A stretch of DNA of 64,000 bases from Anaeramoeba ignava BMAN (GCA_028826165.1 JAPDFW010000011.1:620001-684000); one strand, 5' to 3'. Numbered from the stretch's first letter, positions 1-64,000 are shown. Notes: generated from the sequence alone by a model not told the origin. Numbers and translations are program-made.

Positions 1-392
1 TGAAAACAATTATCTTGATTTATATTTTTCATCAAAACTTCAACACAAATATCAACTAATCCTAAAATGATATATTTATCAGCAGCTCTTAAAACATCAA
101 AAACTGAATCACTATCAATATTGATTTCTCGAGTATAAACATATTCCATAACCTTAATAAAGGTTTCTGCTTGAAAATCAGGAACAACAACTTCTGCTAT
201 TCTTTTTTGTGAAACCTCTTTCCATTTTAATCCATAAAACATTGTTTGCCACATTTCACTTGATGATGCTAACACTAGTTTGTGTGCATATACTATTTTT
301 TTCTCTTCTCCACATATAAATTTCACATCTGCATATTTTTTATTGTTGATTAACTTTCTAAAAATATCTTCAATTTTTGGTAATTTTTCCAT
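1..392 (-). CDS. BTB/POZ domain protein (BTB-BACK-like), 3' end runs off window
   Basis: Manual translation from ATG at 392: MEKLPKIEDIFRKLINNKKYADVKFICGEEKKIVYAHKLVLASSSEMWQTMFYG...FIKVMEYVYT...VFDVLRAADKY. These are classic BTB motifs (aDV.F, aHk.vLa..S..f..mF). Not in the ORF track. Confidence 0.85.
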   Translation of the reverse strand, partial: MEKLPKIEDIFRKLINNKKYADVKFICGEEKKIVYAHKLVLASSSEMWQTMFYGLKWKEVSQKRIAEVVVPDFQAETFIKVMEYVYTREINIDSDSVFDVLRAADKYIILGLVDICVEVLMKNINQDNCF

Positions 393-479
393 TTTGTTAT
401 TTTGTATTTAAGATTTTACAAAAAAAAAATGAAAAAAAAAATGAATTTTAAAAAAATATCAAAAAGAAAGAACTTTTTA

Positions 480-1210
480 AAAATAATTTAAAATTTTAAA
501 TATTTGATTAAAAAATAATTCAAAAATTGATTTAATAATTGATTCAGAAATAATTCAAAAAATAATTCAAAAATTGATTCAAAAATAATTCAGAAATAAT
601 TCAGAAATTGATTTAATAATTGAAATTCAGAAATTGATTCAGAAATGGATTCAGAAATGGATTTAATAATTGATTTAATAATTGATTTAATAATTGATTC
701 AGAAATTGATTTAATAACTGATTCAAAAATAATTCAAAAATAATTCAAAAATAATTCAAAAATAATTCAAAAATAATTCAGAAATTGATTTAGAAATAAT
801 TCAAAAATTGATTTAATAATTGATTCAGAAATTGATTTAGAAATTGATTAAAAAATAATTCAGAAATTGATTTAGAAATTGATTAAAAAATAATTCAAAA
901 ATAATTCAAAAAATAATTAAAAAATAATTGATTCAGAAATAGATTCAGAAATTGATTTAATAATTGATTCAGAAATTGATTTAATAAATAATTCAAAAAT
1001 TGATTTGAAAATTGATTCAGAAATTGATTCAGAAATTGATTTAAAAATAATTCAGAAATTGATTTAATAATTGAAATTCAAAAATAATTCAGAAATGGAT
1101 TCAGAAATTGATTCAATAATTGATTCAAAAATTGATTCAGAAATTGATTTAATAATTGATTCAGAAATGGATTCAGAAATGGATTTAATAATTGAAATTC
1201 AGAAATGAAT
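480..1210. repeat. Degenerate ~12-bp minisatellite (aattgattcaga / aaaataattc)
   Basis: Tandem repeats visible directly in the intergenic region. Confidence 0.85.
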
Positions 1211-1266
1211 TTGGAAAATAAAAAGAAAATTGAAAAATAAAAAGAAGAAAGAAGAAATAGAAAAAT

Positions 1267-2350
1267 TCAAATATCAGCGAATATATCCAATTCAAGAAAA
1301 TTCATCAATTCACTTTGAATATCCTTAACCAAATCCAATTTCCAAACATCATTCAAATGTTTAAAAGAATGTTCACGTTCCATAAATTCACCACCAAAAA
1401 TAATAATTGAATTATTTAAAATAGTTGCATTATGACAACTTCTTCTTGGGATTTTGAAGTAAATTTTTTTCTTTTTCCATTTATTTTCAATCAAATCAAA
1501 CTCAAAGGTTTCATCAAAATCTTCTCTTTTTGAAGATAATCTATATTGCCCGCCGACAATTATCATTCTAGATTTGTAAAGAAGAGCAGTTGGAGAACTA
1601 CAAGGTGGAGGGATAAGAAAATCTGAAGGTAAGATAATTTTCCTCCAATGACAGAAATCCAAAGAATAAGAATAAAGATCATTGAGAGCATCTTCATTTA
1701 AATCAACTCCACCAAAGATGTATATTTGATTTTCAAACAAAACTCCAACATGCGATGATCTTTCTGCTGGCACTTCTCCAAATCCTTTCACTTCTCGCCA
1801 TTTTTTCTCATTTAATGTGTAATACCACATGTCGTTTGTTCGAACTCCATCATGGTTTAATCTTCCTCCAAATATTATCATCTCATCATTGTGGAAAAAT
1901 GCTACATGTGAATGTCTTCCTTTTGGTTCTTGTGGTAGTGATTTCCAATTGTATGTTTTTAAATCAAGTTCAAAAAAATCATCTAAAAAATCAAATATAA
2001 ATTAAATTATAAAATTATTTATAAAATTATTTATAAAAAATACCTAAATAAGAATTCAAATTATAACCACCAAAAACATAAATCTTTCCTTTATTAAACA
2101 AAGTAGTCATTCCATAACGAGGACAAGGAACTTTTCCAGTAGTTTCTAATCTTTTCCAAGAACGAGATTCAATATTTAAAATATGAATATCACTATTACA
2201 ACGGTAGCCACTCCATCCATACATAACTAAAATTTCACTATCACTAATCCCAACAAATCCTGATTTACAAGAATTATCAGGTTGATCAGTTGGATCCATT
2301 TCAACTTTATGCCAATTCCAAATATCAATATCTAATGATTTTTTATCCAT
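1267..2350 (-). CDS. Kelch-repeat beta-propeller protein; 2 exons (2350-2044, 1982-1267)
   Basis: Repeated (I/V)(Y/I)(I/V)FGG...ND.W motifs in ORFs 2027..2350 and 1267..1881. A 61-nt GT-AG intron at 1983-2043 joins them in frame (SYL-D-DFFELD). Confidence 0.88.
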
Positions 2351-2391
2351 TTAAAATTTAGAAAAAAAAAATGAAAAAAAAAATGAAAAAA

Positions 2392-3480
2392 ATTTATAAA
2401 ATTATTTATTAAATTATTTATAAAATTATTTATAAAATTATTTATAAAATTATATATAAAATTATTTATAAAATTATTTATAAATTTATTTATAAAATTA
2501 TTTATTAAATTATTTATAAAATTATTTATAAAATTATTTATAATATTAAATATAAAATTATTTATAAAATTAATTATAAAATTATTTATAAAATTAATTA
2601 TAAAATTATTTATAAAATTATATATAAAATTATTTATAAAATTATTTATAAAATTAAATATAAAATTATTTATAAAATTATTTATAAAATTATTTATAAA
2701 ATTATTTATAAAAATTAAATATTAAATTAATTATAAAATTATTTATAAAATTATTTATAAAATTAAATATAAAATTAATTATAAAATTATTTATAAAAAT
2801 TAAATATAAAATTATTTATTAAAATTATTTATAAAATTATTTATAAAAATTATATATAAAATTATTAATAAAATTATTTATAAAATTATTTATAAAATTA
2901 TTTATAAAATTATTTATAAAATTAAAATTTATAAAATCAATATTTATAAAATTATTTATAAAATTATTTATAAAATTATTTATAAAATTATTTATAAAAT
3001 TATTAATAAAAAATTATTTATAAAATTAAATATAAAAAATTATTAAAAATAAAATTAAATATAAAATTATTTATAAAATTATTTATAAAATTATTTATAA
3101 AATTATATATAAAATTATTAAAATTATTTATAAAATTATTTATAAAAAATTATTTATAAAAAATTATTATATAAAAAATTATTTAAAATTATTTTTATAA
3201 AATTATTTATAAAATTATTTATAAAATTATTTATAAAATTATTTATAAAATTATTTATAAAATTATTTATAAAATTATTTATAAAATTATTTATAAAATT
3301 ATTTATAAAATTATTTATAAAATTATTTATAAAATTATTTATAAAATTAATTATAAAATTATTTATAAAATTATTAATAAATTTATTTATAAAATTATTT
3401 ATAAAATTATTAATAAAATTATTTATAAAATTATTTATAAAATTATTTATAAAATTATTTATAAAATTATTAATAAAATT
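2392..3480. repeat. 12-bp tandem array (ttataaaattat)n
   Basis: About 1.1 kb of near-perfect, almost purely A/T 12-mer between divergent genes. Confidence 0.92.
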
Positions 3481-3637
3481 AATTAATAAATCTTAAAGGA
3501 AATTTCCCAAAAAGATAAAAAAAGGCAAAAAATTAAAAGCAAAAGAAAAAATTTTTTTTAATTTTCATTTTAATTTTTTTCATTTTTTTTCGTTTCTTTT
3601 TTTTTTTTATAAAATAATAATAAAAAAAAACTTGAAA

Positions 3638-6600
3638 ATGCAAAATAACAAAAATCCACTTCATAAAATTTTCGCAATTCATAAAAGTTGGATATACTTA
3701 TTATTAGAAAGAAATACTGATCAAAAAAAACAAAATCTCAAAAAATTCATTCATTTCTTTTATTCAACAATTAAAAACTCAAATATTAAATCAATTCCTT
3801 TACAATTTCCTTTTATTCAAAATTTTTTCAATGAAATGATCAATTATTTGTTATTAGATTTTCAAAAAGCATTAAAAAAAGTTTCAAAATCAAAATCAAA
3901 ATCAAAATCAGAATATTCTTTTGATAATTTTATTCAAAATCAAACAAATTTAGAAATTATGGAAATTATTTATCAATTTACATTAGAAAACAACTTTGTT
4001 TTCAAAGGATTGATTCAAATTCTATTTGCTTCATTAATTCTTTTTTCAGATGCTTCTTCTCCAAATATTCTATTCAAACCAGAAGATTTTCTTGGCGATG
4101 ATTTTGAATCTCAAATCAATCCCCAAAATTTATCACAAAATTCTTTCAATCAATCTCGAATTGATGGTCAAAATTCATTTGTTGTTCTTTCTCTTTTGAT
4201 TTTGGAAAATCTCACTAATATCGATTATCATCTCCAAGAATTTCTTCAAGAACCTCAGCTTTCAAATCTTTTCCATTTAATTGCATCTTCAAAATCACCT
4301 TTTGATGTCACTGCACAAATGCTGAGGATTTTAAAAGCAATTTTTCTCAAGCATCAAAGCTTCAAAAAACTCAACATCAATAAAATTGGCAAAATCAACG
4401 ATATTTCTTCAATTAACTCTGTTATCCGCCATCTTTTGTCTTCAATTTTCCAAATCCATTCAAAACCAATCATAGTCATCAATATTTTCAAGCTGTTTCT
4501 TTTTTCCTTCCAAAATTCATTGATCACATATTTCAGTGAAATATTCCATTCTTTCAGAAAAAACCACGGATATTCCATTTTATATCACACTCTACTTCAC
4601 TTTGCTTCCAGTCAAGAAAGACACCATTTCTTGCATCTGATCTCAATCTCTTTCCAATTTGTTTTTGTTTCTTGTCAGCCTCAAGATTCGGAATTCATCA
4701 TTTTTTCAAAGCAAACATTATGGAACAATTCAACTCAAGAAAAAGATCTCCGATATCTTTATTCAATCAACATGATTCTCCATATTTTCAAAAATCACTC
4801 AATTTCTTGGGAAATTGAAGACAAAATACTTGGGCTGATCGATAACATTCGCGGAATTAATCCAAATATCTATAAACTACTCAATTTTAATATTATTGAT
4901 TTTATTTGCAATAATTTCCAAAACCATAAAAAATCAACTCAAGAAAAAATTTTGGATTTCATCAAATTCTTGATTCTTCTTGATAACAGCTCGTTTAATC
5001 TTAAACCTTATTGCAAACTTCTATCTCCAAAATATAGTGAATCTGTAAGTATTCAAATTGCATTGCATATTGCGGAAATGATTCCTTTGAATCCGAGATT
5101 TGAAGAATATTTGCGAGTTGGAGGAGTTGTCAATTTTATTGTTGCTAGATTTTTATCAGAATGCCAAAAACTCAAACCGTTGATTGATTCTTTTTTGAAA
5201 AATCAATCAAAGCAAGTTTATTCATGATTTTTCTGATTTGTTCATTCAAGATGATTTAAATGAAAATCAAATTAAAAATGAAAATCAAATTAAAAATGAA
5301 AATCAAATTGAAAAACCAAGTTCTTTATTATTAGAAACTTTAATTAGATTACTATACTCAATACTTAAAGCAAACCCTGAAAATATTATTACATTCACAA
5401 AAAAACAAGCAATAAATATAATATCTGATCTTCTAGAAATCCCCAAATTTAGAAATGAAATTTTTACAAATTTTGTTGATCTTGTTCTTGTTGATTCAGA
5501 ATACCTTAGTTTGCTAATTCTTGATTTAATATCAAACTTCTCTAAATCAAATTCATTTCCAAATTTGTTTGTTACAACTTTACAAAAGAGAATTGATATA
5601 CTTTCTTTATTCTCAATATTTGTTGTTTCAGATCAAAAATTCCAAAATGTTTTCAGAGAAAACAATATCTTCTCCATTCTACAGCAAATTTTCACAGAAA
5701 CAACTCAACAATTCACATCATTTTCGTCTGAAGAATACGAAGAAATTGAATATGCATCAATTTCCTTTTGGCTTTTTGTTGATAACGCATTTCGTTTTCT
5801 TGCAATTCTTTTGTATAACAATACAACAAATCAAGAAATTGTCGATCAAGGATGTCCTTTAAAAGATCTTATTGAAGTTCTCAACAAAACTAGAATATTC
5901 GAAAACAAATCAAACTTCATTATTCTTGTGGATTCTCTTATTAATCTTGCATTTACTGGCCAAATACAAAGATTTTATCAATTTACAGAAGAACAAGATC
6001 TGGATATCCAACAAAATATCCCCATTTTCACAAAGAATATGATAGATTTCTTCAAATATCATCTCATTATCCACAATAATTCTGATTCGTTGTTTTCCGT
6101 CACTTCAATTCTTCTAAAATACAACAAAGGATATATTTCGAATTTCTATCAAAACTTCCAAGAAATGAAAAATCACAATTTAAATCAAAATGAATTCCAC
6201 AAAAAACAATTTTCATCTTTGATAGAAATTCTTTTTTATGACAACAAGCATCCAAAACAAAAAATCCCACAAATCGAATTTCCTCAGCTTTGCAATTATG
6301 TTTTCAAAATATTTTCTAAACAAATCAAATCCCAAGTCATTTCCATAGAAACAATTCAGCCCGTGATCGAAAACCTTATACTCTATTCACAACATGAAAC
6401 AAATCGATATTCTGTCGCGAATTCTGCTTTTCTTTCCTCAATATTTGATAAATACTCCAAAATCATAATGGCATCTTCTCATCCTTTACAAGAAAAAATA
6501 TTTCAACTTATCGAACATTTTGGTTGTTGCTCGATTAGTGTTCTTGAAATCAAAAAATTGTTTTCTTTTTTTAAAGAAAAATCCTTTCCAATTAAAATAC

Positions 6601-9600
6601 TTGACATTTTAACCAAAATGAATAAATTCCCAACTTCTCCAGAAGATTATTTCAGTATCCAAGTATCTCCAGCAAACACAAACGGAAAAATTGTAGTGAA
6701 AAATATTGGAAGTATTTTCAATTCACAAGAAAATATTACAATCAGTTTCTGGTTCTCTTTTTTTGAGCAAGTACCTCATTCTTATAAACCTCTTATCAGT
6801 TTTATCAAACATTCAAAGAAACAAAACCAAAAAGAATCTGTTTTGCAAATATCACTGAATATCCAATCCAAACTCGAAGTTATTATTAAAAACAAACAAA
6901 ATTCCAAAAAAATTATTTTTGAAGAATCACATTTCCAAGAATCAAAATGGAATCATGTTGTTCTCTGCTTCTCGAAGAAGAAAATAAATTCGGCTGAAAA
7001 TGCAGACAATATCGCATTATTCATTAACGGAAGAAAAACAACAAACACAAATTTCTCATTTGAAATCAAAAAAAATTTAATCAACTCACTTTGTTTTGGA
7101 GGGAAAAGTGGAACAACTTCCTTTCAAAATTATCATCTTTATCTTGCAAATGCACACATTTTCTCTCATCAATTAACTGAAAAAGATGCCTTAAATTTGT
7201 ATTTCTTGGGCTTTGATTACATGGTTCATTCTTTTAATAGTTCTGATGACCATGTTTTTCCTTTTCGTAAAATAGATATTTCTGATTCAAATCAAATCCC
7301 AATCCACGAAGATTTTTTATCCATCTCATCTCTTGAGAAATTACGAGAAAATTTGCTATTTTCGTTATATTTGAAGAAGGAAGCATATTTGATTTTGAGA
7401 CCAATTGAAAAAACAGCAAAAAACCAAGAACAAAATTTGGAAACAACTTATAACTCAAAAGATTCAGATCAAATTGTACAAGAACAAATTCATCTCAAAA
7501 ATTCACATACAAAAATAATCCATAAAATAACAGCAAAAGAGGCAATTGATTCTATTGGAGGAATATTTTCAATTGTTTATTTTCTTGCTTCTTCATTATT
7601 TAGAACGAAGAAATATCAACAAAAAAGTTTGGAATTTTTAATAGCTTTTCTTGAAAATAATATAGAAAATTTAAGAGAAATGAAAAATTCAAAATTATAT
7701 CAAATAATTGCAAGGATTCTTTCTAATGATGAATGGGAAATTGATTCAAAAATTCTTGAGTATTGTTTTGAAATTTGTGGTGTTGTTCAAAATGAAATAG
7801 AAAATCAAAATGAAAATGAAAATGAAAATATATCAACTTCATTCCCAAATAATTTAATACTCAATAAATCTGCATTTAAACATTTGATTTTGAATTGGCA
7901 AATTTGGAGAAGAGCTGGGAAAGATGTTCAAATCAAATTATTCTCAACAATTTTAAATATAATGAAAAACAAAAAGAACGAATACATAATTTTCAATGTA
8001 AAATTTTTAAAAAAATTGAATATTCTTGTTAAATTATTAAGTATTTTCAGAGATGATCCAATTCTTGATCCAACTGTTAATGATATAATTGTTGGAATAA
8101 TGGAAAAATTCACACAAAAAAAGGAAGATTATGAAGCAGTTTTCAGTTATATTATTGAAACACATCATCGACCTTCTCGTGTTAAAATGATATCAATAGC
8201 TCCAACACAAACCAAAATTGTAGAAAGTAGACCTACAACTTTGGAAATACCAGAAGAAATAAAAGAAAATATTACTTCAAAACCAAGTTATGCATCTTTA
8301 AGAAGACGCAAACTAAGTAAAAGAGTGTCTTCTTTCAGATCATTTTCTGTTGAATTCGAGAAGCAAATTATTAGAAAGAAACCAATGAATTTTTCGCAAG
8401 AATCACTTGTTTCAAATCTTCTTGAAAAAGGATTAGAAGAAGAAAATATTCCGAATAAAAATAAGAATAATAATAATAATAATATTCCGAATAAGAATAA
8501 TAATAATAAGAATAATAATAATAATAATATTTCGAATCTGACTATTAATATCAGTAGCATCGATAATGATAACGATGATAACAGTAATGTTAATAATGAT
8601 AGTAATGTTAATAATGATAGTAATGTTAATAATGATAGTAATAATAATAACAACAACAACAACGATGAATCTCCTTATGATCATTCATTAACAAGAATTT
8701 CTGTGATGAGAATGTTTGTTAAAAAAATCCAGAAAGAAGTTAACCGAAATGAAGAAGTTAATGCTTTTCTATCAAATTTATCACCTTTTCTTGTAATTTC
8801 ATTAATTCACCACATTTCAGATGAAACTAGACTTCTTTTTGTCAGATTAATTAGTTCAATTATTAGTTTCAAACCCGTTCTTCAATCTTTTGTTGATTCC
8901 TGTTCTCTTGATGTTTTAGGTTTCCAACTTCAACAATTTCCAACAAAATTTGAACTATTTGATGAATTATTTTTGATGCTTTTCCAAAACACAATTCTAA
9001 CTCCTATTTTTATGATTGCGGCAAGTACAATTGATAAAATGCATCAATTTAATGTGATAAAAACTATTAGAGGAATGTTTAATCAAAATCATCAGAAAGA
9101 ATATATCGAGAAAGGGATTATAGAGCATGTTTGTGAATTCTTAATAGTTTTCCAAGAAGAACGTGAAATGAGTAAAACAAAAAATCAATTTAATCAAAGT
9201 TTCAATTTTGAAAATGAAAATTTAAATCAAAATCAAAATGAAAATGAAAATGAAAATGAAAATGAAAATGAAAATGAAAATGAAAGTGAAAGTGAAAGTG
9301 AAAGTGAGGATAATATCGAAGAGGAAATTATCGAAAAATCTATTATGCAATTTAGTGAACAAAATTCAAAAAATAAACCAAATCAAACAAGCCAAAATCA
9401 CATCTCAATGTTCACAGTTTCTTTAAAAGCATTAGCAAAATTAAAATCAATGAAATCAACTTCCCAAAAAAAATCCAAAAAAGACAAGGAATTTGATATT
9501 GAACAGGAAATCATATTATTATTGATTGATATTTGTGAGTATGGCTGCAAAATTCCAGGAGGAATTCAAGATATTGTAATGAAAGTATTTTGCCATTTAA

Positions 9601-12600
9601 CATGCATTCCAAATTTTAGCAATAAACAAATTAGGGAATATCAACAACAAATTGCGATTGCTTTGATCATTTTATTTCACACAGATCTCCAAAAACAAAT
9701 CAAAGAAATTGATGAAATTTTCATTTCAAACTTTATTGGGAAATACAATTTGATAACGGATTTAGTTTTGTTTTGGATCAAAAGTAAATATTTTTCACCA
9801 CAAGAAGAAATAAAATCACCACCTCCACTTTCCACACCAGTAACACCAAGATTACAAAGAAAAAACCAAACAAATCAAATTCAATTCTTTTTAAATAATT
9901 CAAGATCAACACCATCAATTGATGATGAATTAAAAAAAGATCCAAAAAAAGAAAATAAAATGGATTTTTCGAAATTAAGATTTTCTGATAGTAAACTGAA
10001 AAAGGAAAAACAGGGATTTTCATCACTGAAAGAAAAGCTATTTTTCCAACATTTGTTTGATATTCTTTCTTTTCAATTCCGAATTTTAAACGAAATGAGC
10101 AACTCAAATTCCAAATCAATCAAAAATATCAAAGAGTATATTTACAAAAACATTAAAAAATTAACATATGCATTTATGGATTCCACAAATCCGCAAGAAT
10201 TCCATGAATTCATCATAAATTACCTTGCAACAAACGAAGATTTCTTCACATTGATTATTGAAGCCAAAGAAACATCTGCGATATTTGGCTATTTGATCTC
10301 TCAAATCCAATCACCAAAAAATTCCAATTTGGGAAACAATCTCCGATTTCTATTTTTGAAAGCATTGAAAAATAGGAAGTACTCAAATAACATTATTGGT
10401 TCATCCTCAAGGAAAAGGAAAAAACTCGAATTGCAATTCAAAAATAATTACAAACAGATCATTTTGTTTTGTACAGAAACTAAAGCACTGCTTCTCATCA
10501 AAAATGAATTTACTGAATTTAAAAATTTCCAACAGAAATTCAAAGAAATGGCAACAAAAATTGTGCAAAACCGAAACGAATACCAATCCAAAATCAAGAA
10601 AACACGAAACCAAGCAATAAATGTTTTATTTCAAAAGCAAGATGAACTCAGAAAGAATGCAATGAATAAATTCCGCAAAATTGTTGATCGAGAATCATTC
10701 ATTTCCGAGAAATGGATCCATTTATACGAACAAATGACACACGAAAGAGGAGTTTGGAATCCTCCTGAAAAATTAATTTTATTTGAAATTGATGAGACAG
10801 AATGTCCAAACAGAACAAGAAGAAGACTGAAAAAAAGATTTATTGATATGAAAAAATTCGACAATCATTTAGTCAAGTTTGATTCGCCTCATAATCCCTT
10901 TGATTTTGATAATGGAGCCTTAAAAACGCTATTTTCAAATCGGCAAGAGTTTCGCAAAAAATATTTACAGATGAAAAAAACACCCAAAAATTCTATTGAT
11001 TATTCTCGCGTTCTTAATAATTTCATCATTCAAAATTATCTTTATGAAAAAAGAAAGCAAGGATTTGAAACCGAAATTGAAAAGGATAAAATATTCCCCA
11101 GTAACAAACAAAAACAAGAACAAATCGAGAAAGAAAATATTGAAGATGAAAAAGAAAACGAAGATTTGCAATATATCAACCGAAAAAGACAGAAAATATT
11201 AAGAAATTCTGAGATTAATCCCAAAAAGATCCTGAAAAAATTAACAAAATTCAATATTCTCAGTTATCAAGTGTTGCTATCAGGAAGTCGGGAATTTTTA
11301 CTGAATGTGAAAAATGCATTATTATCTGATGAGACTGTGCAATTCTCGATAAAATGTGTGCGAATTCAATTAATTACGGAATATTTTGGAGATCTACTTC
11401 TATCTGATAAGAAAATACATTTTTTCATTGAAGAGTTTTCTGAACTCTCCATAACAGGAGAATTAGTCACAAAGAAAAGCCCAAATATAAACAATCACTT
11501 GGCAATTTTGTATTCAGAAATAAGAGAGATTCACAAACGAAGATATTTATTAAGAAATGTTGGAATTGAGTTCTTTTTAACAACTGGAAAAACACTGTTT
11601 TTTGCATTTGAAAAAGTGAATCAAAGAGAAGAAGTGTTTGAGAAAATATTGAGCCACGAATTGCCGCATTACATTGATTACGAATCATCCAAAATCGGAT
11701 CAGCACTGAGAAAATCTGTGAAGAAACTCTGGGAAAACCACAAGATTAGTAACTTTGCATATTTAATGCATTTGAACACATTATCAGGAAGAACATACAA
11801 TGATTTGGCGCAATATCCAGTATTTCCAAATATTCTGAAAGAAATCAATTTCGCAAAAACTAACATTCATGATCTGAAAGCATTTCGCGATATCACAAGA
11901 CCAATGGGCGCTCAAACAGAAGAACAAGTTATTTTTGCTCAAAGACATTATAACGAGCTTGTGAGAAATGATGAAATTGGGTATCATTACGGAACCCATT
12001 ACTCAAATCCAGGAACTGTACTTTTCTTTATGGTCCGTTTGGAGCCATTTGCATCTTTGCTTGTAAATTTTCAAAGCGGAAGATTTGATCTTCCTGATCG
12101 TTTATTTTCCTCAATATCGAAAATGTGGAAACAAACATCTGTGGTGCAATCAAACACCTTGAAAGAACTGATTCCCGAATTTTTCTTTCTTCCTGAATTA
12201 CTACTGAATCTGAACGGATATAATTTAGGAATCAACCACAATGGACATCTAATTGATCATGCCTTTTTGAGCGATTTTCATATGAATGATCCTCGGTTAT
12301 TAACTAAAATATATGCGGAGGCGCTTGAATCTCCTTATATTTCGGAAAATATTAATTCATGGATTGATTTGATATTTGGATACAAACAAAGAGGCCCAAG
12401 AGCAGTCGAATATTACAATGCGTTCCATCCAAATACTTACGAAGGAGGAATTGATATCGACTCAATTGAAGATGAAGCAGAAAAAAAAGGACTTATTACT
12501 GTGATCCAAAATTTCGGACAAACTCCGATCCAAATTTTTAAGAAACAGCACACAAAAAGAAAACTTATGATTTCAAGAGAAGACGAGCATCAATTCAAAG

Positions 12601-13862
12601 AAAATTTGGATTTTGTTTATTTGGAAAATAACAGCAGTGCTGATTCGCTAATCAACGACAGTGATAATACTGATAACGAAATTCCGACAAATGATATCCG
12701 CATTGAATACGATAAAAATACAAATTCTGGGATTGATTCAACAACAAGTGCAAATGAGGCTGAATCAAATATTGAAGAATCAAAAAGTGGAGTTGATTTG
12801 AATATTTCTAGTGAAAATCAAAATCAAAATCAAAATCACAATCAAAATATGAAAGAACTTCTTTCAAGAGAATTTGTCACAAGTTACCATAATCAACACC
12901 ATTTATTATCAAATTATCAATTACTATCGCCAATTGATTTCAAAAAAACAAGCTCATCAATTCAAGAAATTGTTTCAAAAGGAAAAAGCATCATCATTGT
13001 TCACAAAAACACTTGTGTGATTAATCCTGAGAAAGAAATGGTTGTGAAATGGAAAGAATTTGAGAGCGTATTCAAATTATCACCATCAAATAAATCAGAT
13101 CGAGTTTTACTAACATTTGGAGAAAATATTGATGATATTATTTATTGTTGCACAACTCCTACAGATGGGAGTATACTTGTCTCAGGCGGAAAAAAAGGGA
13201 TTGTATATGTCTGGGAAATCATTCGTTCGCAAAAGAAAATCATAGGGTTTAAGCTTAAAGATAAATTGTTTGGACACTCTGATTCAATTTTGAAAATTGT
13301 TGCATCTTCTGAATTTCATGTGATTTTGAGTGCCTCACTTGATGGAACTGTTATTGTTTGGGATATGAACTCCTTGTCTTGTTCGTTTTCATTGGAAAAT
13401 AATGTTGGTCCGGTTTCTACGCTTGCAATAAGTGAGATTACTGGTGATATTGTTACTTTTTCATCAAAATTTTATTCCAAAAAAAAAAATTTTGATTTTG
13501 ATTCTCCAAGAAATATAAACACACTGAATTTGTGGACAATCAATGGGCATCTTATAACAACAAAAAGGTTGTCTTCGAATTCAAAAGGTTTCATTCGTTC
13601 AGCTATTTTCAGTTCAGCTGATTTTGGAACTTCAAGAAATTTGATTTTTACTGGAACTCAGAGTGGAAATATTGATATTTGGGATGCTTTTGATTTGTCT
13701 CATCTTTTTACTATAGAAATTGGCTCAAATGTTCCTATTACTACACTACATTATGCTCCTCAATTAAATGGTGTTTATTCTGGTGATTCTGAAGGTCTTT
13801 TAGAAATGTGGGGAATTAGTGGAAGAAATGATAAAAATTTATCAAGAAAATCAATTAAATGA
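3638..13862 (+). CDS. Large BEACH-domain protein (LYST/Lvs-like): ARM/helical - ConA-like - PH - BEACH - WD40; one +1 frameshift near 5200-5225
   Basis: BEACH motifs ISNFAYLMHLNTLSGRTYNDLAQYPVFP, HYGTHYS, KELIPEFF, WIDLIFGYKQRG, FGQTP. Upstream PH (RRYLLRNVGIEFF), C-terminal WD40s and a ConA-like TISFWF...WNHVVL segment. ORF 3632..5227 abuts 5238..13862 in a shifted frame. Confidence 0.9.
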
Positions 13863-14062
13863 TTTAAATTTTTTTAATAATATTATTATTATTAATAATA
13901 ATGTATTTGGGAAATTGTTTCCAAAACAAAAAAAAGAAAGAATTTTTTTTTTTAATAAAAAAAAACCAAAATTTTATTTGCTTTTTTTTTAATTTCATTT
14001 TTTTTCATTTTTTTTCATTTTTTTTCATTTTTTAGTTTTTATTATTATTATTATTATTTAAA

Positions 14063-17000
14063 ATGGAAAAAGAAATTCATGTAAAATTGGAATCACCAAT
14101 TATTTTTGATCCAAATGAATATCAATGGTTTAAATTTGATGAAATTCTTCATCAAATAATTTTATTTAAAAATAAAATACTTAAATGTATTGGATATTTA
14201 TTTGAAAAAAATGAAGCAATAAAGTAATTAAAATTAAAATTAAAAATTTAATCAAAATAAAATTTTTAATCTTTTTTTTTTCTCTTTAATTTTAATAGAA
14301 TTCCTCAAATAAAAATTAATGATTATATTCAAGAAATCTCAATATCACCAAATCGTAGATATATTGCTATTGTTAGAAATAATAATACAGAATTTGAATT
14401 ATTTTTAAGAACAGATAATTTAGAAGAAAAAGAAGCAAAAAAAACTTTAACTTATAAATCTAAATTTGAAAATAAAGAAAATTTTACAATTTTATCAATT
14501 AAATGGCTTGATAATTTACAATTACTTTTAATTACAAATTATACACTTGAACATTTATTTGTATTTTAAATATAATTTTTAATATAATTTTAAATATAAT
14601 TTTTAAATGAATTTTAATTTTAGATTGAAGATGAGAAAAATAATATAAGAAGAATCAATATTTTTAAACATTCACAAATTCATGGAGCTTCATATTCTGT
14701 ATTTTATTTAAAAGGAATAAAAAAAATTTTCAATTAAAAAAAAAATTTTTGAATTAAAAAAAATTAGTTTGAAAATAAATTAATACTATTATCAACAGAA
14801 TCAAATGGAAAACAAATAAAAGGATATCAATTCCGTCCAACACAAGTTGTTAAATTACCAAAATTTGAATTAAAATATCCAATATTTCAAGAATCCAAAA
14901 AAATCAAAAATGAAAGAATCCACAGAGAAATAAAGAAAAGAATTAGGAAAAGATTGGGGAAAGTTATCAAAAGTATTTTAATAATTCGACTTTATAATAA
15001 TTTATATTGTGCACAATTAGTTCAAAGTGGATTCAAAAATAACTTATTATTGTTATATAAAATTACAAATGAAACTATAAAAGCTTTTATTGAAATTCCT
15101 GCTTTACAACCTAATTTTGCAATTAGTGTTGTTGATAATTTATTGTTACTTCATGATTTGGAATTACAAAGAACTATTTTTTATGATATTCCAGATAATT
15201 CTCAAAATAAGGAATTGATTAAATTACCTTTATCTATTAAACCTATTACTATAAATTTAGAAAAAGCTTTTTTTTTAGATAAAAATCATAAATTAAATGA
15301 TAACTCATTTGAAAATTTAACTGAAATAGAAAATCAATATAAAAATGAAAATGAAAATGAAAATGAAAATGAAAATCAATATAAAAATGAAAATGAAAAT
15401 GAAAATGAAAATGAAAATGAAAATCAATATAAAAATGAAAACGAAAATGAAAATCAAAATCAAATTCAAAATCAAATTCAAAATGAAAACGAAAATCAAA
15501 TTCAAAATCAAAATCAAAATCAAATTCAAATTCAAAATCAAAATCAAAATCAAAATCAAAATCAAAATCAAAATCAAATTCAAAATCAAAATCAAAATGA
15601 AAATCAAAATGAAAATCAAAATCAAAATCAAAATCAAAATCAAAATCAAAATCAATATCAAAATCAAAATCAAAATCAAATTCAAAATCAAAATGAAAAT
15701 GAAAATCAAATTCAAAATCAAATTCAAAATCAAAATGAAAATCAAATTCAAAATCAAAATCAAAATCAAATTCAAAATCAAAATCAAAATCAAAATCAAA
15801 ATCAAAATCAAAATCAAAATCAAAATCAAAATCAAAATCAAAATCAAAATCAAAATCAAAATCAAAATCAAAATCAAAATCAAAATCAAATTCAAAATCA
15901 AATTCAAATTCAAAATCAAAATCAAATTCAAAATCAAATTCAAAATCAAAATCAAAATGAAAATCAAATTCGAAAATCAAATTCAAAATCAAATTCAAAA
16001 AAATCAAATTCAAAATGAAAATGAAATAGAAATTCAAAAAAATCAAATTCAAATTCAAAATCAAATTCAAATTCAAATTCAAATTCAAATTCAAAATGAA
16101 AATGAAATAGAAATTGAAAATGAAGATATTCAAGAACTGAAAAAAAAAATATTTTTATTACATAAAAAAACATGGGCACATTTTTTACCAAATTACATTT
16201 TAGATCCATTTACAGGATTTATTTCCTTTTATGATATTGATTTAAATACAGTAGCATCAAGTATTAACGATAAATTCCATCGAATAAAATTTCTTTTTCA
16301 AAGAGCAGACTCAAAATTTATTTTGTTAAAATTTCTCAAACTAACAATTGAAGAACATGAAAAACTTGAAATAATTTCATATTGTTTTGATATTATTAAT
16401 CATATAAGAAATTTAGCAGCAAAAGTTAAAGCAAGAGATCAAAACCCAGCAAAACCGAAAAAAAAGAAACAAATCAAAAAAAGACAAAAAATCAAACTAA
16501 ATCCATTTATTCTTGATTCAAAACCAAAATTCCAAAGAACTAATAGCACTCTTCAATTGAATCAGTTTATTTTTGAAGAAAGTGATAATGCAGATCAAGT
16601 CTATTCTGATTTGGAGTTGATTAGTCCATCTCCAAGAAGGAAGCATTATGGAGACATTGAAACAGAATTTATTATTCTTAATTCAGAAGAAAAATCGGAA
16701 AAAACGGAAGAAGAAAAAAAAGAGACAAAAAATCAAGAATTGGAAAGAATAAGCATTTCAAATGAAAAAATGAGGAGAAAAATACTTGAATTTCAAGAAG
16801 GAATTAATCAAGGATATATTGTTCTTCATCAAATGGATTTATATAAACATGTTTTTCTGAAAATTCAACAAGATCAAGTAGTTGAAGATAATTACTTGAT
16901 ATCTGTTCTTACAGAATATATTAGAAGTTTAAATTTTTATCACATTCCAGTTCAATATTTTTTATTTAGTATGATGATTGAATTGTTGATGAAAAATAAT

Positions 17001-17399
17001 CAGTTTTCCCAATTGTATCAATTTTCCCAATTTCATATCATCGACGATTCAAATGAAATTGCTTATCAACTTGCTGCTTTGGATACAAAATTTCCTCCTG
17101 CTTTGTTTCTTGCACTTGATATGCTGAAAAGAAAAAGGAATTTTGACGTGATTATCCAAATATTGATTTCAAAAAATATGGTTATTCAAGCAATTCGATT
17201 TATTCAACAAAATCCTGATATTGTTTTGAATGATTCAATGATTCGTTCAATTTTAGAAACTACTTTAGCTTTGAATGATTCTATTAAAATGTTTTCTATT
17301 TTCCAATATTTTAAAAATATTATTTTAAAAAATGAGAAATTTAAAAAATATTTGAATCATTTTGAAAAAGTATTTGGAATTTCTTTAAAAAATATATAA
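14063..17399 (+). CDS. RMC1: Regulator of MON1-CCZ1 (RMC1/C18orf8/Mic1) homolog; multi-exon, with long N/Q insertion
   Basis: C-terminal Mic1 domain YLISVLTEYIRSLNFYHIPVQ...LYQFSQFHIIDDS...FPPALFLALDMLKR; KLPKFEL and LYNNLY...NFAISVVDNLLLLH upstream. Short GT-AG introns begin at about 14224, 14561 and 14699. Frameshift near 15971. Confidence 0.85.
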
Positions 17400-17549
17400 A
17401 AGATTTAAATCAAAAATCAAAAGAATAAAACAAAAAAAAAAGCAAAAAAAAAAATATTTATTTTAAAAAAAAAAAAGTATTTTTGAAATTTTGAACTTCC
17501 ATTTTTCTTGTTTTAAAAAAGATAAAATTAAACACACAAAAAATTTACA

Positions 17550-19170
17550 AATCAATTTCAAATCAATTTTAAAATATAAATTTAAAATATAAATTGAAAA
17601 AGGAATTTAAAATATAAATTGAAAAAGGAATTTAAATCAAATCAAATTAAATCAATTTTAAAATATAAATTGAAAGAGGAATTTAAATCAAATCAAATCA
17701 AATCAAATCAAATTTAAATCAAATTTCAAATCAATTTAAAATATAAATTGAAAGAGGAATTTAAATCAAATTAAATCAAATCAAATTTCAAATCAAATCA
17801 ATTTCAAATTTCAAATCAAATCAAATTTAAATCAAATCAATTTAAAATATAAATTGAAAGAGGAATTTAAATCAAATCAAATCAAATCAAATTTAAATCA
17901 AATTAAATCAATTTCAAATCAATTTAAAATATAAATTGAAAGAGGAATTTAAATCAATTTCAAATCAAATTAAATTTAAATCAAATCAAATCAAATCAAA
18001 TCAAATTAAATCAATTTAAAATATAAATTGAAAGAGGAATTTAAATCAAATCAAATCAAATCAAATCAAATCAAATTAAATAAAATCAATTTCAAATCAA
18101 TTTAAAATATAAATTGAAAGAGGAATTTAAATCAAATCAATTTCAAATCAAATCAAATTAAATCAAATCAAATCAAATCAAATCAAATCAAATCAAATCA
18201 AATCAAATTAAATCAATTTAAAATATAAATTGAAAGAGGAATTTAAATCAATTTCAAATCAAATTAAATTTAAATCAAATCAAATCAAATCAAATCAAAT
18301 TAAATCAATTTAAAATATAAATTGAAAGAGGAATTTAAATCAATTCAAAATCAAATCAAATTTAAATCAAATCAAATCAAATCAAATCAAATTAAATCAA
18401 TTTAAAATATAAATTGAAAGAGGAATTTAAATCAAATTCAAATCAAATCAAATCAAATCAAATCAAATCAAATCAATTTCAAATCAAATTCAAATCAATT
18501 TTAAATCAATTTCAAATCAAATTCAAATCAAATCAAATCAAATCAAATCAAATCAAATTCAAATCAATTCAAAATCAAATCAAATCAAATTAAAATTAAA
18601 ATCAAATCAAATTCAAATTCAAATATAAATTGAAAGAGGAATTTAAATCAATTCAAAATCAAATCAAATCAAATCAAATTTAAATCAAATTAAATCAATT
18701 TCAAATCAATTTAAAATATAAATTGAAAGAGGAATTTAAATCAATTTCAAATCAAATTAAATTTAAATCAATTTCAAATCATTTTCAAATCAATTTTAAA
18801 TCAAATCAATTTCAAATCAAATCAAATCAAATCAAATCAAATTCAAATTCAAATTCAAATCAAATTTAAATCAAATTAAATCAAATCAAATCAAATTAAA
18901 ATATAAATTAAATCAAAATTTAAATCAAATCAAATCAAATTTAAATCAAATCAAATTAAATCAAATTTAAATCAAATTCAAATCAATTCAAAATCAATTC
19001 AAATCAAATCAATTTTAAATCAATTTCAAATCAATTTAAAATATAAATTGAAAAAGGAATTTAAATCAAATTCAAATCAAATCAAATCAAATTCAAATCA
19101 AATCAATTTCAAATCAAATTAAATCAAATCAAATCAAATTAAAATCAAATCAAATCAAATTTAAATCAAT
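17550..19170. repeat. Compound repeat: ~14 copies of aaatataaattgaaa(g/a)aggaattt separated by variable (aaatc)n
   Basis: Conserved core at about 17591, 17616, 17667, 17745, 17851, 17933, 18025, 18111, 18227, 18318, 18411, 18627, 18720 and 19045. Confidence 0.85.
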
Positions 19171-19245
19171 TTGGAAAGAAACAGTTTCTTCATTCATTCA
19201 TTTTTTTTAGAAAAAAAAAAGAAAAAGAAAAAGAAAAAAAAAAGA

Positions 19246-19590
19246 TCAAATTAAAGTTTTAATCGCAATTAAAAAATTCCGAATAACTTGATTTTCATCT
19301 ACTTTTTGTTGGTGAAATTTTTCAGCAATTAAAATAGCAAGTTCTTTATAAGAAGTAAACTTATTATTAGAGATATTATAATACTTTTTCAAATTTTTTA
19401 AAGAATGAGAATCAAGTTTTGAAAAATCAATTTTTGTTTTATTAATTTTTGTGTATCTTCCTCTACTATCTCTTGGGTTTGTTCCGCGTTTATTTTTACG
19501 TCTGATTTAAATCAAATTGTTTTATAAAATTATTATTTACTTTAAACTTAAAATTTATTTCAATTTTTTTATATTATTAACTTACCCCAT
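19246..19590 (-). CDS. Small SAP30-like protein (Sin3-binding domain), 86 aa; exons 19590-19586 and 19501-19246
   Basis: ATG GG|GTAAG...CAG|A gives MGRKNKRGTNPRDSRGRYTKINKTKIDFSKLDSHSLKNLKKYYNI...YKELAILIAEKFHQQKVDENQVIRNFLIAIKTLI*. This matches the recalled SAP30 Sin3-binding pattern vDl.kL...tLrry..hf.l...eqL...v..HF....vdE.qvi..F....k. Confidence 0.72.
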
Positions 19591-20144
19591 TATTTATATA
19601 AATTAATTTAAAAAAAAAGAAAAAATGATTTTAAAAAAATTTATTTTAAAATTATTTTTGTTTTTTTTAGAATTAGAATTAATAAAAAATATTCACAAGA
19701 AGAGAATTTAAACTATTTATTAATGATAAAAATTCAAGATTATTCATTTTTTTATAATTATTATTAATTTTTTTTATTTTTTACTAATTTTTTATTTTTT
19801 TCAATTTTAAATTTAATTTTAATAAGAAATTAATTAAAAATTTAAAAAGGGAATTAAAATTGAAAATAAAACAAAATAAAAATCTTTAAATTATTAATAA
19901 TTTTAAAAGGAAAAAATTTAATCAAAAATTTTTTTTTTAAATTTTTTTTTTTCATTTTTTTTTTTTCTTTCTTCTTTTAAAAAAAAAAATAAAAAGAATA
20001 ATAATAAAAACAAAATAAAAACAACACAAAATCAAAGAAAATCAATTTAAAAATTTTCAAAAAGCAAAAAATTTCAAAAGTAAAAAAACGATCCAAACAA
20101 AAATAACCCCAAAACAATTTACAAAAAAAAAACAAACAATAATT

Positions 20145-22998
20145 ATGTCAACACAACAAAGAAAACAAAAAATTGGTTTGTCTTATTTAATTTTAAAATT
20201 AAAATCTAATTTAGAATTGAATTTAGAATTGAATTTATTATTGAATTTATAATTTATAATTGAATTTATAATTGAATTTAGAATTGAATTTATATTTAAA
20301 ATTATAATTGAATTTAGAATTGAATTTATAATTTAGAATTGAATTTATAATTGAATTTATAATTGAATTTATAATTGAATTTATAATTGAATCTATAATT
20401 GAATTTATATTTATATTTAAAATTATAATTTAATTTATAATTTAGAATTGAATTTATAATTGAATTTATAATTGAATTTGTATTTAAAATTGAATTTATA
20501 ATTTATAATTGAATTTGTATTTAAAATTGAATTTATAATTTATAATTGAATTTAAAATTGAATTTATATTTATAATTGAATTTATAATTGAATTTATAAA
20601 TTTAGAATTTGAATTTATAATTGAATTTATAATTGAATTTATAATTTGAATTTATAATTGAATTTATAATTGAATTTATAATTGAATTTATAATTGAATT
20701 TATAATTGAATTTATAATTGAATTTATAATTGAATTTATAATTGAAATTATAATTGAATTTATAATTGAATTTATAATTGAATTTATAATTGAATTTATA
20801 ATTGAATTTATAATTGAATTTATATTTATATTTATATTTATATTTATATTTATATTTATATTTATATTTATATTTATATTTATATTTATATTTAAAATTG
20901 TTTAGGAGATTATATTATTGGTAAAACAATAGGAAAAGGAGGAACAGGAAAAGTAAAATTAGGAACTCATGAAAAAAACGGAAATAAAGTTGCAATTAAA
21001 ATTATATCAAAAAAAAATTTGAATAAACAAAAAAAACAACTTTCAAAAATTGAAAGAGAAATTGCAATACTTAAATTAATGCATCACCCACATGTTCTTG
21101 GATTATATGATGTTTATGAAACAAAAACACATTTATTTTTAATAATGGAATACATAGAAGGTGGAGAATTATTCGATTATTTGATTGAGAAACAAAAACT
21201 TTCTGAAATGGAAGCTCTTAGATTCTTCCAACAAATTATTTTCGGTCTTGAATATTGTCATAATCGTTCTATTTGTCATCGGGATTTAAAGCCTGAAAAT
21301 CTTCTTCTTGATAATAAACATTCTATCAAAATTGCTGATTTCGGAATGGCAAAACTTATAAAAGAAAATGGTTTACTTTCAACATCCTGTGGCTCTCCTC
21401 ATTATGCATCACCTGAAGTTATTTCTGTAAGTTTTAATATTTTTCTTTTTGATAAATTTTTTGATTAAAAAAAAATCAATATTGGAAAAGCAAAAAAAAT
21501 TTTTTTTCACCTTTTTTTGACAGTTTTTTTTTGACAGTTTTTTTATTTAAAATTTTTTATTTAAAATTTTTTTTATTCAAATTAAAATCTTTTAGGGAAA
21601 CTCTTATAATGGAACTCGTGCAGATATTTGGGGATGTGGAGTTGTTTTATATGCATTACTTACAGGATCTCTTCCTTTCGATCACAAAAATATTCGGAAA
21701 TTATTGATAAAAGTTCAAAAAGGAGAATTCATGATTCCTGATTTTGTTTCAAAAGAAGGAAAGGATTTAATAAGCAAAATGCTTGTTGTTGATCCAAATC
21801 AACGTATTTATATTCCGGAAATTAAAGAACATGAATTTTTTCGCAAAAATTTAAATCCACTTTATATTCTTCCTTCTTCTGATATAAAACATACTAAACA
21901 AAATACTAAACCTATTAAACTTGATTCTATTGATCCTGAAATTTTGGCTGTTTTGAGAACTATGGGTTATGATGATTCAAAACTTCTTGAAGAAAATCTT
22001 ACAAATGAAAAAGCAAATGTTGAGAAAGTTCTTTATTATCTTTATTTGAAAAAGAAAAATCAACAATCTTCTAAAAATTCAATTGAATATTTTGGATTTA
22101 TGCCTCAGAATAATTTTGATAATAATGAAAGAATTAGCAATAATTTAAATTTTGATTATTTTGATGGTAAGGATTTTTAATTTTAATTATAATTTTAATT
22201 TTAATTTTATATTGAATTTTAATTTTGAATTTTAATTTTATATTGAATTTTAATTTAAAATGAATTTTAATTTTAAATTAATTTTAATTTTATATTGAAT
22301 TTTTAAATTTAAATTTAAATTAATTTTAATTTTAATTTTTAAATTTAAATTTAAAATAAATTTATTTTGATTCTTTAGAAGTTTTAACATTTGAAGATCA
22401 ACCATCAAAAAAAGATAAATCAAATCATGAATTACAAAATGCAATTACACCAACATTTCACAGTTGGATTGAACCACCTAACAATTTACAACCAAACTCT
22501 GAAAAATCACAATCAGTAGAAATTACACAATCAAAAACAACAAATTCATATGATGATTTACATGAAGATAATGAATACAATTCTGACGTATTAGGGACAC
22601 CTCGTTTTCACCGTCAAAAACCACACTCACTTTCTGACATTTCGCCAGACTCAATTTTTGAATCACCTCATAAATGGCGAACAAGTTTATCGCCTCCAAT
22701 TATAGAAAACAATCTCCAGAAATTTAAATTTAAAACAAAAAAAAAATTCTTTGATTTAGTTACTGATTTGCAACAAAATCTTCCTAAATTGGATTTGAAT
22801 TGGAAATATCCTGATGAATTTACTTTAATTGTTAAAAAGAATGACTTGAAATTCGTTATTTCTATTATTGAACCAAATTTTAAGAATTTTGAAACTGATG
22901 ATCTTGAAATTGAAAAAAAAGTTCTCATTTCTTTAAAAAGAGGAAAATGCCAAAATTTTAATCAATTTTGCAATTCAATCAAAGATTTTATTTTGTGA
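20145..22998 (+). CDS. AMPK-related (CAMKL) Ser/Thr kinase, BRSK/SAD/Gin4-like; multi-exon
   Basis: [56 protein letters not shown], followed by a UBA-like segment. Introns at 20176-20905, about 21427-21595 and about 22167-22378. Confidence 0.9.
20200..20895. repeat. Intronic 12-bp array (tgaatttataat)n plus (tatatt)n
   Basis: Fills kinase intron 1. Confidence 0.85.
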
Positions 22999-23265
22999 TT
23001 TTGATGTTTGTAAATTTATTCCAAAATTACAAATTGAAAAATTTCTCAAAAAAAAAATCAAAAAAAAAACCAATTTTCCTTTTTTCCTTTTTCCTTTTCT
23101 TTTAATTTCTTTTCTAAAAAAAAAAGTTATTGATTTTATTTGATTTTCTTCTTTTTTTTTTCTTTCAATTTTTTTTTTAAAATGAATTTGTTTGAAATTA
23201 AAAAACAAAAACAAAATTTTTTTTTCATTTTTCATTTTTCATTTTTTTCATTTTTTTCTTTTAAA

Positions 23266-26200
23266 ATGAATTTTAAAAAAATTTATAAAATAATTGAAGA
23301 AAATGATATTGAACAATTAAAAGAAATTAAAACAATTCCAGAACAAAAAAGTCAAGAAAACCGTTTACCAATTTTACGTTTTGCAATTTCAAAACAAGCT
23401 TCAAAAGAAATGATTGAACTTTTAATTTCAAAAGGAATTGATGTTAATGCAAAAACAAGTTATGATAATGGAACTACTTTACATTTTGCTTGCAAAAATA
23501 AAAATCCATCACTTGAAATTATCAAATTACTTATTGAAAAAGGAATTGATATTAATTCAAAAACTAATTGGGATAATCAAACTGCTTTACATTATGCTTG
23601 CAAAAATGAAAATATTTCACTTGAAATTATCAAGTTACTTATTGAAAAAGGAATTGATATTAATGCAAAAACAAATCGAAATGAAACTGCTTTACATATT
23701 GCTTGTGAAAATCCAAATATTTCACTTGAAATTATCAAGTTACTTATTGAAAAAGGAATTGATATTAATTCAAAAACAATTAAAAATGAAACTGCTTTAC
23801 ATTATGCTTGTAAAAATAAGAATATTTCAATTGAAATTATCAAATTACTTATTGAAAAAGGAATTGATATTAATTCAAAAACAAATAATAATGAAACTGC
23901 TTTACATTATGCTTGCCAAAATAAGAATATTTTAATTGAAATTATCAAGTTACTTATTGAAAAAGGAATTGATAGTAATTCAAAAACAAATAATAATGAA
24001 AATGCTTTGTATATTGCTTGTCGAAATGAAAACCCATCAATTGAAATTATCAAATTTCTTATTGAAAAAGGAATTGATATTAATTCAAAAACAAATTATG
24101 ATGAAACTGCTTTACATATTGCTTGTAAAAATAAGAATATTTCATTTGAAATTATCAAATTACTTATTGAAAAAGGAATTGATATCAATTCAAAAATAAA
24201 AAATCGAAACGAAACCGCTTTACATTATGCTTGCCAAAATCCAAATATTTCATTTGATATTATAAAGTTACTTATTGAAAATGGAATTGATATCAATTTA
24301 GAAACAGATTACAATGAAACTGCTTTACATATTGCTTGCAAAAATCTACATATTTCATTTGAAATTATAAAGTTACTTATTGAAAGTGGAATAGATAATA
24401 TTGGAAAAGCAAATAGATGGAATGAAAATTCTTTACATTTTGCTTGTCAAAATCCAAACATTTCACTTGAAATTATCAAATTACTTATTGAAAATGGAAT
24501 TAATATTAATTCAAAAACAAATAAAAATGAAAATGCTTTACACTGGTTTTGTCAAAATCGAAATGTTTCACTTGAAATTATTAAATATCTCGTTGAAAAA
24601 GGAATTGATATTAATGCAAAAACAAAAGGTGAACAAAATGCTTTACATATTATTTGCGAAAACTCAAATTTTTCAATTGAAATTATCAAATATCTTATTG
24701 AAAAAGGAATTGATATTAATTCAAAAACAAATTCTGACGAAACTGCTTTACATTTTGCTTGTCAAAATCCAAATGTTTCACTTGAAATTATTAAATATCT
24801 CGTTGAAAAAGGAATTGATATTAATGCAAAAATAAGATATTTAAATCAAACTGCTTTGTATATTGCTTGTGAAAAAAAATCAAAAAAAATTATTGAATTT
24901 TTACTTTCAAAAGGTGCAAAAAATATAAAAGATGAAAACAGTTGGAGAAACTTTACATTTAGTTTCTGGAGATAATTCATTAGAATGGATTAAATTTCTA
25001 ATTTCAAAAGGATTGAATATTAATTCAAAAAATAGATTTGAAAAAACACCTCTTTATATTGCTTGTGAAAACAAATCTTCAATCGAAGTTATCAAATTTC
25101 TTGTTGAAAGTGGGAATGATATTAATTCAAAAACAGATCAAAATCATACACCTTTACATATTTCTTGTAGAAATCGATCATTTGAAATTGTTAAATATCT
25201 TATTGAAAATGGAGCTGATGTTAATATAAAAGATAAATATGAACAAACTCCTTTAGCAATGGCACTTCAAGATTTTTCATCATTTGAGACTATAAAATTA
25301 TTGAAACAAATTAAAATTAAATCTAATACTAATGAAAATGAAAATGAAAATGAAAATATAAATGAAAATACAAATGAGAATAAGAGATTTCCTTTTTATT
25401 TTTCAATTACAAACAGAAAATTAAAAATAATCAAATTATTATTAATGAATAATGCAAATATTTATGATTTACCAATTTATCAAATCAGGAAAGAATTTAT
25501 CAAATCATTTTCTAAAATTCATTCAATTAATCAAGATTTAAACAATTTATTAAAATCAAATGAAGATAATTTATTTGATTTAGAAATTGAATCAATCGAT
25601 AATTTCAAATTTAAAGTTCATAAATTAATTTTATTAACAAGATTTAACAATAATCAATCAATTTTACAAAAATTTATCAATATTTGTAAATCAAAATCAA
25701 AAGAAGAAGTTCAAATTGTTTTAAATTTCATTTATTCAGGATTTTTTGATTATGATAAAATTATTGAAAATTTAAATGAAATATCAAATTCAAAACAAGG
25801 ATTATTTCAAGAAAAAAGAAAAATAAAGAAAAAAAAAAAAAAGAAAATAAATATCAAAAAGAAGAAAAAAAAAAAGAAAAACAAATTGAAGAATTATTCA
25901 AAGAAATTGGATTTGATTCGAATTGGATTAAAACTAAAAAAGGAAGAAAAGGAATATTAAAAGATTTTCAAAAATTATATGAAGAAAATGAAATTAAAAA
26001 AGATTTTACAATAATTGTTGAAGAAAAAGAAATTAAAGTTCATAAATTAATATTATTTTTAAGAAGTGAATTATTTAAAGGAATGTTTCTAAGTGTTAAT
26101 GATTTATCTAATCAAGTTCATGATTATTCAGAAAAATCATTTGAAACAATTCAACAATTAATTTATTTTCTTTATTATGATGAATTTGAAGAAAACAAAA

Positions 26201-26331
26201 TTAATGAAAAAATTATTGAAGAATTAGAAGATATTAAAGATTTTTATCAATTAAATCAAAATTCAATAATTGATTTACATTTATTTGATTTAATCTTAAA
26301 AATTAACGAAGAAAATCAAAATCAAAATTAA
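23266..26331 (+). CDS. Ankyrin-repeat + tandem BTB protein, copy 1 (about 20 ANK); frameshifts near 24937 and 25810-25875
   Basis: NETALHxACxNxNISLEIIKLLIEKGIDINSKT repeats; BTB-like DLEIES...FKVHKLILLTR and DFTII...IKVHKLILFLRSELFKGMF. The ORF track splits it into three pieces. Confidence 0.85.
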
Positions 26332-26579
26332 AATTAAAATTAAAATTAAAATCAAAATTAAAATTAAAATTAAAATTAAAATTAAAATTAAAATTAAAAT
26401 TAAAATTAAAATTAAAATTAAAATTAAAATTAAAATTAAAATTAAAATTAAAATTAAAATCAAAATTAAAATTAAAATTAAAATTAAAATTAAAATTAAA
26501 ATTAAAATTAAAATTAAAATTAAAATTAAAATTAAAATTTATTTTTCATTTTTCATTTTTTTCATTTTTTTCATTTAAA

Positions 26580-29500
26580 ATGAATTTTAAAAAAATTTAT
26601 AAAATAATTGAAAAAAATGATATTGAACAATTAAAAGAAATTAAAACAATTCCAGAACAAGAAAATCAAGAAAACCGTTTACCAATTTTACATTTTGCAA
26701 TCGAAAAAAATGTTTCAAAAGAAATGATTGAACTCTTAATTTCAAAAGGAATTAATATCAATTCAAAAACAAATCAAAATGAAACTGCTTTACATTATGC
26801 TTGTAAAAATGAAAATATTTCAAGTGATATTATCAAGTTACTTATTGAAAAAGGGATTGATGTTAATTCAAAAACAAATCGAAATGAAACTGCTTTACAT
26901 CTTATTTGCCAAAAGGAAAATAAATCAATTGAGATTATCAAGTTACTTATTGAAAAAGGAATTGATATTAATTCAAAAACAATTCAAAATAAAACTGCTT
27001 TACATATTGCTTGCAAAGATAAAAACATTTCAATTGAAATTATCAAATTACTTGTTGAAAAAGGAATTAATATTAATTCAAAAACAAATTATTGGAATGA
27101 AACTGCTTTACATTTTGCTTGTAAAAATCAAAAATCAATTGAAGTGATTAAGTTTCTTATTGAAAAAGGAATTGATATTAATTCAAAAACAATACAAAAT
27201 AAAACTTTCTTTCATTTTGCTTGTGAAAATCCAAATATTTCTATTGAGATTATGAAATTTCTCATTGAAAAAGGAATTGATAGTAATGCAAAAACCATAA
27301 GAAATGAAACTGCTTTACATTTTGCTTGCGGAAATGAAAATATATCAATTCAAATTATCAAATTTCTTATTGAAAAAGGAATTGATATTGATGAAAAAAC
27401 AATACAAAACGAAACTGCTTTACATTTTGCTTGTAAAAATCCAAACATTTCAATTCAAATTATCAAATTTCTTATTGAAAAAGAAGTTGATATTGATGCA
27501 AAAACAAATTCTTGGAATCAAACAGCTTTGCTTATTTTCTGTCAAAATAAAAATCTTTCATTTGAAATTATCAAATTACTTATTGAAAACGGAGCGGATA
27601 TTAATTCAAAAACAAATGATAATAAAACTGTTTTACATTATGCTTGTCAAAATCCAAAAATATCAATTGAAATTATCAAATTACTTGTTGAAAAAGGAAT
27701 TGATATTAATTCAAAAACAAATTATTTATATGAAACTGCTTTACATATTGCTTGTAAAAATCCAAATATTTCACTTGATATTATCAAATTACTTATTGAA
27801 AAAGAAATTGATATTAATTCAAAAACAAATCAAAATGAAACTGCTTTACATATTGCTTGCCAAAATCCAAATATTTCACTTGAAATTATCAAGTTACTTA
27901 TTGAAAAAGGAATTGATATTAATTCAAAAACAAAGAAAATGGAAACTGCTTTACATTTTGCTTGTAAAAATGAAAATATTTCAATTGAAATTATCAAATT
28001 TCTTATTGAAAAAGGAATTGATATTAATGCAAAAACAAATCAAAACGAAACTGCTCTACATATTATTTGCCAAAATAAAAATATTTCACTTGAAATTGTC
28101 AAATTTCTTATTGAAAATGGAATTGATATTAATTCAAAAACAAACAGATATGAAAATGCTTTACATATTCTTTGTCGAAAAAATAGATTTGATATTCAAA
28201 AATTACTTATTGAAAAAGGGATAAATATTAATGAAAAAAATCAAGATGAAGAAACACCACTATTTATTGTTTGTGGAGAGAATTTATCATTTGAAATGAT
28301 TAAATACTTAATTTCCAAAAAAGCTGATGTTAATACCAAAAACAAATTCCAAAACACACCATTAGTGGTTGCTTGTCAAAAAAATTTAATCGAAATTGCA
28401 AAAATTCTTATTGAAAACGGAGCTGATGTTAACATAATGAACAACGAAAGAAAATCATTATTACATATTGCTTGTCAAAATGAAAATGTTTCAATTGAAA
28501 TTATCAAATATCTTTTTGAAAAAGGAATTGATATTAATTCAAAAACAAATCAAAATGAAACTGCTTTACATCTTGCTTGTCAAAATCCAAACATTTCACT
28601 TGAAATTATCAAGTTACTTATTGAAAAAGGAATTGATATCAATTCAAAAACAAATCAAAATGAAAATGCTTTACATTATGTTTGTCAAAATAAGAACATT
28701 TCAATTGAAATTATCAAATTATTTCTTGAAAATGGAATTGATATTAATTCAGAAACAAATAATGATCAAAATGCTTTACATCTTGCTTGTAAAAATGAAA
28801 ATATTTCAATTGAAATTATCAAGTTACTTATTGAAAAAGGAATTAATATTAATGCAAAAACAAATCAAAATGAAACTGCTTTACATCTTGCTTGTCAAAA
28901 TCCAAACATTTCACTTGAAATTATCAACTTATTTCTTGAAAATGGAATTGATATTAATGCAAAAATAAATAATTATGAAACTGCTTTACATTTTGCTTGT
29001 AAAAATGAAAATATTTCACTTGAAATTATCAAATTACTTATTGAAAAAGGAATTGATATTAATGCAAAAACAAATAATGATCAAAATGCTTTACATCTTG
29101 CTTGTAAAAATAAGAACATTTCAATTGAAATTATCAAATTACTTATTGAAAAAGAAATTGATATTAATGCAAAAACAAATAATGATCAAAATGCTTTACA
29201 TATTGCTTGCCAAAATGAAAATATTTCATTTGAAATTATCAAGTTACTTATTGAAAAAAGAATTGATATTAATGCAAAAACAAATCAAAATGAAACTGCT
29301 TTACATCTTGCTTGTCAAAATCCAAACATTTCAATTGAAATTATCAAATTATTTCTTGAAAATGGAATTGATATTAATGCAAAAACAAATAATGATCAAA
29401 ATGCTTTACATCTTGCTTGCCAAAATAAGAATATTTCACTTGAAGTTATCAAATTACTTATTGAAAAAGGAATTGATATTAATGCCATACCAATGTTCAA

Positions 29501-30431
29501 TCAAACAGCTCTTGGTGTTTCAATCCAAAAACAAAATTTAGAACTATTCAAATTATTATTAATGAATAATGCAAATATTTATGCTTTACCAAAATATCAA
29601 GTCTCTAAAGAATTAATTCAATCATTTTCAAAAATTCATTCAATTAATCAAGATTTAAACAATTTATTAAAATCAAATGAAGATAATTTATCTGATTTAG
29701 AAATTGAATCAAATAATAATTTCAAATTTAAAGTTCATAAATTAATTTTATTAACAAGATTTAACAATAATCAATCAATTTTACAAAAATTTATCAATAT
29801 TTGTAAATCAAAATCAAAAGAAGAAGTTCAAATTATTTTAAATTTCATTTATTCAGGATTTTTTGATTATGATAAAATTATTGAAAATTTAAATGAAATA
29901 TCAAATCCAAAACAAGGATTATTTCAAACAAAAGAAAATAAATATAAAGAAGAAGAAAAAGAAAAAGAAAAACAAATTGAAGAATTTTTCAAAGAAATTG
30001 GATTTGATTCAAATTGGATTAAAACTAAAAAAGGAAGAAAAGGAATATTAAAAGATTTTCAAAAATTATATGAAGAAAATGAAATTAAAAAAGATTTTAC
30101 AATAATTATTGAAGAAAAAGAAATTAAAGTTCATAAATTAATATTATTTTTAAGAAGTGAATTATTTAAAGGAATGTTTTTAAGTGTTAATGATTCATCT
30201 AATCAAGTTCATGATTATTCAGAAAAATCATTTGAAACAATTCAACAATTAATTTATTTTCTTTATTATGATGAATTTGAAGAAAACAAAATTAATCAAA
30301 AAATTATTGAAGAATTAGAAGATATTAAAGATTTTTATCAATTAAATCAAAATTCAATAATTGATTTACTTTTAATTGAAGAGAAAAAAAAAAGGAATGA
30401 ACATTTAAACCAAAACAAAAATCAAAATTAA
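26580..30431 (+). CDS. Ankyrin-repeat + tandem BTB protein, copy 2 (about 28 ANK), intact 1283 aa
   Basis: Single intronless ORF with ANK repeats followed by two BTB-like domains. Confidence 0.92.
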   Translation: MNFKKIYKIIEKNDIEQLKEIKTIPEQENQENRLPILHFAIEKNVSKEMIELLISKGININSKTNQNETALHYACKNENISSDIIKLLIEKGIDVNSKTNRNETALHLICQKENKSIEIIKLLIEKGIDINSKTIQNKTALHIACKDKNISIEIIKLLVEKGININSKTNYWNETALHFACKNQKSIEVIKFLIEKGIDINSKTIQNKTFFHFACENPNISIEIMKFLIEKGIDSNAKTIRNETALHFACGNENISIQIIKFLIEKGIDIDEKTIQNETALHFACKNPNISIQIIKFLIEKEVDIDAKTNSWNQTALLIFCQNKNLSFEIIKLLIENGADINSKTNDNKTVLHYACQNPKISIEIIKLLVEKGIDINSKTNYLYETALHIACKNPNISLDIIKLLIEKEIDINSKTNQNETALHIACQNPNISLEIIKLLIEKGIDINSKTKKMETALHFACKNENISIEIIKFLIEKGIDINAKTNQNETALHIICQNKNISLEIVKFLIENGIDINSKTNRYENALHILCRKNRFDIQKLLIEKGININEKNQDEETPLFIVCGENLSFEMIKYLISKKADVNTKNKFQNTPLVVACQKNLIEIAKILIENGADVNIMNNERKSLLHIACQNENVSIEIIKYLFEKGIDINSKTNQNETALHLACQNPNISLEIIKLLIEKGIDINSKTNQNENALHYVCQNKNISIEIIKLFLENGIDINSETNNDQNALHLACKNENISIEIIKLLIEKGININAKTNQNETALHLACQNPNISLEIINLFLENGIDINAKINNYETALHFACKNENISLEIIKLLIEKGIDINAKTNNDQNALHLACKNKNISIEIIKLLIEKEIDINAKTNNDQNALHIACQNENISFEIIKLLIEKRIDINAKTNQNETALHLACQNPNISIEIIKLFLENGIDINAKTNNDQNALHLACQNKNISLEVIKLLIEKGIDINAIPMFNQTALGVSIQKQNLELFKLLLMNNANIYALPKYQVSKELIQSFSKIHSINQDLNNLLKSNEDNLSDLEIESNNNFKFKVHKLILLTRFNNNQSILQKFINICKSKSKEEVQIILNFIYSGFFDYDKIIENLNEISNPKQGLFQTKENKYKEEEKEKEKQIEEFFKEIGFDSNWIKTKKGRKGILKDFQKLYEENEIKKDFTIIIEEKEIKVHKLILFLRSELFKGMFLSVNDSSNQVHDYSEKSFETIQQLIYFLYYDEFEENKINQKIIEELEDIKDFYQLNQNSIIDLLLIEEKKKRNEHLNQNKNQN

Positions 30432-30860
30432 AATTAAAATTAAAATTAAAATTAAAATTAAAATTAAAATCAAAATTAAAATTAAAATTAAAATTTAAAA
30501 TTAAAATTAAAATTAAAATCAAAATTAAAATTAAAATTAAAATTAAAATTAAAATTAAAATTAAAATTAAAATTAAAATCAAAATTAAAATTAAAATTAA
30601 AATTAAAATTAAAATTAAAATTAAAATTAAAATTAAAATTAAAATTAAAATTAAAATTAAAATTAAAATTAAAATCAAAATTAAAATTAAAATTAAAATC
30701 AAAATTAAAATTAAAATCAAAATTAAAATTCATTTAAATAAAAAATCAAAATTAAAATCAAAATTAAAATTAAAATTAAAATTAAAATTAAAATTAAAAT
30801 TAAAATTAAAATTAAAATTAAAATTAAATTAAAATTAAAATTAAAATTAAAATTAAAAAT
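30432..30860. repeat. (aaaatt)n microsatellite spacer between ANK-BTB paralogues (also 26332-26540 and 34187-34375)
   Basis: A hexamer tract starts right at the stop codon of each copy. Confidence 0.9.
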
Positions 30861-30900
30861 CAAAATTTATTTTTCATTTTTTTCATTTTTTTCTTTTAAA

Positions 30901-33900
30901 ATGAGTTTTAAAAAAATTTATAAAATAATTGAAGAAAACGATATTGAACAATTAAAAGAAATTAAAACAATTCCAGAACAAGAAAATAAAAACCCCTTAC
31001 CAATTTTACATTTTGCAATTTCAAAACAAGTTTCAAAAGAAATGATTGAACTTTTACTTTCAAAAAGAATTAATACCAATTCAAAAACAAATCAAAATGA
31101 AACTGCTTTACATTATGCTTGTAAAAATAAGAATATTTCATTTGAAATTATCAAATTACTTATTGAAAAAGGAATTGATATTAATTCAAAAACAAATTCT
31201 TGGAATGAAACTGCTTTACATTATGCTTGTAAAAATAAAAATATTTCACTTGAAATTATCAAGTTACTTATTGAAAAAGGAATTAATATTAATTCAGAAA
31301 CAAGTTATAATAATGGAACTGCTTTACATTATGCTTGCAAAAATCCAAATATTTCATTTGATATTATCAAATTACTTATTGAAAAAGGAATTGATATTAA
31401 TTCAAAAACAATTTATAAATATGAAACTGCTTTACATTATGCTTGTAAAAATAAAAATATTTCAATTGAAATTATCAAATTACTTATTGAAAATGGAATT
31501 GATATTAATTCAGAAACAAAAGATAATGAAACTGCTTTACATTTTGCTTGTAAAAATAAAAATATTTCACTTGAAATTATCAAATTTCTTATTGAAAAAG
31601 GAATTGATATTAATTCAAAAACAAAATACAATGGAACTGCTTTACATATTGTTTGCCAAAATAAGAATATTTCATTTGAAATTATCAAATTTCTTATTGA
31701 AAAAGGAATTGATATTAATTCAAAAACAAATAATAATGAAACTGTTTTACATTATGCTTGCCAAAACACAAATATTTCACTTGAAATTATCAAATTTCTT
31801 ATTTCAAAAGGAATTGATATTAATTCAAAAACAAATAATAATGAAACTGTTTTACATTATGCTTGCCAAAACACAAATATTTCACTTGAAATTATCAAAT
31901 TACTTATTGAAAAAGGTATTGATATTAATTCAAAAACAAATAATAATGAAACTGCTTTACATTATGCTTGCCAAAATAAAAATATTTCACTTGAAATTAT
32001 CAAATTACTTATTGAAAAAGGAATTGATATCAATTCAAAAACAAAATACAGAAACGAAAATGTTTTACATTTTGTTTGTCAAAAAAATATTTCACTTGAA
32101 ATTATCAAGTTACTTATTGAAAAAGGAATTAATATTAATGCAAAAACAAATAATAATGAAACTGCTTTACATTTTATTTGCCAAAATAAAAATATTTCAC
32201 TTGAAATTATCAAATTACTTATTGAAAAAGGGATTAATATTAATTCAAAAACAAAATACAAATATGAAACTGTTTTACATTATGCTTGCCAAAATCCAAA
32301 TATTTCACTTGAAATTATCAAATTACTTATTGAAAAAGGAATTGATATCAATTCAAAAACAAATAATAATGAAACTGCTTTACATATTGTTTGCCAAAAT
32401 AAAAATATTTCATTTGAAATTATCAAATTACTTATTGAAAAAGGAATTGATATTGATGCAAAAAGAAAAACTAATGAAACTGCTTTACATATTGCTTGCC
32501 AAAATCCAAATATTTCAATTGAAATTATCAAATTACTTATTGAAAATGGAATTGATATCAATTCAAAAATAAATAGTAATGAAAATGCTTTACATCTTGC
32601 TTACCAAAATCCAAATATTTCACTTGAAATTATCAAATATCTTATTTCAAAAGGAATTGATATTGAAGCAAAAAGAAATAATAATGAAACTGCTTTGTAT
32701 ATTGCTTGTGAAAAAAAATCAAAAGAAATTGTTGAATTTTTGATATCAAAAGGTGCAAAAAATATAAAAGATGAAACAATTGGAGAAACTTTACATTTAG
32801 TTTCTGGAGATAATTCATTAGAATGGATTAAATTTCTAATTTCAAAAGGAATGAATATTAATTCAAAAAATAGATTTGAAAAAACACCTCTTTATATTGC
32901 TTGTGAAAACAAATCTTCAATCGAAGTTATCAAATTTCTTGTTGAAAACGGAGCTGATATTAATTCAAAAACAGATCAAAATCATACACCTTTACATGTG
33001 TCTTGTAGAAATCGATCATTTGAAATTGTTAAATATCTTATTGAAAATGGAGCTGATGTTAATATAAAAGATAAATATGAAAAACTCCTTTAGCAATGCT
33101 AATTCAAGATTTTTCATCATTTGAAACTCCAATTTTATTGAAACAAATTGGAACTAAATCTAATACTAATGAAAATGAAAATGAAAATGAATATGAAAAT
33201 GAAAATGAAAATGAAAATGAAAATGAATATGAAAATGAAAATGAGAATAAGAGATTTCCTTTTTATTTTTCAATTACAAACAAAAAAAGAAATATAATCA
33301 AATTATTATTAATGAATGATGCAAATATTTATGATTTGCCAGATTCTCAAATCAAGATAGAATTTATCAAATTATTTTCAAAAATTTATTCAATTAATCA
33401 AGATTTAAACAATTTATTAAAATCAAATGAAGATAATTTATTTGATTTAGAAATTGAATCAAATAATAATTTCAAATTTAAAGTTCATAAATTAATTTTA
33501 TTAACAAGATTTAACAATAATCAATCAATTTTACAAAAATTTATCAATATTTGCAAATCAAAAACAAAAGAAGAAGTTCAAATTATTTTAAATTTCATTT
33601 ATTCTGGATTTTTTGATTATGATAAAATTATTGAAAATTTAAATGAAATATCAAATCCAAAACAAGGATTATTTCAAACAAAAGAAAATAAATATAAAGA
33701 AGAAGAAAAAGAAAAAGAAAAAGAAAAACAAATTGAAGAATTTTTCAAAGAAATTGGATTTGATTCAAATTGGATTAAAACTAAAAAAGGAAGAAAAGGA
33801 ATATTAAAAGATTTTCAAAAATTATATGAAGAAAATGAAATTAAAAAAGATTTTACAATAATTATTGAAGAAAAAGAAATTAAAGTTCATAAATTAATAT

Positions 33901-34186
33901 TATTTTTAAGAAGTGAATTATTTAAAGGAATGTTTTAAGTGTTAATGATTCATCTAATCAAGTTCATGATTATTCAGAAAAATCATTTGAAACAATTCAA
34001 CAATTAATTTATTTTCTTTATCATGATGAATTTGAAGAAAACAAAATTAATGAAAAAATTATTGAAGAATTAGAAGATATTAAAGATTTTTATCAATTAA
34101 ATCAAAATTCAATAATTGATTTACTTTTAATTGAAGAGAAAAAAAAAAGGAATGAACATTTAAACCAAAACAAAAATCAAAATTAA
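30901..34186 (+). CDS. Ankyrin-repeat + tandem BTB protein, copy 3 (about 22 ANK); frameshifts near 33082 and 33935
   Basis: ORFs 30901..33093 and 33096..33938 plus a tail nearly identical to copy 2 (IDLLLIEEKKKRNEHLNQNKNQN*). Single-base deletions relative to the paralogues. Confidence 0.85.
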
Positions 34187-34417
34187 AATTAAAATTAAAA
34201 TTAAAATTAAAATTAAAATTAAAATTAAAATTAAAATTAAAATTAAAATTAAAATTAAAATCTAAAATTAAAATTAAAATTAAAATCTAAAATCAAAATC
34301 AAAATTAAAATTAAAATCAAAATTAAAATCAAAATTAAAATCAAAATTAAAATCAAAATCAAAATTAAATTTAAAATTGGATTTCTTTTATTTCTTTTTT
34401 TTTAAAGGAAAAATTTA

Positions 34418-37400
34418 TTAGAATTTGAAATCGTATTTTTCTTTTTTCTTTTTTTTCTTTTTCTTTTTTTCTTTTTCATCAAGTTTTTCTTTTTCTTTTT
34501 CTTTTTCTTTTTCTTCAATAATCATTTCAACTTCTTTTAAATTTTCAATTTCTTTTTGTTGATGAAATTGTTTATTAATAATAATATCATCTTTTTGAAT
34601 TTGAGGAATTTCATAAACATGAGAAGAACCAACAAGTTCTTTTCCAATTTTAGTATTTTTCTCTTCAAGAACAGTATATAAAGTTGGTTCTTCTTTTTGG
34701 ATTGAAGATTTTTGTTTTTTTTCTTCTTCTTGATTTTCTTTATCTTTAATTTTTCCTTTTCTTAAATTAATCATATCAGGTGTTTCAAAACCAATTGGAA
34801 TACTTGTTATTCCTTTTTCAAAAACTTCTGGATTTAAATCTGTTCTTTGTTTTTGTTTTTGTTTTTCTTCTTCTGTTTTTAGTTGTTCTTGATCTTCAAT
34901 TTCTTCATCTTCTTTTTTTTCATCAATATCTTCACTTTCAGATTCACTTTCAGCTAAAATATTATAAATCAAAATTAAAATTAAAAATCAAAAAATCAAA
35001 ATTAAAATCAAAATTAAATCAAATCAAAATTAAAATCAAAATTAAAATCAAAATTAAAATTAAAATCAAAATTATAAATACATTCAGAAACAAATTCCTC
35101 TTCTAATACACCCCAATGTATCTTTTCAATTCCTGTATCAAAATTCTTGAAAAATTTTTGTTTAAATTTAATTTTGTTTAAATTTGTTTTTTTTGGATTA
35201 ATTTTTTGAAAATATAATATAATATAATTAAATATACTTGATCTAATATTTGATTTGGCATATTTCCAAAAACATCACCACCATATAAAGGTCTACCAAA
35301 CTAAAAAAAGTAATATAAATAAATATTTAAATATTTGAATAAATATATAAATAAATATTTGAATAAATATATAAATAAATATTTGAATAAATATATAAAT
35401 AAATATATAAATAAATATATGAATAAATATTTGAATAAATATATAAATAAATATATAAATAAATATATAAATAAATATTTAAATAAATATATAAAAAAAA
35501 TAAATATTTATAAAAAAATATAAAAATAAATAAATATAAAATGAATAAAAAATAAATAAATATGAATAAAAAAAATATAAAAATAAAAAATATAAATAAA
35601 CAACAATATAAAATAAATAAATAAACATAAAATAAAAATATAAAAAAAATAAAATATACATAAATAAATATAAAAAAAAATATAATAAAAAAATAAATAA
35701 TAAATAAATAAATAAAATTTGAAATAAAAAAATAAATAAAATAAATAAATAAATAAAAAATAAAAAAATAAATAAATAAAATAAAATATAAACAAAAATA
35801 TAAATATAAAAATACAACAAAATAAATATATAAATAAATATTTTAACAAAATATAAATAAATATATAAATAAATATAAATATATAAAATAAAAAATATGA
35901 AAAAAATATATAAATAAAAATATAATAATAAAAATTTGAAAATAAATATTTGAATAAATATTTAAAAAAAAAAAAACAAATAAACAAAATATATAAAAAA
36001 ATAAATAAATAAAATATAAACAAAATAAATATAAAAATAAACAAATATAAACAAAAACAAATATATGAAAATAAAAATAAATAAATAAATAATATAAATA
36101 AAATATATAAATAAATATAAAATATATAAATAAAATAAAAAAAAAAAAAAATATATAAATAAAAATTTGAAAAACAAATAAATAAATATTAAAACAAATA
36201 AAAAATAAATAAATAAATAAAAAAAATAAAATAAACAAAAATAAAATAAATAAAATGAAAAATATATGAATAAACAAATAATATAAATAAAAATATTTGA
36301 ATAAATATATAAATAAATATATAAATAAAAAATATATAAAATATAAATAAATATATAAATAAATATATAAATAAATATATAAATAAATATATAAATAAAT
36401 ATATAAATAAATATATAAATAAATATATAAATAAATATATAAATAAATATTTGAATAAATATTTGAATAAATATTTGAATAAATATTTAAATAAATATAT
36501 AAATAAATATAAATAAATATATAAATAAATATTTGAATAAATATTTGAATAAATATTTGAATAAATATTTGAATAAATAAATATTTGAATAAATATATAA
36601 ATAAATATAATTGAATAAATATTTGAATAAATATTTGAATAAATATTTGAATAAATATTAGAAAATTTGAATAAAATTTGAATAAAATTTGAATTAATAA
36701 AATACTTCATCAACTGGACATTTCCCCCAACCACCAGGATGATATCCATATTTAGCACCAACAGGAATAGGAGCATTTAAACCTGGAATTTTTAAATTTG
36801 GATATGAAGGAGGAGGACCATATCTCTGCATATGAATTAACCAAGGAGGTGGTGCTCCTTCAGGCATTCCTAACGCCTCTTTAAGACGCGATGATAACTC
36901 TCCAGGTCTTTTACTTTTATATTTCATTTCTTGCTCCTTTCTTTCATAATATAAATCCCCATGTTTTGTTAAACTGGGTTTTGTTTGATATTTAAAAAAT
37001 GCATCATGAAGTATTTGATAATCAATTTCAATTGTCCCCATTTTCGGTTGGATTTTTTCTCTTCCTTTCTGTTTTAATGTTTTACTATCATCTTTCTCAT
37101 TCAATGATTGTCTAATTTTTGAAATTCCTGTTGCTTCAATAAAATCTGTTGATAAATTTTTTTTTCCAAATTATAAAAAAAATTAATTTCCAATTTTAAA
37201 TATTTCTTTTTTCTTTTTCTTTTCATTTGATTATAATATTGTTTTGAATTTACGTGGAAGTTTAAATGGTGGTTTTAAAAATCCTTTTTTTCCTTGTAGA
37301 TATTTTCTTTTTTGTGACCAATGAGGTGGAACAGGAACTGTATTTCTATAACTTTTTAAATAAATTAATAATCTTGGATCTCTTGAATTTGTATCATGAA

Positions 37401-38087
37401 GCTAATAATTTGTTTTCAATCATCATTACCAAATAAATTCAAATAAACATTCAAAATAAAAAATAAAGATAAGTTGATTAAAATTTGATAAACCAACAAA
37501 ATCAAAAAAATTTTGGTTTTTTTTTGTTTTTCTTTTCTTCTTATTTTTTCCATAACAAATTATTATTTTAGTTGTAAATTTAAATATCAAACCTCAACAA
37601 CTTCTGGTTTTCTAACTAATTGTTTTAATTCTGCAATTGTTAATCTGAAATTTTTTTTGAGTTTTTTTTTTGATATTTTTTCATCATCAGTTAATTTATC
37701 AAAATTATTATCATCATTATCATCACTAATATCATCACTTTCATCATCAGAATTTTCTTTCATTTTATCTTCTTTATCTTTATAATTTTTTTCTTGATTT
37801 TCTTCTAAACTTTCTTGATTAAATTTTTCTAAAATATTTTTAAATGATGGATTATTATAAAAAATTTCCAAATTTAAATTTTGATTTTGATTTTGATTTT
37901 GTTCTTCTTTTGCATTATTTGTTTCTAATTTTTCATTTTGATTTTGATTTTGATTTTGATTTTCTTTTTCATTTTGATTTTCATTTTGATTTTGTTGTTG
38001 TTTTTTTTGAAGTTGTTTTTTTTTTCTTCTTAATTTTCTTTTTAAATTTCTTTTTTGATTTCTTGATAATTTAAATTGATTTTCCAT
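34418..38087 (-). CDS. SF3B2: Splicing factor 3B subunit 2 (SAP145/Cus1); multi-exon
   Basis: [58 protein letters not shown] domain [55 protein letters not shown] and terminal DFKF*. A 1.4-kb repeat-filled intron lies at 35301-36705. Confidence 0.95.
35320..36690. repeat. Intronic 12-bp array (aataaatat[at/tt][a/g]) with degenerate A-rich core
   Basis: Lies inside the SF3B2 intron and produces spurious F/I/Y ORFs. Confidence 0.85.
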
Positions 38088-38239
38088 TTTAAAAAATAAA
38101 GAAAAATGAAAAATGAAAAAAAATGAAAAAAAATTTTTATTTGAAAAAAAAAAATTAGAATGAAAATGAATTAAAAAAAAAATTAGAATGAAAATCAATC
38201 AAAATCAAAAATCAAATCAAATCAAATCAAAATCAAAAT

Positions 38240-41200
38240 TTAAAGTAAATTCTTTTTTTTAAATTCATCTTCAACAAAATCAAAAAGATCTCCTTGTTGA
38301 TTTGAATTAGAATTTGAATTAGAATTTTGAGATAAAAAATCAAAACCAGTATTTGATTTCTTTTGATTTGATTTGTTAGAAAAATTCTGTAAAATATTAT
38401 ATTTGTCTTCATCATTAAGAACTTTTGTTTGAAAAATATTTCCACTTTTTTTTGTAACTTTTTTAATTGGATTAATTTTATTGATTTCTTGTTGATCAAA
38501 ACTTTGATCAATAATTGATTTTAAATTTTTGGTTTTATCAATATGCAAGTTTCCAAGATCATTTAAAACATTAATTTCTTGAGCTTGATTTTGATTTTGG
38601 ATTTGATTTGATTTTTGATTCAAATCAAAATCAATTAATGATGAATTTGATTTTTTTTGTTGATTTTTGTTTGAAATATTTCTTCTTGATTTTTGATTTG
38701 ATTTTTGATTTGATTTTTGATTTGATTTTTGATTTGATTTTTGATTTGATTTTTGATTTGATTTTGTTTCTTCTTGTTTTTCTTCTTGTTTTTGTTGATT
38801 TAAATTTAATCCTTGAAATAAATCACCTGAATTTTGATTGTTTTGATTGTTTTGATTGTTTTGTTCAAAATCAATTAAAGAATCTTTCTTTTTTAAAACT
38901 GGTTGATTTTTTGATTTAATTTTTGGATTTTGATCATTTGATTGAGTTTCAATTCCCAAAGAATTTAAAATCTAAATGAATTTTTTTTTCAAATGAATTT
39001 TTTTCAATTAAATTTTTTTAAATTAATTTTTTTCAATTAATTTTCTTTTACTTTTTTTGCTTTTGTTTTAATTTTAATTTTTGATGATTGCAAAAAAGAT
39101 TCAAATAATTCAATACTTTCTTGATCTTGGAAATAATCAATATAATCAGTTAAACCATAAGAAAGTAAACCTTCAATTAAAGTTAAAGCTTTCTAAATTT
39201 AAAATTGAAAAAAAATTTAAGAAAAGAATTTAAAAAAAGAATAAGAAATTTTTTTGAATCTAAAATTTAAAGGAAACAAACAAGTTGAATTTGCCAAGTT
39301 TCTGACATTAATTGTTGTTCTAATTCTGAACTTATAATTTCATAATCTAAATTTTTTGCTTTATTAATAAATTCTTCAATTTCATCTTTTTTGAGTGCAA
39401 TTCTTAATCCTGTATGACTTGTCATTTCATCAACAAGTTTTTTTTCATATTCTCCTGTAGATTTTACTTCAATTGATTGTGAAAATATTGGATTTTGATT
39501 TTGATTTTGATTTTGAATTTGATTTGATTTTGATTTTGATTTTGTTCTTGATTTTGAATTTGATATTGATTTTGTTCTTGATTTTGTTCTTGAATTTGAT
39601 TTTGTTTTTTAATTCTTGATTTTTGACCTAATGTTCTAACAGATTTATTCGTATCATTCCAACCAGAATCTTTTTTTAATTTTAATTTTAATTTTATTTT
39701 TAATTTTAATTATAATTTTAATTTTAATTTTAATTATAATTTTAATTTTAATTTTAATTATAATTTTAATTTTAATTTTAATTTTAATTTTAATTTTAAT
39801 TTTAATTTTAATTTTAATTTTAATATTAATTTTAATTTTAATATTAATTTTAATATTAATTTTAATTTTAATTTTAATTTTAATTTTAATTATAATTTTA
39901 ATTTTAATTTTAATTTTAATAATTTTAATTTTAATTTTAATAATTATAATATTAATTTTAATATTAATTTTAATTTTAATTAATTTTAATTTTAATTTTA
40001 ATTTTAATATTAATTTTAATATTAATTTTAATTTTAATTTTAATTTTAATTTTAATTTTAATTTTAATTTTAATTTTAATTTTAATTTTAATATTAATTT
40101 TAATATTAATTTTAATTTTTATTATTTTTACCTTGATTTTCCCAAGTTGGTGTTTCTTGTGTTTTAAAATAAGTATTTTGTTTTTGTTGTGTTTGATCTG
40201 ATAAAAACATTTTAGGATGATATTTTTTCTTCATTCCTAAAGAAGAACGTAATTTATCTCCAAATGTTTTGTTTTCTAAATAATTTACAATTAATAATGA
40301 ATTTTAATTTTAATTTTAATTTTAATTTTAATTTTAATTTTAATTTTAATTTTAATTTTAATTTTAATTTTAATTTTAATTTTAATTTTAATTTTAATTT
40401 TAATTTTAATTTTAATTTTAATTTTAATTTTAATTTTAATTTTAATTTTAATTTTAATTTTAATTTTAATTTTAATTTTAATTTTAATTTTAATTTTAAT
40501 TTTAATTTTAATTTTAATTTGAATTTGAATTTTAAATTTTAATTTTAATTTTAATTTTAATTTTAATTTTAATTTTAATTTTAATTTTAATTTTAATTAT
40601 AATAAAGAAATAAACCTTTTTTATCAACACTAAAATTTCCAAAACCTTCCATTTTTTTATCATCTTTTTCATTTGTAAAATTTTTAATAACTGAATTAGT
40701 TTTTGAAAATTTAACATTTGAATCAGAATCATTATCAAATTGTTGAACATTATCATAATTAATTCCATCACTTGATAATCCTGTAATTCTAGATTTTATT
40801 AAAGTATTTTCTTGTGTCATTTGATTTTCAAGCTTTTGTTGTGGTAAATCTTCATAAAGATTTTCAATTACTTCCTTTTATTATTTTATTATTTTATTAT
40901 TTTTTTTGTTTTTTAATTCCAAAAAAATTTTTTCCTTTTTTTTTTGCTTTATTTTTATTTTTACTTTTGCCATTCTTCTCACTGCATTCATTGGTGCATC
41001 TCCATGAAGTGGATCTGTTGGACAAGTAAATGCTTTATTAATTTTAATTTTAATTTTAATTTTATAAATGAATTTTAATTTTAATTTTAATTTTAATTTT
41101 AATTTAATTTTAATTTTAATTATAATTTTAATTTAATTTTAATTTTAATTTTAATTTTAATTTTAATTTTAATTTTATAAATGAATTTTAATTTTAATTT

Positions 41201-41978
41201 TAATTTTAATTTTAATTTAAATTTTAATTTTAATTTTAATTTTAATTTTATTTTTAATTTTAATTTTAATTTTAATTTTAATTTTAATTTTAATTTTAAT
41301 TTTAATTTTAATTTTAATTTTAATTTTAATTTTTATTAATTTTAATTTTAATTTTAATTTTTAATTTTAATTTAATTTTAATTTTAATTTTAATTTTAAA
41401 TTTTAATTTTAATTTTAATTTTAATTTTAATTTTAATTTTAATTTTAATTTTAATTTTAATTTAATTTTAATTTTAATTTAAATTTATAAATTAATTTTG
41501 ATTTTAATTTTAATTTATAAATGAATTTAAATTTGAATTTGAAATTATAAAAAAATAGAATAAAGAGAAAAAAAATGAAATATTTATTTACTTAAACAAT
41601 CTTTAATTTTTTCAATACTTCTTTGAATTTCTTCAACAAATTTTGGATTTCCACTTTTACAAAGATAACGAATTATCATTAAACATTTAAGTTTAATATT
41701 AGGAGATTTTTTATGAGAAATTCTCCAAATAACTTGTTCTCCAATTATTTTTGCTCTTGAATCAGTTTCTTTTGTATGTTCTAATTTAATTTTTTTAAGT
41801 TTAAAATTTAAATTAAAAATTTAATAAATTAAAAAATTAAAAGAAAAATTTTTTTGTTTTTTTTTTTTAAATTGATCATTTATTTTATTTAAATTTTACC
41901 TGCTAATGTTTGTAAATCAAATCCATTAGGTTGACTATCATCATCTTTTGATATTTTTTTAATTAAAATTCTGCTCAT
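38240..41978 (-). CDS. TEPSIN: Tepsin (AP-4 accessory, ENTH + tVHS); multi-exon
   Basis: Spliced N-terminus MSRILIKKISKDDDSQPNGF...SPNIKLKCLMIIRYLCKSG...FTCPTDPLHGDAPMNAVR carries the tepsin-ENTH PDPLHG signature. Second domain GEYEKKLVDEMTSHTGLRI...EEFI...WQIQL|KALTLIE. Introns include 41781-41899 and 41033-41591. Confidence 0.8.
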
Positions 41979-42144
41979 TTTTTATTTTTTATAAAGAAAT
42001 AAAAGAAGAAATAAAAAGAAGAAAAAAATGAAAAAAATGAAAATTAAAAAAATTTATTTTTTTTTTAAAATTAAATTTTGTTAAATTTGGAATATAAATT
42101 GATTTTATTTTAAAGAAAAAATTCTCATAAAAGAAATCAATCAA

Positions 42145-42978
42145 ATTATTTTGTAATTATTTTGTAATTATTTTGTAATTATTTTGTAATTATTTTGTAA
42201 TTATTTTGTAATTATTTTGTATTTATTTTGTAATTATTTTGTAATTATTTTGTAATTATTTTGTAATTATTTTGTAATTATTTTGTAATTATTTTGTTAT
42301 AAATTATTTTGTTATAAATTATTTTGTAATTATTTTGTTATAAATTATTTTGTAATTATTTTGTTATAAATTATTTTGTAATTATTTTGTAATTATTTTG
42401 TTATAAATTATTTTGTAATTATTTTGTTATAAATTATTTTGTAATTATTTTGTTATAAATTATTTTGTAATTATTTTGTAATTATTTTGTAAATTATTTT
42501 GTAATTATTTTGTAATTATTTTGTAATTATTTTGTAATTATTTTGTTATAAATTATTTTGTAATTATTTTGTAATTATTTTGTAATTATTTTGTAATTAT
42601 TTTGTAATTATTTTGTAATTATTTTGTAATTATTTTGTTATAAATTATTTTGTAATTATTTTGTAATTATTTTTTAATTATTTTTCTTATAAATTATTTT
42701 GTAATTATTTTGTAATTATTTTGTTATAAATTATTTTGTAATTATTTTGTTATAAATTATTTTGTAATTATTTTCTTATAAATTATTTTGTAATTATTTT
42801 GTAATTATTTTGTAATTATTTTGTAATTATTTTGTAATTATTTTGTAATTATTTTGTTATAAATTATTTTGTAATTATTTTGTAATTATTTTGTTATAAA
42901 TTATTTTGTAATTATTTTGTTATAAATTATTTTGTTATAAATTATTTTGTAATTATTTTGTTATAAATTATTTTGTAA
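42145..42978. repeat. 11-bp array (taattattttg) with a 14-bp variant
   Basis: Intergenic tandem array abutting the stop codon of the coiled-coil gene. Confidence 0.9.
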
Positions 42979-44598
42979 TTATTTTCTTATAAATCCAAAT
43001 TTTTTTTTCTTTTTTCCTGAATTTGGTTTTGATTGTTCAATTTCATTTCTTAATTTTTCAAGTTCTTCTTTATAAACATCAGAATTTTTTTGAGAAGTTT
43101 GAATTTTAATTTCTAATGTTGAATTTTTTGAAATTAATTCAGAATTTTCATTTTGTAATTTAGAAAGTTGTTCATTTAATCTTTTTAATTCTTGAGAATA
43201 AGTTTCAATTTGTTTTTCTAAATCTTCATATTTATTTCCTTTCATTTTTGACTAAAAATAATAATAATAAATATTTAAATAATATTAATAATAAATATTT
43301 AAATAATAATAATAATAAATATTTAAATAATAATAATAATAAATATTTAAATAATAATAATAATAAATATTTAAATAATAATAATAATAAATATTTAAAT
43401 AATAATAATAAATATTTAAATAATAATAAATATTTAAATTAATAATAAAATTTAATTTAAATAATAAAATAATAAATATTTAAATAATATTAATAATAAA
43501 TTAAAATAATATTTAATAATAAATATTTAAATAATATTAATAATAAATATTTAAATAATAATAATAATAAAATATTTAAATAATAATAATATTTAAAATA
43601 AATAATTTAAATAATAATAAATAATAAATATTTAAATAATAATAATAATAAATATTTAAATAATATTAATAATAAATATTTAAATAATAATAATAATAAA
43701 TATTTAAATAATAATAATAATAAATATTTAAATAATAATAATAATAAATATTTAAATAATAATAATAATAAATATTTTAAATAATAATAAATATTTAAAT
43801 AATAATAATAATAATAAATATTTAAATAATATTAATAAATATTTAAATAATTTAATTAATAATAAATATTTTATTATATACTTCATTTCTACTCAAACTA
43901 TCTTTCATTACTGCATTTTCTGCAACTACTTCATTCAATTTCTCATTTAAACTTTCATTTTCTTTTTTTTCATTCTCTAATTGTGAAGAAATTGTTTTTT
44001 GTTTTCTATTTAAAAAAGATATTTCAGCTTCAAGTTTTGCTATTTTTTGAGTTTCTTTTGAAAGTTTATCTTCTTTTAATTCAAGTTCTTTTTTTAAAGA
44101 ATCAATTCTCATTTCATTTCTTTTTTTTTCTGTTAATATAATTGAACTATCATCTTCAAATTCTGGATTTTTTTCAATTTCTTTATCTTTCATTTTTTCA
44201 ATTTGTTCATTTAATTCTTCAATATGATAATTTTTTTGTTTAGTTTCTTGTTCCAAAATTTCATATCTTATTTTTAATTCCTTATTAAAATTAAAAAATA
44301 AAATTTAAATTAAAAATAAAATTTAAATATTTTTTTTTAATACATTAAATTTTTTTGTAAATTCTTCTTCTATTGAAATTTTAGTTGACATTTCTTTAAG
44401 AGCTGTTTGATATTTAATAACTTCAGATTGATGTTCTTGAATTTTTTCTTGATATTTTTGATTTAAAAGTTGAACAACTTGTTCATATTTTTGAAGTTTA
44501 GTTTGTAAATCTTGATTTTGTTGAAAAATAAGAGTAAATTGTTGTTTAAGTTGTTGATTTTCTTGATTTGAAGAAAGAAAAGCTTGTTGATAATTCAT
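42979..44598 (-). CDS. Uncharacterised coiled-coil protein; 3 exons, basic C-terminus KKKKKFGFIRK
   Basis: Three heptad-rich ORFs joined by GT-AG introns at about 44281-44343 and about 43252-43881 (the latter repeat-filled). Confidence 0.7.
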
Positions 44599-44676
44599 TT
44601 ATTATTATTATTATTATTATTTTAAAAAGGAAAAAAATGAATTTTGATTTTATTTTTTTTTTAATTTTGATTTGAA

Positions 44677-47600
44677 TTATAAAAGAACTTGAATTATTCC
44701 ACTTCGATGAAAATCAGAAACAACAATAAATTCTTCATCAACTAAAACTCTTAAAGAATCAATAAAATCTTCAAAAATAACATTATTATTATTAATATTT
44801 TTCTCAAAAACTTTTTTCCACAAATCATTAATTGAAATTTTCTTAATGGAATTATTAACCAAAAATTGTCTAGCATCTGTAGCAATTGAACCGATAGCAT
44901 TTCTTGAAGAAAAGCTTCTTCCAGTCGTCAAAAGATCCAAATCAATTCTTCCAGTTCTTGGATCAGTAGCTGTTTGTTGAATTGCAACTCGAATCAAACG
45001 AACAGCTTCATCAACATCAATTTTCTCAACATGATTTGATAACCTAATTTTAGCATGAGCTTCGGATATCCTAATCAAAGACTCTAATTGCCGAGGAGTC
45101 GCAGTGATTGTGTTTTTATTCCCTCCAATCTTTCTCATATCGCAATAAGCATTAACAAGAGAAGTAAAAGCTTCATCAGAAATAATTGGTTTACATTTAC
45201 GTTTTGCATATGAAATATATTGAGTCAATGTTTGTTTGTCAATTACTTCCTCGCTTTGAGTTTCTGGTTTTCTCGAATAAAGCGAGAGAATATGATGAGC
45301 AAGTCTGCGATCTTGTTGTTCATTTGGTTTGTCGAAAATCAAGTAAATCAAATCAAATCTTGATAATAAAGTTGGTGGTAATTGAATATTTTCAACAACT
45401 GTTAGTCTTGGATTGTATCTTGAATCTTTTGGGTTTGCTGATGCAAGAACAGATGTTCGCGAATTCAAAGTTGCGATTATTCCTGCTTTGGCAACAGATA
45501 CTGTTTGTTGCTCCATTGCTTCATGAAGAACTGTTCTTGTATAATCACTCATCTTATCAAATTCATCAATACAACATATTCCTCCATCACTTAGAACTAA
45601 TGCTCCGCTTTCGAGTACTAATTCTCTTGAATCAGGATCTTTTGTAATAAATGCTGTTAGTCCAACTGCTGAACTCCCTTTTCCTGATGTGTATACTCCT
45701 CTTGGTGCAATTTTATTTACATATGATAATAATTGTGAATTATGTACAATTATTCCATTCGCAATAAAATTACTTCCTTTGCTTGATTCCAAATCATAAA
45801 CCCAAATTGTTTCCTTTTCTTTCATTTCAATTTTTTTGATTTTTTCTAATTTGAATATTTTTTTAATTTCTTGCTTTTTTAAATTTCTTTTGATAATTGG
45901 AATTTCTTCTTGTTTAAAATCTTCAATTATTATCTTTTCTTTTTTTGTTAAAATTTTTTCAATGTTAAATAAGAATTTAGGATGAATTTTGGATAGTTTG
46001 TTCTTTTTAATTTTGATTTGATAATATTTTTGTTTTTTATAAATTTCATCTTCAAATTCAAATTCAAAATTTTTCTTTTTCTTAATCTTTGTTTGAATCC
46101 CAAATCTTAATAATATCATAAATAATTCTAAAATGAATCTCTTGTTTTTATTTGAATAAATAATTGATTTATTCTTGAATTTTCCTTCTTGAATCAAAAG
46201 AACTTCTAAATAACTTGTAATTATTAAATTTGATGATGTTTTGATAATTTTTGGAATTGATTCATTTTTTTTCAAAGAAAATGAATCTGATAAATTTTGA
46301 TAAATAAATTTGTAAAGATGAGAATTTCTATTGAATTTAACAAATAATTTTTGATAAAGGTTTTTGATTTCCAAATCATTTTGATCAAATTCAGTGTTTA
46401 AAATGTTGGTTATATCATTTAAAATGATTGAATTTTCAGAATCAAAAATTAAATAATATACTTTATCATCAAAAGATCCAAATTTGCTTATAAAATTAAT
46501 ATAAAAATCAATCGAGCCTTTTTGATTGATTAAATTGTTATTTTTTTGTAATGAAATTTCTTGATAATTTTGAATATTTTTTGGAGAAATAATTTTCAAT
46601 CCTTTAAAAAGATCTTTAGCTTGAATTTTATAGATTTTATCATTAAAAGAAGTGAAAAAGGGATGTTCAAGTGTTGATTTAATTGAAATTCCATTTTTAA
46701 GTGTTATTTTTAATAATTGAGAAACTTTTCTTCTTGAAACAGTCGGAACAAATGATTTAACTTGTTTATAATGATTTGTAAATGAAATGATTGAAAGATT
46801 ATTTTTTGAAGCAAATATTCCTTTTGAGAGTTTAATTCCTGAATTTTCATGAAATATTTCTTGAAAAGTTTTTAAATTTCCATCAGATAATTGAATTAAA
46901 GTATCTCCTGTTAAACATTTTGAAGTTCCTGGATCACCAATGATTAAAACATTAATTTCTGATCTGAATCTACCGCCTCCTGAACGACTAAATTCTTTTT
47001 CAGTTCCTGAAAATAGTTGACATAAAACACCTTTTTTAACATCTTCTAAACCCCAAATACTTGGAGCTAATTTTTTTGATTTAAATTTATTTTTAAATTA
47101 ATTTTTGGATTTAATTTTTATTTTTGAATTTTTAAATTAACCTAATGATCTTGTTAAATTTTCATAAATATTTGGTGATTTTCCAAGTTTCTTTAAATTT
47201 TTTTCAAGTTTTTTAATTTGTTCTTCAGTTTGATTCATTTCAACCAAAGTAGAAATATCACCTAAATTAATTCTTCCATCAGAAACCCTATTTTTATCAA
47301 ATTTTCTGAAATGAATTACATCAATATATGTTCTATATATTGATTTAACAGATCTTTTTCTTGGGTTAGTTCTTATTGGAATAGCTCTAAAAATTCCAGT
47401 AAGTTCAATACGGTCACCTGGTCTAACATTTTCAACAAGATCTTCATAACACATTAAATTAACAGTTTGAGGAGTTTCACCATCAGGTATAGCATCTTAT
47501 TTTATTATTTATTTTAAATATTTTAAATATTTATTTTAAATATTTTTTTAATATTTATTTTAAATATTTTGAATATTTATTTTGAATATTTTGAATATTT

Positions 47601-49645
47601 ATTTTAAATATTTATTTTAAATATTTTGAATATTTATTTTGAATATTTATTTTAAATATTTATTTTAAATATTTATTTTGAATATTTATTTTGAATATTT
47701 ATTTTGAATATTTATTTTGAATATTTTAAATATTTTGAATATTTATTTTAAATATTTATTTTGGATATTTATTTTAAATATTATTTTAAATATTTATTTT
47801 GAATATTTTGAATATTTATTTTAAATATTTATTTTGAATATTTATTTTGAATATTTATTTTGAATATTTATTTTAAATATTTATTTTGAATATTTTAAAT
47901 ATTTATTTTGAATATTTATTTTGAATATTTATTTTAAAATATTTTTAAATTTTTGGATATTTATTTTAAATATTTTGATTATTTATTTTAAATATTTATT
48001 TTAAATATTTATTTTGAATATTTATTTTAAATATTTATTTTGAATATTTATTTTGAATATTTATTTTAAATATTTATTTTAAATATTTATTTTGAATATT
48101 TATTTTGAATATTTATTTTAAATATTTATTTTGAATATTTTGAATATTTATTTTAAATATTTATTTTGAATATTTATTTTAAATATTTATTTTGAATATT
48201 TATTTTTAAAATTTATTTTAAAATATTTTTGAATATTTATTTTTAAATATTTATTTTGAATATTTATTTTAAATATTTATTTTGAATATTTATTTTAATA
48301 TATTTATTTTGAATATTTATTTTAAATATTTTAAAATATTTTAATATTTATTTTAAATATTTATTTTGAATATTTATTTTGAATATTTATTTTAAATATT
48401 TATTTTTAAATATTTATTTTGAATATTTATTTTAAATATTTATTTTTAAATATTTATTTTGAATATTTATTTTAAATATTTATTTTGGATATATTTATTT
48501 TAAATATTTTGAATATTTATTTTGAATATTTATTTTAAATATTTATTTTGAATATTTATTTTAAATATTTATTTTGAATATTTATTTTGAATATTTATTT
48601 TGAATATTTATTTTAAATATTTATTTTGAATATTTATTTTAAATATTTATTTTGAATATTTATTTTGAATATTTATTTTGAATATTTATTTTAAATATTT
48701 ATTTTGAATATTTATTTTAAATATTTATTTTGAATATTTTATATATTTATTTTAAATATTTATTTTGAATATTTATTTTGAATATTTTGAATATTATAAT
48801 AATTATTAATCTACCAGGTGTTTCTTGAAGTTTTAAAATTTGTTTATCACTAAATTTGCAACGATTATGTATTAATTCCATTGAAAAACGTTGAGAACAA
48901 TTTGAACAAATTAAAGGTTCACTAATTCTTCCTTTTTGAATTGAAACAACTTCTTCAAAAGAACATTCTTGACATTTAAAAAAAGCTTCTTTAAGATCAG
49001 GAATGATTTGAGATGTTCTTGTAATCATTCCACGAACACAAACAATTTGATCAATATTATTTGGATCAAGATCTCGAAGATTTTTAACATCTGATTCAAG
49101 AAGTCGAAATAATCGAACTTTTATTGGGTTTTTAAATGTTGTTTCATTATCTTCTCCTTGAACAGCTCGGATTTCTGTGCTTAAATCCTTTATAACTAAA
49201 TCAAATATTGTTATTATTTCTTGTGGATATTTTATTGTTTGTTTGTATAAATTTTCATTAAATTGGAAAATATGTTGACAATCAATATTTAATGAATTTT
49301 GTTCTGTTTCAACAACCTATTAAATTTATAAATATTAATATTTAATTTATAAATAATAATTTTGAATCTGTTTTTATTTACTTGTGATAAAATATCAAAA
49401 TAATATGGATTTTCATTTTCATTTCCATTAATTCGGAATTCATCAATAAATTTTCGAAAATTATTAATTGTATCTTCAACATTTATTGTTGTTCCCCAAA
49501 TAACAGTTCTGGAGAATGTTTCTATTTGTGAAGAATTAATTAAAGGTCTATCTAAATCAACTTGATTATTGCTATTATTGTTATTGTTATTATTGTTGTT
49601 GTTGTTATTATTATTATTGTTGTTATTGTTTTCATCTTGTTCCAT
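44677..49645 (-). CDS. MCM4: MCM4 (Cdc21/Cdc54) replicative helicase subunit, intein-containing precursor; introns 49317-49381, 47496-48814, 47067-47141
   Basis: VIWGTTIN, YPQEIITIFD, zinc finger C..C...C..[37 protein letters not shown]|intein|SQLL, YTSGKGSSAVGLTAF, LESGALVLSD.GICCIDEFDKM, HEAMEQQTVSVAKAGI, LLSRFD, TPRQLESLIR and ATDPRTGRIDLD (MCM4-typical). The 5' start is uncertain. Confidence 0.95.
45739..46917 (-). mobile_element. Intein (393 aa) with degenerate LAGLIDADG homing endonuclease, inserted in the MCM4 Walker A motif
   Basis: In-frame insertion with no stops. Block A CLTGDTLIQLSDG, block B KSTLEHPFF (TxxH), AKDLFKG, block F VYDLESSKGSNFIANG, block G IIVHN followed by extein Ser+1. 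Removing it restores GDPGTSKSQLL. Confidence 0.96.
47500..48800. repeat. Intronic 12-bp array (tatttatttt[g/a]a)n
   Basis: Fills the 1319-nt MCM4 intron. Confidence 0.9.
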
Positions 49646-49719
49646 TTGAATAACTGATTCTAAATTTTCTGTTTCAGAATCACTTTGATTTCTTTTTCTA
49701 TTTTATTTTATAAATATTC

Positions 49720-51120
49720 AAATTTTAATTTAATACTTAATTATAAATTTTAAGATTTAATTATTTTAAATAAAATTATTAATTAATATTTATTTAAAAA
49801 TTAATTTAAATTAATTATTTTTAATAAATTTAAATTTTTATTGGAAATAAAATAAATTTAATTATAAATTAAATTTAAAATTTTTTTAAAATTATTAATT
49901 TTTAAATTAAAATTATTTTTTATATTTTTGAATTATTTTTAATTTAAATTTTTATTGGAAATAAAATAGTTTTTAATTTAATATTTAATTATATATTTTA
50001 AGATTAAATTATTTTTAAATAAAATTATTAATTAAATATTAATTTAAAATTGATTTAAATTTTGTTTTATTTTTGGATTATTTTTAATTTAAATTTTTAT
50101 TGGAAATAAAATAAGTTTTAATTTAGTATTTAATTATAAATTTTAAAGATTAAATTATTTTAAATAAAATTATTAATAAATATTAAATTAAAATTAATTT
50201 AAATTTTATTATATTTTTGGATTATTTTTAATTTAAATTTTTATTGAAAATAAAATAAGTTTTAATTTAATATTTAATTATAAATTTTAAGATTAAATTA
50301 TTTTAAATAAAATTATTAATTAAATATTAAATTAAAATTGATTTAAATTTTATTATATTTTGGATTATTTTTAATTTAAATTTTTTTAAAAATAAGTTTT
50401 GATTTAATATTAAATTATAGATTTTAAGATTAAATTATTAATTTAAAATTAATTTAAATTTTATTATATTTTTGAATTATTTTTAATTTAAATTTTTATT
50501 GGAAATAAAATAAGTTTTAATTTAATATTTAATTATAGATTTTAAGATTTAGTTATTTTTAAATAAAATTATTAATTAAATATTAAATTAAAATTTATTT
50601 AAATTTTATTATATTTTTGGATTATTTTTAATTTAAATTTTTTTGAAATTTAAATTTTTAAATTTTGGATTAAATCATTTTAAATAAAATTATTTTAATT
50701 AAATATTTAAAATTGATTTAAATTTTTGGATTATTTTTAATTTAAATTTTTAATAAAAATAAAATAGTTTTGATTTATTAATTATAATTTTAAGATTAAA
50801 TTATTTTAAATAAAATTAATTTAAATTTTTTATTTTTTTGGAATTATTTTTGATTTAAATTTTTAATGGAAATAAAATAAGTTTTGATTTAATATTAAAT
50901 TATAAATTTTAAGATTAAATTATTTTAAATAAAATTATTAATTAAATATTAAATTAAAATTAATTTAAATTTTATTATATTTTGGATTATTTTTAATTTA
51001 AATTTTTTATTGGAAAATAAAATAAGTTTTGATTTAATATTTAATTATATATTTTAAGATTAAATTATTTTAAATAAAATTATTAATTAATATTAAATTA
51101 AAATTAATTTAAATTTTGAA
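49720..51120. repeat. AT-rich satellite, unit about 120-147 bp
   Basis: Recurrent aagattaaattat and ttggaaataaaataagtttt anchors at intervals of about 120-147 bp. Confidence 0.75.
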
Positions 51121-51408
51121 TTGGTTTAATTTTGATTTTTTTATTCATTTAAAATTAATAAAAAAAAAAGAAAATAATTTAAAAGAAATTTAATAAATTG
51201 TTAATAGAAGAAAAAAAGAAAAAAAAAAAAATAAAAAAAAAGAAAAGAAAATTAAAAAATTTTGAAAAAAAAAAAGAAAAGAAAAAAATTTATTTTAATT
51301 TAATTTTAATTTAATTTAACGGTTAATTTAAAAAAAATCGTTAAAAATAATTAATTAAAAAATTCTTTCTTTTTATTTCATTTTTTTTTATTAAAATTTA
51401 TTTAAAAA

Positions 51409-52971
51409 ATGATTGATATTCCATTTGAAACAAATTTAAATTTAAATTTAAATAAAAATTTAAATAAAAATCAAAATAAAAAAAGACAAAGAAGAAAATC
51501 AAAATTTGAAATAAAACCAAATTATGAAGAAACAATTCAAGAAGAGCAACCAATCAAATTAAGAATAACAGATGAAAATCAACCACCAAATCAAAAAGAA
51601 AAAAAACCAAGAACAAAAAGACAAAATCATTATTCAATGAAAATTGTTGTTTCAAAAGAAAATCAAAATGATAAAAAAAAAGAAGAACAAAAATAAATCC
51701 AATAATTTCAAAAAGAAAATGAACAAATACTCAAAATAAATCCAAAAAAAAGACAAAATAATTTTACATTCCAAATTCAAATTCCAACAAAAATATCATC
51801 AAGTCAAAAAAAACAAGAAAATTCACAAGAAGAACAAAAAATAATTGAACAAAAAGAAGAAAATATAAAAGATGATCCATTTTTTGATACAGAAAGTTTA
51901 ATTGATATTGATTCACAAGAAGATCAAGAAGAAAGTTTTGAAGAAAATTTAGAAAATGGAAAAATTCAAGGATTAAGTCGAATTTTTCTTTCAAGTATTT
52001 TGAATTATGGTTCAAAAAATTTTGATAAAGATTCATCACTTATTGAATCAATTACTAAAAATCTTAATCAAGAATTACAAAGTTTTCTTACAAATCGTTC
52101 ATTAAATCTTGAATTATTAAATCAAACTAAAAACACTTTATTAAATTCCAAAGTTGATTTAAAATCAAAAGTATCTTTTGTTAATCTTGAAAATCAAGAG
52201 GACAAAAAAATTCCAAGTTTGAGAATTGAAATTGAAAAGAATTCTTTATTAATGATTCAAATTTTTCTTTGTGGAAGATCATTCCAAAAAGAAAAACATA
52301 ATTGGATTCAAACAAAAATGGATCAAATAATTTTAGATTTACCAATTGTTTTAATTAATACAAAAAAACAAGAATTAATTGAAGAATCAGGAATTCTTGA
52401 ATGGATTCAAAAAAGATTTGATTGTTTGATTCATCCTTTAATATTTAGTCCAAATGAGATTATGAATTTTGTACAATTATGGACACAATATATTTATACA
52501 ATTAAATCAAAAGATTTAAATTCAAAAGCAGAATTATTAAAAGAAAAAAATATAATTGATTTAAAAGAAGAAGAAAATTCAATTGATTTAAAAGAAGAAG
52601 AAAATAATTCTCAAAGATTCATAATCCAAAATTATGAACAAAAAGATTCTCCAATTCAAAAAAAACCTTTTGCAAATCAACAATCTATTGAGTTTGTTTA
52701 TTCAATACCTTTTATTAAAGGAATTGACCAAATCAACTATTTAATTCCTTTAGATCCAATTATTTCTTTAATTGAATCTGGTTTGACTTCAAATGAAATT
52801 ATTGATTTAATTGAAAATAATTTTTATTCTCATTTTAAAATTAAAGTTACAAATCTAAATTTAATTCGTGTTTATTTCCCAGAAATTACAATTAAGAATA
52901 ATGGGAATTTAATATTTAAATGTTCTAATTTTGCAGTTTCTTTTTTATCTCATTTATTTCAAATTATTTGA
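51409..52971 (+). CDS. CENP-L-like kinetochore (CCAN) protein with low-complexity N-terminal extension; two in-frame stops at 51694-51705, probably compensating indels
   Basis: LPIVLIN...GILEWIQKRFDCLIHPLIFS...FVQLW and IENNFYSHFKIKVTNLNLIRVY...NGNLIF resemble recalled CENP-L motifs (LPLFL..G...WFQKTFDC..SPL...W; HF..HFKI.L....LVRV.....DGKIKI). ORFs 51409 and 52000 are in the same frame. Confidence 0.6.
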
Positions 52972-53088
52972 TTTAATATTTTTTTTTGTTTCTTTGTTTT
53001 TAAAAAAAAAAAGATTAAAAAACATTCAAACAAATAAATTCAATTATTTTGTTTTCTTTTTGAATTTGTTTTTTTTTAAAATTTTGTT

Positions 53089-54984
53089 TTAACAACATGA
53101 AGATTTTTCTGATTTTTTTGTAATTGAAGATTCATTTAAAGTTTCAATATCTCTTGGAATTTTTTTTGGAGTTATTGGAATTTTTTTTGCTATTTTTTTT
53201 TAATCAATTCAAAAATAAAAATAAAAATAAAAATAAAAATAAAAATAAAAATAAATTTTCTTTTTACCAATTTCAATAAAAAGATCATCAATATGATCTC
53301 CAGTTTTTGCGGAAGTTTCAAGAAAGATTATTCCTTCATCTCTTGCATAATCTTCAGCAATTTTAATTTTAACTTTTCTTTGTTCTTCCAAATCTAATTT
53401 ATTACCAACTAAAGCAATAATAACATTTGGATCTCCATGTTCTAAAATTTCATTAATCCAATTTTTAGCAATTTCAAAAGTATTCTAAAAAAAACAATTA
53501 AAATTCATTTATAAAATTCAATATTAAAATTAAAATTCAAACCATTTGAGTAATATCATAAACAATTATTGCTGCAACTGCATTTCGATAATACATTGGT
53601 GCAAGACTTCTAAATCTTTCTTGTCCAGCAGTATCCCATATTGAAAAATTTATCATATTATCTCCTACTTTTATTATTCTTTCCATACATTGTGCTATTT
53701 TTTAAATTAATATATTTAAATCAATTTAAATCAATATATTTAAATCAATATATTTAAATCAATATATTTAAATCAATATATTTAAATCAATATGGAATTT
53801 AATAATTTTAAATATATTTAAATCAATATATTTAAATCACTTAAATCAATTTGGAAATCAATATATTTAAATTAATATTTAAATCAATTTTAAATTTAAA
53901 TTAATATATTTAAATTAATATATTTAAATTAATTTAAATCAATATATTTAAATTAATATATTTAAATCAATATATTTTAAATCAATATATTTAAAATCAA
54001 TATATTTAAATCAATTTAAATCAATATATTTAAATCAATATATTTTTAAATCAATTTATTTAAATCAATATATTTAAATCAATTTAAATCAATATATTTA
54101 AAATCAATTTAAATCAATATATTTAAATCAATTTAAATCAATATATATTTAAATCAATTTAAATTATATATTTAAATAAATATATTTAAATTAATATATT
54201 TAAATCAATTTAAATCAATATATTTAAATCAATTTAAATCAATATATTTAAATCAATATATTTAAATCAATATATTTAAATCAATATATTTAAAATCAAT
54301 ATATTTTAAATTAATATATTTAAATCAATTTAGAAATCAATATAGAAATCAATTTAGAAATCAATTTAAATCAATTTTATTTAGAAATCAATTTAGAAAT
54401 TAATATATTTAAATCAATATATTTAAATCAATTTTAAATCAATTTAGAAATCATTTAAATCAATATATTTAAATTAATATATTTAAATTAATATATATTT
54501 AAATTAAATCAATATATTTAAATCAATATATTTAAATCAATATATTTAAACCAATATATTTAAATTAATATATTTAAATCAATATATTTTTAAATCAATA
54601 TATTTAAATCAATATATATGGAAATCAATATATTTAAATTAATTTAGAAATCAAATTAAAAATCAAATTTTAAATCAAATTTTAAATTAATATATTTAAA
54701 TTAATATATTTAAATCAATATATTTAAATTAATATATTTAAATTAATATATTTAAATCAATTTAAAAATCAATTTAGAAATCAAATTGGAAATCAATTTA
54801 GAAATCAAATATATTTAAATCAATTTGGAAATCAAATATATTTAAATCAATTTGGAAACAAACCTCCAATAGTTGATAATTGATAAATAAAAAATTCATT
54901 TTGAGTAAAACGAATTGCAATAGAAGTTTTTCCAACACCAGAATCTCCAAGAATAACAACTTTAGATTCACTTCTATTTTCCAT
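53089..54984 (-). CDS. Rab GTPase, Rab5/Rab22-like; 4 exons
   Basis: [18 protein letters not shown]|[38 protein letters not shown] and a C-terminal SCC* prenylation motif. The first intron (about 1.17 kb) is repeat-filled. Confidence 0.92.
53710..54860. repeat. Intronic ~14-bp array (tttaaatcaatata)n
   Basis: Fills Rab intron 1. Confidence 0.85.
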
Positions 54985-55456
54985 TTTTATTATTATTTAT
55001 TATTATTATTTATTATTATTATTTTTTTGTTTAAATAAAGCAAATAAAACTAAAAAGAAAAATAAAGGAAAAGAAAAAAATAAAAAAATAAATCAAAATT
55101 ATTTTTTATTTGCTTTTTAATCAAAAATAAATAAAAACAAATAAAACATAAAAATTATCCAATTTTTGTCTTTTAAAAAATTTCTTTTTCAATAAAATAT
55201 CAGAAATGAAAATAATTTTGAATAATAATTTAATTTCAAATTTGTTTAAATTCTAAATTTAAAAGAATTTTCAAATTGTTATTCTTTTAAAAAATGAATT
55301 ATTTTAAAGGCAAAAGAAAAAATTAAAAGGTTTTAAATAAGTCCATATTAATTACTATATATAATAAAAAATATATTTTTTATTTTTTTTTTGTTTTTTC
55401 ATTTTTTATTTTTCATTTTTTTCATTTTTAAAAAAATCTCAAAAATCAAATTTATA

Positions 55457-58089
55457 ATGACAAATTTTTCATCAATTCATTTCTATGTAAAAATGCCTGA
55501 TACAAAATTAGGAGATACAGTTCAAATTATTGGTAATTTAGAAGAATTAGGAAAGTGGAACATTTTAAAATCAATTGAACTTAAAACAAATTCTGAAGAG
55601 TAATTCAAAAATAAAAAACAAGCAGTCAAAACAAAAACTAATCTGCATAAAAACGAAATCCATTTCAATTTTACACAAAGATTCCCTATCTGGAATGTTC
55701 AAATTGATTTACCAAAAAACAAGTGGATCGAATACAAATTTATTGTTAAGAGAAATAACACTGATTTTTATTGGGAAAAAATTTCTTTTAACAGAACTTT
55801 GTTTGTTCTCAATGATATCTCCAAAAAAATTTACGCCGTTTTTGGTGTTCCTCAATCTGAAATGAATAACTTATTTTTTGCCATTCAATCTTTTAATCCA
55901 GTTGCTGTTCGTTCTTGTTTAGAAACTGGAGTAGATTCTAATAATAATGAGGTAGATAAATCTGATTGAAATTTAGTTTTAGTTTGTTTTTAAATTTAAA
56001 TATAAATTTTAATTTCAAATAGAATGTATTTTTTTTCTTGTTCCACTTTTTTTTTTGTAATTTTGAATTGAAGTTGAATTATTTGAATTTTAGAAAATTC
56101 AACCTTTACATTTAGCTTGTTCTCTTAAATGTTCTTTTGAAATTATTTCTCTTCTTCTTCGTTTTGGAGCTGATTCAAACTCAAAAAATGTTCAAAATTT
56201 ATTCCAAAAAAAATTAAAAAATAAAACTAAAAATTTTTATTTTTTAATTTCAAAATAATTTTTGTTATTGAATTCAAGAATGTAAATGAACAAAGAAGAT
56301 AAAGAATCAGAAATTTTGATTTCAATTTCAAAATGAATTGAATTTTAGATTGTAAATTAAATTAATTTGACAAAATGAAGAAAATATTTTATTTAAAATA
56401 GATCTTCTTATTAACAGAAAGTAAAATTAAAAAACAAAAAAGGAAATTCTTTCATTTTTAATCAAATTTTAATTAATTCAAAAAGGATGTATTTATTTAT
56501 TTATTAATTATTTAAACAGAAAAAAGGGATAAATTTAGTTTTTTTTTTTAGACAGTAATCCACTTTTTTTATTCCAAAAATAAATAATTGAAAAAATATC
56601 TTTTTTTCTCTTTAAATACAAAAAAAAGGTTGTTTCACCATTACATATTGCAATTAATAATCACTCAAAATTAGATGTTATATCTTTATTAATTTCTTAT
56701 GGAGCTGATGTTAATTCACTTGGAGTAAAGCTTTCCAAAAGAAATATTCATAAAAAAATTTTTAATCCAAATTCATTTCTTTTTCTTTTTCTTTTTCTTT
56801 TTCTTTTCTTTTTAAAAAAGCAAGTAAATATTAGAAATCAATTCATTAATATCATTTTTACAATTTTCTTTTAGAAAGTTGGATTATTTTTGTTTATATT
56901 TCTGGATATATTTTTTTATCTAATTTTTCTTTTGTTTAGAAAGTGGAATTTGATTTTAATTTCTAAAAAAGAAAAATAATCACTAATTAAATAATTTTTA
57001 ATACAAAAAAAGGATGTAAAAAATCTTTCTCGAATTATTTTCTTTTTTAATTTTTCAATATTAATTTTTAATTTTAATATCAGAATGTAAAATTTCATTT
57101 CAGAAAAAAAAGAATTAATTTCTGAAAAAAATTTTTTTAAAGATTAGATTTTCTCTTGTTTGCATCTTGCTTGTCAAAAAGAATCAGATTTTCCAATAAT
57201 TCGAAAACTTGTAGAATCTGGAGCTAATATTTTAAGCAAAGATTTAGTATAAAAATTATTGAAAAATTTAAAATTGATTTTAATTAATTAATTTTATATT
57301 TAGAATGTGATTTTTTTTTATAATCATTTAACAAAAAAAGAATTTTTATTGGAAATGATTTTTTTTTTATTCATTTAGGGAAAAAAACCTGTTGATTATT
57401 GCAATGATCCCTTTATTCAAATATATCTCAATTCTTATTCTTCATTAGTTGGTGATTTTGAAAAATTATATTATTCTGATAAGTTTTGCGATTTTGAAAT
57501 TTATTTGGATAACAGATGCTTTCAATTCCATAAATTGATTTTAGAAATGAGATTAGGAAGAGATAATTTGCAACATTTTCTTGATATTTTAAGTCATATG
57601 TCTGAAATTGAATTGGATTTTTTAATGAAATTTATTTATTTCGGAAACTTTGATTTTTCATCCAAAAATTTGATTGAAAATTTTTGTGAAAATTTAAAAT
57701 TGGGATCTTTTTTAGAAATGACAGGAAGAAAAGGAATTATAAAAAGTTTAGAAAAACTTTATTATGAAGATGAAAGAAAAGATTTCACTATTTTTTGCCA
57801 AGAACAACAATTCAAAGTTCATAAATTGGTTGTTTTTACACGTTCAAAAACTATTCAAAAATTGCTTCTTAAGGATTCAAGTATTGATTGTTTTGTTTGT
57901 GAAGAAAAATTCCAAGAAGTTTTTATGATTGCATTTATCAAATATTTATATCTTGATGATTTTGAAATTTCTATAGAAAAATTTAATCAAGATTTAGAAA
58001 AAGCTCAAAAAGTTTTTGGATTGAATGAATTTTCTATTTTACGTTATAAATTGTCAAAATTAGAAGAAGAATTTTTTTTGAAAAATTAA
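55457..58089 (+). CDS. CBM20 - ankyrin - tandem BTB protein; exons 55457-55599, 55681-55951, 56094-56189, 56629-56724, 57148-57246, 57379-58089
   Basis: CBM20: TKLGDTVQIIGNLEELGKWN...FPIWNVQIDLP...IEYKFI...YWE...NR. ANK exons PLHLAC, PLHIAI and CLHLAC, each ending in a GA(D/N) turn. BTB FCDFEI...FHKLILEMR and DFTIF...FKVHKLVVFTRS. All junctions are GT-AG and in frame. Confidence 0.8.
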
Positions 58090-58182
58090 AAGCAAAAAAG
58101 TGGAATAAAAATGATTTTTTTTTTCAATTTTCATTTTCATTTTTTTTCATTTTTTTTTTAATTTAGTTTTTTAAAAAAAAAA

Positions 58183-60105
58183 ATGAAACCTTTAAAAAAT
58201 AAAAACCAACAAAAATTCCAGTTTAAATATATGAGTCCTCATATTAAATCACCAAGTATTATTTGAAAAAAAAAGAAAAATTAAAAAAAAAAAATTTTAA
58301 ATTAAAAAAAAATTTTCAAATTAAAAGAGCAAGTTGAATATTCAATTACAAGAAGTTTAAGTTATACAACAACTCCATTAAAAGAAATCATAGCAAATTA
58401 TTCAGAAATTTCACAAAGCAATTTATGCAAAAAATCTGTACTAAAAACAATTTTTAAAACAATTTTAAAAACAATTTTAAAAACAATTTTAAAAACAATT
58501 TTAAAAACAATTTTAAAAACAATTTTAAAAACAATTTTAAAAACAATTTTAAAAATAATTCTAAAAACAATTTTAAAAACAATTTTAAAAACAATTTTAA
58601 AAACAATTTTAAAAACAATTTTAAAAGCAATTTTTAAAACAATTTTAAAACAATTTTAAAAACAATTTTAAAAACAATTTTAAAAACAATTTTAAAAACA
58701 ATTTTAAAAACAATTTTAAAAACAATTTTAAAAACAATTTTAAAAACAATTTTAAAAACAATTTTAAAAACAATTTTAAAAACAATTTTAAAACAATTTT
58801 AAAAACAATTTTAAAAACAATTTTAAAAACAATTTTCAAAACAATTTTAAAAACAATTTTAAAAAAATTTTAAAAACAATTTTAGTTTCGTTTTGAATGG
58901 AAAAAAGAACCAAAAAATGTTCTTATTATTAAAAAATGGAAAGATGAAAAAACAACAAAAATGGCGATTGAATTGATTAATTATCTAAAAAAATTACATT
59001 TAATTGTTTATATTGAACCATCTACTTCAAATGAATTAAAAGAAGGAATTCCTTTTACAGAAAGTATAAAATGAACAAAATTAAAATTAAATAAGAAATA
59101 AAAATAAAAATTAAAATCAAAATCAAAAAATAAAAAGCACAAAAATCTAATTTAAATGAACTTATCGATCTTTTAATTATTATTGGAGGAGATGGAACAG
59201 TTTTACATGCATGTACTTTATTCCCACAACAAGAACTCCCTCTTCTTTTAGCATTTCATTATGGAACTTTAGCTTTTTTTTCGGTTTTTGGTTTGTTAAC
59301 AAAAAGAAAGAAAAAAAAAAATTTTTTTTTTCACCTTTTTGATCAATTAGGGAAAAATAACGGTCTATTTAATTTTTGAATTGACAACTTTTTTTTTGAT
59401 TTTATTTTCTTAGATTTTAAAGAGTATCCTAAGCAAATCAAGACTGTTTTAAAGGGGAATTTTGAAGTGACTGTGAGAGCAAGATTATTAGGCCAAGTTT
59501 ATTCTGAAGAAAAAAAACTCAAAACAGAATATGAATGTTTAAATGAGTTTGTTATAAGTCGAGATGGTCCGTGGCTTTCTCGATTAGATTGCTATTGCGA
59601 TGATACTTTTTTCACAACAATCCAAGCAGATGGGATCATCATTTCGGCGCCTTCTGGATCAACAGCGTATTCCAAATCTGCTGGAGGACCGATGGTTTGT
59701 CCAAATGTTCCAGGAATTTTATTTACTCCAATTTGTGCTCATTCTTTATCCAATCGCCCTTTAGTTTTTCCTGATTGTGCTGTGATAACAATACATATTC
59801 CTAATACAAGTCGTTCTGAAAGTGCTATAATTTCAGTTGATGCTAAAAAACAAGGGAAATTACTTAGAGGAGATTATATTGTTATTACAACTCATAAGTT
59901 TTCTTTGCCTTGTGTTAATAAAATTAATACAAATACTGATTGGGTTACTGGAATTTCTGCAATTCTGCATTGGAATAATTTGATTTCTCAACCTGATTTA
60001 CAATTTCGTTCTTTTGATCATTTTGAAAATATTGAAAATTCAAGTGATTTAGATTCTGATGATCATTTGGGAAGTGATGATGGAAGAAATGAAGATTTGG
60101 ATTAG
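58183..60105 (+). CDS. NADK: NAD(+) kinase; multi-exon
   Basis: IIIGGDGTVLHA, GTLAFF, LNEFVI.R and DGIIISAPSGSTAYSKSAGG...PICAHSLSNRP. Confidence 0.93.
58440..58885. repeat. Intronic 12-bp array (aattttaaaaac)n
   Basis: Near-perfect array inside a NADK intron. Confidence 0.9.
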
Positions 60106-60129
60106 TTTTTTTTTGAATCCATTTAATAA

Positions 60130-62100
60130 AAGATTTAAATTAATATTCAAATCTATTTTATATTAATATTTAATTATAAATTAATATAAAAATATAATTT
60201 ATAAATAATCTATAATTTAAATAATATTTTTATTATTAAAAAATTAAATAAAAAATTAAATAAAATATTAAATCAATTTTATAAATATTTAATTTATTTT
60301 ATATTTATTTATTATAAATTAAATAAAAATATATTTTTAAATAATCTATAATTTAAATAATATTTTAATTATTAAAAATTAAAAAAAATAAAAATTTTAG
60401 TATAAAAAATATTTTTAAATAATTTTATTAAAAATATTTTTAAAATTAAAAATTAAAATAAAAATTAAATAAAATATTTAATCAATTTTATATTAATATT
60501 CAAATCAATTTTATATTAATATTTAATTATAAATTAATATAAAAATATAATTTATAAATAATTTATAAATTTAAATAATATTTTTATTATTAAAAAATTA
60601 AATAAAAAATTAAATAAAATATTTAATTAATTTTATATTAATATTTAAATTTATTTTATATTAATTATTTAATTATAAATTAATATAAAAATATAATTTA
60701 TAAATAATTTATAATTTAAAATATTTTTATTATTAAAAATTAAATTTAAATAAAAATTTAATAAATAATATTTTTATTATTTAAAAAATTAAATAAAAAT
60801 TAAATAAAAAATTTAATATTTTTTTTATTATTAAAAATTAAATAAAAATTAAATAAAAAAATTTATTTTATATTAATATTTAGATATATTTTATATTAAT
60901 ATTTAATTATAAATTAATATAAAAATATAATTTTATAAATAATTTATAAATTTAAATAATATTTTTATTATTAAAAATTAAATAAAAATTAAATAAAATA
61001 TTTAATTAATTTTATATTAATATTTAGATTTATTTTTATATTAATATTTAATTATAAATTAATATAAAAATATAATTTATAAATAATTTATAAATAAAAT
61101 TTAAATAATATTTTTATTATTAAAAATTAAATAAAAATTAAATAAAATATTTAATTAAATTTTATATTAATATTTAAATCTTTTATTTTATATTAGCTAT
61201 TTAATTATAAATTAATATAAAAATATAATTTATAAATAATTTATAATTTTAAATAATATTTTTATTATTAAAAATTAAATAAAAATTAAATAAAATATTT
61301 AATTAATTTTATATTAATATTCAAATCAATTTTTATATTAATATTTAATTATAAATTAATATAAAAATATAATTTTATAAATAATTTATAAATTTAAATA
61401 TTATTTTTATTATTAAAAATTAAATAAAAATTAAATAAAATATTTAATTAATTTTATATTAATATTCAAATTTATTTTTATATTAATATTTAATTATAAA
61501 TTAATATAAAAATATAATTTTATAAATAATTTATAAATTTAAATATTATTTTTATTATTAAAAATTAAATAAAAATTAAATAAAATATTAAATCAAATTT
61601 ATATTAATATTTAGATTTATTTTATATTAATATTTAATTATAAATTAATATAAAAATATATTTTATAAATAATTTATAAATTTAAATAATATTTTTATTA
61701 TTAAAAATTAAATAAAAAATTAAAATAAAATATTAAATCAAATTTATGTTAATATTCAAATCTATTTTATATTAATATTTTAATTATAAATTAATATAAA
61801 AAATATAATTTATAAATAATTTATAATTTAAATAATATTTTTATTATTAAAAATTAAATAAAAATTAAATAAAAATATTAAATCAAAAATTTATATTAAT
61901 ATTCAAATTTATTTTATATTAATATTTAATTATAAATTAATATAAAAAAATATAATTTATAAATAATCTATAAATTTAAATAATATTTTTTTATTAAATT
62001 AAAAATTAAAATAAAAAAATTTAATTAAAATATTTAATCAATTTTATATTAATATTTATTTTAATATATTTTATATATATTTATAAATATTTATTTTATT
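60130..62100. repeat. AT-rich satellite, unit about 145 bp
   Basis: Anchor atttaattataaattaatataaaa recurs at about 60901, 61046, 61199, 61343, 61488, 61632, 61778 and 61924. Confidence 0.85.
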
Positions 62101-62218
62101 AAAAATAAATAAAAATAAATAAAAAAAATTATTTTAATTAATATTCAATATATTTTTATTTTTATAAAAATTTTCCTTTTTCATTTTTCATTTTTCTTTT
62201 TCATTTTTTTTTTATAAA

Positions 62219-64000
62219 ATGAGTCAAAATGTTGAAAAGATTCTTAAAGAAATTCATGCTTCAAGAAAAGATTTACTACACATTTATAATTATATAAAAT
62301 TATTAGAACAAAAAATGGAGACATTAAAACAAGAGAATGAAGTATTAAAAAAAGAATTACTAAAAGAAAGAAATGAAAAAAAAGAAATAAAACCAAAAGA
62401 AGATGAAAATGAGAATGAAAATAAAAAACAAATTATAAGTCAAGAAGAAAATGAAAAAAATGAAGATAAAATTCCAGATGATTTTGAATTTACTGAAAAT
62501 GACTCAACTTTTGTCAATCCAAAAAAAGAATCAAAATCAATAGAAAAATCAAATGAAAAATCAAAAGAAAAATCAAAAGAAAAATCAATAGAAAAATCAA
62601 AAGGAAAATCAAATGGAAAATCAAATGAAAAATCAAAAGGAAAATCAATAGAAAAATCAAAAGAAAAATCAAAAGAAAAATCAAAAGGAAAATCAATAGA
62701 AAAATCAAATGAAAAATCAAATGAAAAATCAAATGAAAAATCAAAAGAAAAATCAAAAGAAAAATCAAAAGAAAAATCAAAAGGAAAATCAAAAGGAAAA
62801 TCAAAAGGAAATAAAGATAATGTAGTAAAAACACACAAAAGCCATCATCACAAAAAACGTAAAAATAAGCAAAAAAATCAAAATCAAAATGAAAATGAAG
62901 ATGAAAATGAAAATGAAAATGAAAATGAAAATGAAAATGAAAATGAAGATGAAAATGAAAATGAAAATGAAGATGAAAATGAAAATCAAAAAATATCAGA
63001 AAAAATAATTCCGTTTTATACATTAGAATCAAAAGAAATTGCTAATACATTAAAAAGAATAATAATGCAAATCGCAGTTGATATCAAAGCAATTAAAACT
63101 CATGAAGATTTTCAAAACCCAATTCTTCTGGCTGAATTTATTAATTCAATCAATCCATCAATTCAAATGAATTTAATAGATAATGAAGAAAAAGAAAAAA
63201 GTATTCAATTAATTTTAACAACAGCACAGTCATTTGGATGCCAAATACAACATATTTCACCTGAAAGTTTTATTAATAGCAAAATTCATTTAATTGATTT
63301 TGCATATGAAATTTCCAAAGTGAAGATATTTAATTTTTTTCCTTCAAATTTTCCTGATTTAGTTTGTATTTTCCAAACAAAGTTGCCAACAAAATCCAAA
63401 AAAAGAATAGATAAAATCACTGAATTAGTTCATGATCTTTATGATAAAACACCAGAAAAGGTTATTTTCGATTTATGCGAATATTTTCTTCACAAACCAT
63501 TGGAAAATCCTCTCTTGGATATTTCCAATCCAGAAAATTTAGCCAAAATTATAAACACTCGTTCAAAAAATTCAGTCAAAATTAGCAAAAATGATAATAT
63601 TGAATTAAAAGCAAAAAAAATCATGGAAGCTTTGAAAAAACTGAAATCGAGAAGATATATAAATGAAAAATCAATCGTTTCAAGCTCTTTTTATCTTAAT
63701 TTATTATTTCTATTAAAATTCTTTTCAAAAAAATTAACAATTAAAAGTGAATTAAAAAAAGAAGATAAAGAATTAATTGAGAAAATTTGTGAAGAAAAAG
63801 AAGCAAATATTCAATGGACAAATGAAAAAACTTATCGTTTATGGATAACTCATATTCTCCAATTGAATTCCAATCATATTTCGAATTGGAAACAAGAAAT
63901 TGAAAATTGCACTTTGTTATTCAAAGCAATAAACAAAATTGATTCCAAAAAAATTGAATGGAAAAAAGTAATTCAACAGAATTCGAATATAGAATCAATT
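62219..64000 (+). CDS. Divergent fimbrin/plastin-like tandem calponin-homology protein with coiled-coil and KSxE-repeat N-terminus; runs off window
   Basis: Open frame from ATG 62219 to the window end. DFQNPILLAEFINSINP...ILTTAQSFGCQIQHI (CH1), TPEKVIFDLCEYFL...DISNPENLAKII (CH2) and EKTYRLWITHIL...CTLLFKAINKID...IEWKK (CH3) parallel recalled fimbrin motifs. Confidence 0.62.
   Translation, partial: MSQNVEKILKEIHASRKDLLHIYNYIKLLEQKMETLKQENEVLKKELLKERNEKKEIKPKEDENENENKKQIISQEENEKNEDKIPDDFEFTENDSTFVNPKKESKSIEKSNEKSKEKSKEKSIEKSKGKSNGKSNEKSKGKSIEKSKEKSKEKSKGKSIEKSNEKSNEKSNEKSKEKSKEKSKEKSKGKSKGKSKGNKDNVVKTHKSHHHKKRKNKQKNQNQNENEDENENENENENENENEDENENENEDENENQKISEKIIPFYTLESKEIANTLKRIIMQIAVDIKAIKTHEDFQNPILLAEFINSINPSIQMNLIDNEEKEKSIQLILTTAQSFGCQIQHISPESFINSKIHLIDFAYEISKVKIFNFFPSNFPDLVCIFQTKLPTKSKKRIDKITELVHDLYDKTPEKVIFDLCEYFLHKPLENPLLDISNPENLAKIINTRSKNSVKISKNDNIELKAKKIMEALKKLKSRRYINEKSIVSSSFYLNLLFLLKFFSKKLTIKSELKKEDKELIEKICEEKEANIQWTNEKTYRLWITHILQLNSNHISNWKQEIENCTLLFKAINKIDSKKIEWKKVIQQNSNIESI

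Follow-up and report, generated by a model that had tools for sequence, protein, structure and literature searches.

What is the 393-codon segment that lies between the Walker A lysine and the following serine of an MCM4 gene in Anaeramoeba ignava BMAN, where did it come from, and what, if anything, does it do for its host? The preliminary description of the window (the whole 64,000-nucleotide stretch of DNA analyzed here) had read it as an intein, placing an in-frame insert of 393 codons at 46917-45739 with the junctions GDPGTSK/C…HN/SQLL (slashes mark the ends of the insert). Translation and a script reproduced this placement to the base. The minus strand from 47100 to 45600 reads …LIIGDPGTSK/CLTGD…IIVHN/SQLLSYV…, the Cys1 codon occupies 46917-46915, the Asn393 codon occupies 45741-45739, and exactly 393 codons separate the two ends. 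Directly after the intein-terminal …IIVHN, the C-extein continues as SQLLSYVNKIAPRG…. On the minus strand, the frame of the MCM AAA+ core stays open over 806 codons, intein included; the list of open reading frames opens it late, at TTG 46599, and thereby hides the N terminus of the intein, as had been pointed out before. Within the insert, Pfam matched Intein_splicing (PF14890; E value = 1.3e-14; score of 54.7 bits, cut-off of 35.8), with residues 9-393 covering positions 2-155 of the 155-position profile, and LAGLIDADG_3 (E value = 5e-5). The insert splits the MCM P-loop domain into two Pfam matches, at profile positions 13-71 and 68-224.

The base composition and frame of the insert bear on whether it is read through or removed from the transcript. 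Its own frame contains no stops, compared with 27 to 49 in each of the remaining five frames of the same 1,179 bases, and no open frame survived in 20,000 shuffles of the bases of the intein DNA. The insert begins TGT and ends AAT, that is, without GT..AG. Its GC content is 19.7%, versus 4.5 to 8% in the gene's three introns, and by codon position it is 26.5/19.6/13.0%; the 64-kb window has a GC content of 18.4%, and the genome has one of about 18%. The open frame, the lack of GT..AG ends, and the coding-like GC content with its codon-position gradient argue strongly that the segment is translated and is not an intron. We rejected a spliceosomal intron on the basis of the TGT…AAT ends, the GC content, and the open frame set against the stops elsewhere. 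Contamination by archaeal DNA was also rejected: the insert is flanked by AT-rich eukaryotic MCM4 sequence with introns, on a contig of more than 680 kb.

We modeled the host gene from homology to other MCM4 proteins and from Pfam searches of each exon separately (Table 1). MCM_N, MCM_OB, MCM, and MCM_lid domains were found exon by exon, and the WHD_MCM4 profile was not detected by Pfam in the exon-4 frame. Exon 4 as a whole (47066-44677) consists of the N-extein, the intein, the C-extein, and the stop. MCM_OB resumes across intron 2, with the exons on the two sides at profile positions 85 and 89; this intron is almost wholly made of a 13-nt unit in about 101 tandem copies. The frame of exon 1 stays open 5' of the modeled ATG, and the 5' end is thus uncertain; around VIWGT the exon matches the MCM4 of the sister species A. 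flamelloides (P0109) in an alignment made by eye. The named best matches of the exon-4 frame are mostly MCM4/Cdc54 proteins from many eukaryotes, with 53-70% identity over the extein part; a few other matches have labels that say nothing about identity, and one JGI entry is labeled simply as an MCM protein. Together, the best matches and the domain architecture support a nuclear MCM4 with three GT..AG introns as the host; the preliminary description had proposed an MCM4 gene with three or more introns. Among the MCM matches of the genome, no other intact locus of MCM4 type was found. The A. flamelloides protein, named at NCBI an [quoted passage not shown] is an orthologous host that also bears an intein, but that intein lies about 24 residues downstream, in the region GKGSS/…/(S)AVGLTA (site b), and the P-loop GDPGTSKSQ is uninterrupted.

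Table 1. Features of the MCM4 gene and of its insert, in positions of the window
Feature	Position	Strand	Remarks
Exon 1	49382..49645	-	Modeled from ATG 49645; GC 22.7%; no Pfam match
Intron 1	49317..49381	-	65 nt, GT..AG, 7.7% GC
Exon 2	48815..49316	-	End of MCM_N (6.9e-12); zinc-finger part of MCM_OB (2.5e-22, profile 2-85)
Intron 2	47496..48814	-	1319 nt, GT..AG, 4.5% GC
Exon 3	47142..47495	-	End of MCM_OB and linker; Pfam 1.3e-09, profile 89-126
Intron 3	47067..47141	-	75 nt, GT..AG, 8% GC; 50 codons 5' of the intein
Exon 4, N-extein	46918..47066	-	Last residues Walker A GDPGTSK (46938-46918); MCM profile 13-71
Intein	45739..46917	-	393 codons, Cys1 to His392-Asn393
N-terminal splicing (HINT) half	46543..46917	-	Residues 1-125; block A Cys1, block B T82-x-x-H85
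LAGLIDADG endonuclease domain	45988..46515	-	Residues ~135-310; probably inactive
Lys/Glu/Ile-rich linker	45856..45987	-	Residues 311-354, replacing the HTH module of archaeal relatives
C-terminal splicing part	45739..45855	-	Residues 355-393; block F V373-Y374-D375, block G H392-N393
Exon 4, C-extein	44677..45738	-	Ser+1 (SQLL…) to stop; MCM 9.4e-88, MCM_lid 2.3e-28

A second genomic copy of the gene lies on contig C17, which begins inside MCM4 at the equivalent of position 44994 and is colinear with the window over at least 9 kb. Exons 2 and 3 are identical in the two copies. Exon 4 of the C17 copy differs by one substitution and by eight small indels, most of which alter the length of a homopolymer; a pair of them falls inside the intein and jointly restores the frame. 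For the C17 sequence, a haplotig, a duplicate, and a contig end that was poorly polished are all conceivable. The intein is present in both copies of the gene (2/2).

The splicing residues of the insert are those of a class 1 intein. Cys1, the block B T-x-x-H motif, the block F Asp, the terminal His-Asn, and Ser+1 had all been named from the raw sequence, and each was recovered by alignment. Against 29 archaeal MCM-a inteins, C1, G13, G76, H85, and P86 are invariant and T82 is nearly so; in the resulting 30-sequence alignment, Cys1, T82/H85, D375, H392-N393, and Ser+1 stand in invariant or near-invariant columns. The Cys1/Ser+1 nucleophiles, T-x-x-H, block F Asp, and His-Asn are thus joined by the profile match and by a predicted HINT fold. 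An alignment-based AF2 model of the intein reached a pLDDT of 82.8 and a pTM of 0.83, and it leans on the alignment of homologues, as a single-sequence model had a pLDDT of 32. By block, the pLDDT was 87-97 across the N-terminal splicing half (mostly above 90) and about 89-94 in the C-terminal part. The top Foldseek matches of the model are endonuclease-bearing inteins, namely, TliVMA (E value = 5.6e-20, TM scores of 0.75/0.80), PI-PfuI, and PhoVMA. One position departs from the usual pattern: Ser382 occupies the column of the second block F His, which is His in at least 90% of the archaeal relatives. This second His is helpful to inteins but not universal, and its replacement by Ser could make the C-terminal step slower.

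Ser382 and the C17 copy, with its eight small indels in exon 4, could be taken to suggest that the insert is wholly or partly removed at the RNA level or that the locus is a pseudogene whose product never splices. We consider this highly improbable, given that the insert lacks GT..AG ends, that its GC content and codon-position bias are coding-like, and that 393 codons remain open in a genome of such low GC content with the nucleophiles and the key residues of blocks B, F, and G all kept. Moreover, the locus is the only intact one of MCM4 type found among the MCM matches, and the rest of the gene is intact, with 57-70% identity to the MCM4 of other eukaryotes. The Walker A function of MCM4 is essential. 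Because of this, and because no other intact MCM4-type locus was found, the MCM4 intein is expected to splice out of its host. Among Anaeramoeba inteins, the published survey of A. ignava describes actual splicing as demonstrated for three others only (PMC10710043).

Under the reading that we favor, a genuine intein in a nuclear gene, two kinds of splicing would follow each other. The three GT..AG introns would first be removed from the pre-mRNA, and translation would then give a precursor of about 1,169 residues. Cys1 would form the thioester, Ser+1 would attack it, Asn393 would cyclize with the help of His392, and an O-to-N shift would restore the GTSK-SQLL Walker A loop. The end product would be an MCM4 of about 776 residues that is capable of binding ATP (both lengths are arithmetic from the exon coordinates only).

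The endonuclease of the intein appears degraded. Pfam covers the second LAGLIDADG half only. Motif 1 reads K-F-G, versus G-D/E-G in relatives (aligned in a region of lower confidence, with a pLDDT of 56-63), and motif 2 retains its Glu (Q-E-G); in this alignment, only one of the two LAGLIDADG motifs thus has its catalytic Asp/Glu. AF2 predicted the domain as two alpha-beta subdomains, with a pLDDT of 56-84 in the first and 86-96 in the second. In the linker that follows, residues 324-346 have a pLDDT below 50. Among the archaeal relatives, the P0121 and P0122 inteins have a Pfam HTH_3 domain between the endonuclease and the C-terminal block, where the MCM4 intein is deleted. From the half-only Pfam match, the lost motif 1 acid, and the missing HTH module, we infer that the endonuclease has probably decayed and that the element is probably no longer mobile.

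We looked for the relatives of the intein in sequence databases. A phmmer search of 1.84 billion representative proteins gave 184 matches (best E value = 4.3e-21), and in both phmmer and blastp the best matches were archaeal MCM-a inteins. The top matches are inteins at GDPGxxK/C…HN/S in long MCM proteins of archaeal type, and they align over the full length, endonuclease included. Identity to archaeal MCM inteins at the same site is 22-33% over the whole length, and the database searches, in which the organism's own records are apparently absent, returned no protein more than about 33% identical to the intein. Of ten best matches that were looked up, two carry names, both from Candidatus Micrarchaeota MAGs; partial haloarchaeal MCMs are also among the matches. 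A total of 113 matches align from residue 1, most of them directly after the Walker A lysine, in hosts that include MCM, SMC/Rad50-like, and translation GTPase-like proteins; these matches form a broad "P-loop intein" family. By sequence, the closest solved structure is that of the PhoCDC21-1 intein, which lies in the P-loop (PMC6801210).

The MCM-a site is defined as lying after the Walker A lysine (PMC10643990), and our insert, like those of the archaeal relatives, immediately follows the Walker A lysine in a helicase of the MCM family. The earlier assignment to the archaeal MCM/CDC21-a site therefore holds. The archaeal MCM-a/CDC21-a inteins (PhoCDC21-1 and PabCDC21-1, PDB 6rpq and 6rpp; haloarchaeal inteins; and the Micrarchaeota inteins P0124 and P0140) share with the MCM4 intein the insertion point, a Ser/Thr at +1, and a common block A, B, F, and G pattern. 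Unlike them, the MCM4 intein sits in a eukaryotic MCM2-7 host with spliceosomal introns, is without HTH_3, has lost the motif 1 acid, carries Ser in place of the block F His, and is strongly biased toward Lys, Asn, and Ile in composition.

A phylogeny against other inteins of this site, proposed in the preliminary description, gave an answer that depended on sampling. In a careful tree of 32 rows, hand-picked from each clade, the intein is nested in the archaeal MCM-a clade with support of 98/99. In a quick tree of 75 rows, it still belongs to the P-loop family but lies immediately outside the clade of archaeal MCM-a inteins, with a branch length of about 2.5, in a weakly supported group with two P-loop inteins from SNF2-like helicases of the same genome. 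The intein has a very long branch and a biased composition, and its placement shifts with the sampling. These results indicate that the MCM4 intein is probably, though not robustly, to be regarded as allelic to the archaeal MCM-a inteins.

We also searched the rest of the genome (a 42.8-Mb assembly of 147 contigs), which is reported to be 80.65% A+T (Jerlström-Hultqvist et al., PMC11550330), and found matches to intein profiles in at least 38 places and at least 25 inteins. One of these is a 351-residue insert that splits Prp8 domain IV at …AKWK/C…HN/TAEE…; this AKWK/TAEE position is reported as a new site, Prp8-f, in A. ignava BMAN (PMC10710043). The other MCM loci vary at the position that is interrupted in MCM4. 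The P-loop is uninterrupted at C80, an intron lies a few codons 3' of the K/S site at C66, and a 177-nt GT..AG intron lies exactly at K/S, with no intein there, at C85. The remaining four (C67, C106, C71:176k, and C71:950k) all have an intein at K/C (4/4), and two MCM paralogues, on C106 and C71, have three inteins each. The four paralogue inteins of this site (site a) resemble one another, the Prp8-f intein, and the site-a intein in the MCM4 of an uncultured GC-rich eukaryote (P0005/P0273), which is VMA/Prp8-like and interrupts Walker A at the same K/S point. Such VMA/Prp8-like site-a inteins match Pfam Hom_end_hint, not Intein_splicing and LAGLIDADG_3 as the MCM4 intein does.

The four paralogue site-a inteins had no significant similarity to the MCM4 intein (E value > 1), and the branch between them has 100% support in both the 75-row and the 32-row trees. 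By these two measures, two intein lineages with no relation to each other share a single insertion site within the MCM family of this genome, and the archaeal-like one is found in MCM4. This fits the published evidence, in the survey of A. ignava inteins, for both independent acquisition and interparalogue transfer (PMC10710043). A separate cross-domain arrival may be imagined, in which an archaeal MCM-a intein, DPANN- or haloarchaeon-like, homed into the Walker A motif of a eukaryotic MCM2-7 protein independently of the VMA/Prp8-like inteins, perhaps with a lasting role as a conditional brake on activation of the helicase in this anaerobe; taken as a whole, we regard this scenario as quite unlikely.

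The closest relatives of the MCM4 intein within the genome are two inteins of SNF2-like helicases, each inserted after the motif I GK; they are about 30% identical to it over 89-101 residues (E values of 6e-6 and 3e-4). The intein could be viewed as recently copied from another P-loop intein of the same genome, by homing from paralogue to paralogue, and not as a member of the archaeal MCM-a-related lineage. Spread between paralogues and from P-loop to P-loop is reported (PMC10710043), and the 75-row tree places the intein outside the archaeal MCM-a clade and near the SNF2 P-loop inteins, with weak support. A recent copy nevertheless seems unlikely: in the whole-genome search nothing but the intein's own duplicate reached an E value of 0.001, the best in-genome matches have the low and partial identity just given, the MCM site-a inteins lie across the fully supported branch, and the 32-row tree puts the intein inside the archaeal clade.

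We next consider whether the intein might serve its host. As long as the intein is in place, the Walker A loop of MCM4 cannot work, and the preliminary description proposed that conditional splicing could gate replication licensing; splicing might conceivably respond to redox, oxygen, DNA, or cell cycle cues and so gate MCM2-7 loading. Conditional splicing is documented in inteins of other replication and repair proteins, Pho RadA and mycobacterial DnaB among them, and the host is an anaerobe (PMC11550330). However, no sensor is indicated anywhere in the sequence, and an intein-internal disulfide trap is not possible because Cys1 is the only cysteine of the intein; a disulfide from Cys1 to an extein cysteine would be possible. 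Furthermore, the loss of an endonuclease acid and of the HTH module gives the element the look of a selfish insert in decay, and the inteins in about 100 other proteins of the genome fit promiscuous spread better than tailored regulation. A conditional switch is therefore very unlikely in our view; the element is best explained as a selfish insert that is fixed and has probably lost its mobility, and not as a demonstrated regulator.

The locus thus very probably holds a genuine class 1-type intein with a decayed LAGLIDADG endonuclease at the MCM-a/CDC21-a site of nuclear MCM4, which would be spliced from its host and persists as a fixed selfish insert that has almost certainly been catalogued already. 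Gallot-Lavallée et al. (PNAS, 2023) catalogued 103 inteins in A. ignava BMAN (PMC10710043), which fits the earlier statement that Anaeramoeba is an intein-rich exception among eukaryotes. The same catalogue removes the implied rarity and novelty of the MCM4 case, as the published A. ignava set includes MCM paralogues and P-loop inteins (PMC10710043). Our data share with that set a very A+T-rich genome, dozens of inteins, the Prp8-f AKWK/TAEE site, and MCM paralogues with three inteins, which are reported there for MCM6 and MCM8 (PMC10710043). Figure 5C of the survey covers MCM3-9, its legend lists MCM4, and its cluster 1 comprises P-loop inteins (PMC10710043). Given the systematic nature of the survey and this legend, the MCM4 intein is almost certainly one of the 103, and its novelty is correspondingly low.

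In this organism, then, an essential subunit of the eukaryotic replication helicase could bind ATP only once its RNA and then its protein had been spliced, which is a published hallmark of Anaeramoeba. To this our analysis makes modest additions, namely, the archaeal MCM-a inteins as probable nearest relatives, two unrelated lineages at one site, the apparent immobilization of the MCM4 intein, and the near-identical copy on C17. The case also confirms that inteins are recognizable from raw sequence alone, and its details could inform studies of cross-domain and P-loop-to-P-loop homing.

We compared the MCM4 gene of the window with a second copy (L033) at the start of an 80-kb contig, C17, which begins inside the gene. 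Contig and window are colinear, with 90 to 96% identity, and the MCM4 exons are nearly identical except for 8 small indels in exon 4. The main difference between the copies is the intron 2 tandem repeat, which in the window holds about 101 copies of a 13-nt unit, TTATTTTGAATAT (plus strand), at 85% match. The C17 copy may represent a haplotig or a duplicate, or may reflect mis-polishing at the contig end. Upstream of MCM4 lie further tandem repeats of nearly pure A+T sequence with a period of roughly 144 to 145 nt (periods of 255 and 400 were scored too).

Loci in and related to the MCM4 region of A. ignava BMAN
Feature	Location	Strand	Remark
Second MCM4 copy (L033)	G000:C17:1-9000		Compared with window 44994-54451
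MCM4 with intein, P0005/P0273 (L065)	JGI metagenome 3300056759, contig Ga0558719_34639, gene 1758-5546		
MCM4 intron 2 tandem repeat	Window 47497-48787		13-nt unit
A+T tandem repeats upstream of MCM4	Window 49827-51182		About 1.3 kb
MCM paralogue, three inteins (L060)	G000:C106:79900-84100		
MCM paralogue, three inteins (L061)	G000:C71:176500-180100		
MCM paralogue with site-a intein (L062)	G000:C71:950800-953100	Minus	
MCM paralogue without site-a intein (L063)	G000:C85:188100-191400	Plus	

The MCM4 of an uncultured eukaryote with a GC-rich genome and compact genes (P0005/P0273) carries a 324-residue intein of the Hom_end_hint type, inserted at the same Walker A K/S site (site a) as the window MCM4 intein. 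Within the A. ignava assembly, the three inteins of L060 and those of L061 occupy site a, the GKGSS/SSGL region and another position further downstream, in agreement with the BMAN MCM6 and MCM8 genes, for which three inteins apiece have been catalogued (Gallot-Lavallée et al. 2023, PMC10710043).

In L061, reading the sequence by eye suggests an intron some two codons 5' of the intein. The intron of L062 (317 nt, GT..AG, 11% GC) falls precisely at the junction of the Walker A Lys codon with the Cys1 codon of the site-a intein, so that RNA splicing and protein splicing share one codon boundary. L063 lacks a site-a intein and has one at site b, and its Walker A K/S position is the exact place of a 177-nt GT..AG intron. 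This agrees with the published idea that homing is blocked by introns.
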